A stretch of DNA of 62,853 nucleotides, counting the filler, from Licmophora abbreviata (taxonomy: Eukaryota), in NCBI GenBank assembly GCA_900291995.1. It is 8 parts of 8 records of this genome, joined end to end, with 100 filler letters (N's around TTAATTAATTAA, not from the genome) between each part and the next. Parts side by side here need not be neighbours in the genome. Positions count along the whole stretch, not along the records: positions 1 to 9,997 come from OLMU01000082.1; positions 10,098 to 16,082 come from OLMU01000083.1; 6 more parts are not named here. One strand, 5' to 3'. Within the stretch, counting starts at the first letter, position 1, and each line of letters opens with the position of its first letter. The position numbers and the translations under genes were made by a program. This document shows, piece after piece, positions 1-62,853 of the stretch. The notes beneath the pieces are model-generated. The model made no database searches and had not been told where the DNA came from. It saw only the letters and a program-made list of their open reading frames with translations.

Positions 1-8
1 CAACTCAC

Positions 9-1734
9 CTCCTTGAGAAAGCTTAAAGATGTTCTTCTTTCGATCAATAATCTGGAGGTTGCCATCCATTGTCCACAGCCCAATATCTCCACTATGCAAC
101 CAACCCTCGTCGTCCACTGCATCCTTCGTCTGCTCCTCCTCCTTGTAATACCCTTTGAACACGTTCGGTCCACGAACCCAAATTTCTCCTCTTCCCTGAC
201 AGGGTTGTCCACGATGATCCGTGTCATTATGAGAGTATCCCATCTCCGGAACATCCACCAACACGATCTCTGTTGCTCCGGTCGGTCCTCCGACATGACC
301 AACCGTCCCCAGGTCGTCAGGATGCCCGATCGTGGCAGCGGCAGCGCCTTCGGTTTGTCCGTAGCCTTCCACCACACCGATTCCCAGCAGACAACGAAAA
401 AACACCATGACATTTTCACTCAACGGCGCTGACCCGCTCACCATGAAGCGGATGTGGTCCATACCGAGCGCCTTTTTGATCTTGTTGAAAATCAGACGAT
501 CGTACAAGGCGTGATGCAGCTTGCCTTGCTTCAAATTCTTACTCTTGGCCGCAAGAGCTGCATCAAACAACTTTTTCTTGGCCCCACCTGCTGCCGCAAT
601 GCCGTTGACAATCTTGTCGTATATCTTGTTCAACACCCGCGGCGCGACGGGCAAGACGGTTGGACGACACGCCTGCAAATCTTCGATCAAATACAAGGGA
701 TCGCCTCTATAAAAGGCAACTGATCCACCTCTCATGAGAATACTGGACAAAACGGCACGCTCAAAGATGTGCGCCAGCGGCAAGTAGCTCAAATGACGAT
801 CGTACATCTGGGCCGCAAAGGCCGCCTTGTCGATTCCCGCAACAGCCGACATGAGATTTTCGTGCGTCAAGAGCGCTCCCTTGGGAGTTCCCGTGGTGCC
901 GGACGTATAGCAAAAGGTCGCCACATCAGCACCTGAAGGAGGACTGTGCGTGTGTCCTTGTGTCGCAATCAACTGTGCTCCCATGGCTTCCACCTTGGCA
1001 AAGGACACGAGCGTGAGCGAGGCGGCCTCTGCCATTTCGGCGGCGGACGGTACAATTCCATCGACGAGAATGACATGGGTGAACCGATCGCACAGTCCAC
1101 TTCGTTTCGCCGCGCAGACAGTCTCTATCTCCTGTCGGGTGCAGACGACGGACTTGGCAGAGGTTTGTGTAAGGATGAACTGCACCGTTTCGGGGCCGAG
1201 GGTGTCATAAAAGGGAGCTGTACAGCCACCCAGGGCGTAGACAGCGTATTCGCTCAACACCCACTCGACGCAATTTTTCATATACAGTGCAAGCTGGAAA
1301 CGAAGCGGATACGGTAGATACGATGAGAGCTTTGTCCGGGTGAAAACGAGAAGTGCCGACGTGTGAAACATAAATACCATATGTTTCAACATTATGAAAC
1401 TTACCACCATGAGTCCATCGTCATTCGGCTCCACCAACTTCATTCGCTCCAGTCCCGCTGCAAATGCATCGATACGAGCCAAGCACTCCGAGTAGGACGA
1501 GTAGATGAATGGCGTTGGAAATCCATTGGAGCTAACCGCACGGTAGCCAAAGCATGGTCCCAGTGGATTGAGATGACAGCCTCGTCTAAAGCCTTCGTGC
1601 AGAGTGCGACATCCATCCACTCCGAGTTCTGGGTGCAACAATGGGTCGCCAGCGCGACGAATATTGCCGCGACTGGCAGTGGAGGTGTGAGGGACTTCCG
1701 TCGAGGACATGAGATCCGATGCTTGTTTCGTCAT
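9..1734 (-). CDS. LACS: Long-chain acyl-CoA synthetase (AMP-binding), 5' part; 3' end beyond window start
   Basis: Not in the ORF track; read manually on minus. ATG 1734 MTKQASDL..., intron ~1404-1294, LALYMKNCVEW, AMP-binding motif FCYTSGTTGTPKGALLTHEN (~860-915), YLPLAHIFER, EGYGQTE; donor GTGAGT at 8-3. Confidence 0.92.
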
Positions 1735-2015
1735 GGTGAGGATGCGCTTTTAATGTTTATGCGGATATTCAATATGGTTGAAGTCGCGAGTCGCGAGGGC
1801 GCGCCACGAGCACAGAGTATGGAATCGGGAATGCTGACGAAACTTCTGTTGAGACTTCGTCGACGCGATGGAATTTGACAGACGCGTGTGACGGGCAGAC
1901 TCAGACCTGCCGGAGCACGACAGTCGTGATCACAATTGAACCGGGCATGGCGATCAAAGACGCGCCTCCTCGTCGCATTTCACTTACTTAGATAATATTT
2001 ACGCCACCACTCACC

Positions 2016-2836
2016 ATGAAGGAAGAATGCAATGTCAAATTGGTACGTGAAACGAAAGAAAACGAGCAAGAAGAAGCGAAACGCGGACGAGTCGGGGATG
2101 GAGAGACTATTTTGCCAGTGTCCTGTCGTAGCCCGCTACGTGAGTCAGTCAACCCTTTTCTGGTCGTGCGCTGGACGACGTTCGATGATTCTTGTTTCTA
2201 TCTTACACTGCGTGATTCAGCGCTACTGTGAATCAACCAGCTTTCTGTGGTGCATCTGGCGCATTCTTTGCGTTTGCGTTTCTCATGTCTGTTCTCGGGT
2301 GTCATTGTCTCTCACGCCACGTATTGTAGATTAGCAAGGAGGGGGAGGAGTTTTGCGTTCCTTGGGACGTTGCATGCATGTCTCAACTTGTCGCAGACAC
2401 TCTGGCGGACGATGATGACGACGAAGACGTCAGGGAGATTCCTCTCCCCAACGTCAAGGCCGCAGTCCTTGCCAAAGTCCTGGACTATTGCAAACACTAC
2501 CAGGTCGAACCGATGTCGGAAATCGTGACGCCTCTCACTTCCAGCTTGTTGGAAGGTCTCGTTCAGCCGTGGTACACTAAATTCTGTGTGGTGGAGCAGA
2601 CGATGCTCTTTGAACTGGTAACGGCGGCTAATTTCATGAATATCAAGAGTCTCTTGGATTTGACCTGTTTGGCGGTAGCCGTCAGTATCAAGGGTAAGCC
2701 GGAGGACGAGTTACGTCTGATGTTCAACATCAGCAAAGACTTGTCGCCGGAGGAAGAAGCACAGATTGCTCAAGAGAATTCGTGGGCGGAGCAACCAGTC
2801 AGTCAGGCAGAGCAACCGGACGAGCAGGCAGAATAG
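2016..2836 (+). CDS. SKP1: SKP1 (SCF ubiquitin ligase adaptor), 2 exons: 2016-2042, 2330-2836
   Basis: Spliced MKEECNVKL/ISKEGEEF...; IPLPNVKAAVLAKVLDYCKHY and LFELVTAANFMNIKSLLDLTC are SKP1 signatures; GTACGT..TAG phase-0 intron. Confidence 0.95.
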
Positions 2837-3211
2837 AAATATATACGTAGTACTACATAGGTCGATCGAACCACGATGTTGTAATTTGCGCGCATTTCAG
2901 TTGTTCTATTTAGCAATCAGATGGAGACAAACTCTCCCCATTGGACTAGCACCCTCTCCGGGCGATAGAATCGAATCGTCTGTCGCCGTATGTGGTGCGC
3001 TCGCGTCTCCACACTTGTCGGGTGCGTTCACTTTCAGCTTTTCGGGCGATCCGCCGTATGGCCATAGACGGAAAATGCTCGAAGCTACAAGTATTGCACG
3101 CTACGAAATCCTTTCATTGACATGCACTTCAATAGTCTATGTTACTCCCTTGCACAGTCACTAAGCCCGCGTAGTCCATGACACATTTGACGGAGATCGT
3201 AGATCACGATT

Positions 3212-4216
3212 CTACGATGCCTTGACACGCTTACTTGGTCGTTCCCCTTGGTCGCGCTCTTCTTGTTTCTGTTGCGGGGGTGGCGTGACAATCTTCTTGG
3301 CGGTCATATCGTTGACTTGAATCCGACGGTTGCCGTGCGTCTTCCATTGCACATGAGCAGCTGCCGCCGAGGCACCGCGCATAAAGAGTCGTCGTTCCAT
3401 TTCAGTTAAGCGTTTCGTGTACTCCGTAACGTCATCCCCGACACTACTCATGGCCCAGTCTAGAGTTCGTCGAAGGCGTTCGCCAGTATAAGTCTGCGTG
3501 GAAGGGTGTCAAAGGAGGGTGTGTAACAGAAAAAAGGCGGTTGAGTCGCTTGTCGCATGCCTTGAGCGACCGGGTCAACGCAGTGTTTTTCGACACGAGC
3601 GTTGCATAGACTACAACTCAGTTTCTCTACTCACCACGAGTAGACTACGTCTCAAATCCAAGGCTTCCTGCTCTGCTTGTCTCATGGCGGCAACGTGAGC
3701 GTTCCTTCGAGGATTGCGTCGTCCTGCTGGGGTATTGGACAGTGCAGCAGCGACTTTGGAGGAACATTTCTCCATGAGCTCGACGACCATGCGTCCTGAC
3801 TGAAAGAAGCGCTCGTTGCGTTTCCTAAATTGTGCAACATAGTAAAGCGAAGAGAGAAATGAGTGAGAATCGTGCGAGCGAATGACTCTCGGTGCAAACA
3901 TCACACGACGGCAGTAAGCCTCCAGAAGAGCGACTTGGCTCACTCACCTCAAATCGGCTTGCGCAGGATCCGCCTCGAGACGTTCTCTTGCTTTCCTTCC
4001 AAAGTGTCGAGGCAGTGACATGCGTACAAAACCCAAGGTTGCCCACTTTTCCATTGCCCACAGTGGAAGCTTCACGTGACTGTCTTCGGGAAGAAAGGTC
4101 GTCGCGGGGTCGAGGTCAGGGTCGAGGTGCGACAAATGCCAAAAGTCAAAGAGGCTCGTGCACGGAATCAGCTCTTCTTCCGCCAGAATCGAATCAATGT
4201 CGTAATATAGAGGCAT
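3212..4216 (-). CDS. PSF3: GINS complex subunit Psf3 (DNA replication), 3 exons
   Basis: YYDIDSILAEEELIPC, KLPLWA, LEADPAQADLR/KRNERFF, KRLTEMERRLF..G; two GTGAGT..AG introns restore a continuous frame. Confidence 0.9.
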
Positions 4217-4631
4217 CCTAGTTCAGAGATAAGACGACAGGAGACGAGGCACACACGAAGGGAGAGACAAAGGCGGAGACCAAAGACGATGCCAACAATA
4301 GCATCAATTTTCAATTTTCTCGACGGTGGCAATTTCGAATTCTGTCAGGGATGGCGCGACACGAGTAAGCCAACCCGTAGAAGCCAACGTAGGACTCAGT
4401 ATACTTTCGCATCGTCTTGGATTTGAAATTGAACGCGTGAAACTTTGTCAGAAGCCACGAGGTCCACTCTGCGCTCTGTTCAAACACTCTTTGGCGCCCT
4501 CGCCCCTTCACGACGACCGTTCATGATCCGCTTCATCAGTTTTCGCCACACTTGTGAATAGCAAAGTAAGAATCTAGCTTCGATATGATGTACTCTACGT
4601 TCCTCTCTCTACCTGCATTGAGCATGACTGT

Positions 4632-6162
4632 TTACTTCATCGGCTGACCGTGCAGTCGAAATCGGTACAAGCAGGTGTAGTCTTCGTTTCCCCAGTTGTC
4701 CAGCACTTCCAGAGAGACGGCTCCCACGACTCCATCTTTGTCTTTCTTCCTACTTTGATGTCCAAGCACGGCTGCCACGTCTTGGGAAGGATCGTCGCAC
4801 GAGAGCTCTGGCTCGGAACACGATCCTGGCCCTCCGGTATCATCTCCTTCGGGCGGAAGCGCAAAGGTCTGTGTGCTGCTGGGGGCGTGTATATCGTACG
4901 TGACGGTCCCCAAGTCACGCCACTTGTTCGTGTCAAAGCCCATGCCCATGCACCCATCTTCACAGGGACGATAACCCACGACGCGAATCGTCTTGGGGGC
5001 GCTGCTGCGATCCTCAACCAGCAACGACGATACGTGTTCGATAGTTATCGATTCGGCCTGAAGGGGATACTTCAATCGAAGTGTGACTTGACCATTCTTT
5101 CCTTGCATAGGCCAACAAGCCCCCGGATGAATGTTGGATTCGAGAATGGCTTCGGGGGGAAGCGTGATGCCACCCTTGAGTCCCTGTTGCGAGAGTTAAA
5201 GTCAGTCAATCTGTTAGCAATAGCAGCAGAAAAATCCGAGCGACAGTGCATATCGCGAAAACGTTACGTACTAGCGTATGTCGCACACTCGATGGAATCC
5301 CGACGTTCCAATCCTCCCAGCCCGACGGGAGGAGCAGTTCCAAATCTTCGGGGATGTATCGTCTCCACCAAACGGCACCTAGCAACGTTTCTGGCTTCGG
5401 CGGCGGCACATACGTCGGGGTCGTCATTTCGTACACAACCGACGCCCCCTTCAGATAGTCGGTTCGTTCGATCTCACTGCTTTCCAGCAATGATGACTGC
5501 ACCACGCGAGCAGCGTCCAAAGGTGTTACGCAACTTCCCGATGCGTGCGTCGCACGGTAACTTGCCACTTCTTCTCGTACTACCTCTTGCACCCACTCGT
5601 TCAACTGCGACTCGCTTTCTTCCAATAGAACGTCTGGATTTAAGACGCTTTCCAACTGTCGCAGCGAAACAAACTGGCTCATATCCATCTCTCCCTCTGA
5701 TGCGACATACTGATCAGTGTCCTTCTCGGCGGCCACTTGAATCTCTTTTTGTACAGTATCGTTCAGTCTGGACGCTAGTCGATCCAGCTGTAACACATTG
5801 ATTTGTCGAATCATTTCATCCACTTTTGCGGTCCTCTCCCGCAATTCCGCCTCTCGTCGTTGCATGGCACTTATGCGCTCCGTAAGCGTTGCAATCTGCC
5901 CCGAGAGCTTCTCAAACTCTTGGTGGTGTCCAGAATACGATTGAATCGTTCGTTCCGCCATGTCCAAAAGTGCTAGAAGTTTATTCTCACCGACCATTCC
6001 TTCTTCTACTTGAGATGATTCTTCATCGAATAGAGCCGCCGCATCATCGTCGTGTTGGTTCTGCTCGAATGCTGCTGCATCTGCCGTCTCTGACTCTTCC
6101 GCATAACAATAACAAACAACGCACCAGCACAATAGCAAGAGATCAGGCAATGTGATCCGCAT
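4632..6162 (-). CDS. C-terminal SUN-domain protein with N-terminal hydrophobic leader and coiled coil, 2 exons (intron 5271-5184)
   Basis: PGACWPMQG, ITIEHV, SSAPK, NWGNEDYTCLYRFRLHG are SUN (Sad1/UNC-84) motifs; heptad region ~5780-5980. Confidence 0.88.
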
Positions 6163-6449
6163 GACGTCGTTCAAAAGGCCGAGTCAATCAGAGCAACAGA
6201 ACCCAGCCAATGTCGATTGAGCTGCCGTATTGCATCCCATGGCGTTCTCAGCACTTCAGTTCATCATCACAGTTCGTAGCGCCGCGCGTAGACTCAGACT
6301 CGACTCGCTCATCTTTCCCAAAGGAGCGGGGCTGACACGGGAGCCCGACAGACCCATTTTTGAAGTCGTTTTGGCGCGCCACACTTCGCCAAAAATCTGG
6401 CGAAACCAGCTCCTTTGGTGTTTCTCTACTTTCGAATCGAGACAATCCC

Positions 6450-7061
6450 ATGAAGTTCTTTGAGTACACGAGAGATATAGAGCCCGCAACCGCTGGGTAT
6501 GTCGAGCATAGCGCAACTCCTTCGGAAAAGAAAGATGGTATCTTTCAAAACCTTGATCCTTCGAATCCTCATCCCATGCCCGAGCTCACATGTCATGAGC
6601 AGAGAGTCCTCGCTTCTCTGAAACGAATCCACTTCTGGATGGATGACAGCATCCAATTGCCGTGCTGCTCACGAAGAGTTGGCATCGATCCGATCATCGG
6701 CTTGGTGCCTTTCGTTGGCGACTTTGGATCGGCATTGATTAGTCTCTATTTCGTCGCACGCGCGGCCCCAGTGACAAGCCGATACACGGTGGCACGTATG
6801 CTTGTCAATGTTTGGATCGATGCAGTAGTAGGTGTAGTGCCCCTGGCCGGTGATATTTTTGATGTGGGCTGGAAAGCTAATCAGCGGAACCTGGCGATTG
6901 TGGAGGATAACTTCAAAGTTGGCTTCGACGAGAGAAGCATTGCGGATCGAAAGTGGCTGATTACGATTGTTTTGGGTTTCATTTTGTTCTGCGCTTTCTC
7001 AACAGTGACGACACTCATCGTTGTCGTGCTCTTGATTCTTTATCTGACTGGAAACCTGTGA
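6450..7061 (+). CDS. DUF4112 family membrane protein
   Basis: MDDSIQLP..RVGIDPIIGLVPFVGD and RMLVNVWIDAVVGVVPLAGDIFDVGWKANQRN match the DUF4112 pattern; C-terminal TM. Confidence 0.85.
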   Translation: MKFFEYTRDIEPATAGYVEHSATPSEKKDGIFQNLDPSNPHPMPELTCHEQRVLASLKRIHFWMDDSIQLPCCSRRVGIDPIIGLVPFVGDFGSALISLYFVARAAPVTSRYTVARMLVNVWIDAVVGVVPLAGDIFDVGWKANQRNLAIVEDNFKVGFDERSIADRKWLITIVLGFILFCAFSTVTTLIVVVLLILYLTGNL

Positions 7062-7238
7062 AAAGACTAATTATGTAGTATCTACTGCTCACTGCTAAAG
7101 GCTACCATTGGTGGGGTACCTAACTCCGGCTACAAGGCGCGCAGTTATCTGTTGTTGAGTCCTATTCGCACCTACTAAATGCATTATATAGATTGCTGTA
7201 ACCCGAGAAGAAAACTCATATCCCCATGAGCTAATGTA

Positions 7239-10200
7239 CTAATCCAGGAGACCGGCAAAGGGATTCACTGCAAAGGTACAGCCAGCGTGACGTATAGCGT
7301 CCATGGCAATACGTGCACGCTCCTGCTGCCGAGCGGCCTCAATGTATCGTCGATCGGCAGCGCGATCGCGCGTATCTCGACTCTGTTGGGCAAGGCGGCG
7401 CCCCGCTTCGCGACGCTCCCAGTCTGCGTGCCGTCGCTTCTCCTTGGCGCGAAAAGCAAGCGAGAGTCTTCGGCGTTCCTTGCAGTCCTTCAGATAGTCT
7501 TCCACATCTCCCCGTGCTGCATCTTCTAGCTTGAGATTCTCTTGCTCAATCTGGTATGATTCTTGGTGCCGTTCTTCAGCCTCTAGCCGCTGAATGTTTG
7601 CTTCCTTTCTTCGGAAAAGGAGGGAGGCTCGATCCCGCGCTGCATTTTCAGCCTTGTACTGCGACACATCGCGGCGACCTGGTGAAAGCGATAAACAACA
7701 GAAACACGAGCGAGTCAGAGACGCCCCTCCTCGATACAGCAATTGTCATGCGTCCACCCAGAGACTTACATGCTGCTTGAAGTGCTTCCTCGGCATGAGC
7801 TTCCTGAACAAATTGTTGATATTTTCCCTCCTCAAGTTCTCGGTGAAGCCTTCCTTCCTGGTTCCGAAATGCGAACGACTGGCGTCGCTCCGACTCGAGA
7901 TCCGCAAGATAGGCTTTCGCGTCCTCCTCTCCGGCCCATTTGAGCATGTATGACTCCGTTTCTTGCTCCTTGGCGATGGATCGTAGTTCTTCCATGACCT
8001 TCTGGTGCTTCGCCTTTTCCTCGTTACGAAACTTAAAGCTCTCTCGTCGCTCCCGTTCCAACTGCTTGCGATGCTTGTTAGCATCTCGCTCGCCAGCCCA
8101 CTTGAGTTCGTAGCTATCGTGTTCCGCGAGTAGCTCTGTGGACCGTTGCTGATCCGACTCTACGCGTTGCCTTCGACCTTCCTTGTTTCGGAAAGCAAAA
8201 CTATCGCGACGCTCCTTCTCCATTTGCTCTCGGTATGCATCCGCGTCACGCTCACCAGCCCACTTTAACTCAAAGCTCTCATGGTCATCCTGTTGTCCCT
8301 GGGACCTTTCCATTTCCGCGTTGAGTCGCTGTTGGTGCCCTTCCTCGTTGCGAAGGGCATAGCTGTTGCGCCGTTCCTCTGCAATCTGCTTCCGGTATGC
8401 GTCGGCGTCGCGCTCGCCAGCCATCCGTAGCTCAAAGCTCTCGTGCTCCGCCTGAAAATTTCCGGTCCGTTGCCGCTCGGCTTCCTGTCGTTGACGATGC
8501 CCTTCCTCATTGCGAAAGGCGAAGCTGTCACGGCGTTCTTGTTCCATCTGCTTTTGGTATGCATCTGCATCGCGTTCGCCAGCCCATTTCAACTCGTAGC
8601 TCGCATGCTCATCGTGTCGGCTTTGAAATCGTTGGCCTTCAGCTTCTTGTCGTTGTCGATGGCCTTCCCTATTTCGAAATGCGTAGCTGTCACGACGCTC
8701 CTGCGACAACTTCTCTTTGTAGGCGTCCGCATCACGCTCGCCTTCCATTCTTAGCTCAAAACTCTGATGATCCGTCTGGAGTTGTTCCAATCGCTGGAGA
8801 TCTGCTTCTTCACGCTGTCGATGTCCTTCCTTGTTGCGAAACGCAAAACTGTCCCGGCGATCCTGATCCATGGCTGTTCGGTATGCATCGGCATCACGCT
8901 CGCCGGCCCATTTCAACTCGTAGCTCGAGTGCTCCGCGCTTTGTTCATCCGATCTCTGCATTTCGGCTTCCTGTCGTTGCTGCCGCCCCTCCAAGTTCCT
9001 GAACGCAAAACTGTCACGTCGTTGATCTGCGACTTTCTTGCGGTAGTTGTCAGCGTCCCGTTCACCCGCAAATTTCAGTTCAAAGCTGGTGTGCTCGGTC
9101 ATCCGTTCGTTCTCTGCCTGGAGCGCCTTTTCTTGGCGTTGCCTGTGGCCTTCCCGATTCCGGAACGCAAAGCTGTTTCGTCGCGCTTCCGCCATATCTT
9201 TTTTATACCCGTCTGCGTCGCGCTCACCCTCCATCTTAAGCCCAAAGCTACGATGCTCCTCGTCAAGACGCACTGCTTCCATTTTGGCATGAAGTTCCCT
9301 GATACGACGCGCGTCGCCATTACGGAACTGAAAACTCTTTCGGCGCTGTTCGGCAAGGTTTCGCTTCGATGTTCGCCACGCTAAGCTGCTCAGATGCCGC
9401 TCCTCCATTAGCATCTGATCTTCCTCAATACGAGCAAGACGCAGTCGAGCCTCGCCCTCACGATTGTTCTGCCTGATTTTTCCACGCTCCTTGACAGAAT
9501 GCCGCCGCTTGCGATCTCGTTCTTCCTTCAGCGTTCGTTGATGTTGACGATACACTTCTGACTTGAATTGAGATTCCTGGTCGACCGCACTAATATGATT
9601 CATGCGCTCTTGCGCCCTCCGCTGCGCCTTCGCCTGAACGACCTTGGACGACAGCTGTCTCTGCAACGCAAGCAACTCACGACGGTTCTTCTCTGCTTCT
9701 GCGTAGAACTCTTTCGCCTCTTCTTTCTCCTCACGCCATTGATCCCGTAGCATGGCTGTCTCCTTGGCACGCTCCTCATAGTTCTCTGACTTGGCACGAC
9801 GGACTGCGTTGAGACTCTGATTGACGCTGGTGGTGGCAGTGTTGATTGCCTCCTGCGTCTTCTTGGCCAAATCACGGCGCTTGGGAGAACGCGACTTCTT
9901 CTTGCGAAGATTGCGCAACTCTTTCTTCTGACGATCCGTATGGCTCTCCGTGCGAGTTGTTTTCTTGGAAGCGTCGTCGTTGGCTGTGGAAGCGAGCNNN
10001 NNNNNNNNNNNNNNNNNNNNNNNNNNNNNNNNNNNNNNNNNTTAATTAATTAANNNNNNNNNNNNNNNNNNNNNNNNNNNNNNNNNNNNNNNNNNNNTTG
10101 TACTCGAAGAAGCGTTCTCCTTGTCATTGTCGTAGTCGCGTTCGGATTGCTGATCAAAAAAGATGCTCTTGGACGGCGAGGAAGCAGAATCCTCCATCTG

Positions 10201-10362
10201 ACGAATACCGCGTTCCATACGATTCTTGCGAGGGGAGGGGGAATACGACAGACTGTTGCTTCCGACGGAGTGCGTGTCGACGGGGGTCTCGTCGACGACG
10301 ACGTTCCCAAAGACTCTGCGAGCCCGAGTCTTGCCGACTGACTCGGGTGGGACGTGTGACAT
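7239..10362 (-). CDS. Large charged helical protein with ~13 tandem 54-aa repeats; N-terminal part probably lies across the 9998-10097 gap; one intron ~7769-7678
   Basis: 756-aa ORF 7648-9918 plus spliced 3' exon to 7239. The ORF from ATG 10362 (MSHVPPES...) runs into the gap on the same strand, and the frame is open from the gap edge. Confidence 0.85.
7887..9507 (-). repeat. 162-bp (54-aa) coding tandem repeat
   Basis: RRxS(F/Y)xFRN units start at 9507, 9345 ... 7887, exactly 162 nt apart; two further degenerate units lie in the last exon. Confidence 0.95.
9998..10097. other. Assembly gap spacer N44-TTAATTAATTAA-N44 (also 16083-16182, 17851-17950, 20613-20712, 24235-24334, 26460-26559, 43539-43638)
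   Basis: Seven identical 100-bp spacers with a six-frame-stop linker; artificial. Confidence 0.98.
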
Positions 10363-11121
10363 GGCGAACGTGTTTGAGGAGAAGGATATCTGAAAAAGGG
10401 ATGAATGCTGGAAAAGAGTGAGAGACAGAACGTGATGAACAGAAGAGACTAGAGGGACAGTCGCACGTACCAAGATTTCGTGTGAACAAGCCGTGACGCG
10501 ACCTTGTCCGTTTTCTTTGTCAATTGGTCGTCGCTTCTAAGCAAAACGTCGGTCTGATTTCTATGCAATCGAAGTCAACGACAACGTGCAGTCCAGACGC
10601 TGTCGATAAGCTCAAGACGGTCGACGATGATGCCGTCGAGAAGACACCGATCACACACACAACCCGACGGCACAACGAACGATGAGGAGCCGCGCCAAGA
10701 AATTCAAATCCGCGTGCGAGCTCTCTCGCTACGCATCGGAAGACAACGGACAAATGTCCATCGACACGAGCTTTTGTACCGGACCTCTCAAAGCACGGTT
10801 TATACTTATACCTATATCTCGCTAATTATACACCGGACAATCTAGAATAGTCGGAGTTGGAAACTATTTCTACGTGGATATAGCAGTAGAATCTCAACGC
10901 TTCGGGGCCACACAAGCGAGTGCCACGTCTCTTTCTGCAAAATGCCAGACCAACCAAATCTCACGATCGCACATATTCACCGCGCTCACACAGTGCTCGT
11001 CATCATCGGAGGACGACGTGAAAAGTCCATATCTATCGAAAGAACCGCCCTCTGAGGGATATTAATGCTGTACATTGATCGTTGATAGAGTCTTGCTGTC
11101 AGTGGAGCTTTCGATCTTGAT

Positions 11122-13944
11122 ATGATGAGTCCTCCGTCGCAGTCGGGAGCTGTTGATTCATCCTCTCCGCCGTCGAAAGGCTCTGGCCAAGCAGATCGCT
11201 ACGTGGACAAGACTGCTTCGGAGCAAATCATGGGCTCGCTGGAAAGAGCACTTGAGGGTGTGAACATCCACGCAAGCGAGTATCAGGTTAACTCAAACTA
11301 TCCGATCGGCTCCAGTGAACACGGCAGTACCACTTCGAATCCCACCGAAAAGGTGAACCCCACAGAACTTGCTGGGACCTCTCCATGGGGGTCATCCTTC
11401 CCATCGGGTGGTTCGGCACTGGGAGGATTTTCCGATTCGAATGGCTTGCAGGGAATGGTCGGAACGGCTAACTCGGAACCGAGCGTTGTCAAGCAGGGGT
11501 CGTCTTTACTGACGGGGTCATCGGCCCCCATTTCCATTCGTGAAGAGCGCCAACCAGGCAACAACGATCGGAATGGCTTGTTTGGGATGGCAGAGAAGCT
11601 GGCCAAAGAACCCCTCTCGCCTGTTCGGAAGGAAAGTCTTGAACTTTTCCTCTCGCAAAGTCCATCCAAGACTCTTGGAGAGGACTTTTTGAAGCTGCGG
11701 GACCCGATTGCCTCCAAGACTGCGGACGGAAAGCCCATTAGCCGATCGGGAAGCGTCCTTAGTCTGGAAGAAGTCGGACGAGCTCCTGGTCCTATTCGTC
11801 GGAAAAGTGATTCACCATCTGTTTCCGTAACGGGAACTTCGGCCTCGAGTCGTTCAGGTTCACCTTTTGCGACAAACGAGACGAACGATGCACGTCGGAC
11901 GATTCAGGCCTTTCACGGGAATGACCTCGCGGGTGGTGCGCGGGCGTTTGTTCCTCAACAGGCCCCTGGCTTGACCATGAGCCATGGTGTCGCTCATCCT
12001 CAGCTAAGCACGTTCGAATTGCAGGGGCTCCAGACTCCTCGGCTGGGAGGTGGCGATATGAATGGGCAACCGCAGAAGAATGGCTATGGAAACGTGTACG
12101 CTCCTTCGATGGACGCTGTCCAGCTGACGCAGGACCAGCAGTTCCAGCAGCAACAAGCTTCCGCTAGTTCTACTCAGGTACTCTACATGGCCGTCCCGAC
12201 TCCGGATGGGCGTGGGCAGATGCTGCAGCCAGTCCAGCTTGCTCAGCTGCCGGGCCAACCGTCGCCTACGTTTGTGCTGCCTCCACAGTCTGGAGGAGCG
12301 CAACCTTCTTCCAAAGCATCGAAGTCTCCTCATCAGCAAAACGTTATGCTGGGTACACTTCCGTCGCATGGGCTACAAGGAACATCGACCCTGGACGGGA
12401 TGACTCCGACCGGAAGCCGGAATCGCGGCTCGAACAGCTGGTCACCGCAGTACCCCCAGAATACATACGACAGTGGCAGCCAATACTCGGCTCGCGGGGG
12501 CGACGACGACTACGGTTCGCGCAGTCAAAATGGTAGACCTGCCCAGGGCAATGGGGACGCGCTGTCCTCCATCTACTCGGCTCCGCAGCGTCCCGCTCTT
12601 GACGAGCTGCTGGGCAATGTCCGTCGTTTGTCTCGTGACCAAGTCGGATGCCGCTTATTGCAGCAGGCCTTGGACGAGGAAGGACCTCAGGCTGCGACAC
12701 TCATTCTCAATGAAGGATTGTCGTTTTGGGGTGAAGCCATGGTGGATCCATTCGGTAACTATCTGTTCCAGAAGATTCTTGAGAAGATTACTGCCGAAGA
12801 GCGCGTCATGCTCGTCAAGAGCGTCAGTGCCCGCCTGGTTAATGCCAGTTTGAACCTTCACGGAACGAGAAGCGTGCAAAAAGTCGTCGAGCTCTGCGCC
12901 ATGGACGAAAGAAGCAAGCTGCCGAACGCGACGGAGGGAACAGCGGCAGATGTGCTGACCCGATCATTGGAACCGGCGGCTGCTCGTCTATGCATTGACA
13001 GCCACGGCAACCATGTCATTCAGCGTATCCTTCTCAAGCTGAGCCACACGCACTCCATGTTTGTCTTTGACGCCGTTGCCGCCAGTGTTGGCGACGTTGC
13101 CCGTCATCGTCATGGCTGTTGTGTGATTCAGCGTTGCCTCGACTCTCCTCCAAGTGAAGCGCGATCGCACCTTGTCGGTCGCATCGTGGAGAAATCGTTG
13201 CAGCTAATGCAGGACGCCTACGGAAACTATGTTGTCCAGTACGTGCTCGATGTGTGCTCCGAGGAAGACGTCCAGGCAGTGTGCGAGAGCGTTGTCGGCA
13301 AGGTCTGTTTACTCGCTATTCAGAAGTTCAGTTCCAACGTGATGGAGAAGTGTTTGGAGCGTGGTAATGATCACTTGCGCGACATGTATCTACAAGAGCT
13401 TAGCGACGCCGACCGCATTCGAGAGCTCATGATGGATCCCTTTGGAAACTACGTTGTTCAACGGGCGCTCTCCGTCGCGTCGCACACCCAAGCCGTTCGG
13501 TTGGTCGAAGCCATGCGGCCTCATCTCCTGGCCTCGCAACCGAACCATCCCAATGGCCAGCGCAACGGCGGCATGCGTAACACCGCCGGTGGACGTCGCA
13601 TCATGTCCAAGATCTGCCGTCGCTTTCCCAACTTCACGTTAAGTCCTGAAGTTCCGCCTGAGCAGCTATACGCTCAGCATAAGGGTCACCGCACGCACCA
13701 CCAAGCTCCAGCCTCCGCATCATCATACCATCACGTGATGGCACCAGCCCACCACCATCAGCCAGTTCAGTACATGACTGAGCCGCATCGAGGAGGGCGC
13801 CGCCATGCAAACGCCGCTCCGCCTCAAGCACAGCAGCAGCAGCAACAACTGTACTACGATGCGGGTGCATTGCCTGGCTACTACGATCATACTATGCAGG
13901 CCGGGCAATACCAATCGGGCTACCACCCCCACGGCAATATGTGA
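11122..13944 (+). CDS. Pumilio/PUF RNA-binding protein
   Basis: Puf repeats DQVGCRLLQ, DPFGNYLFQ, NLHGTRSVQ, DSHGNHVIQ, HRHGCCVIQ, DAYGNYVVQ, QKFSSNVME, DPFGNYVVQ after a long low-complexity N-terminus. Confidence 0.95.
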   Translation: MMSPPSQSGAVDSSSPPSKGSGQADRYVDKTASEQIMGSLERALEGVNIHASEYQVNSNYPIGSSEHGSTTSNPTEKVNPTELAGTSPWGSSFPSGGSALGGFSDSNGLQGMVGTANSEPSVVKQGSSLLTGSSAPISIREERQPGNNDRNGLFGMAEKLAKEPLSPVRKESLELFLSQSPSKTLGEDFLKLRDPIASKTADGKPISRSGSVLSLEEVGRAPGPIRRKSDSPSVSVTGTSASSRSGSPFATNETNDARRTIQAFHGNDLAGGARAFVPQQAPGLTMSHGVAHPQLSTFELQGLQTPRLGGGDMNGQPQKNGYGNVYAPSMDAVQLTQDQQFQQQQASASSTQVLYMAVPTPDGRGQMLQPVQLAQLPGQPSPTFVLPPQSGGAQPSSKASKSPHQQNVMLGTLPSHGLQGTSTLDGMTPTGSRNRGSNSWSPQYPQNTYDSGSQYSARGGDDDYGSRSQNGRPAQGNGDALSSIYSAPQRPALDELLGNVRRLSRDQVGCRLLQQALDEEGPQAATLILNEGLSFWGEAMVDPFGNYLFQKILEKITAEERVMLVKSVSARLVNASLNLHGTRSVQKVVELCAMDERSKLPNATEGTAADVLTRSLEPAAARLCIDSHGNHVIQRILLKLSHTHSMFVFDAVAASVGDVARHRHGCCVIQRCLDSPPSEARSHLVGRIVEKSLQLMQDAYGNYVVQYVLDVCSEEDVQAVCESVVGKVCLLAIQKFSSNVMEKCLERGNDHLRDMYLQELSDADRIRELMMDPFGNYVVQRALSVASHTQAVRLVEAMRPHLLASQPNHPNGQRNGGMRNTAGGRRIMSKICRRFPNFTLSPEVPPEQLYAQHKGHRTHHQAPASASSYHHVMAPAHHHQPVQYMTEPHRGGRRHANAAPPQAQQQQQQLYYDAGALPGYYDHTMQAGQYQSGYHPHGNM

Positions 13945-14270
13945 GCGGGCTTTTCTACTCAGATGCCGCTCTGGAAGGGGATATTTTGCGATTCATCGTT
14001 TTGCAAATCGAAGTTGAGTGTGAGTGTACTTTTAATTAGACTGTTACCGAGCCTTGTTGCATCTCACTGTGAAAAGTATAAAGAAATGAAAATGTTACCA
14101 ACGAAAGCTAAAATTGAGAGATGCGAATTCAACGATGCCTGCAGTGCTACCGTCACCATGCGGGCGCAGTGGGTAGGAACCTAGATAGGAAGCAAATTGT
14201 ACTAAAGTGTCTCTCTTACTTGTGTAAGTCGTGGCGCACTGGTGATTAGGAATACCCGGATTTCGTTCCA

Positions 14271-16082
14271 CTACAGCGGACCAATGGCAAATCGTTCCTC
14301 GCCCCATAACTGATCGTCAGTATCTAGCCAGTCTTCCATAGTGACGAGCACTTCTTCGCAGTCGTTCTCTTCAACTTCGGGTGGAACGGCGCCGACCGCC
14401 TGTGCTGCAGCCGACGGCGCTGCCATGGCGACTTCCATGTCGTCCTTGAGCGCTGCGATGGCAATCTCTTCGATACGACGGCTGGCACTCGTGTGGTCAA
14501 TCGGGTCCGGTAACAAATCAAGCAGCTGCTGCGTGGACTTGGCCGCATGTTTCAGGCCACGGCCGGCGGTAAGCATGGTCACGGGTGCAACATTGGGGTG
14601 GCCCGGATGAGGGACGCGGTCAATACACAGTCGACCACCACGTCCCAGTCGAGGACGATGGCGAAATCGAAAAGTAGGAGTTGCATGCGTGTTAGTATAG
14701 CTCGGAATGAAGGGAACAGCCCTGTCGTACGACGTGGCGTACGTTTCACGCGTGTTGAGGGGATGCACGTAAAGCGGCGCCGGTTCGCCGTGGTTGCGTC
14801 CGGCCACGACGGCTGGAGTCGGTGCACCAGCCGTACCTTCGTCTCTTGTTGTCGACACATCCATGCCACCCATATGCGGCGGAAACTGATGGGATGGACG
14901 CAACTCGTCGTCTCCCTCTCCCCTGCGGCGCTTGCGAGAAAGTTTCGACCCCATCATGGACGTCTCGTCAAAGTAACTGGAAACGTCCAATAGACGTTCG
15001 ACTTGACCCTTGCTCAGTCTAGAGCTGACTCGAGGCAGTCCACTGGTATCGACTACATCATAGATGCGTTGTTCAAACCAGTCTGCTTGTAGTTGAATCA
15101 TACATCGGCTCAATTCTTCACGTCGCTTGGTAAGACCCAACAAGACTTGTACCTTCTGAAAGTCACTTTTGAGCTGTTTCATCTTGCGGTAGGCGTCCAT
15201 ATCATTCTGACGCTTCTTGCGCAGCTTGTACTTTTCCTTCTCGCGAGGTCGAAACACCAAGTGAGGATTTGTATCGTCCGTGGCCGTCACCGGCCAAAAT
15301 CGTCGTAGTAGCGGTCGCTTGAGCTTGGAACGTTTTTGTAGCCAGTATGTGTATACATCATTCAATACATGCTTGACCGTCACGTTACCGCCCGAAGCCC
15401 GGAAGGGAAAAAGGTGAAGGAGCTGCGGGACCTTCGATTTCAACATTCGTTCGGCCTGATCAGACGTCATGATGGCTTCAAAGCCGGTATCTTTCTCCAT
15501 CGTGTCCAACATGCGCTCGAGAAGTTCCAACGATAGCTGCGGTCGTTTGGTGCTATGAGTACTTGTTTCAGCATCTCCAGCATGCTTGCTCGCAGATCCA
15601 AACTTGGAATTGTTAATGAGCCAGACTTCGTCTTCGGCATCGGCGACATACTCCAATTCCGTTTCGACTTCTACCGGTGTTGGACGCTGGTAGCGCACGT
15701 AGGACGAGGGGGCATGGTACGTGTCCGGAATGTCCTTCTTGTACGTGTCGACAGTCAGAATTTGAGGAGTCGGAATATCGAGTTTTTGTTTTTGTTGAAG
15801 CATGGGAACCTGTTGAGTAGGGAAGGAGAACGGTGAATGTGTTGATCTTAGCAAGACGAGTGCAGTTAGAATAAGGCACAGGGTAATATACCGGAATCGA
15901 CTTACAGAGGTGCTCGCGGCATCTCCCAAATCGGAGATTGTTTTTCGCGTTCCCTCTTCATCGTCGTACGTGAGCGTATCGGAAGAGTCCCGAATGATGG
16001 CAACCTTTCTGTAGACATTGAGAGACGCCACAGCACCGCCGCTGCCGGTGCTGCTCTTCATCGTGCTGTTGGTCGCCGCTGC
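14271..16082 (-). CDS. EPL1: Enhancer of polycomb-like (NuA4/TIP60 subunit); intron ~15905-15812; 5' end may lie in the gap
   Basis: DIPTP, EYVADAEDEVWL, LERMLDTMEK, YTYWLQKR..LKRPLL, DTNPHLVFRPRE, RPRLGRGGRLCIDR are EPC/Epl1 motifs. Confidence 0.9.
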   Translation of the reverse strand, partial: AAATNSTMKSSTGSGGAVASLNVYRKVAIIRDSSDTLTYDDEEGTRKTISDLGDAASTSVSRFRYITLCLILTALVLLRSTHSPFSFPTQQVPMLQQKQKLDIPTPQILTVDTYKKDIPDTYHAPSSYVRYQRPTPVEVETELEYVADAEDEVWLINNSKFGSASKHAGDAETSTHSTKRPQLSLELLERMLDTMEKDTGFEAIMTSDQAERMLKSKVPQLLHLFPFRASGGNVTVKHVLNDVYTYWLQKRSKLKRPLLRRFWPVTATDDTNPHLVFRPREKEKYKLRKKRQNDMDAYRKMKQLKSDFQKVQVLLGLTKRREELSRCMIQLQADWFEQRIYDVVDTSGLPRVSSRLSKGQVERLLDVSSYFDETSMMGSKLSRKRRRGEGDDELRPSHQFPPHMGGMDVSTTRDEGTAGAPTPAVVAGRNHGEPAPLYVHPLNTRETYATSYDRAVPFIPSYTNTHATPTFRFRHRPRLGRGGRLCIDRVPHPGHPNVAPVTMLTAGRGLKHAAKSTQQLLDLLPDPIDHTSASRRIEEIAIAALKDDMEVAMAAPSAAAQAVGAVPPEVEENDCEEVLVTMEDWLDTDDQLWGEERFAIGPL

Positions 16083-16276
16083 NNNNNNNNNNNNNNNNNN
16101 NNNNNNNNNNNNNNNNNNNNNNNNNNTTAATTAATTAANNNNNNNNNNNNNNNNNNNNNNNNNNNNNNNNNNNNNNNNNNNNCGTCTGTGGAGCCGCCAT
16201 CCATTCCAAACTCCTCCGATCATGTCGCAGCGGTACTCACACTTTCACAAATCGACGTCACAGTGCGACACGCAAG

Positions 16277-17850
16277 ATGTTTCGTCCACACCCGGCGACG
16301 ACCATGATGGATGATGTGACGACGAGGGACGAGTCGCTCGAGGAGGAGGACGCTGGCACCGAAATTTCCTCCCATAGGATGGAACATGAAGTGCCTACAG
16401 CGTTGCGATTCAGTAAGAGGCCGACTTTACTATCGCCTGCGTCGGCGAGGCATAGAAAGTCGGTCTCCAATGATCTGGCCACCGGAAAGGAAGGCGGTGC
16501 ACGGGATGCCTGTGTCGCTGAGGTACAGTATGCGAAGCTTGATGCATGCCGCCGTGACTTGACTCGCGTGATTACTTTACTCAGGCACACTCTTGTCACT
16601 TATGCAGGTTCGTCCGGAACGAGACTGTGTGGCTCGAAAGCGTCGTACAGTTCAGTCTTTGACGAAGATGATTCCTTTTCCCAAAATCAAGATTCGTCGG
16701 TCCGAATCAACCTCCAATTACGCCGAGGAGGATGAGGATGAAGAGGATCATCCTGTTTCCATGCACGGTCGACTTATGGTGCAGCAGTCGCGATATATGG
16801 GAAGGTACTCCTCGTCTGACGACGACGACGACGACGACGAAAAGTACAAGGGAAAGAAAAAGAAGAAAAACAAAGGCAGATTGACTCCCATGACACAATA
16901 TCGACTCTCTGCACCCAAGGTATGGACGAATGGATTAGACGATGAATGACCATCTGTGTATGCTGTCCTGTTGCTTCCTATGGATGTTTGTCGACTCAAC
17001 AGGGAACCTTCTCTTTTTTATCTTGTCGCACGACTTCAGCAAAAGAAGGGATTCTGGGGTCGTGTGTTGAGCTTCTGCGGCATCTCTACCAGCTCCTCGG
17101 GAATTTACGACAATGCTGGCTCCATTGATGCAGGTTGTCAGTGCTGTGGCTGTCATCCGAACGCGGCCATTGCAAACTACTTGAATTGGGCCTTTCGCAA
17201 CAACCTGTTCATGGTACTATTCTCGGGAGCCATAGGGTTCTTCACGCTGACGATTGCGTTTGCGGCCGTCATGCTTGCTATTGGAAGGAACCGACCGAAC
17301 TGCATTACCGTCAATGGACACTACTTTAACGGAACGGCAGCAGATTTTTCGGATGCGTATGCGTTGAGCTGGACGACGTTTAGTACTGTTGTGAGTGTCA
17401 TGCTGATAGAAAAAGCGGTAGTATTCGGAGACGACTTGATCTGTGTCCGTCTTGTAATCTCACAATCCTTTGTCATCCTGACGTGCACAGGGCTACGGCT
17501 TGGTGTACCCGTCAACGTCCACGTCTTGGCAAGATTCGCATCGAGCTGAGTGTGCTGGTATTCAAGCCCTTTGTACACTGGAGAGTTTCGTCGGAATTCT
17601 CTTTGCGAGTTTCTGTGGAGCTGTCATGTTTGCAAAGGTGGCACGCATTCGAAGTCACGCGCAAGTTGTTTTCAGTGACCCGCTCGTTGTTCGATATGGG
17701 CGTGGCGTGCTTATAAACGAAGATGACGACAGGTCTTCGAGTGCTACGAGCGGGAAAGCCGGCGATCTCGATCCTGCTTTGAACGGAAAGATTCATCTTC
17801 ATCATCTGCCGCCTCCTGTTCTCGAGTTTCGCATCATCAACCGCCTCAAT
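16277..17850 (+). CDS. Inward-rectifier (Kir-like) potassium channel, 4 exons seen, 3' end in gap
   Basis: TM1, DAYALSWTTFSTV/GYG filter joined across intron 17391-17490, TM2 LESFVGILFASFCGAVMFAKVAR, VVFSDPLVV, LEFRIINR. Confidence 0.88.
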
Positions 17851-17950
17851 NNNNNNNNNNNNNNNNNNNNNNNNNNNNNNNNNNNNNNNNNNNNTTAATT
17901 AATTAANNNNNNNNNNNNNNNNNNNNNNNNNNNNNNNNNNNNNNNNNNNN

Positions 17951-18764
17951 TCTCCGCCACGTGTGCACTCGGGTAGCGCTCATTCTTAGCGGGTGTTGCC
18001 TGTCGGACAGCAGCAAGATAGGACAGAATGTCCATGTCGAGACTCGCAGACTTGAGCTCGTCCAGGACGAGAAGCTTAATGTCGCGAGCACTGGTGTTGC
18101 CCACCAAGCGGCCATCCTCCTCGTCGACAACGGCGATTCCCGAAAGTCTGTGCGAATCCAACAATTCAAAAACGTTCAGAGCGGAAGCAGTATCCTTGGC
18201 AGAGATGATGTCTTTCTTGTATTCCAGGCCAGCTTCCGCTAGGGTTTCATCCAAAGCGTCCTGAACTTTGTCGACGAGGAACTTGACTAGTGCAGACTGC
18301 GAAATGATACTTACGCAACGGCCTTCGTCGTTGACGATCGGGATGCGATGACAAGTCTGCTTGGTAAGAGTGGCACAAATCTGCTCCAAGGGGGTGTCCG
18401 CTTTACAAGAAACGAAGGGGTTCCTCGCGGACAGGTAGGACGTACTGAGATGCATCGCGCTGAACCATGTGGTCATGACGTCGGGATCTGGCGATGCGGC
18501 TCCCTCGGTCTCGTGCTCTTTGTGAGATGCAATGACAGCACTAAGAATGTCCCTCATGTCGAAGAATCCGACGTACTTTTTCTGTTTGTCGTCCCAGACG
18601 GGTGCTCCAAGAATGTTGTTCTCCCACAAGACCTTGGCAGCGTCCATCGGGGTCACGGTGGAATCAATCTCGATCACTGCGCCCGACGTTTCAATTTCGC
18701 TCGCCTTGCTATTCTGAAGGACATGGCGAAGTGCCATGGCACTCTTGCTGGTGTGTGTAACCAT
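17951..18764 (-). CDS. CBS (Bateman) domain protein, AMPK-gamma/SNF4/Sds23-like; 3' end in gap
   Basis: NILGAPVWD..YVGFFDMRDI, HRIPIVN...SIISQSALV, LSGIAVVD..LVGNTSARDI: tandem CBS motifs. Confidence 0.85.
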
Positions 18765-19087
18765 GGTAGTTCGAACGAAGGAAGGTATATCCTATCGGGT
18801 TCTAGTCGACGATGCAGGGCGTGATGGCATCGAATCTTTTTCTTCTGGAGTGTCGCGCGACGATTGATGGCAAAATCCTGGTGGAGAGTACACGAGCTGT
18901 TTCCGTATTGCTGGTATCATATTGGTTAACTAATGCTAATTATAATCATCACTATTGACCACCTTTTTCATATTAATCATATCCACTCTAGTTGTTCGCA
19001 TTTTGCACCGCTACCGGCACATAGACTGCTGATACGCAACGACTGCAAGCTAGGCTATTGCGAAGGGAGCATATGAAAGTTGTTTCC

Positions 19088-20430
19088 TTACGGCTCTGGG
19101 TTGAGTAAGCGAGCGCTATGGCCAAGCGTTTTACCGATATCGATGTCAGACAGCCTCGAATCTGCTCGCTCCGACACTGGACGGGCGCCAGGGAAGAACA
19201 CCTTCTCTCGAAGCGTTATTATTTGCTGATAATTCTGAATTGACAGTTCATTGTCCACATCAATCCCATCCAATGTTAACTGATTCGTGAATGGATCTTC
19301 CATAAAAGTGACACTCTCAAACAGACCCGTGAGCGCAAAGGATGTCAAAATGGCAAATAGGATTCCAAGTGCCAACGAGTTCACGTCTCTCGCCAGCTGG
19401 GCGTAGTAAGGAGTGTAGAATGCTGGAAGAAAAATACTGAACAGCCTCGAAAAGCTACGAAGAGCTTGAGGAGTTCGATAAAGTTTGATCATCTTCAAGG
19501 TCTCCATATCCTCTTGGACTAGTCGCTCCCACTGACGAAGCCGAGCGGCCTCACCCGAATTCAGACCTGCCTTCTTCAAGTCCTCACAAAGCTGCGAAAG
19601 CCGACACATTCTAAGTAGAATAAAGGTGAAGAGCTCGCGCGAATATTCTAGGTCTCAATTGCCTCCTTCCTCCCCGCCCGGGTGACGCGGTGTCGCGTAC
19701 GCGTCGCGTTGGGTAAAGTCAGATATTTGGTAAACTCATCGCTGATACCAATGAGCTGCGTCATGGCCTCGTCGGCATGCTGTTGCCAGTCGGTAGAGGA
19801 TGCCACACGACCAGTACGTTCTTGGCCCGGTATAACCCAATCCCAAGAGGCGTGAGCTATATAGATCTTGCCGAGTACTCCACGCATCTGAGCCAACCTC
19901 TGGAGTGCCTGCTCTCGCCTTTGCCACGACATGCTCAGACTGGCTGACATAGGAGAGACGATCGCAAATGACAAGATTACCCAGTCCATCGCACTAGCAT
20001 CCCAGTTTTCGCTGTCCGTCTGTCAAGACAAAGCGGCGCATGAGTCGATAATCCTGTCGTCTGTTGTTTGCGTTGAGCCACCATTTTCGCTTTTAGTACG
20101 TACCGCCGTCACGTAAACATAAACTGTGAGCCCCACAGTCAGCAATAGGCCTACTATGCACTCAAGAGATATCATATGTATGGCAAACACCACGAGCGCA
20201 GAATATCCCTGAGCGAGGAACAAGTAGACCAGGCCATGTTGACACTTGATCTTGATTTCTCGTTCCTTCTCCCTGAGACGCCGCTCTTCGTGCTGATTCA
20301 ATGCCTTGATTCCCCGCGTCCCAGCGAGCGAGGTCCTCCGCTGCACACGCAGCTGCTCCGAAGATGTGAGATCCTGTTCTTTAGCAGCGCCTCTATTGCC
20401 TTGAACACCAGTTCCCGTCATCGTCACCAT
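19088..20430 (-). CDS. Bestrophin-like membrane protein; intron ~20103-20020; apparent 1-bp frameshift at ~19651
   Basis: TM segments, RREQAL..LA, KLYRTPQALRSF, MEDPF...DGID (resembles the bestrophin EDPF/acidic motif). Confidence 0.65.
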
Positions 20431-20712
20431 CAGTTTCGTCTCAGATCGTTTTGCAATCGAAAGTCAACATCAACGTGTGTTTGAGGCGGCACATAAGTGA
20501 ATTCTGACACTAAGACGTGGATGTGACATTCGGACATTTCGGTGCGTTGCTTGATTGATTGAGAGCAACCCGCTGTCACCCGCCAGGACGAAAATACCTT
20601 AGCTTGTACTCCNNNNNNNNNNNNNNNNNNNNNNNNNNNNNNNNNNNNNNNNNNNNTTAATTAATTAANNNNNNNNNNNNNNNNNNNNNNNNNNNNNNNN
20701 NNNNNNNNNNNN

Positions 20713-21869
20713 GTTCCATGGTGGTCTTCTCTGCTTCAGCGGCAGTGTCAACTGTACCTTTTGCTTCTAGTTCAATCACATTTTTTGCTGAGACCTCTTC
20801 TTCTTTGAGAACATCTTCAGCAGAAACCATGTGATCGACGGCATCAGTGTTTACCTGTCCTCCCACAACAGCGTCTACAGCAAACCCCTCATCGGTCGGA
20901 GATGCGAGAATTTCACCTGTGCCGACTTGCATCACATCTTCTTCAGTCGACTTGGCCAAACCAGCGGCTGCGCCAGCGGTCGCTGCGACACCTTTGACTT
21001 TCTCCGTCAAATTGCCAAGCGCGTTCTTCGTGCCTTCGGTGGTCTTTTCGACAGCCTTAGCCACTGTATCTTCGACAGACTTAGCGGCGCCGACGGAAGT
21101 CCCAGCACCGTCTCCGATCACGTCATCTCCGGAGGCTTCTGGAACCTCGTCGGTAGGTGCTCCGGGGATCTCGAGAGCCTGCACTTTCTGCGTTACGACA
21201 TCAATTGCGTCACCCGTCTTGTCCGATACAGCCCCGACTGCCGCTGTGGTCACGCCCACGGTTTTCGCAGCCATTTCCTTTGGCGCAATGCCTTCAGCTT
21301 TCTCTAAGATAGGAGCGGGAACGTCGACTGCGGCAACCTTCTCGGGAACAGAGATTGGAGATTTCACTTCTTCCTCAACGGCGGGAGCCTCTTTCGGGAT
21401 TTCATCTGCAATCTCGGTGACAACAGACGATACGGACACCTTGAGGTCGGCCGCAGAGACAGCTTCGTCAGACGGTGTCGTCTCCAAGAGACTGTCCCCA
21501 GCTGGTCGAGGCGCTTCCACTTCATCGCTCGGAGCCTCTCGCGCTTCCACCTCGACCTTGTCGCTGATGCTAGCCGGGACCTGAACCGGGACTTCAGCGG
21601 GCCCGCGTTTCTCCTTTTCCGGAGTTAACTCATCCAGTGAAGGAACCTCTCCAAGGCTCGCAATCGCGGCCGCAAGGGTGGCTTGACCTTTCTTAGCCTG
21701 TGGGAATGGTAACGGGCGTCGATGAAGAGCATATTCGTAAGCGAACACAATGCAAGTAGCGAAAATGGGCGAATATCCGTTCTGACATGAATAGAAGTCT
21801 TACCTCGTCGCTCATCTTGACCGCCGACTTGGCAATCGCTTCCGTCACCGACGGTTCTTTTTCTGACAT
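20713..21869 (-). CDS. Acidic Ala/Glu/Val/Thr-rich low-complexity protein, 2 exons, 3' end in gap
   Basis: Exon 1 MSEKEPSVTEAIAKSAVKMSDE (GTAAGA donor) spliced to AKKGQATL...; open to the gap. Confidence 0.7.
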
Positions 21870-22207
21870 GGTTGTTCAGCGACGAAACGTCTCAATCAGC
21901 TTTGTTGCGTTGCAAACACAGCTCAAAGGGCTTGAGAACTGTGATGTCGTCGCCAATGATGTGTTGTTGCCTTTTTTGTGTCCCAAGTTTCCTGTCCACG
22001 GTCCACGGAAAAAGCTGGCTCGCGCGCCAACATTATGAAAAAACGTGGATAAAATGATGTCCGAGGAATGTCTGAGTCGTATTATGTGATGTCACAGCCT
22101 GACTCCATCACCTTGAAGTCGAAAGTGTCACGTCTTCACTTTTTCGAAACTTTTTGTTGCGACGATGGGAACACCAACGGTAGACAGCAGCAAACAACGG
22201 CAACCAA

Positions 22208-23599
22208 ATGGACACAACTCAAGAGAACAGTATCGCCGACGACGGCACCACACGGGAAGTAGAAGCCTCAATCGTAGACTATGGAGAATCAGAGCTCTTG
22301 GGAGGGCAGCTCAGGATTGCGTCTGCGTGCTCGTGGTATGTCAACAAGAACGAAGATCGTCATGTGGTTCTCTTTGCTGAACCTGAACTCGGTAAGCTTT
22401 GGTGCAAGAAGGCACCCATAAAATCATGTCAGTCGGCCTCATCCCTCTCACCTCCACCTATACGATAGAGGGCTGTCAAAAGTTTGCCGATCCCAAGGCG
22501 CCACTCATGGTTGCATTTGCTTCCGTGTTCGACGGCCACGACGGACCCTTGGCATCCGAGTATTGCTCCGAAGGTCTGCTACCACACATACTTTCCGAAA
22601 CATCCGAGACCGTTCATAGACATGGCTCCAGCTGGCTAAACAAAGTACACGCGATCGATGGAAGCATTACGGCGTCGGCGTTGGAGGCGGGATACATCAA
22701 CGCGTTTCATCGCGCGGAAGATCGATTTGCTGCCAACGAGCCACCCCCTACGCTGGAGGATGTGAGGGGTGGGGTACAAGCGACCAGACTGCATGATGAC
22801 GGTCTTTGTAGTCACGTCTGTCCTTTTCCACGGCGACAAAAACCATTGATTGGAGGGACGACTGCAACTACGTTGGCCGTGGTAAGTTGAGACGACCGGA
22901 GCCAGTTGTGTTTCTCACAGTATTGACCGGTCAGCCAGCCTCACGATTCAACTCACCATTCTAACAATGCAGTACAGCGAAAAGCTTCATGAAGGTGATC
23001 ATGCATACCGCGTTATTCCATACACGTTTATTGCAAACACCGGCGACAGTCGCATCATTACAGACGATGGGAGTGGGACGAGCGTATTTCGGCAAGTGAC
23101 GAACGATCATCGACCCGCTCAGCCTGGAGAGAAAAGTCGGCTGCGTTCATTGGTACAAAAGGGGCAAGTGACAATTCAAAGGTATCCGGACGAGAGTATT
23201 CTTCGAATTTTTCCTGGTAGTATCTCCGTATCTCGAACGATCGGAGACGTGACTCTGTCAAGTGCACTCATCTCCAAGCCCGATACATTTCGAGTACCAC
23301 TTCTGGATGACGAGGACTCAAGGACGCAACGATTTGTTCTAGGATGCGACGGATTGTTTGATGTTTTATCGAACGAGGAAGTCGGAAAGCTTGCTGCTCG
23401 TCGGCAACAAGGTGGTGCGCCCGATGCTGAAATGCATGTAGTTTCGCCAAAGGAGGCGGTCAGGCGAGTAATGGAACGATGCCTGCAGAGCGGTGGATAT
23501 GTGGACGATGTTACGATCATAGTGTTTGATATCACTTGCACTTTACAGCAGACAGAACCTGTGAGCTCAACGACTCTTGGAAGTGAGCAGCGTCCGTAA
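22208..23599 (+). CDS. PP2C/PPM-family protein phosphatase, 3 exons
   Basis: NEDR, VFDGHDG, GTTA, ANTGDSR, DHRP, VSRTIGD, LGCDGLFD, DDVT motifs; introns ~22392-22468 and ~22882-22971. Confidence 0.9.
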
Positions 23600-23680
23600 G
23601 GGGCTTGCGCGCGACAAGTATTGGCATCTCCAAGAATTTGTGTATGACTGGCTAAGCTGTAACATTGATTATTTATCGTC

Positions 23681-24234
23681 TTAGCGCTTCTTGGTTGCCT
23701 GTCTCTGCCGTTGTAGGTCTTTCTTGTACATGATCATACTCTTGCGCTTGGCCTCATCGGGCCGTTCCTTCAAGCCGTTGACACGTCCAGATGCGCCCAT
23801 ACTCTTGCGACTGTAGTACTCCATTGCATCGGATTCCCCTACAACTTCCTCCTCCTCTTCAGCGAGAGACTTAAGATCCGTCATACTCCTGTAGTTACGC
23901 CGTATGGGTGTAACGACAATCTTGGGCCGAATCTTCTTCTGAGAAGGCGTGATGGGGGTAACTTCCTCCACCTTGGCCGCATCGCCCACTCCGCCGGTGG
24001 CGTTTGCTTCCTGTCTGGCAAGAATGGCGTCGCGGAACGAGGGGATCTTCTTGATCGTGACTTTCGACGTCGTCGAAGTCATAGATATGATCGACGGCGG
24101 GGCAGAAACTAGCACATGGCTGCTAGACTCATCGTCGTCGCGCAAGGCCGGCTCCTCTTCTACTTCATCGTGGCGCTCCAATACAGCCTCCAAGTCGAGG
24201 CTCCGATCCAAGTACCGCAAATCAGGAGAGGAAG
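23681..24234 (-). CDS. Hypothetical protein, 3' part (5' in gap)
   Basis: Open frame from the gap edge to a stop at 23681; coding-like composition; no family recognised. Confidence 0.6.
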
Positions 24235-24800
24235 NNNNNNNNNNNNNNNNNNNNNNNNNNNNNNNNNNNNNNNNNNNNTTAATTAATTAANNNNNNNNNN
24301 NNNNNNNNNNNNNNNNNNNNNNNNNNNNNNNNNNCAATCATTCTCCTCGGCGACATCACCTGGGAGGTCCTGGTGCCACGTGACACGATTGGGCTTCGGA
24401 AGGCCATGAGCCTCATTTAACGTCGGCCAAAGGTCGGTCTGGTTCTGTTCCGTCATCATGGTGATAAACGAGCGTTGGCGTATTCTAAAAAATCGATCGT
24501 TCCTTCGTTCTCTTGCTCTCGTGAGTGACAGCGCCCATCAGCAGCGACATCACTTGATCATCATGTCGAATGTCGGGCGTCAATCGAGTGGCGACGATGG
24601 AAGCGAGAGAACAGGACAGATTGCGAGGAAATGTCACTGCCATAAGTACGAATGTGACAAAGTTCGCATTTTCAAATGGTATCTTCGTTAATCCTTCATG
24701 AAGGTTGCCAATGTCAAAGCCGCAACTTGCCATTTTGAATTCACTCCCGGATTGCACAGAACCATCGACTCCATCACACTCCGCCGCGCACCTCTTCACC

Positions 24801-26386
24801 ATGGCGATGACGAGAATGTGGGTTGCCGTTCTGGCAGTGCTGCTGTCACTAGGCGCGCTGACCTTGCCCGTCGAGGCCATCAAGGGACGACGGCGCTACC
24901 TGCATTCCAGCGACGATCGACGGCGGAGAGACGCAGAAGATGACACGACCGACGGCTTACGAAAGAAGTCCAAGTCGCCCAAGTGCGAGGATCTAGAGGA
25001 TGATCCCAATCTTCGAAAAAAGGAAGATTACGCCCACTGCAGCCCTTCCCCGAAGCCGACCGTGCCTGTTGTCAGTAAGTTTGAAAAAAAACATGTATTG
25101 CGCGAGGCAACAAAAAGAAGAATATGCGTTGTGCTCACCGTATTGTTCTCCCTTTTCTTCCTGGCGCCTGGTACTCCCTGCAATCTAGCACCCGCGCCTA
25201 CGGTAAGTATTCCGAATAGTCCTCACTTACATTCTTCATCCTTAGGCTCTTTTATATCTCTAACATGCTGTGTCTTGTCGCTTTGCTTCGCCTCCAGCCG
25301 GTTCCTTCTGTGATGCCAACTAGAGCCCCTTTGATGACGCCCGCACCTTACTCGACACCGGCACCTTTCGCGACACCAGCACCAATAAGCGACACTGCCC
25401 AAAGTGCCGCTTGTACGACTGCTTCCCAAGGAGGCATCTACAGAACCTCACGCTCCATCGATGTTCCATATATTTACGAACTAGTCACGTACGCCGACAG
25501 TGATCCTGAGCAAGTCGGCGTGAGTGTCGACACAGCTGTCCACAGCTTCCTTCTCGATAGAATGATTGATTGCGGCAATCGCCGACGCCACCTGTTTTCG
25601 GAACGACAACTCACAGCACTAGGTGTCGGACCTGGTACACTGGACACTGTAGCCGATGGCGACTGTGTCAACCTATCTCCCACTGACCCCAACACGCAAG
25701 TGTGTCGCAACATGCGAGGCTCAGTCGAACTGTTCCTCGACATAGCTTCGAGCTGGACCGACGACGAAGGAGCATGGATTGTCTACCAACTCCTCGGAAA
25801 CGCTTACAATGGTGCATCTCGTCCCCTCCAGGATGGATCGTTTGTTGATCCCAGCAAGGGTATACTCGATCTATACTTTGTCCGAGGTCTCATCGACACC
25901 ACGACGGACCCGTCGCCCGCCGAAGTAGTCGATACGCCCGGATCCGGAGAAAATGGCATGTCCGCCATGACATTGGCGCTTGTCATTTCAGGTACTGTGC
26001 TAATGGTGTTGGCGGGAACACTGCTTGTCCTACACAGGCGTCGCAAGTCGGCACGCCACCAAGAATTCGACGGCAGCGAAAAGGACGACGACGACGACAC
26101 AATGGGAACTCTAAGGGCCGTCTCAACCGATGACCTGGAAGATCGCCATCGTTCCACCTCTTGCTTTCGAAATGTTGCAGCCAAGGCGAAAGAAGAAGAC
26201 CTGGAAGCCATGCGTCAACCCAGTCCAGAGCAGATTTTGAAAGATCTCGGGAGTATGGCTCTATCCGAATCGCTCTCCCGCGAAGAGTTTGTCGATCCCT
26301 TCTTCGTCAGAGCTGACGCGCCTGTCTTGACCCCAAGCATGTATCCGAAGAGAAACTATGTCATTAGCGACACCGTCGAGTTCTAG
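24801..26386 (+). CDS. Type I single-pass membrane protein with signal peptide, RxL motifs and Pro/Thr-rich stalk; exons 24801-25074, 25189-25202, 25298-26386
   Basis: Signal MAMTRMWVAVLAVLLSLGALTLPVEA; RRYL and RRHL/RQL; Cys-containing lumenal domain; TM LALVISGTVLMVLAGTLLVL followed by HRRRK. Confidence 0.8.
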
Positions 26387-26423
26387 ACCGGCCTTCACCG
26401 TCGAGTTCTAGACCGGCCTTCAC
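26371..26423 (+). repeat. Perfect 25-bp tandem duplication spanning the stop codon
   Basis: CACCGTCGAGTTCTAGACCGGCCTT at 26371-26395 and 26396-26420, plus CAC. Confidence 0.95.
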
Positions 26424-26634
26424 GCGCTAGAGTTGCGCACTTCAGACTGCCGTTTTTGANNNNNNNNNNNNNNNNNNNNNNNNNNNNNNNNNNNNNNNNN
26501 NNNTTAATTAATTAANNNNNNNNNNNNNNNNNNNNNNNNNNNNNNNNNNNNNNNNNNNNGTTGTCGCGTAAAGTGGTTGTCCTCTTGGCACACACTGTCT
26601 CTCACTTTTCTTTCCACACCCTGTTCACTTAAAG

Positions 26635-28302
26635 ATGGAAGAGACAGCATCACAGCTACTTGGAGAAGAGATGGAATCAAGGGTTCCCAAGATGGAAGCC
26701 CCGATCGACCCGGATGGCAAGCGAGGGCTTAAGGTTCTTTTCTTGTCGTCGGACACGGGAGGTGGCCATCGCGCTAGTGCCGAGTCGCTCGGAAAGCAGT
26801 TTCAGCTTTTGTATCCTGGTACTACTTTTATTCTGCACGACATGCAGGAACACGAGGGCACGTATCCGTACTCGTCTCTCGTCAATACGTACAAGCATCT
26901 CAGTGCTCATCCGACCCAGTGGAAGATTGTCTACGGTGTGTCGAATTCTCGAGCCTTTGAAATGCTCGCAGACGTCCATCTCAAGCTTATGTGCGAACGC
27001 GCAGTGCGCAAACGAATCATGAGCTATGATCCAGACGTAGTCATCAGTGTGCATCCGCTCATGACCAATGTTCCTGTGCTTAGCTGTGCCAAAATTAGTC
27101 ACCAGACGGGACGGCATCTTCCCATGTTTACTGTTGTGACGGACTTGGGTTCCGCGCACTGTCTTTGGTTTGCAAACGGCGTTGAAAAGATGTTTGTGGG
27201 ATCCGAACAGATTCAGAAGCTGGCAAAAGAGCGAGGCAAGGTCCCAGACGAAAAACTCATCATGTCGGGACTGCCTATTCGACCCGACTTTGCCGTCCAA
27301 GCAGACCTACTGGGAGATCGCATGTCGCCAGAGGGCGTCGAGTATCAGAGGAAAGTAAGATCTGACTTGGAGTTGCCCCATGTTGACCGAGCAACGTTAC
27401 TGGTCATGGGAGGAGGCGAAGGGGTTGGCTCCTTGTCGTCGATTGTGAACTCTCTCTACGTCGAACTTGTCGTTCAAGGCATTGACGCACTCGTATTAGT
27501 TGTGTGTGGACGAAATGAGAAATTGAGAAAGTCACTGGACGAGCGCGACTGGGATGAAGTGATGCATCTTCACTTTCTCGCTAAGGAGAATCGTCTTCAG
27601 AGTATGTCTGTGTGCGGCAGCGAGAGCTTTGCCGGGACTGCCGGATGCATGGAGGAGAGTCTTGTCACGAAGCAGATTCGAAAGATTCTAAGTACGGGAA
27701 GTCTCGAAAGTCCAGTGAGTAGTCTGCCGCCGCCGACGACAGCGAACGTGATGGCGTCAACACAAAATTTTGCCAAGCCGCCTCGTCCGCCTGGAGTGGA
27801 GTCCGCACCAAGATCAGGGTCGCCTGCGGAAACGGAAGATTATGGAGCGTCGACGTTTACGTTTGACGGGTCGGTTCCAAGCCCCCCGAAGGAAGGAGAG
27901 GTGTCTGTAGTCGGCCTCGGCTTTGTTACGAGAATGGCGGAATACATGGTCGCTGCCGATATTCTAGTATCAAAGGCTGGACCTGGAACAATCTCAGAGG
28001 CAGCGGCTGTGTCGTTGCCAGTCATGTTGACGAGCTACCTTCCAGGACAGGAAGAAGGAAATGTAGATTATGTCATTGACGGAGGGTTTGGAGCCTTCTG
28101 CAGTGACTCGGACCCGGCTGGTATTGCGGAGGAGGTGTCATCGTGGCTGAAAGATGGCGACAAGATGGAATTGTTGAGCAAGGCTGCGAAGGCGAAGGGA
28201 GCTCCACACGCCGCGCGAGATATTGCAAAATCTATCGGCGACAGTACACTGAAATGGCGGGAACTCAACGAGGAGCGACAAGCGCTTCGCAACACATCGT
28301 AG
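26635..28302 (+). CDS. MGD: Monogalactosyldiacylglycerol synthase (GT28); 5' exon possibly in gap
   Basis: SDTGGGHRASA, VISVHPLM, TVVTDL, MGGGEG, VCGRN, KAGPGTISEA, PGQEEGNV. Confidence 0.95.
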   Translation: MEETASQLLGEEMESRVPKMEAPIDPDGKRGLKVLFLSSDTGGGHRASAESLGKQFQLLYPGTTFILHDMQEHEGTYPYSSLVNTYKHLSAHPTQWKIVYGVSNSRAFEMLADVHLKLMCERAVRKRIMSYDPDVVISVHPLMTNVPVLSCAKISHQTGRHLPMFTVVTDLGSAHCLWFANGVEKMFVGSEQIQKLAKERGKVPDEKLIMSGLPIRPDFAVQADLLGDRMSPEGVEYQRKVRSDLELPHVDRATLLVMGGGEGVGSLSSIVNSLYVELVVQGIDALVLVVCGRNEKLRKSLDERDWDEVMHLHFLAKENRLQSMSVCGSESFAGTAGCMEESLVTKQIRKILSTGSLESPVSSLPPPTTANVMASTQNFAKPPRPPGVESAPRSGSPAETEDYGASTFTFDGSVPSPPKEGEVSVVGLGFVTRMAEYMVAADILVSKAGPGTISEAAAVSLPVMLTSYLPGQEEGNVDYVIDGGFGAFCSDSDPAGIAEEVSSWLKDGDKMELLSKAAKAKGAPHAARDIAKSIGDSTLKWRELNEERQALRNTS

Positions 28303-28482
28303 AGTCGGTCGTTTCGGAGGGTGTAGACTCTTGCTATCCTACGTGAATAGAATTCAGTCGTTTTTACTCTCTTCATAATTAGCAGCGAGACAACCTCTAG
28401 GTGTGATGGTGCAGCTTGTCGGCAACATTCATACGGCACCCAGCGCTAAAAATAATATAACCTTGTCTCTGAAAGTATGGTT

Positions 28483-29994
28483 CTATGATATTCGCATCGC
28501 ACTGATCAAATCTGATGCTACCGATACTTCTACCCTTCGGTCCTGTCCTTTCTTTGAAGACCTGTGAGCATGCTGCTTGGCGGCAGCGGCACCGGTGGCG
28601 CATTCCGCCAACCGAAACTCTGCCCCAGAGAAATTGCCGGTCACCGTCAACAAACGCGCTTGGGTCATTCCCTGTATCTCCACGTCAATCGTCGTCGAGA
28701 CGGCGTGAAGTCCATGAAACTGTGCAACTGCGTGAAGGAGGAGTCGATGAAAACCTCCAGAAGTAGAATTGGAATTGAAAAAGAAGCGAGCAATGGTGTG
28801 TCCTGACTTCCGTCGCGTGACAGTGGGTGGCTCCAAGAGACACGTGATTGTCTTCGCAGATAACTTGGGCATCGCTCCTTGTCGAAAACAACGAATGAGG
28901 TAGAGTTCAAAGTCATTAACGAGCTTTGTTGATTCGAGAGAATTGGAGCACGCTCGAACTACAACTCTTCGGAGACGGTCGTGGATACGCCGCATCATAA
29001 CGTCGGGTGTAAGTTCAGCGTCGTGCTTCGACTCTTGTGGCCTCCGGCGTTGCTGGTGGGCAGAACCGGTGAAAAGACCAATTTCCCCCGCGAAAAAGCT
29101 GTCCCGCACATGTTTCATACTTTCATCTGAGATGAACCTGTCGTTCGGAATAAGGAGACACAGAAAGCCGTCTGAGAACAAAAGCAATGACAAGCAATTC
29201 TTCCTCTGTCGCAAAACACACACGTACTGGGCAATGTTCGGCTGAAGGGGCATTGTCTTGTGGGTCGAAAACCGAGAGATAGCGTGGAGCGTCCTCTCTT
29301 GCTTGTAGTAGAGTTTGTGCAACGGCAGGTCCACGAGAAGAGGCGTTGGCAAGTTCGGATGCCACTCCAACGAAGTTGTCGTTGTTCCAACGACGAAGCT
29401 TGCGATTGGACGGGCCTTGCTTGGATGACAAAGGCGTCGTCGGCCTTTCACTCTGCTCTCCTCCAATCTGGGCGCAAACAGAACACACAAGAACGAGATC
29501 AGCCACATGCGGTGTACCACAGGGCGACGTTCTTAGCTCATTTTGGCACTCACTCGTCTCGGCGCCAAAGATCCAACTGATATTCCTGCCACTAGTGGGC
29601 GCACTGTCACCCGCTGTCCTTCACGACGCGAGGGTGGAGGAGACACATCCTCAGAGCCTTGACGGCGAAAAGCACTGGGGCTCAGCGGACTTTCATATCG
29701 CATGGGGATTCTTGTCCTCGGGTTGGACCGTGGTCTTTCCATATAGGAAGAGTAGATAATGGTACCTCGCTGCTGAGGTGTAGATTCGTCGGAGCCCGGT
29801 GCATTTGCCACTTCCGAAATGTCGACGCCCGCTCTGGAGGCAAGAACCGCGAACGGAGACGACCGACGTGCTACTGTGTTCCCAGTGTCAGTTTCAGAGA
29901 GCTGGGCATCCCTTACTTGCCAGTTTCCGACACGACGAGGAGCAATCCGCTGATGGCGAGGTTCTTCCGAGTCAGAATTCTGATGATCACTCAT
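28483..29994 (-). CDS. R3H-associated/R3H domain protein (R3HDM4-like), 3 exons; apparent 1-bp frameshift ~29247-29250
   Basis: NRKLRRWNNDNF motif in exon 2; FHRLLLHAVAQFHGLHAVS (R-x3-H) near the C-terminus. Confidence 0.7.
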
Positions 29995-30351
29995 GTTAAT
30001 ATATACTGAACTTTTGCTTGTCTGAAAAAAAATTGCAACGCTCCTTTCGATTTTGTGACAATTGTACAAAGCAAGAATGAACCAAAGCCAACGGAAGAGA
30101 ATACCGTTGTTCTACAGTCTGTAACGGCTGAGACAAGCATCAAGGAGACTAACAAGACTGACACTTGCTTTGATGTGTGTGTCGTGTGTGTCTCTCGTCG
30201 AGACCACGCGATGACGAGTGACGATCGACATTGTACACGGTGACGGACAGACCCGTATTGAGTGTCATCCTCGGGTCAAGCTAATGTGAACCGGCGGCGA
30301 GAATACACAACTATAGACCCTAGCTTTAGTAACCACATACAGCAACGGAAC

Positions 30352-31769
30352 CTATGACCCCGCCTCCGCGAGATCACTCGGTTCCATGGCAGCATGCATT
30401 AGGTCACGGAGTTGTGATTGAAAAATGTTAACGAGGTCTGTTTCGTTCTCGTCGGGAAGCCGCGTCTCGGGCTTGGATTGCTCAATCCTTGAGGGTAGTG
30501 GGGACTTTTCAACTGGCTCAGACAATACTTCGAGCTGACTTCTATTCACAACAATGCTCGCCCGACTTGTCTGTGATCCGACTCTTCGCAGAAGGAACGA
30601 GCCCCCGGGCAATTGCTGCTCTACTTTCCCTACGATGCAGCACAAACGAATGGAGATGTAGACGGTGAGCGCGCCACTACTTTCACTGCCCCAATCGACT
30701 ATACAAATAAATGGTTCTCACCTATAGTTCCTCGGTATCGCCCCTCTCGCACTCGAACAAATCGGTCTGTACAATCAAGCATAAGTGAATTTTGGGGACG
30801 AACCGTTGCAGCGACTCGCAGTCTGCCGCCGCTTCGTCCCTCCCTAACAGTAGGCGTGGAGCTGCCAGTAGTTTCGTCCACATCTAACAACGACGGCTTG
30901 GACGCCCTTGCTTCGTTGAGAGGTGGCACGATGGGTTCATATGCGGCGTGTGCTAGTAGCACAGCCGGCAAGTCACGTACAGTGACAGCGCTCGAACCAG
31001 ATAGAATCTTTCCAATGGAACGATCAAAAACATCCAGTTCCAAGTCAGGATCTAAATGGCTCGTAGCGGGTACTATGGGGCGACTCTGAGCCAGGTCGAG
31101 CAGCACAGGCGGGAGCATCCTTTCGTTTCGTGGCCGAGAACTATTTTGGTCAGCACCAATAAACCGTTCTGGCAAAGCTGAATCGATCCAGGCGGATTGC
31201 CCAGTCGATTCTGTCTCGACTATGTCACTCACACGCAGCGATATGTGGGGGTCGTCTACTGGCACAGAAACATGCCTTCGCAGCCCAGCAGGATGAGGTA
31301 GCGGCGGTCTCTGACGACCACTCGATGGTCTTCTTCGCTTTCTCCACGAAGTGTTTCCACGCAAAGCACGTCCAATACCGCTATGTGTAGAAGTGTATCT
31401 CGATCTTTCCCATGTCGCAGGATCAATGTATCGCTCGTGATGTTTTCGCAGCTGATCCGGAATGCAGCAATCGCGCATTCGAGTAGAAAAGTACGCCGTC
31501 ATGACGTCGTCGCTAATGACATCCAAGAGAAGACAGGCCTTACAATGAACGACCTTTCCGACCGCCTCGGGGTGATCAAGCATCCACCAGCCTCTAATTT
31601 TTGTTCCAGTTATCCTTGCTTCGATTCCCTTGAATTGCCCCTTGAGGACACGAACACGTTTGCCTATATAGGGGTGCTGCAGGAGCGTGTCGCCATTGTC
31701 ACCACGAAGCGCCGCGTCGTCGACGTCGTCATCTCCATCTCGTTTCTCTCCGTTGCCAGCAAGATTCAT
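30352..31769 (-). CDS. KOW-BRK-KOW motif protein, 2 exons (intron ~30722-30630)
   Basis: IGKRVRVLKGQFKGIEARI (KOW); VFDRSIGKILSGSSAVTVRDLPAVLLAHAAYEP (BRK-like); DRFVRVREGRYRGTIG/KVEQQ (KOW, completed by splicing). Confidence 0.7.
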
Positions 31770-32062
31770 TCGTTCCGTGAAATGCCGTCACGTACTATCA
31801 GAACAGTGTTCAGGATGGTGGTCGCGTTCCTTTTGCTGATGTGCTGTAAGTGCCATGTGCTTCTTGATGAGAGAGGTCACCGCCGCGCAGATCGCGCACC
31901 GCACCCAGGAGCTCCTGACCTCACCGCACAAACTCTAAACTGTAAACTGCGAAGCTGTGACAGAGTACAGAATCGAGTGTCGAGTCGACTGCAACGAGCC
32001 TGTCTGAACGCTGAGCGCTATCTGTTTGAAAAAGAACTTATTGAAAGTTTGCGCATAAAAAA

Positions 32063-32281
32063 ATGAAATCGCATACGCAGACACTCGTCGCGACGCACAC
32101 GGTCCTGTTTGCACTCGGGGTTGCGCTGGGCTTCCAAATTAACAAGGACGAACTTGAAATGTACCGAAGTGCCCACGAAGGTTCCTTTTCTCGTTGGAAG
32201 CGACGCGCTGTGAACATTACTTTAGCTGCTGCATCCCTTACGACTGTGGCTGTGGCCATTCGATCCATGAGAAGGTCGTAG
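32063..32281 (+). CDS. Small (72 aa) two-TM hypothetical protein
   Basis: AAAAATG start context; two hydrophobic segments flanking a charged loop; fills otherwise intergenic space. Confidence 0.6.
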   Translation: MKSHTQTLVATHTVLFALGVALGFQINKDELEMYRSAHEGSFSRWKRRAVNITLAAASLTTVAVAIRSMRRS

Positions 32282-32393
32282 GCAGTGTAGTATGCGTGGT
32301 CGTAGCATAACCGTAAACTAGCAACAATACATATGCACCGGCTTAAGACTTAATGCCATTCGGTCGCTCTTTCGACTTTCCTGTGAGAGCAAG

Positions 32394-34406
32394 CTAAAGT
32401 TTAGAAGAGAATCCGAAAGGACATTTTCCTGCGGTGGGGACCATTCGTGGCGGCGACAACGACGATGGCACACGTTTCACCATGTCATTCCTCGGTTGAT
32501 TGGCAAGAATCACCTTGGCTTTATCACGAATCATCCTTCCGTAGTTGGGATCGGCGGCAGCGAAGTTCGCAATGGCACGTTCACGAATAAACTCTTGCGC
32601 ATGTGAAATGTGATTGGCAATGTTCGTCGTCAAGCGGTCGCGCGATGCGTCGTCCAGGACATTACGGAAGAAGTCACCACACTGCGAAAAGTTGTCCTCG
32701 TCCCCCGTTTCAGCTCGCACGACGTCGCCTGTCAGCGCTGGTCCCGAATGCCACCTGCCAGCCGCAGGTTTCGGTTGAGGGCCCATGAAACTGTTGGGGA
32801 AGTAGTTTGCTGCTCCTGCACCGTTCGCATGAACCATCATGGGACCATCGCGCTGGTAGTTATTAACTTTGACGTTCAGGGGCATGTTCACAGGGATGGA
32901 TTGGTAGTTGGGGCCAAGACGATGACGGTGTGTGTCGGGATACGAGAACAGGCGAGCCTGTAGCATCTTGTCGGGAGAAGGTTCCACTCCTGGAACAAGA
33001 TGCGACGGAGCAAACGCAAGCTGCTCAATTTCCGCAAAATAGTCGTCAGGATTTCGATCTAACACCATGCGACCCACTTCGTTAAGCGGAAAGTCCTTGT
33101 GAGACCAGATTTTGGTGAGATCGAAGGGGTTGAAAGGAACCGTCGCGGCCTGTTCATACGTCATAACCTGCATGTACAGAGTCCACGATGGAAACTTCCT
33201 ATCCTCAATAGCATTGTACAAGTCCCGAATCGCATAGTCTGGATCGGAAGATGCAAGCTTTGAAGCTTCCGACGCCTCAAGATTGGCAATACCTTGATCC
33301 GTCTTGAAGTGGTACTTGACATAGACAGCTTCACCAGAAGCGTTCACATTCTTGAACGTGTGGCTTCCATACCCATTCATATGACGATAGCCATCAGGCG
33401 TTCCGCGATCAGAGAAGAGAAACGAAACTTGGTGCGTCGTTTCTGGACGCAAGCCAATGAAATCCCTAGTAGGATTGCACAACCATCAGGTGGGACAGGT
33501 TAGTAGACATCGGTCGGGGCTGTCGTAGACATTTAGCACGACGTACCAAAACATGTCCGGGTCCGAAAGGTGAGTAGCAGGGTTGCGTTTCTGTGTGTGA
33601 ATAAAGCTGGGGAACAAAATCGGGTCTCGAAGAAAGAAGATCTGTCGTAAATGGCGTGCAATAAGAGAGAAGGGAAGGATCGAGCCATTCATCATTAGTC
33701 AGATGATAGACGACCAGGCGTTCCTAAACATTCAGTCGAATCTCCTGTCTGAGCCAGCAACTTACCGGTGTATTGTTCCCAACCAGGTCCCAGTTTCCTT
33801 CTTCAGTGTAGAACTTTACGGCGAAACCTCTGGGATCACGAGCTGTATCCGCGCTCCCGGATTCTCCTCCCACGGTCGAGAATCGTACTGCAACCTGTCG
33901 CGGCGCCAGAACCAAGAATCCATGAGTCGTTCTCAAATGAAAACGGACAACAGTTTCAAGCTAGAACATTCCCGTGCTACTCACTGGCGTGCGCTTTCCA
34001 ACTTGATCGAACAGCTTGGCCCTGCAAATTGATTTGGCAAAGGTGCTCGTCGTTTCGAAGTAGCCGAATGCCCCGGCGCCCTTTGCATGGACGACGCGTT
34101 CTGGAATCCTCTCCCGATCGAATTTTGACAAGTGATCTAGCAGTGTGAAATCCTGGAGCAAGATTGGGCCTCTGTTGGATTGCAAAGGCAGCGCACAATA
34201 TGAGCGAACTGTGGCGGCGGCGCCAACGCGAGTTTGGATCGAGCTGTCAGATACGCATCTTACCGATCTCCTGCGGTCATGGACGCGGTCAGCGTTTCCA
34301 CCGGCGCCCCATTGCTCGTTGTGAGAGTCATGGCCTTATCTTGAGCCATCGACGCATGCCGTTCCAGCTGATTTGAAGCAGCGTCGCGTGTATCGTTCGA
34401 CGCCAT
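32394..34406 (-). CDS. CAT: Monofunctional heme catalase, peroxisomal (PTS1 SKL), multi-exon
   Basis: [61 protein letters not shown]; ends FSSKL. Confidence 0.97.
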
Positions 34407-34866
34407 TGTCGATTGTCGCGTGATGAAGTTTTGGTGGGAGTAGGGTCAAAAAGGGCGATTTGGATCTTTCGACTCGACTGACTGACTCGATCGACTGCAG
34501 AGTCGAGTCAAAGCGGCATTGCACATGATGTTCAACGTCATCTACGATATGTGGTCAGTTATCTAAAGCAAGACCATGAAAGTTACAAATGGGCTAGAAT
34601 TTCGCCTCATACTGCGTTCCTATTTCGACAACAGTCCATACAACAAAGAAGATGAACAGAGGCGACTGACGAAATGGAAACGTGCCAAGTATAGATCGAT
34701 GACGGGGCTCGTTGCTCGTGACATGATCGAGGGGACCACTGTGACGCACGAAATACAACACATGACCCATTCCACCTATAGTGAATTTTTCATGTCACTT
34801 GGCATGCACGTCTCATTGCTCTGAATGCAATACTTTCAGGTGTCGAAGGCTTCACAAATACGTCAC

Positions 34867-35890
34867 CTACAATGCTCGGTCAGCAAAGAAGTCCGACACG
34901 CCTTCTTCGTTGAGTAATGCCGGCGTAAAGTCCCACGAATATGAAGTCTCTGCCTCTGTCAGTCCCATCACCGTCTGTTTAGACTTATCTTGATCGGTCA
35001 GAAGGATATTGGGAGGAGTCGATCCTCTTGGTGGTAGTTGGTGGACACCAGCAGCTCCGACTGATTTGGACTCGTTGTCCGTGTCGGTTTGCAACAGGTA
35101 GACGCGAACTCTCTGATCCTCGGGAAGACGAGGCCGTTTTTGTGGAGGTTGCGATGTATCGTTTGTCGCCTTGCGCTTCTTATCAGCGTCGTCGTCGACA
35201 GTCTGCGCTATGGGCGTTGTAACCTTGTTGGAGATGTAGAGATGATACTGCGACTTTCCTGCTACGGTGCCATGGGTCGGATGCGGTACTTGCAGAATGC
35301 TACCCGGAGGCGCTCGAATGGCAAGAAAGGTCGGTCGATCCGTCTTGCTGCTACCTGCCACGTTGGGTTTGGACGACTGGAAGAGCGGCTCGCCCGGATA
35401 CTGAGTATTCATGGTCGAGAGAATGTCGTTCGCACTCATTGCGAGACTCTGGCTGTCTATAGACATGTCTCGCAGCTTGGCAATCCAGTAGTCCAGCATG
35501 GCTTCTTCTTCGTAGTAGCGTCCCACCTCTTGTCGCATGCAGTCGACACGCTCGCTGACACTGCTCGCATTCTCGTGTGCGCCTGCGCCTCTCCAGTGAA
35601 TGATGTTCTTGGTCCTCTTCTCGATGAGGCCGATTCCCTCCAGCACGTTGGTAATGTCGTAGATGCGGCGCTTATGAACGCCTAGTCTGTCGGCTGCCTC
35701 ATTGAGATCAATAGCACCACTGACAGAAGACTGTGATGGAGACGGTTGCATGTCACAGCACGCGGTGAGTCGACATGGAGCACAGACGCGCCGCGGCATT
35801 CTGTATAGACATGGAATTCAAGGGACGTACCTGAAGCAGATTCGTGAACTTGCGGGTCAATAGGCCCAGGGAAGAGTCGTGGCGAGACAT
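34867..35890 (-). CDS. E2F: E2F transcription factor, 2 exons
   Basis: [13 protein letters not shown]/..[40 protein letters not shown] marked box, C-terminal EGVSDFF Rb-binding-like motif. Confidence 0.95.
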
Positions 35891-36207
35891 GTTTCGAAGA
35901 AGAAGAGCCCGAAACGGGAGGCAGCGATGAGAGTTCAATGGGGCGGTGGAAGAACGGATAGATCTCGACGCGCGGTGGGTCCTCGGCGGCCGGTCGGAAT
36001 GCAGGCGATTTTCAAGCTTCAAACGCTAGACTCTTCTCAATCCAGCGAGACTACCAGGAAGAAAGACGATGAAGACGAGGTCGGAGTGTTTTACTCGTTC
36101 GTTCGCTGGTGAAACCTCGTCTTGTTGGGCATCGCTGCGCTGCGATGTGATCCCCGTCATCGTCGTCGCTTTTCGACGCGCCATCTCTCGAGAGATCCAG
36201 CGCTCGA

Positions 36208-36220
36208 TTTTCCCGCCAAA
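36208..36220. promoter_or_regulatory. Canonical E2F-binding site TTTTCCCGCCAAA ~320 bp upstream of the E2F gene
   Basis: Matches TTTSSCGC on + and TTTGGCGG on -; function inferred. Confidence 0.55.
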
Positions 36221-36295
36221 CGTTTGCGACTCCTGATTCCATCATTTGAACGCGTTCCCGTGCGCCTGCCGGCTCCATGATTGCGATGCTGCGTG

Positions 36296-36317
36296 CACAC
36301 ACACACACACACACACA
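36296..36317. repeat. (CA)n microsatellite
   Basis: About 11 CA units in the E2F/sulfotransferase divergent promoter. Confidence 0.9.
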
Positions 36318-36420
36318 TTAACGCGTTGGACACAACATCATTCAATCATGGCGGAGCTACATGAGTATGAAAGTGTTGTCGCATCGTGACTGTACTGCTT
36401 CATAAGCGAAGTGAGAAAGC

Positions 36421-37746
36421 ATGGCTTCCCCGTCCAAGAAGAGAAACGCTCCATGGACAGCGGCGACGACTTCCATCCACCGACGACGGGGAAGCTCCAT
36501 GATTGTCGCCGTCTTCACCCTTACTTTTCTCTTTGGCATGCTTCTCCGCCATGCTCGGTTGCACGATCCTCCTCTACGCTCAACACAACAGAAAGAACGG
36601 CACGGGTCAGTAGTGCAGTTCACCCTGGACGAGCAGTTTGACGGAGAAGGTCTGGACTTTGAGACTGAAATGACGAAATCGACCAAAAATCAGTTTGGGC
36701 ACAAGAGCAATCGAGACAAGTTCGACTTCACAGTGCACCAACCGGACCAAACCTTTGGAGAGATTGATCGCATGTGGCAGTGTCAAGATAACGACAGAGA
36801 AAAAGGACGAAGAAAGAAGCTTGCCTTTGTCCATACCTTCAAGACGGCCGGTTCTACGATCCGTGCTGTCCTGCAGGCTTACGCGCATCACTGCAACGCG
36901 GGTATCGCCGTCGTCGTGAGCTGCTCGACTCTTTCCTTGGATTCCATGCGAAGCGGCAAGTGGTTGAATAACCGAGGCCGGCGTTCTGGTAAAAGCTGCG
37001 CTCTCAGGGAGCTCGAGACACGGGACAACCAACAACTCGACGGGCGATATATCAATACAACCATCCTAGAACAGCACGCTGACATATTGGCGGGACATGC
37101 TCCACTGGGGAGCGATGCCGAATGGAAAGACGATCAAGGTCGACATGTCCCTGTCGCCTATTTCACCATGTTTCGCGACAGTGTTGACAAGTACGTTAGT
37201 GGCGTTCTGTTTAGCAACCGTGCCAAGAAACTCATGTTTAACGAAACGGTGGCCATGATCAAGAAGCGCGTGACGAACGATCGCAAATACGGAAAGTACT
37301 ACGAACGCTACAGTGCATATCTCATATCGCCGATTCAAATGGATGAATTCGCCAAGAATGAAGTATCATTCGGTCACGAGTCAGCTGCGAATCTGATCAT
37401 GTCCAATCTGGTCGATAACAACGTCATCATTGGGCTGGTTGAACGCATGTCCGAAACATTGGAGCTGCTACAGTATGCTATCGATTCCGACCGTTCGTTG
37501 AACGCCATGTTCCAATTCTTTGGCATGATAGACCAGAACGGTCAGACGAACGATCCTGTGAAAATCAACAAGTCGCAGCTATCGACTGCCGGCATCGTCG
37601 CCGAGCTAGAGAAGGACCCCGAGTTCATGAAGATGTTCCGAGAGTATGTCAAGTGGGACGAAAAGGTCAATGTCTTTGCACGTGATCTTCACATACGACA
37701 GTACCGATGGATGAAGCAGCAGACGTTGAGGAGAAGTTCCCGTTGA
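36421..37746 (+). CDS. Type II membrane (Golgi) carbohydrate sulfotransferase
   Basis: N-terminal TM; 5'-PSB FVHTFKTAGST; 3'-PB-like TMFRDSVDKYVS; IGLVERMSETL. Confidence 0.8.
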   Translation: MASPSKKRNAPWTAATTSIHRRRGSSMIVAVFTLTFLFGMLLRHARLHDPPLRSTQQKERHGSVVQFTLDEQFDGEGLDFETEMTKSTKNQFGHKSNRDKFDFTVHQPDQTFGEIDRMWQCQDNDREKGRRKKLAFVHTFKTAGSTIRAVLQAYAHHCNAGIAVVVSCSTLSLDSMRSGKWLNNRGRRSGKSCALRELETRDNQQLDGRYINTTILEQHADILAGHAPLGSDAEWKDDQGRHVPVAYFTMFRDSVDKYVSGVLFSNRAKKLMFNETVAMIKKRVTNDRKYGKYYERYSAYLISPIQMDEFAKNEVSFGHESAANLIMSNLVDNNVIIGLVERMSETLELLQYAIDSDRSLNAMFQFFGMIDQNGQTNDPVKINKSQLSTAGIVAELEKDPEFMKMFREYVKWDEKVNVFARDLHIRQYRWMKQQTLRRSSR

Positions 37747-37846
37747 ATTCACGAATAGTATCCATTCGTCAAGAAGTGCGAATCGTAGTTGTAGGACCAT
37801 GTACTTATTATAAGTCGCTATTACGCGTCTACTCGCTCACACAGAG

Positions 37847-40177
37847 TTACACCTCGACCCCCATGATTTTTGCCACCTGTGGCATGTCCTTGTCGCCGCG
37901 GCCACTCATGTTGATCACCAAATCCTTGCCCTTTCCAAGCTTCTTCGCAAGTTTGACAGCGTAGTAGATGGCATGACTTGTCTCCAACGCAGGGATGATG
38001 CCTTCGTACTCGCACATGAGCTTGAAGCCCTCGAGAGCTTCATTGTCAGTGACGGCCTCGTATGTCGCCCGCTTTGTGTCCTTTAGATAGGCATGTTCCG
38101 GACCAACGCCAGGGTAGTCGAGTCCAGCAGAGATAGAGTGTGTGTTGAGTGTCTGTCCAGATTTCTCCTGAATGACGTACGTCAGAGCACCCTGAAGGAC
38201 GCCTGGAGTTCCTTTGGTCAAAGTAGCGCAGTGTTCTTCGTCCTTGTCTATGCCATATCCAGCGGCCTCCACACCATACAGAGCAACACCTTCGTCTTCC
38301 ATGAAAGGGTAGAATGCACCAATTGCATTGGAGCCACCGCCAACGCAAGCAACGACGGCATCAGGCAGCTTTCCCGTCTTGTCGAGCATCTGTTCCCGCA
38401 TCTCACGCCCCATGACACTTTGGAAGTCCCGCACGATCGTAGGGAACGGATGGGGACCGACGGCAGATCCGATGAGGTAGTGAGTATCGCGTACGTTCGT
38501 CACCCAGTCACGCATAGCTTCGTTGATGGCATCCTTGAGCGTACGTTGTCCATCCTGCACAGGCACAACCTTTGCTCCCAGAGTGTTCATTCGGAACACA
38601 TTCAACTTTTGTCGCTCGCAGTCAACTGCGCCCATGTATACGGTACAGTCGAGCCCAAGCATTGCACACACAGTCGCCGTCGCCACTCCGTGCTGCCCAG
38701 CTCCAGTTTCGGCAATGATACGTGGTTTTCCAATACGTTTGGCGAGCAAGGCCTGCCCGATTGCATTGTTAATTTTATGTGCTCCAGTGTGTGCAAGATC
38801 TTCTCGCTTCAACCAAATGTTGGCCCCACCAGCGTATTCGGTAAGCCGAGTGGCGAGATGAAGCGGTGTCGGGCCACCGACGAAATCCCGTCGGTATCGA
38901 TCGAGCTCCGCCAAAAAATCAGGGTCGTTCTTGATCTCATCGTACTTCTCCTCAATTTCTCCAAAGGCAACTGACAGTGTCTCCGGAATGTACTGACCAC
39001 CAAATTGACCGAAGCGGGTGCGCGCGCCATCCGCAGCCGATTTCTTGGGCACGTGCCCAAGTGCCGTCGCCTGGTTGCTGGCACTATCCGCCTGTTTCAC
39101 TCCCGAGACTAGGTGCGACACAATCTCACGCACAGCCGCAGCGCGCTCCTCAGTGGAAGCGTCCTCACCGGCTTTGTCCATCGCCTTGAGAATGGCGCTT
39201 CCAACGACAACACCATCACTGATATTAGCAACACCCTGAACCATGTCGGGATTGGAAATACCGAAACCGACGGCAAGGGGCAAGTCCGTCTTGGAACGAA
39301 CTCGAGAAATGAAGTCCTCCAAGTCTTCCGGAAGAGCATCTCGAGCACCGGTAACACCAGTCACAGAAACACAGTACAAGAAGGTCGAGGCCATGTCGGT
39401 CAAATAACCAATACGTTCATCACTGCTCGTCGGGGCCACCAAAGGAATATTCGACAAGCCATTCTCGATGCAAGCTTTGTTCAATGCGATTCCTTCCTCC
39501 GGTGGAAGATCGACAACAATGAATCCGTCGGCGCCCGCAGCCTTGGTTTCTTCACATAGCTGTTCGACGCCATACTGGAAAAAGGGATTATAGTACCCCA
39601 TAAGAACAACAGGTATAGTAAGGCCCATTTCACGAGCCTTCTTGACCATCTCCAGGCACTGAGGGATCTCAGACGTTCCACCTTTGATGGCCACTTGGTT
39701 GGTATGTTGAATGGTCGCTCCATCGGCCTGCGGATCCGTGTACGGGATACCCAACTCAATCACTGCCGCTCCACCCTCCTGCATGGCCAACAGAACAGCG
39801 GGAGTATCTAAAAAAAGTGAATACAGAAAGAGTCAGTTTCCTATGTCCACTTGGGTTCCTCATCGATGTAATTGTTCCGTTTCTCGATTCGTACCTTGAG
39901 CTGAGGGGTATCCAGCAGTGACGAACGTGATAAAAGCGGCTTCTCCCCGCTGCTTGGCAGCCTCAAAGGCATCCTCGATGCGTCCTCCGATTCCACGCTC
40001 CATATCTTCCACAGATTTTGGCGGCTGCACAGAGGCGACTTTCAAAGAAGTTGACGGTGACGACGAACGTGCCACACTGCGAACTCCAAATTTGGAAGAA
40101 AATGCACTAGTTGAAGGAAGCACGCCAGAAGAGCCCAAGCAAACAAGTAGGGTCAGCGCTGCACGGTACAGATACAT
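37847..40177 (-). CDS. trpAB: Plastid-targeted fused tryptophan synthase alpha+beta, 2 exons (intron ~39894-39809)
   Basis: Signal ...STSA-F; alpha [14 protein letters not shown]; beta [49 protein letters not shown]. Confidence 0.97.
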
Positions 40178-40724
40178 TCTCTTCGGACAACCAACAACAC
40201 GATAGTCTTTCTCAAGACGAGAGTATTAAAGATCTATCGCGCTGCACTATGAACTTTCGTTGTTTGTGACGCGGTGGCGCAACGAAGAAAAAGGCGCGAA
40301 GCGTGTGATGGACGGCTGTTGGCGCGCCAAAGATACGGACGTTGGATATGTACTGATTCCAACGTAGAAGTTGAAGTTGAGTTTGAAGAGTCTGGCCTTC
40401 CTACCGTATACCTGGTAGACTTGGAGGAATGAATGGAATGAATCAATCTGTCTGTCGACGACGTGATGTGAGTGGTGAATATAGACGCAGGGAAGCTATC
40501 CATCAATTTTCCGCAACGACAGGCTATGGTGCCGGAGAGACAGCTTTGGAACAATGGGGGTATAGCGATATGACTAATAATAAGTAGACTACTAGAGAGA
40601 GTAGACAAGCTCGCATGGACGAATGTTACGTTGTCGATTCATCACAGCTGTCTTGCTCTTTGTAGCTGAGGCTTGATTCATCGTTGTTTGTGTTGAGCTT
40701 CCTATGGTGCTATCTCCATAGCCT

Positions 40725-41581
40725 TTACATGCCAAACGGATTGTTGTCCTTCTTGTCGATTCCGCCTCTACGGCCCGGCTTCTTGTTCAACATAAGGTCC
40801 CAAACATTGGGCATCTCAATCGTTTCCTGTCTTGACTTTTTAATTGGGGTCGGGTCGAGGTCTCCCTTCATGACACCGTAAGCCACTCGAATACCAAGCA
40901 ACAGAATTCCTAGTCCTGTCACGCCGAAAAAGCCACTCGCCAACGAGACCATTCCAATGACTACATTTCGAAATACAGACGTCACCCGTCCCACAAAGTA
41001 GATATCGCTTTCAATTGGATGCATCGCAAAGTATTCCGCAACAAAGTTTGTCAAGAACCATAAACCTGCTGCCCCCGCCAAAGCAAATACGCCCCCTCCC
41101 AGGGCAACCAGTGGGTTGACTCCGTTCAGATTTCGGGCCTCCTCAATGGCCGCCCGCCTGTCCTCTTCACTTTTCTCGGTTCGAAAGGCATCCAGACCCA
41201 GTTCTTTCCAACAGCAGAGCGAGCGCCCTTTGTTTCCATATCTTTTGCTTCTTGCAGCTCCGCCATGAGTCGCTCATTGATTGTGTTGGTCGCCGCTGAG
41301 CCTTGCTCGCCTGTTGATTCGTCGTCTTGCTCGGAAGCAGTATCTGCAACACCGTCGCCTGATGGTTTGTCTTGGGATGCTGAGGGAGTAAGCCCTTGCC
41401 TTGGATCCACAGCGCGGATCAAGCTCCCGCGTGACGGGGAGAGGAATCTAGCTGCCGCTGTTGACTGACGGGCAATGCACGACGATCGAGGGCCGCCAAG
41501 TTGGAACGCGTCGGCAGCTGTCGAGAAGAGCCCAACACCCACGATCATTGACATAATTCTGCATCTACCAGCTCGTCTCAT
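40725..41581 (-). CDS. Plastid-targeted DUF3082-like membrane protein; apparent 1-bp frameshift ~41202
   Basis: Signal ...AADA-F; C-terminal RNVVIGMVSLASGFFGVTGLGILLLG; adding one A joins the two ORFs. Confidence 0.7.
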
Positions 41582-41986
41582 TGTGGCCACGTGCGCTGGC
41601 GGAAGCCGTGCCGTCTCTTCAGATCTGAGACCAACTGCGATAATGGATCTCGTAGCCATACCGCCATTTGTTCTTTGGGCCGCCATGTCTTCTGATGTCT
41701 CATCCGCCGCGCAGCGCCGTCGCGATCCGCGCCGCGATCACAGCATTCTCGCCGGTGCTGTGCCTGACAGCCCTTCAAATTGATGGGTTATGAATATCCA
41801 TGCCATGTCAGGCCGACTTTAAACTGTCGGTATTAGTCTCTCGGAATGACTCGACTTGTGTTGCCACAGCTACACAGACTTACTCCCCTTCAAGGACGAC
41901 ATGCTTCATGCAATTGGGTGCGAGCACTATTTTACTCTGAGCTGGACTCTCTAGTAGCTCTAAGTCGACTTACTGAACATGCCATC

Positions 41987-42964
41987 TCAAGTTATCTTGG
42001 CGTTGGAAAAATCCATGTCAGGATGCTGCTTCTTGAACTTTTCGAGCATGTCCCACTTCTTCTGCTCATCGCTAGTTGGCAAGCCTATTGCCTTTTGTCG
42101 TTGATCAAACATCATTTTCTCGACAGTCTGTCGCGTCTCACCGTCCAGGTCACCCAGTTGGGAGCTTTCCGGTTGAATCTTTGTGATATCAATCTTGGGG
42201 TCGCCCTCGCAAACTCCGTCCCACCATTCCATCTGATTGAGCTTCTGTAGATTAAGGACGAGTCGGTTGGCGTCTTCTACTGTCCAGAATGAGTCGTCAA
42301 CGATGATGGATTTTACCAGAGGAGCGTTCACGATCCATGTTCCAGGCTTCGACTTTAGGCCGACCTTCAAGTGACTTTTCCCCATGGTCACGTTCAAATC
42401 TCGACCCCTCGTATGTTCAGGGAGAGGGACAATAACATTCACTTCCTGAAGGGTCTGCGTCCACGTGTACTTGCTATCCACGGTGCCACCATTCCCGACG
42501 GGAGGAGGGTCATTCGCTTTCTTGTCGACGTCCATGACTTGTTCTTCAGGAGGCGCGGCTTCCACTGGAGACTCTGACACTGGCTTCTCTGTCGATATAG
42601 AAGAAACATCCACAGGACTAGCGTCGAAACCTCCGTCCTGCCCGAGCTCGAACACATCTTCTTGGTCCTTCTTCTTGGTAGCAGTTGGCTTTGTCAACTT
42701 TTTGGCGGCCGCCTTTTCGTCCTTCTTGGCTTGTTCGGTCTTGTATAGGTCCGCATGCTTATTCAGCACATCATGAACCTTTTGTATGGCTGCGTCAGTT
42801 CCCTTTTCTCCGCTCATTCCGGGAGGACCGGCGAAAAAGTCCGTCTTGCGTCGCAGAAACGAAAAGACGCTGTCCAGCAGTGGCTCAATGCCACGCGTTG
42901 TGTTGGCTACATTCAAGTACAGCCCATCGAACCTATCATCATCCATGAAGGGTGAAGATGACAT
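41987..42964 (-). CDS. NUDC: Nuclear distribution protein C (NudC)
   Basis: FDGLYL..GIEPLLDSVFSFLRRKTDFF, GNGG...YTWTQTLQEV, EWW, LDGETRQTVEKMMFDQRQK..GLPTSDEQ, FKKQHPDMDFSNAK. Confidence 0.95.
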   Translation of the reverse strand: MSSSPFMDDDRFDGLYLNVANTTRGIEPLLDSVFSFLRRKTDFFAGPPGMSGEKGTDAAIQKVHDVLNKHADLYKTEQAKKDEKAAAKKLTKPTATKKKDQEDVFELGQDGGFDASPVDVSSISTEKPVSESPVEAAPPEEQVMDVDKKANDPPPVGNGGTVDSKYTWTQTLQEVNVIVPLPEHTRGRDLNVTMGKSHLKVGLKSKPGTWIVNAPLVKSIIVDDSFWTVEDANRLVLNLQKLNQMEWWDGVCEGDPKIDITKIQPESSQLGDLDGETRQTVEKMMFDQRQKAIGLPTSDEQKKWDMLEKFKKQHPDMDFSNAKIT

Positions 42965-43335
42965 GCTGGCGCTAGAAGAGGAATAGAATAGAGAGCAGGT
43001 CGATGGAAACTTCCCAATCAACCAGACACCGGCGACTCGGGTCAACATTTGTCCATGGTCGTCGCCGCCGCGCGTAGCACCGAGCACGTATCATCCGCAA
43101 AACCTCGTGGCGCGCGTCGACTCCTTCGACTAACAAAGGCATTTTGCAAAAATGAACCACGTTGAACGAAGTTCAGAGGTCGTTACCAGGTACAATATAT
43201 GGACTGTCCCTACCATCTTTGTCTGTTTTCAGGGTTAAGGATAGGAAGGCACGAGAGGGAAGAAACGTTAAGACGATGTACAGTGAGTTATATTTAGGAC
43301 ATCACATCGGGGTTGAACGATCGTCCCGTGCGTAC

Positions 43336-45324
<1,989 letters not shown>

Positions 45325-45733
45325 GGGCGCAGCAGCTCGTCTCCTTGCCTCCATCCACAGCAAAACAAACAGCCACTGATGCAAAGAACAAAAGTAATCC
45401 GCCAATGGCTGATGGAATGTGAAGAATGCCAACATCAACCGAAAAACTGATGGATCTCGCGAATTGCGCGCCCTTTTGGACAAGCGGCCAGGCCAAAGTG
45501 CGTCAGCGCCTTCCATTGTGCTTCCACCTGGCACTCAAGACGTGCACATCAATCACAGCCGGAATGAACGAATCTGCCCTCTATTTGGATTGGTGTTTCA
45601 CTCTGAGGTTGTCGCGGCATTCAACTTTTGCTCAGTGTGCTTACAGTTTGATCTCTTGTTGCTCGCATGCACCTGAAGCATCGACAGGAACTCGTCGTGT
45701 CAATTTGAAAAGGAAAAGCTATCACAGAACAGA

Positions 45734-47062
45734 ATGAGTGAACAACAAGCTGGCGGCGGGGACGACCTTTCGGGTCTCACGGGATTCTTCTTTTACGTCT
45801 TTATCGTCCATCCCTGTACGGCATGGATATTGCGACCTGGTCGTTTCGAACGAAAGAAGAGTATCATGTACGCAATTGCCTTTCTCGCGGCTCTCGCAGC
45901 CATCAAGACAGGTCAGTGATGTTATGTGCGTGCAACAGCTCGGCATCTTGGGCGAGGAGCGGCATGTCAGTTTCTTTCGTCTCTGTTACGCAAACCAACC
46001 TTTAAACGTTACAAAAGGCTTGTTCCGTCGCCCCAACGTTGCTCGTATCAGCTAGGGCCATGTCTTAACTCACACTTTCAGCTGCCTGAGTTGCATTTCC
46101 ACGTGGAAGTCGGCATATCGTTGTCAACTGCTATCCACTGCCTCCCTAACCTTGCTCGTGTCATTCCCTGTATTATTCCAGGGCTTGAAATGCAAGCCAG
46201 AGGGCCTAACCACTATGCAAAGTTGGGTGTGACACGTTCGTCCAATCCTCTGGAGATTAAGCGAGCCTACAAGAAACTAAGTCTTCAGCTTCACCCAGAT
46301 AAGAATCCCAGTCCGGACGCTGTGGAGCAGTTTGACGCGGTCAAGCAAGCTTACGATACATTGATGGATATGGAGCTACGAGATGTCTACAACAAGTTTG
46401 GAAAGGAGGGTGTAGATTCTAACAAGCGATACAACGAGACACAATTCTTGCTTGAGGTCGGTATCTTTTACGTGACGTGGGGCATGATGGTTTTCATGTT
46501 GACGTTGGGGAAGAAGAGTGGCGAAGCGCGGAACTGGACCTTTACAGGTCTGGTCGTCATGCTGGTAGTGGAAATAACACTCATGTCGTCTCAGACAAAT
46601 CCTCTTCCGACGGGGCTGTTCCCGCAGATGACAGAGTACGAAATTGTGTGGTTATTGCATTCTCTATTTCCCGCATTCATGAATGGCTGTCGATCCCTTG
46701 GAGCATTCTTGTACGTTGACTTTGATGCACATACACGACTGCTACTGCTAGCGCTGCAGGAGCAGGGCAAAGACATCCTACTGGTGCTTCGCGACGTCCA
46801 GATTGGCATCCAGTCGATCCAGGCCAGCGGCGGTGGTGGAGGCAGTCGTCTCGCCGGTGCCGCTCCGGTGCCCACTGGGGGTCCTTTGCCTCGTGCGACG
46901 GCTACTGGCAAGCTCAAGGAGCTGCAAGATCGCTTGCAGACGTCCAACACGAACGTCGCGCAGGCTGTTCAAGGGCTCAAGGGAGAGAGTAACTCGTCTT
47001 CATCAATGGGCTTCTATCTCATGATTCTGGGGTATATTGTCATCGCCTATCTATTCAACTAA
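45734..47062 (+). CDS. Membrane-bound DnaJ (J-domain) protein, 2 exons (intron ~45912-46180)
   Basis: HYAKLGV..EIKRAYKKLSLQLHPDKN; multiple TM segments. Confidence 0.9.
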
Positions 47063-47134
47063 GCGCAAACGGTGTAGAACATTGAATTTGGCCATTGAGT
47101 GTAGCTAGTATTCATACCGCACACCGTCCATTAT

Positions 47135-47635
47135 TTACTTGGCGCCACTCTGCTTGAGCTGTTCTCCAACGAAAGCCATCATGTTCTTTTGCGCGTCCGC
47201 TCGACCTTTCTTGGCTCCTTCGCCGGCTGACTTGAGTGCTTCCATGACTTCCTTGGCCACAGTCTCCTTGCCCTTTGCCTTTCCAGCTTCCGTAATCACC
47301 ACTTTCAACGTCTTGGGAGGATTGTGGCCATCGCGTTCCACCTTTATGTCATCGTCGCCACCGACAAGTCGTAGAGCATCCAGCTCCTCCGTGAGTTTCG
47401 TACGAGCGGTGACCCCGAGCTTATATTCGTCCACAGACATTCCCATGGCCTTGGCAGCTTGCTCCATCTTCTGTTCCTGTTCCTCGTCCATCGGTTCGCC
47501 GACACCGCCCGATCCTCCAAACATGAACCGCTTGGGTGATGTCGAGGCAGTGAGCGCCGCAGGACGTATCACTGCTGGTGCAAAGGCTGTCACCGACGAC
47601 ATGAGCAAAGCAGAGACGGCGAGAGATGTCTTCAT
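47135..47635 (-). CDS. Plastid-targeted YbaB/EbfC-like protein
   Basis: Signal ...SSVTA-FAP; 'GGDDDIKVERDG...KVVITE...EVMEALKSA' resembles the YbaB fold. Confidence 0.6.
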   Translation of the reverse strand: MKTSLAVSALLMSSVTAFAPAVIRPAALTASTSPKRFMFGGSGGVGEPMDEEQEQKMEQAAKAMGMSVDEYKLGVTARTKLTEELDALRLVGGDDDIKVERDGHNPPKTLKVVITEAGKAKGKETVAKEVMEALKSAGEGAKKGRADAQKNMMAFVGEQLKQSGAK

Positions 47636-47641
47636 TGTGTG

Positions 47642-47661
47642 GGTCGGTCGGTCGGTCGGTC
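47642..47661. repeat. (GGTC)5 microsatellite just upstream of the YbaB-like start
   Basis: Read directly from sequence. Confidence 0.9.
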
Positions 47662-48152
47662 GTAAGTGCAAAGATAAGTAGCACAGGCGTCGCTGTTGTT
47701 GTGTGTGTTGAAGTCAAGGAATGTGATCTCGATGTTACTACGAAGTATATCGTCGCGGCGTCTCGAGATTGATGGCCACACTCTTCCGTTCCACGGGGAA
47801 GTTCAATGTGCACGGCGCTCATCAAATCTGTGTCAGTCTGACTGTCGCCGAAGGTTTGGAGTTCGTATCGATGTCACAGCGACACACCCATTTTTTTGGG
47901 ACGAGATGCTGAAAGAATCGAAATTGGTGTAATCGGCGGCATCTCTCTCATGGCAGCACTGTCGACGGATGAACACAGCGCTTTCCTTTCCGCCGGAGCG
48001 TCTTTGATCGATCATATTGATACTCGAGATACTCGAGAAGAACGGCATCTATCGATAGGACTCTGTGATCCCTGAGTCGTTTCCAGACTTTCCTCAGTCC
48101 AAAATAGCGTCTGTACAAAGAGCGTCCATCAGACACCGCCGGCGGCACGACA

Positions 48153-49519
48153 ATGGTTCTCAAACGAAAGAATACGAGCGGCATTCTGGAAGATCCCGAG
48201 GATCTCGGGGCTCCAATAGTCGAAGAACCAGAAGAGCGAGAAGAGGAGAAAATGGCTGGTATCCATAAACTCCCAACCGAACTACGCAGCTTGTTGTCTG
48301 GCGGCATCGCGGGAATGGCTGCCAAGAGCGTCGTTGCACCGATCGATCGCATCAAGATTCTCTACCAAATATCAGCGGCTGAGTTTCGTCTTCGACAAGT
48401 TCCAGGTGTCGCCTATTCCATTGTACAAAATGAAGGAGTGGCAGCCTTATGGAAGGGAAATACAGCGACGATGGTATGATCTAGTGCTCGTGAATCACTC
48501 AACTGTGTTTGACCACTCCTCGTCGTGGTCTCATGCATCCCTCCTCTAATTTGCTTTCTCTACGTAGATTCGAGTCTTTCCTTATGCTGGAATTCAGTTT
48601 ATGGTATTTGATCGGTGTAAAGCCTATATACTGCTGCAGCATGAACATGGACGACTGCACGGGACTCATGATCCGAACCAGCCCTGGGGACTATCGCCAT
48701 TGGAAAGTCTCATGGCGGGATCCTTGGCGGGGGCCACTTCAGTGGTGGCGACGTATCCACTGGATTTGACCCGTGCACAGCTGGCTGTTGTAAAGAAGAA
48801 GCGGCATTCTCACAATTTGGGATTCGCTGCTATGCTCATGAAGAATTATATAGATCGAGTAAGCAGTGCATGGAGACCGAGACGATGTACGACATCATAC
48901 ACCATCATGTGCTCATCTCACAATCCTTTTGTGTCATAGGGAGCGGCTGGCCTCTTCCGAGGGTTATCACCTACAATTCTCGGAGTACTTCCATATTCGG
49001 GCATTGCATATGCGCTCAACGAACAAGCAAAGAGACGGGTACGAAGGTCGTTGCCATTGAATGTGTTTGTCTGTGTTGCCTTTACTGCGTGACTTACGCG
49101 TTGCTTCTCCTTCGTCGTAGATACACAACACAATGGGACGTGAGCCGACCACGGTGGAGAAAATGCAGTGTGGTGCCCTCTCGGGCCTCTTGGCACAAAC
49201 GACGACATATCCATTTGAAGTTACGCGAAGGAGGATGCAAACGATTGGGCTGGTGCCGACACAGGGGGAAGAGGCGGCCGTCAAGGCTTTGGGTGTCAAT
49301 AGTAGTCAACCTGCGGCGGATCGTCCGGTGTCGATGATCGCAACAATGCGTCATTTATTCCACGAGCAAGGGGCTCGAGGTTTCTTCAAAGGCGTTACCA
49401 TGAACTGGATGAAGGGTCCTGTTGCCTTCTCCATCAGTTTCACGACATTTGACACAGTGCAAGCGTTCATGCTGACAGAAGAGGAAAGACGGCTGCGCAA
49501 GCCAACCGCGAGGCACTGA
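48153..49519 (+). CDS. Mitochondrial carrier (SLC25; CoA-transporter Leu5/SLC25A42-like), 4 exons
   Basis: PIDRIKI, LWKGN..T/IRVFPYAGIQF, YPLDLTRA, PYSGI, YPFEVTRRRMQ, KGPVAFSISF. Confidence 0.9.
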
Positions 49520-49844
49520 GAGTTCCGATTGTCGATATTACTGTTTGCTCCATGACCTTTCAGCTACTTACTGTACATAGCGCTACGATCTCGATGTGAA
49601 CAAAGCAAGTACGAAAATAACGAAGGAATGACACAAAATTTATTCGCCAAATGATCTCTATAATTAGCTTGCAACTTATGCGGCCACACCGTGTTTCAGA
49701 TCTCTTTCCCCCTTCTTCGAATGCCGCTTTTTCAAAATGCAAAACGCTGACTCCCTATCGCGTCACAGTCACCCCGACGCATAAGTCTTGACTTGATAAA
49801 ACTAAGATGGGAGACGATGATGACGTCGCTCCATGCATGCTAGA

Positions 49845-50532
49845 CTACAATTCGCGACTGCGACGCTTGCGCCTCTCCCATCGTGACTCTTCACGCTTCT
49901 GCATTACCAAAAGTTTCTGTAGAATACCATATGACCAACGTATCGAGTGAATTACCCACGTCATCAGTTTCAGCTCGAAACATCGAACTATAGACTATCG
50001 AGTCGACGTTTCTGCTTACCTCATCGGACACGTCGGTGAGCGCGTCAATTTTTCGTTGCACCAAGTCAACGCGTCGTTCCATACGCTCTTTTTCCTAGGA
50101 TAAGAAAATCATGGGGAAATTGTGAGCATTACTAAACGCATAGGTGTTCTTCGAGAGACAGAATGCGTCCTACCTCAGCAGAAAGCTGAATCTCGCCTGC
50201 CGCGTGGTCCGCAAGCTTCTTGCGTGAATCTACAAGCATTCTCTCGAACTGACCCCTTCTTTTATTCGTTTGTTCCACAAGAGCTTCGCGCTACAGTTGA
50301 GAAGTCAATTGATGCCGACATGAGAGACGTTCGACATGGCTCAAAAGTCAACGGGGCGAGAGACCAAACAAATGTTACCCTGACTCACCGATACTTTTCC
50401 ATCGCGGTCCGGACGAGTCAATGTTCTGCTGTCCCACAGATCATCCAGCTCATCTTCTCGGCCTGCCCAAGTCGTTACGGCAACGATAAGAAAGAAAAAC
50501 AGCGTCATTAAGCGCCGCGACATCGCCATCAT
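49845..50532 (-). CDS. Small secretory protein (129 aa) ending SREL; exons 50532-50389, 50290-50174, 50094-50020, 49898-49845
   Basis: Three phase-0 GT..AG introns give one open frame: signal peptide, charged helices and a KDEL-like end. Confidence 0.8.
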
Positions 50533-50824
50533 GGTCGTGAGGGTCGTGCGCACAGCACGAAAAATGGGATCATGGAGTGTGCCCGAAATCTTCTTTGAAC
50601 TGAGAACAGTCTGTCATGCGATGAGTTCAGGTCATTTTTTGTTTATGGAAAGTCATTCTATCCGTATCATGACAGTCCCTACGCACAATCACAGTACTTT
50701 CAACTCTCTTGCAATGTTCTGCCCGTCACAAGACTCCAACAGGCACATTGATTGTGGGCCAAAATATCCCTCGAAGAAGCGATCAACGTCGATCTCGCAG
50801 TACTTTCGTTCTCCTGGTTCCATC

Positions 50825-51385
50825 ATGGCGCTCCCGACGTCCAACGACGAGTCCATCATGGAAGTGCGAATGCAGCTGGTGCAAAAAGAGGCCAAGATTG
50901 CAATCCTCGAACAGACTACGCAGATTCAACAGGAAGCTATGGCGGCCTTGAGGAAGGAACTCGAGTCTCTCCGTGGCGGATCAACGAGTGCTCCTTCTGA
51001 CAAGGACAGCGTTAAGAAGCTTGAATGCAAAGTTGAGAAACTTACCACAAAATTGAAAGAAAAGGATCATACCATTGCTACTCTCAACTCGGAACTTGAG
51101 AACAAGGGTCTACACGTGATGGAGTTGGCAAGCGAACTCCGTGCTGTGGAGGAAGAGATGATTATGCGATCATCAGCGGGAAGCAAACTTGATGCTTACG
51201 AAGATGAGGTGAGAATGAGAGTGTCAGTTTGTGTAGATTTCATGAGGGTGCATCGCTCGCTTACGAAGTGTTCTTTCTCAACGCTTTTCGATACGCAGAG
51301 CATGCCTAGTATCGCACAGGATTCAATTCAGCTCAGGAAAAAGAAAAAGAAGAAGTCACCTCTGCCATCTATCATTGATCAGTAA
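50825..51385 (+). CDS. Small coiled-coil protein (probable in-frame intron 51209-51298)
   Basis: Heptad-rich MALPTSND...; basic C-terminal RKKKKKK. Confidence 0.65.
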   Translation: MALPTSNDESIMEVRMQLVQKEAKIAILEQTTQIQQEAMAALRKELESLRGGSTSAPSDKDSVKKLECKVEKLTTKLKEKDHTIATLNSELENKGLHVMELASELRAVEEEMIMRSSAGSKLDAYEDEVRMRVSVCVDFMRVHRSLTKCSFSTLFDTQSMPSIAQDSIQLRKKKKKKSPLPSIIDQ

Positions 51386-51579
51386 AGAGCGTTACAAGAC
51401 CACGTCATGTCGTAATATACTGCAAACGATGCCGTGGACAATGTGTAAGCATATATGTCATGGCACCAAAGGTGCCAATATGCGATGTGCAGCTCCAGTT
51501 CGGCCAAGCTACACCCCACACTCTAGTAAAAGTAGTCAATTACTTTTATGTTACTGTATGAAGAGCTTTCTCCCATTTA

Positions 51580-52995
51580 TTATGCGTCATAAAGTTCAAA
51601 CTTCATACGCTTGGCGAGCTGCGGGTGTGTAAAGTTATAGTGTTCGAGCGGAGTTCTTCCCTGGTGCCACTTTCGCGTTGCTTCACTGTTGACAGAGTAC
51701 GGTCTCACACTATCACACTCAGTTAGTAATCCTGCCCACAGGACAAAAGTTGATCTAGCTGGTCCCACTAGCTCTTTCTTGGCACTCTTGAGAAAACAAA
51801 AGTCTTCGATGCCTTCCTGTGGCTCTACAATTCGTGCCTGGAGCCCACGTTCCCGGAAGGCGTCGACATACTCATGGACACCCGTACTGTTTCGATCGGT
51901 CGTCAGAATGGCAATCTTGTCGCCGTCCTTTAAGTTTCCAAAGAGTTCGTAGGCTGTTCGGTTTGGATTGAGCTCTTCAAATCCGTATGCCATGCCGACC
52001 CTCGGGAGCTCCGCCATGAAATTCCTGTAAACAAACACGGACTCGTCGGGGTCTGGCTTGTTCTTGCAACAGGAGTCATCAAACGCAAAGAGCTCCTGGA
52101 TGTGATCATAATATCGATCCACCATGATATCCAAATCACTGATCTTGTCCGAGAAAAGAAACGGAAGACCGATGTCCGTCTCAGACGTTGCGGGTCTAGC
52201 CTTTTCATGAGACAGAAAGTGCGTGAAGTTTTGCAGATACTGTTTGATTTCTGTCTCGTTGCCAGTGTATGGATTCATGGCGAAGCCCAACCATTCCTCT
52301 TGCTCGCTTTTCAGCTCGACGAAGTCATTTGTATTGGCAGCCTCGAAGTCCCAATCCTTCGCCTTTGGGAAACACTTGACAAGATCGTCGCGGCCCTTGA
52401 CCCAAAATGGACGCTCTTGGTGCCGAAGAACGACCTTTGTTTCAATGCCATATTCCTGTTCTAGCCATAGCTTGAGTCCGTATCCCTGTGACAATTTCCC
52501 AAGGTAGTTACCCAATCGGCCCTGTAACTGAACGACAATCGAAGGAAGCGACGTTTTCTTTTCATCCGATGGAGTAGTATCAGTACCTTGCGGCTCTGAC
52601 ATTTCCTTGCCTGGCTCCAGTGCCTCGCTCTGTGGCTGCCCACTACTTGAGCTGCTTTCTGGTGCACTAAGGGAATCCTCGACGAGCTTCGTTTCCCCTC
52701 GAAGAGACCTCATTGGGTCAACGGTAGTTCGTGTTGTGGTGGTTGTCGGCACTGTCGGCACACGTTTCGTTTCCGGTTGTGAGGAATCATCGACATCCTC
52801 GCCATTCTCGCTGTTCCCTTGTGTCACATGTACTGGATCATGAGTGTCTACAGCAATCGCATGCGTTTCGAACGACTGTTCTGCTGTTCTCTTCAAACCT
52901 GTCGTCAAGATGGAGACCCCCCTGTGTTCTTGGAGTAGTCCAGAAAAGACGAGACACGACGCGCAAATGGCAATTACGATCACTTGAAGATTCAT
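51580..52995 (-). CDS. Type II membrane glycosyltransferase, GT11 (alpha-1,2-fucosyltransferase)-like
   Basis: N-terminal TM plus S/T/E stem; VQLQGRLGN; DFCFL...STFVLWAGLL resemble GT11 motifs. Confidence 0.65.
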   Translation of the reverse strand: MNLQVIVIAICASCLVFSGLLQEHRGVSILTTGLKRTAEQSFETHAIAVDTHDPVHVTQGNSENGEDVDDSSQPETKRVPTVPTTTTTRTTVDPMRSLRGETKLVEDSLSAPESSSSSGQPQSEALEPGKEMSEPQGTDTTPSDEKKTSLPSIVVQLQGRLGNYLGKLSQGYGLKLWLEQEYGIETKVVLRHQERPFWVKGRDDLVKCFPKAKDWDFEAANTNDFVELKSEQEEWLGFAMNPYTGNETEIKQYLQNFTHFLSHEKARPATSETDIGLPFLFSDKISDLDIMVDRYYDHIQELFAFDDSCCKNKPDPDESVFVYRNFMAELPRVGMAYGFEELNPNRTAYELFGNLKDGDKIAILTTDRNSTGVHEYVDAFRERGLQARIVEPQEGIEDFCFLKSAKKELVGPARSTFVLWAGLLTECDSVRPYSVNSEATRKWHQGRTPLEHYNFTHPQLAKRMKFELYDA

Positions 52996-53536
52996 GGTAG
53001 AAGAGATTGTACAAATGATGTGAGGAGCCGCCAAACATTGTGAATCACGCACTTCACTTGGTGCTCGGGAGCAGCAAAGATCGTGGCATTGCTATTCTAC
53101 TAATCACGAGTTGTTGGATCAGGGCACAAGGCAAGTCCCGAGAGTCTTCTTTCGCAATTTCGATGTTTAGATTGGCTCAAACTGCCTCTTGAATGTAATA
53201 ATCAGACACTTACCTTTCATAAATATAATGATTAATATCCATATGTAGCTCATAATTGGAGTTTGAGTGGACTATGGCCTCAGTCAAAATGCAAGAGTCA
53301 TGAAAAGTAATAGTTGTAATTAAGTCATGAGGCTTGGAATGATCTCAATCACTCGTTTGTTGCGCGTGAAGGAAATTTCGATTTCGATCGAGAGGTGGAA
53401 GGAACGATGTGTGTGTGCGGCGCGCCACGACGACGAGCCACTCGAAGGCGACGAGAGGCTGAGCGCTGTACCGATAGATCATTATTAGTGGACTACCTAG
53501 CCTGTGTCATCGCGACTGCTCATACCGTTCTGAACC

Positions 53537-54394
53537 ATGGTGGACATTGAAGAAGTCAATGAAGTACCGTCTCCCTCGGAGGAGCGCCTTTTGGACGCTG
53601 AGGAAATCGATAGAGCCGCTGCAGCCGCGACGCGTCCGTCGGCAAAGATGCAACTTGAAGCATTGGCCAAGAAGCTTCGCAAGGATAGCGCCGCATTAAA
53701 GCGTGTGGAGGAAAGTCGTGCCAAGGCGGAAGCAACATCGACTACGAGCGCTGAAGTAGCCAAAGCTTCGGAGTCTGCTATCGCCAGTGCTCTCGCCCCC
53801 ACAATCGTAAGTCCCGCCGCCACTACTGTCCTTGCCAGCCCCCCGCCGGCAACACCGAGCGCCAAATATGTCCCTGTGGACAAGTTTGCATTTGATGACG
53901 GGGGTTATAGTGGACCCTATGTGACACTGTACGTGAATCTTCCGTCGGTAGGCTCCATCCCGAAGGACTGCATTTCGTGCGATTTCACGTCGACGTCGTT
54001 TGATCTAATCGTCCAAGCCTTGAAAGGAAAATCCTATCGACTCTTCAAGAACAACCTGGAAAAGGACATCAACCCAGACAGTAGCAAATATATTGTCAAG
54101 TCCGACAAGGTTATCGTCAAACTGGCCAAAATCAAATCCGAACACGGCTCTTTTGAGTACTGGTCGCAGCTCACTGCCAAGAAGAAATCCAAGGTCGGAG
54201 CAGATGGAAAGCGCCAGCAGGAGAACCCAGCATCATCTATCATGGATCTCATGAAGGACATGTACGACAGTGGTGATGATAATATGCGAAAGGTGATCGG
54301 TGAAACGATGATGAAGCAGAGGACCGGACAGCTCGACAAGGACAGCATGCTCGGCAAAGGCGGAAGTGGACTCGATGACATGGGCGACTTTTGA
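53537..54394 (+). CDS. CACYBP: Calcyclin-binding/Siah-interacting protein (CS + SGS domains)
   Basis: VTLYV..FDLIV..KSYRL..NLEKDI..KLAK; NPASSIMDLMKDMYDSGDDNMRKVIGE. Confidence 0.9.
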   Translation: MVDIEEVNEVPSPSEERLLDAEEIDRAAAAATRPSAKMQLEALAKKLRKDSAALKRVEESRAKAEATSTTSAEVAKASESAIASALAPTIVSPAATTVLASPPPATPSAKYVPVDKFAFDDGGYSGPYVTLYVNLPSVGSIPKDCISCDFTSTSFDLIVQALKGKSYRLFKNNLEKDINPDSSKYIVKSDKVIVKLAKIKSEHGSFEYWSQLTAKKKSKVGADGKRQQENPASSIMDLMKDMYDSGDDNMRKVIGETMMKQRTGQLDKDSMLGKGGSGLDDMGDF

Positions 54395-54773
54395 TATCGT
54401 GTATTAGAAGAGCCAGGTGCTGGCATGGTATGAAGCTTAGATATAGACGAATGGCACAGGGGCTCAACAGTATCGGTTTACCAAGCCACATTAGTAGTTT
54501 GAAGTAGCTTCAAACAATGGCCTCGGCGTCCGCACCATGATTACTAGCAGTCGAGTCGAGTGAGTCCACAAAATACGTCGTTGACGTAGAATGACGTCAC
54601 ATGATGGATACAGTTTCAATTTGGATCTTTTGTTCGATTTGGAGCGCTCGTCGTCATTAGAATATACACCGCGGCGCCACACTTGTTCCCATGGCATTCG
54701 CCAATGGCCGCTGTCATTTGCCGTTAATCTGGCATTGTTCATATAAGGGGCGCGGGCTGTTTATATCAGAAGT

Positions 54774-57700
54774 ATGGATATGAAACCATCGAAATCTATC
54801 ACGGGAGCTGCATCTCATATGCAACTCCCTCCTTCGCCGGAGCTAGCAGCACTTTCACCGCCCTCGCACCAACACGCTGTCCCGCCGGTACCAGACTACT
54901 TGACTCTAGCGCAAGAATCGCGCCCGGAACGGAGCTCTCGGCTAAGGGCTATCGCCAAACATGGAACATTTTGTCCTCGGGTGATTGCCTGCTCGATGCC
55001 ACCCGTTTCAAGCTTGCCTGCGAACGACTCGACAAAAGGACGAGCTCAATATCGGGATGATTCGTCGTTGATCGCTCTTGCCGGCCCCAACGGTGTTCTC
55101 CTGACTCGAGTATCACGTCCCCAGACGCCATTGGCTATCTTAAGCCATGTATCGTCGACAAATAGTCAGAGCTCATCCATATCTACCCTCGCTTTTCAGC
55201 CTCCGTCGTCGGATTCGTCACTGCTAGCGGCTGGTCGAGGATCTGGGGTTCTAATCTGGGATGCGTCGGGGCATAGTTTGAGCCCATTGTTGGGGAGACT
55301 AGGCAGCGAAAGTGGCACTCTATACACTCCTGAACTACAAATTTCGAGCTTAGATTGGAAGGAAGGGGCTCAAACACTGCTGGCGACAACGACCGCGAAC
55401 ACGGCCTGCATCTGGGATGTGAGGACATCAATTGGGCCTGGTCCTTCTAGACCTAGTCTCCGCTTTGGTAAGCGTGCGACGGGTGCTTCAGGATCTCCTT
55501 TGATACAGATTGTGAGCTCTGAGAAGGAGGAATGTGCTATACTCGATCGTTCTGGGATTGTTCGGGTCTATGACATGCGAATGTCTGACCGCTCGCAATT
55601 GAAGGCAGACCGTGGGGGTGAGCTGGTGTCGTTCTCCGCGTTTGGATATTTAGGGGTTGGTATGGCGCACTTCTCAACGAGTCGCCGAGAGAATTGTTGG
55701 TTAGCTTGGGGCCTGGACAAACAACTGGCGCCGGCTGTGGTGAAGATCTGGTCGACGGTCACGGCAGACGCGGCGCCGAAACAGACCGAGGACGAAGAGT
55801 CATACTGGTTTATGGACGGTTCCAGTGAACGCTCCCCCGCACGACCAGCTGCACCAGCCAGTACTCTGAGAGTAACGCACGGTCAGTATCGACAAGTTGC
55901 CCAGTTTACAACGCCGGGCTTGGCCTGTGCAAGAGTGTGCCCAAGTCCGTTTGGGGGGCGTCTTGTTTCTGTAGGACTTCCGCCATCAACTGAAGAGATC
56001 GACCGCAGCGGTTTCCAGGTCGATGTCTGGAAATTTAATTTTGACACAAAAGAAGAATATAGAGACATCAGTGAACTTCAGGTGGACACGTTTGGTGTAG
56101 AAAAAGTTGCGACGTTCTGTGGAGGATCGTCGAAAAACAAGCATCTGGCATTGTCAATCGGCTCCATCACAAGTTTGGGTGCATTGCGAGGCGCTGAACT
56201 GGCGTTGGACATGGATCCCCAGACGGATGAAAAGGAGCTCGGAAAGGAGGAGTCTTCTTCTCCTGTCTCTGAGCTGCAACTGTGCTGCTTGAGCGACGAT
56301 GGACTTGTTACCTCATATGTAAGTATATATTTGATCATCCCGCCCTTAGTCTGTACCGTGAGATGGTGTCCTGACAGTTTTTCTTTCCTCTCTATAGGCC
56401 CTCATGGACAACTTAACGAAGAATGCTGAAAAACCAACGGACGCGAATGCTCGTCGTTTATCCCCCCTTCGGAAAGCAAGGAACCGAAACTTATCATCCG
56501 AGGAAACAAAGATTTTTTCTGGCAGCTCCCAAGACACGACTGTGTTTGATGCCGCGACGGCGCTGCGGACATGGATGATACCATCAACAGCTCTGCCATT
56601 GCAACGGGAAGACGAACTGTTTCCCACTTTGCGCAAGATTGATACGATCACGACGCAATTCCACGTCGACGTCCAGGAATCTTTCGGTCTGATACCGGCG
56701 TCTGCACCCGGCGGAAGTGCGATCATCGCTCCAAACGTGTCGCCAGCGGATCCGGCTGCAAACGCATCGGTTTTGTTAGAGAGCAACGATGATATAGTTG
56801 CCGTTGAGATAGAGCAAGTACAAGGTATCGTCGCTCGCATCGACAAGGGCACTGTCCCGTCGCCCCGGCTATGTGGTGCGTCCTTCAGTGCTGCCAGTGG
56901 CGGTATAATCTGTTTTCAGAATGGCGATGTAAAGAAAATGTGGGCCTGGTTTCGACAGAGCGATCCAAAGCACGATGTACAGCCGTCCGATACCCAGCGT
57001 GGTGGTTTTCATCTTCAAACTCGCCACCAGGCTGACGAGAAGGAGACGATGCTCTTGTTTGCTAGGGGCGACTTGTCCAATAACGATCACCAACTTAGCC
57101 TGCAGCAGCAGTGCCCGAGAACTCTACAGGATTTAGAAAACATGACACAAGCTGCGAAGAAAGCACAGTGGAAGGATAACTTGGACACTATGGATTCCGC
57201 CGACGGCGATTCAGAAGGTTCAGCTGATATCTTCGATGATAGCTCAGATGGATCCTCTACGGTATCTGATGACATCACCGATGGCACTCCCCAGAAACGA
57301 AACGATGCGCTGAGTGGCGATATCCCTGTTGTGAACCAGTCAACATCCTTTGTCGGCCCCTCATCAGATCTTCTCGCACCGGTGGTATCTTATTCTCAAT
57401 TGTATGAGACGCTCGTCTTCAATAGACAATCTAGCGAGCTTGCCAAGGGATGGCTTCTCGGCGAATGGGAATCTGAAGAAGTTGAACAATGGATGTTCGA
57501 CGCGAGCAACGCATCAGGGGACCGTGCTACCCCCAGAACATCAGCTAGACAGGGTAAGATACCGTCTTGTGACCTAGCTTCCATGCTTATAGGCGGCTTG
57601 TTCCTCACTCTGACTCTTTGGATCCCGTGAAGTCTTAGCGACATCCAGATCGGATGCATCTTCGCAATCGCTTTCTCCTACTAGTTCCAACACACGTACA

Positions 57701-59041
57701 CAGAAGTTGCCGTCAATGAAGTCTGATCCAATACTCGCTCACTTGGCACCGAAGAGCCCAAGACGGGGGCAAACGCACGGTGTATCAGCGGGAGACGATG
57801 CCCCTGTGCGAGCAGGCGCTTATAGCGTTCGTCCAAATCGACAGGAGTCGATGGTCTTTCTTCGGAAACTCTTTCAACAACAGGAAGCACGGACACTCCT
57901 GTCTCCTCCCGACGAGCCACTTTGTAAGTGATTCTCGCTTGTACGCCTAATCGCAGCTGGACTTGTTATCTCATCTAGTTCTTGTCGGTTTGATGTCAAA
58001 GTGCCGAAGAAGAAGAACACGCCGCAGCCGAACATTCCTCGAACCGTCTCGTCTGCCGCCGTCCTCGAGACTCTTGCACCAGAGACTGTCGCATTAGACG
58101 AACCGAATTCCCGCGGGCCAAATACTATGATGGGCATCACGACCCTGAGCCCTAGGTCACGCTCGCGACAAAGACAAGAACTGACCCAGGAGAGCAATAT
58201 CAGAACGAAAGAGATTTGTCATCACAACGCCGACGTTTGCCTCACAGCGGGGCAACCCGACAAGGCCAGTACGTGGTCTCTCTTGGCCCAGCTAATGGAA
58301 AATTTAATGCAGTACGAGGGTGACGATTTCAACGGCTGGAACGGTGGGTACTGTGGAGCTCTCGGGCACGATTTGGTGACGAATGTCTTTGAGTTCTACG
58401 AGCTTCAGGGAGACGTCCAGATGCTTGCAACTATGGTCTGCGTGCTGAGTCAAGGACAGCGTAAACCGAGCAACGGATCGCCACGATCGTTACTCCCAGT
58501 TCGTTGGAGCGAAAAGTATGACGGTTATATAAGTCTCTACGCTGACATTCTCTTTGCATGGGGTCTACTGACAGAAAGGGCAGAGTTGAATAAGCACTTG
58601 CTCCATCCGTTGCCGGAGGCGGTGGAATGCGAAGTCTACCCTATACACCAGGAAGGCAGTGATGGGGGTATCCGAACCCCGGGAGTGGCCATTGTCGCCT
58701 TCTGTTCAATTTGCAATCAAGAAACGCCACCAGGTAGTATCGTATGTCGCAAGTGCAGGACGATTGCATTTCGTTGCACAATGTGTTCGAATGCTGTCCG
58801 AGGCCTCTTCACAGTGTGCTGGGCGTGCGGCCACGGTGGTCACACGAATCATATCCTGTCGTGGTTTGAAAACCACAAAACTTGTCCAACTGGATGCGGA
58901 TGTAACTGTGTTTTGGCAACTTTAACGGACGATGGAATGTTGAGCACGGAAAGCGCAATACCTTCGGAACCTCATCTAACTGGTGCGAAGGACGAAGTTG
59001 TATCGTCAATAGCATTCAGTCTCCAGTCGGCGAGAGCGTAG
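54774..59041 (+). CDS. WDR59: GATOR2/SEA subunit WDR59 (Sea3/Mtc5)-like, 4 exons
   Basis: N-terminal WD40 repeats, VPSPRLCGASFS, ICHHNA, GDVQMLATMVCVL, C-terminal RING FRCTMC...CGHGGHTNHILSWF..CPTGCGC. Confidence 0.88.
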
Positions 59042-59570
59042 TCTAAGCGACAGCTATTGTATGACACACTTTTGTTGGATGTACGCCACATCTCAACAGA
59101 AAATTCGACTTGTGGTAATGGAGCTGTGGTGTGAAAATGAATCGATTGAAGGCCTGCCAGTATAGACCCGCGCCGTTGTTTAGCTTAGCCGCCTGTCCCT
59201 CGACGGATGGAAGGTTGTTATTAGCGCGCCAAAAAATAAATCTCATCACGCCGTGGCGACGATGATCGCGGACAGATCGCGGGCACACATCATCCTCACA
59301 CAAAGGATTGCGATATGAAGAGACTGTAGTGACAATGGACATCAGTGCCGCGACGTCTCAGCGCCAGCGCAACCCGTACAGCAATATGCAGGACCATCCT
59401 TTCCAAACAACCCAGGCTCGTGCAGTAAGTAACGAGAGCGCTCCAGCGACACACAGACAGCAGCATTGCGAAACTCAGTAGTCAAGTCGCTCGCTCCTCA
59501 GCATCCAGCAACAACGCCTCTTACCGCTGCGTTGCTCTTCCTTTCGTTGAGACAGACGGTCGCGACGCGC

Positions 59571-60923
59571 ATGAACGTGCCTAACTATCAATCCCAGCAA
59601 CAAGAGGCCATCACCTTGTCTTGCTTGTATACGAAGCACAAAACTCAGAAGCGCAAGACGTGGCAAGACGGAAAACTGGTGCTCCTTGCCTGTAGCGCTG
59701 TCCTACACGACGCCCATCCAGCCCCTGGTGCGAGCGATACTCCACTGGCCGAATGTGAACTATCGCGATCCCAAAGAGATGCTCTAGCTCGACAAACCGA
59801 AACGCGTCTGGAAACTGAAAAGATTTTGATTCATGTCGAGGGACCTTGGACGAATCCGCGCTTGTTGCCACCGCCCCGAGCAGCAGTGGCGCCTCGTCTT
59901 GTGTCGCAGGGAATGCAGAAAGTACTTCATCGCAAGTTCCAAAGGCCTCAAGCGTACGTGCCGCCCCACCCTACACAACAGTCGTCTCGACAGGTCTTGG
60001 GGAAGCGTCCCAGATCGGCACCTCTCCAGCCAGGCGAGCTGCAGCGACGATACTACGGCGAGACTGGCACAGCTCCTCCGCCTACGGCGCCACTGGCGTC
60101 CGCTCAGCTGCAACAGGGCCGTAATGCTACTTTCCAGGACGGGCAACAGGGTGTTGCTAGCGGAAATCCGTACTCGCAGACGGCAGCCGCTCTGCAGGAC
60201 AACCGAGTCGCTTCCCACATGCAGTATCCTCAATGGAACGCTCCAGCTGCTCAACACCGACCACTTGATTCAAGCGAGCAGCCACCGAACACTTGTGCTT
60301 TGAACAGAGAAAATTCATTTGTTTCCAACGAACACCTAGGCGACGGGGCCACTCCTTCTGCTCCACCGGACTACAATCCCCCGCCGACGCCATGGAATGC
60401 GCCTCCTCCAACCATTCCGCCGCGGCCGCCTCAATCTAAGGAGATGCAGCTGCCAGAAGTGCAGCCGTCGCTGTTCATGAGCAATGCGTTCGACCCCGAA
60501 ATTTTTTATGGGGAGGAGGCGGAAGAAGAAAACGACGACGTCTCTACACAGTCGACTATCTTCTGGAATCCCGGGGTTACGATGAATAAAAGCCTGCCAA
60601 TTCCGGTGAACAACGGCGTGGAATCTGAAGCCGACGCCAGTGCATACCCGGAACAGCCATCAGTTTCAAGGGTGCCTGACGAAAGTAGCAAACAGGCGAC
60701 GATGTCTACGAGCGAACTATTGAATGCATTTGGCGTTGGCGTCTTGTCGACTGCCGCCGAGATGGAAGCGCTTGGGCGTCACTCGTCGGAGCAGTCACAT
60801 GAGGAGAGCGAAGCTTCTAAGACATCCCACGAGTTTCAGTTGCCTCCAGCTTCGGACTCGTCATCCGACGAGGAGGAGGAACAGAGGGCGCCCTCGATAA
60901 AGGAGACAAATGTAACACATTGA
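59571..60923 (+). CDS. DUF2439 (ZGRF1/Mte1 N-terminal) domain protein with disordered tail
   Basis: CLYTKHKTQKRKTWQDGKL is the DUF2439 signature. Confidence 0.85.
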   Translation: MNVPNYQSQQQEAITLSCLYTKHKTQKRKTWQDGKLVLLACSAVLHDAHPAPGASDTPLAECELSRSQRDALARQTETRLETEKILIHVEGPWTNPRLLPPPRAAVAPRLVSQGMQKVLHRKFQRPQAYVPPHPTQQSSRQVLGKRPRSAPLQPGELQRRYYGETGTAPPPTAPLASAQLQQGRNATFQDGQQGVASGNPYSQTAAALQDNRVASHMQYPQWNAPAAQHRPLDSSEQPPNTCALNRENSFVSNEHLGDGATPSAPPDYNPPPTPWNAPPPTIPPRPPQSKEMQLPEVQPSLFMSNAFDPEIFYGEEAEEENDDVSTQSTIFWNPGVTMNKSLPIPVNNGVESEADASAYPEQPSVSRVPDESSKQATMSTSELLNAFGVGVLSTAAEMEALGRHSSEQSHEESEASKTSHEFQLPPASDSSSDEEEEQRAPSIKETNVTH

Positions 60924-60955
60924 ATAATTCAGCTAATACACAGTGCACCACGACT

Positions 60956-62853
60956 CTACGAGGATCGCGGTCGTCTCGATACCTTTTCCTCTCTGACGTT
61001 GGTCTCACTCTCGTCGTGTGTGTTGCCTGCTTCTTCGTCGGGAGAACCCTCCTCGTTCGGTACAAGATCATCTTCTAACAGGGTTTCGTCATCGTTGGCG
61101 TTCATCTCCATAACAATACGCGACAAACGGTTCCAGTCGCTGCGGAGCAAAACGTAAGCTAGTAGAGTAGATGCGGTAGCGTACCCGACAATCACCGACG
61201 CCATGACGCCATCAAGGTCAAGAAAGAGCGCGTAGACACAAATGAGCGCCACTGGCGTCGTGAACAGCCATCGCGCAACCAAAATCACAAGCGTTGCGAC
61301 CCTGTAGCGTCCCTGCGCACCGATCAGGCCCCAGCACATCATTGCATAGCTCAAAGCAATGTTGCCGATACCAAGCAGGGTTAACGTGTCGTTGAACAGG
61401 TGCTGCAAGGTTGGATCAGTGGTCAACCACAGTGCGATGCTTTTTCCAAACATGAAAAGGAACGACGTGATAATAAATGAACGTATGGCTGAAAGAAGCA
61501 TGGCCTTGTACGAAGCTTTCTTGGCCATATCAGGATTGCCGTTTCCGAGGTGATAAGCAACTCTGACAGCCGCTGCTTCGCCAACTCCTTCGGTAGAAGC
61601 CTCTAGAATGTCCCAAACAAGACCGAGCAGACACCATGTCGCAACTTCTGCTGGGCCCAGGTGCTGCACGAACACCATCAACAGGGTCCACTAACGAACG
61701 ATACAAAAACAAGGGGTCATTAGTTTCTCGAAGCGCCATAGACGACAGTGGGCGATACTCCCAGATATCTCACCTCGCCATACTCGAGAAATGTGCCAAT
61801 AAATAGCGGCATCGACGTCACAAGAAGCGCCTTGACCGCAACAGTATTCTGTATATAAGTACGAAGCAACAGAGCAATACATAAGAAAAATGTTCCGACT
61901 GTACCATCGAGTACCGTCTGCCCCAATGTGCTTACCCGTAGTGCGAAACTGAACAACAAACCGTGCAAGAATGGCTGTAGCCAGCCTCGAAGAATGGCAT
62001 AAGCCACTTTGAGTACCAGCGCAGCAATTCCAATCATCAATTGGATCCATCCTATAGTCTCGAGTGTCGCATCGGTGTCAACTGCGACGACGCAAGCCAT
62101 GACAACAAGTGAGGCAAAGCTTTCGATCATCGCGAAACGCGACTCGAAGTTCTCGTTTCCCGTCATGTGGAAAAGAATCGTTATGTTGCGTGACACGGAC
62201 TGAATCAGGTGGTAGAAAACGATGACTTGCGCGTAAGACAATGCTAACTCAGCGATCTCTGGAGAAGCGACGAACCATTCAACCACATGGTCCATGAAGA
62301 GCGCCCAGAACGCCAAGACACCTGCATTCAAGCACAGGTGAACGACCAAAGCGATCTGGACAAACTGCCCTGCTGCAAAGAAGTTCCCCACGCTAAGAGC
62401 ATGAGAGCATAGCTCTCCTTCAGCGTCCGTGACCGCTCCCATGAGCTCATCCGTGAAGCCAATCAAGCGTGTCACCAACAGGTACGCTATCAATGCGTTT
62501 GTACCGACACAATGAGAAATAAAGCAGACCAAGACGAACCGAAACAGGCTCTCGGATACGGCTCCAAGAGTCCTGGGGACGCCCAAAATCATGATTCTCC
62601 TTAATTCTTCATCGGGCTCGGCTATACCAAGCAATCCGTCCATGCCGAGCAGCAAGGTCCTGGGCTTCCAGACAGCACCTGGGCCGCAACAGCACGTGAT
62701 TTCCGTTGAGTCCACTTCCTCGAAGCTGTTCTGCCGACCGGGGTCATCAGCGTCAGCAGCATCGTTCGGAGAAATATCATCAATGAATGGTCCACGAAGG
62801 AACGAAATATCACTGGCGTTAGAGGCAGAACGCTGCCTCGTGAAGGTTGCACG
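60956..62853 (-). CDS. MATE-family multidrug/toxin transporter, 3 exons seen, 5' end beyond window
   Basis: ~12 TM; LEYGE/WTLL..LGPAEVA, EGVGEAAAVRVAYHLGNG. Confidence 0.88.

Follow-up and report, generated by a model that had tools for sequence, protein, structure and literature searches.

A near-invariant 54-residue repeat in an uncharacterized diatom protein family, with a possible match to the microtubule lattice

In the diatom Licmophora abbreviata, a gene within the window analysed here (the whole 62,853-nucleotide stretch of DNA, filler included) encodes a protein with a tandem array of 54-residue units, and it belongs to a large, uncharacterized family in which the length of the unit is kept almost without exception. 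The exactness of the period suggests, short of proof, that the protein is aligned unit by unit with some structure of regular spacing, e.g. a microtubule. A lattice-matched microtubule binder bearing one RRxS-hydrophobic phosphosite per unit is the reading developed below, and it is offered tentatively, as possible rather than probable.

The gene and its repeat array

The gene lies on the minus strand and runs from an ATG at 10362 to a stop at 7239, encoding at least 976 aa and including one assembly gap and one intron. Its features, in window positions and in the order of transcription, are:

10098..10362, minus strand: 5' coding part; ATG at 10362-10360 and 88 codons to the N block (read and translated)
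9998..10097, no strand: N block within the gene (44 N + TTAATTAATTAA + 44 N), reading frame open on either side
7770..9997, minus strand: main exon; 742 codons starting at 9996, with 7770 as the opening base of a split codon
9346..9507, minus strand: unit 0, degenerate, in register; repeat-HMM match to positions 1-10 only, E = 2
7888..9345, minus strand: nine canonical 54-aa units; 79-94 bits with the HMM, of which they are the training units
7635..7887, minus strand: unit 10, interrupted by the intron (7887-7770 + 7678-7635); its main-exon portion matches the HMM at E 5e-8
7679..7769, minus strand: predicted intron of 91 nt, GTAAGT ... CAG (GT..AG), from the sequence as read and the homologue consensus
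7311..7634, minus strand: units 11 and 12, diverged, in register; starts at 7634 (HMM match 7634/7631) and 7472, E 3.8e-5 and 7e-4
7239..7310, minus strand: C-terminal tail, ending ...CTFAVNPFAGLLD; stop TAG at 7241-7239

Both ends of the gene agree with the family, since the 5' coding part carries the N-terminal motifs ARRVFG and SLxYSPSP found in the consensus of 72 homologues, and the tail agrees with the C-terminal consensus CSFNPFxxxL. The N block is probably an assembly join or masked stretch, and comparison with the family consensus suggests that few or no codons are hidden by it. Coding in the main exon opens with a brief disordered segment and passes through a non-repeat helix of 170 aa into the repeat array. 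Removal of the 91-nt intron fuses both ORFs in frame, and in sequence comparison the junction reproduces the consensus of the homologues. The splice, which falls within unit 10, preserves the 54-aa register as well as the frame, and the units of the last exon then follow in exact register.

Within the minus-strand ORF 9918..7648, RRxS[FY] motifs occur at residue offsets 191, 245 ... 677 (motif starts on the window: 9345, 9183, 9021, 8859, 8697, 8535, 8373, 8211, 8049 and 7887), and the distance from motif to motif is exactly 54 aa (162 nt). With a repeat HMM trained on nine units of the same protein (starts 9345 to 8049), 13 in-register units were counted: 10 clear, two further significant ones after the intron, and one weak. 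The first-pass annotation had described about 13 repeats, 11 of them starting exactly 162 nt apart without indels, and that description stands, all 13 units being in register and the one starting at 9507 being the weak one; it stays degenerate in the family consensus too. The repeat region (525 aa) contains no proline and is 44 % charged, with a net acidic composition (K+R 109 vs D+E 121, pI 6.0). On the DNA itself, Tandem Repeats Finder recovered only 2.8 copies with a 70 % match; the units have diverged at the DNA level, so the array did not arise as an artefact of recent duplication of DNA.

Constancy of the unit across the family

Among 1.84 billion proteins, 230 representatives of the family were found at E <= 0.001. 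Named members come from diatoms, Triparma, a dinotom and Paraphysomonas and, as far as names show, the family is confined to diatoms and their close ochrophyte relatives. Conservation of the period in homologues, which the first-pass annotation had proposed as a check, was confirmed with the repeat HMM, which found regular rather than variable spacing: across 234 proteins the spacing of units is a multiple of 54 in 1107 of 1119 cases and exactly 54 in 1074 of them, and 985 of the 988 full-length units carry no indel. The spacing of motifs in 120 homologues gives the same picture (a multiple of 54 in 488/490 cases). The number of units, by comparison, varies among species (2-14 HMM matches per protein, fragments counted), and the protein is accordingly not a ruler of fixed length.

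The units of one array do not all have the same history. First and last units are 53-66 % identical to the unit at the same position across diatoms and are thus positional orthologues, so the period is ancient and did not arise from homogenization alone. Central units, on the other hand, are more similar within a species than between species; given this homogenization and the variable unit number, in-register unequal crossing-over could explain part of the constant length. A distant subfamily, with 23-28 % identity to the query and one named member (the chrysophyte Paraphysomonas), keeps the period less strictly, with 54 as the main spacing in 118/157 cases, and a double unit of 104 residues occurs in 16 of its members, which shows that breaks in the period are tolerated.

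It is in this context that a generic charged single-helix spacer has to be weighed, i.e. a protein that follows no lattice and whose constant unit length is a side effect of in-register unequal crossing-over, long helices being in general seldom hit by indels. The homogenization of the central units within species, their variable number and the E/R/Q-rich, proline-free composition are what such a spacer would show. However, the non-homogenized first and last units and the distant subfamily share the same period, some 14 strongly conserved positions per unit would be needless for a mere spacer, and the salt-bridge enrichment of the ER/K type is absent (see below); we give this explanation a small chance of being right.

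Layout of the unit and a putative phosphosite

Approximately 14 positions per 54-residue unit are strongly conserved. The unit carries a conserved patch in two parts, D43-[AV]-x-x-Y47 ... R1-R2-x-S4-[LF]5-A-F-R8-N9 ... R16 and H31-E-S33-Y-E-L36-K-W-A-G40. Positions 17-29 (13 residues) carry only ~1 bit each, their sequence being free and their length fixed. Charge is unevenly distributed, the head of the unit being basic (R1, R2, R8, R13, R14, R16) and the body acidic. Among 1184 units, 92 % have S at position 4 and 5 % have D. Exchange of S and D at one position is typical of phosphosites, and the R-R-x-S-hydrophobic site is one that we take to fit a basophilic kinase consensus (kinases of the Aurora, PKA or CaMK type). 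In Triparma, the central units have D at position 4 and are missing R1, R2 and S4, and the basic patch is therefore not indispensable.

A periodic docking strip, offering one site per unit to a soluble partner in the manner of Sfi1 and centrin or serving as a multi-site kinase/phosphatase substrate or scaffold, would make use of the same features, namely the conserved aromatic/basic motifs S-Y-E-L-K-W-A-G and S-[LF]-A-F-R-N on a long, exposed predicted helix and the R-R-x-S-hydrophobic site in each unit. In Sfi1, centrins are bound along one extended helix, one to each repeat, at repeated W-containing sites. Its repeats vary in length, however, and independent soluble partners need no exact residue count between sites, whereas in the diatom protein even the unconserved stretch 17-29 keeps its length; moreover, no Pfam family of such a kind matched at E <= 1. 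Repeat length is also variable in nebulin, at 31-38 aa (10.1101/2021.10.06.463400). A docking strip is, in our estimation, improbable.

The information spectrum of the unit peaks at period 27. The idea of half-repeats, i.e. sites of ~27 residues matching alpha- and beta-tubulin in turn, was unsupported, since hhalign of the two half-units gave a probability of 0.4 % and 1 aligned column.

Predicted structure

In the AF2 model of four canonical units, residues 2-215 form a single, unbroken helix with a mean pLDDT of 91.7, in accord with the first-pass expectation of one straight helix rather than a compact fold. The 742-aa model has helices at 47-224, 229-561 and 584-741, with the breaks at differing repeat positions, and the protein as a whole is predicted to be a rod of ~1000 residues that is almost wholly alpha-helical. 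The strongest hydrophobic periodicity of the repeat region lies near 2.1 and, together with the alternating aromatics of S-F-A-F and S-Y-E-L-K-W, it prompted a beta/alpha reading (short strands or an LRR-like solenoid); this was rejected in view of the unbroken AF2 helix (same pLDDT) across both motifs and both conserved glycines.

The helix does not belong to either of the two familiar classes of long helix. The absence of an obvious heptad, noted at first pass along with the absence of proline, was upheld for the 525-aa repeat region, in which hydrophobic power at period 3.5 is 0.00, a value reached by 491/500 shuffles. The 3.6-residue hydrophobic periodicity of that region was reached by 89/500 shuffles, and a leading term at 54/15 was not found in the spectrum of the consensus unit. 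The array is not a canonical heptad-based coiled coil. Nor is it an ER/K single alpha-helix (SAH) domain: opposite-charge pairs at i/i+4 (0.095 per residue vs 0.095 +/- 0.011 in 1000 shuffles) are not enriched, so the free helix may be unstable alone, and charged residues make up a fraction of 0.44. Hydrophobic and aromatic residues lie on two opposite faces of the helix.

A self-assembling cytoskeletal or nucleoskeletal filament would account for several of these properties. Rods would lie side by side with an axial stagger set by the 54-residue period, the basic block 1-16 of one packing against the acidic remainder of its neighbour in a manner resembling the charge periodicity of a myosin rod or of SF-assemblin, and the lattice would then be the protein's own. 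The helix is long and unbroken in the AF2 model, each unit has the basic head and acidic body, the two opposite hydrophobic faces would permit contact with two neighbours, and the lack of extra i/i+4 salt bridges implies that the free helix probably needs a partner. Strict periods also occur in self-assembling rods, e.g. of 28 residues in myosin, 29 in SF-assemblin and 51 in Scy. However, the 3.5-3.67-residue hydrophobic seam of such rods was not found, the 54-residue term of the consensus-unit charge spectrum is not the leading one (4.4 vs 6.2 at period 6.75), and no filament family turned up as a homologue. A filament of this kind is judged unlikely. A two-copy complex prediction of residues 326-541 returned no answer (score 0.00, in a run without controls) and weighs neither way.

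A tentative model of lattice-matched microtubule binding

The case for microtubules starts from the length of the unit. An alpha-helix rises 1.5 A per residue, and 54 residues therefore span 81 A (8.1 nm, 15 helical turns). Tubulin dimer spacings have been measured at 81.6-84.0 A (PMC8144581). Experimental precedent for the 8-nm argument is provided by MAP7, of which a 53-residue single helix runs parallel to the microtubule axis and spans approximately one tubulin dimer; two of its segments make contact, and the one between them is weakly ordered (PMC8985661). The diatom unit is of like length and layout, with two clusters of conserved positions and 13 residues that vary. The MAP7 helix of that same account differs in being one helix with no tandem array and in contacting tubulin via arginines and lysines, whereas the diatom array is net acidic, and a sequence relation between MAP7 and the diatom protein was not detected in Pfam (E <= 1).

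From the comparison of sequences, we infer that the length of the unit, rather than its sequence, is under selection, as would be expected if successive patches must land on equivalent partner sites ~8 nm apart. The obvious candidate for a partner of that spacing would be the alpha/beta-tubulin dimer as it recurs along the protofilaments of a microtubule. The protein may lie along the microtubule with one unit per dimer, acting as a stabilizer, spacer or docking strip, and the array of L. abbreviata would cover ~100 nm. The hydrophobic and aromatic residues on two opposite faces are to be expected if the helix sits in a groove. Phosphorylation at R-R-x-S might, by a further step of conjecture, neutralize the basic patch and loosen binding.

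Several observations weigh against the lattice-matched binder. Lattice-binding domains of MAPs are typically basic, whereas the diatom array has a net acidic composition. Searches of Pfam, PDB and Foldseek, by sequence, profile and fold, returned no MAP or MIP family. AF2 is prone to long helices for charged, low-complexity chains; unequal crossing-over could account for part of the constant length; and the 104-residue double units, like the Triparma central units without R1, R2 and S4, depart from a strict rule. The first-pass comparison with ciliary microtubule inner proteins has to be given up in its literal form, because the family occurs in the raphid pennates Fistulifera solaris and Mayamaea pseudoterrestris, and raphid pennate diatoms are without flagella. 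The link to the diatom spindle that was also raised is pure conjecture.

The farthest-reaching version of the lattice-matched binder, which we regard as somewhat unlikely, is that the family represents the first tandem-array, fully helical 'nebulin' of microtubules, in which one unit would match each tubulin dimer, the kinase sites, one in every unit, would switch release in multiple steps, and the whole would be a diatom/ochrophyte invention serving unusually ordered arrays such as the central spindle or those that shape the silica vesicle. Each named lineage of the family presumably either builds silica structures or harbours a diatom. To our knowledge, the organizers of the paracrystalline spindle and of the silica-shaping cytoskeleton in diatoms and other ochrophytes are largely unknown. 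Lattice-matched repeat proteins have so far been represented by nebulin, on actin, and by SPM1, with its short motifs inside microtubules; a long tandem helix array with one unit per tubulin dimer was not described in the literature searched. That the number of residues is conserved almost absolutely, in the stretch of free sequence too, offers a clean experimental handle and, should microtubule binding fail, the same constraint on length would still indicate an undescribed periodic assembly.

Relation to known protein families

Searches for relatives yielded the family itself and little else. There were 0 matches in PDB with a profile of 73 sequences (E <= 1), 0 in Foldseek with the 742-aa model (E <= 10) and no usable match in the ESM Atlas. 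A match to a characterized non-cytoskeletal family, which the first-pass annotation had named as telling against its proposal, did not appear in Pfam, PDB or Foldseek. Pfam side matches to VbhA, PH_FT_C, Chromo_2 and Hormone_2 were sums of weak repeat matches with no individually significant stretch. The family was likewise not found in the literature on diatom microtubule-associated repeat proteins, diatom trichohyalin-like proteins and 54-residue-repeat proteins.

Two or three homologues carry a trichohyalin-plectin-homology (TPH) label in UniRef. Proteins with TPH share the long E/R/K/Q-rich helices, and some are filamentous ciliary inner proteins of the MNS1 and CFAP53 type. No TPH family matched the window protein in Pfam at E <= 1, and there was no TPH match among 13 homologues at E <= 0.01 and 55 at E <= 0.001. 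The label looks compositional, and the diatom protein, having neither the Pfam match nor an occurrence tied to cilia, is not a TPH protein or filamentous ciliary MIP.

TPX2, a spindle MAP with F-rich motifs, has ~nine C-terminal helical repeats of ~50 aa that are half helix and half coil, separated by small inserts and modelled as a flexible solenoid (PMC5080731). Compared with the repeats as described there, the diatom units are exactly 54 aa without inserts; neither the window protein (E <= 1) nor the 55 homologues (E <= 0.001) matched the Pfam models TPX2, TPX2_importin or nebulin, and the protein is not a member of the TPX2 family. SPM1, a filamentous microtubule inner protein of Toxoplasma, has one internal repeat per 8-nm dimer along one protofilament, with six short repeats (Mn motifs), each a short helix plus extended chain, on the lumenal side (PMC8144581). 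Tandem internal repeats are common to both proteins, but against that account of SPM1 the diatom units are predicted to be fully helical and show no sequence similarity.

Nebulin has actin-matched repeats (5.5 nm) of 31-38 aa, with a kink and loop and with variation in length tolerated (10.1101/2021.10.06.463400). On that description, the likeness lies in a tandem array of helical repeats, each matched (putatively so in the diatom protein) to a single subunit of a polymer of the cytoskeleton, and in a repeat number that varies with species; the difference lies in the diatom unit being 54 aa long, predicted to be unbroken helix and almost invariant in length. With neither a 31-38-aa repeat nor the Pfam model, the diatom protein is not a nebulin-repeat protein. 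The nebulin motif SDxxYK resembles [RK]-D-[AV]-x-x-Y-[KR] of the diatom unit, the likeness being confined to the D-x-x-Y-K core.

Gene model of the repeat protein

The repeat protein is encoded by one gene on the minus strand, of which at least 976 residues are visible (88 + 742 + 1 + 145). The predicted exon-intron model is supported by homology, since the consensus of 72 homologues agrees with it in the N-terminal motifs, in the splice-junction sequence and in C-S-F-N-P-F-x-x-x-L at the C-terminus.

Features of the repeat gene (window coordinates)
10362-7239, minus strand: repeat gene, entire
from 10362, minus strand: start codon ATG and 88 codons, carrying the motifs ARRVFG and SL-YSPSP
9998-10097, no strand: interrupting block of 44 N, TTAATTAATTAA and 44 N, with the reading frame open on either side
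9997-7770, minus strand: main exon
7769-7679, minus strand: intron of 91 nt, GTAAGT...CAG
ending with the stop codon TAG at 7241-7239, minus strand: last exon

Conserved stretches also lie outside the repeats, namely K-x-x-A-R-R-V-F-G and S-L-x-Y-S-P-S-P at the N-terminus (10098-10362) and C-S-F-N-P-F-x-x-x-L at the C-terminus (7242-7310); the second of these presumably offers proline-directed kinase-type sites, and the NPF of the third is a candidate EH-domain-binding motif. Seven blocks share the same geometry of 44 N, 12 bases and 44 N (9998-10097, 16083-16182, 17851-17950, 20613-20712, 24235-24334, 26460-26559 and 43539-43638), and in the block inspected, that at 9998-10097, the central TTAATTAATTAA produces stops in all six frames. 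All seven, among them the one inside the repeat gene, have the appearance of linkers at contig joins or of masked sequence.

Constancy of the 54-residue unit

Within the open reading frame, RRxS[FY] motifs occur at offsets 191, 245 ... 677, always at an interval of 54 residues. An HMM trained on nine of these units also recognises the intron-split unit (E 5e-8) and two units of the last exon, with starts at 7634 (E 3.8e-5) and 7472 (E 7e-4), all three being in exact register after removal of the intron. The unit at 9507, designated the first of the array by the first-pass annotation, keeps its place in the register but is only weakly matched by the HMM (E = 2). The units have drifted apart in their DNA sequence, for which Tandem Repeats Finder reports 2.8 copies at 70 % match.

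A word-indexed search gave 281 relatives, and a HMMER search through all of 1.84 billion representatives gave 230 at E <= 0.001. Among the best 120 of the 281, motif spacing is a multiple of 54 in 488 of 490 cases. The unit HMM matches 234 of 249 collected proteins, within which 1107 of 1119 successive-unit spacings are multiples of 54 (1074 being exactly 54) and 985 of 988 full-length unit matches are free of indels. Motif offsets, unit HMM and homologues thus confirm and strengthen the exact tandem repeat first proposed, and the main family hardly displays the variable repeat length that would have spoken against it. In a profile of 1184 distinct units, strong conservation is seen at R1, R2, S4, [LF]5, R8, N9, R16, H31, S33, L36, K37, G40, D43 and Y47, and proline is nearly absent; at positions 17-29 the information content is only about 1 bit per position, and the length of this stretch is nonetheless constant. 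We infer, on solid grounds, that the residue count per unit is itself under selection, which means that successive conserved patches must recur with a constant spacing and always on one face.

The family is uncharacterised. Pfam searches with the window protein and 68 homologues returned no genuine match, PDB sequences gave no match to the family profile at E <= 1, PDB folds gave none by Foldseek at E <= 10, and the ESM Atlas gave no usable match; the searches of Pfam and the PDB thus turned up no characterised non-cytoskeletal family. In the literature searched, supplements being outside its scope, neither the family nor any comparable 54-residue repeat is described. The UniRef label 'trichohyalin-plectin-homology' carried by a few homologues is unsupported by Pfam.

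Predicted structure

The AF2 model of 742 residues (73-sequence alignment; mean pLDDT 68.5) is almost all helix, at 47-224, 229-561 and 584-741, the two breaks falling at differing repeat positions. A four-unit fragment is predicted as a single helix from 2 to 215 (mean pLDDT 91.7), uninterrupted at the two conserved glycines and the two aromatic motifs, in keeping with the straight helix, rather than compact fold, envisaged in the first-pass annotation. A classical coiled coil is unlikely, because hydrophobic periodicity is lacking in the repeats both at 3.5 residues (observed power matched by 491 of 500 shuffles), as the earlier remark on the missing heptad had it, and, at a significant level, at 3.6 residues (reached by 89 of 500), and the consensus unit likewise has neither. 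Enrichment of ER/K-type i/i+4 salt bridges was looked for in the repeat region, and none was found. The region is weakly acidic (pI 6.0, net -12), each unit pairing a basic head with an acidic body. On a 100-degree helical wheel, aromatics and aliphatics occupy two opposite faces, F5/Y34/W38 versus F7/L36/Y47/L51. An unlikely explanation of the period is that the rod self-assembles and that its own lattice sets the 54 residues.

Age of the array and its exceptions

Two units, the first and the last canonical one (number nine of the nine compared across diatoms), have clear positional orthologues in Cyclotella, Cyclostephanos, Conticribra, Fistulifera and Mayamaea, in which the unit at the corresponding position is 53-66 % identical. 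Central units resemble one another more closely within species than between them, and so in-register unequal crossing-over could explain part of the constant length in the array centre. Unit number also varies between species; the repeat protein is therefore not a fixed-length ruler, and that part of the original proposal falls. A plain spacer, whose constant unit length is a by-product of repeat dynamics, appears quite improbable; the 54-residue period is retained in the old, non-homogenised units as well. It is also retained in a distant subfamily with 23-28 % identity to the query, whose named members come from the transcriptome of a Durinskia dinotom and from the chrysophyte Paraphysomonas, and in which 118 of 157 spacings are 54 and a further 12 are 108 or 162. 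The sole recurrent departure is a double unit of 104 residues, four (about one helical turn) short, found at one shared array position in 16 distant-subfamily proteins (P0243, P0266-P0269 and 11 others).

A candidate phosphosite

Each unit carries an RRxS-hydrophobic site that could plausibly act as a phospho-switch. Position 4 is S in 92 % and D in 5 % of the 1184 units. In the central units (3-8) of the orthologues from the bolidophyte Triparma (P0062 and P0075), R-R-x-S-[LF] is replaced by [EQ]-x-x-D-[YF], as in E-A-A-D-Y-A-K-R-N, while H-E-S-Y-E-L...R-D-A-D-A-Y and the 54-residue period are kept; that an acidic residue takes the place of the serine is a hint of a phosphosite. That the array serves as a periodic docking strip, for kinases or for a soluble partner in the manner of Sfi1/centrin, carries a similarly low probability to that of the spacer.

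A possible match to the microtubule lattice

At 3.6 residues per turn, 54 residues make 15.0 helical turns. Patches at a constant spacing and on one face are what a helix would need in order to lie along a periodic lattice. The unit length of 81 A (54 x 1.5 A) agrees with the tubulin dimer spacings of 81.6-84.0 A given in PMC8144581, where SPM1 is described as having one repeat per tubulin dimer, the layout proposed here for the diatom units. In MAP7, a single 53-residue helix extends over roughly one tubulin dimer (PMC8985661). According to 10.1101/2021.10.06.463400, nebulin places one repeat per actin subunit via an SDxxYK motif, which resembles the D-x-x-Y-K core of the diatom unit; nebulin, however, tolerates units of 31-38 residues, whereas the diatom units have 54. 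Because of the length fit and these precedents, a lattice-matched microtubule binder is tentatively ranked first among the possible roles. Against it stand the net acidity of the repeat region, the varying unit number, the partial homogenization of central units and the lack of homology to any MAP. Overall, the lattice interpretation came through the tests applied as a good hypothesis, and, if true, would make the family a further variant of the nebulin/MAP7/SPM1 theme.

Other genes in the window

The seven neighbours identified are ordinary genes of a plastid-bearing eukaryote, and no obvious link to the repeat protein was seen for any of them.

Other features of the window
1-1734, minus strand: AMP-binding enzyme
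5206-6174, minus strand: ORF of 322 aa, immediately downstream of the repeat gene
6360-7061, plus strand: DUF4112
11122-13944, plus strand: Pumilio-repeat protein
14271-16061, minus strand: EPL1-like protein
26635-28302, plus strand: MGDG synthase
37847-39790, minus strand: fused tryptophan synthase alpha+beta
43900-45534, minus strand: class II tRNA synthetase with WHEP domain

The 322-aa ORF, for which Pfam gave no match at E <= 1e-4, combines a hydrophobic N-terminus with an acidic, helix-like middle.
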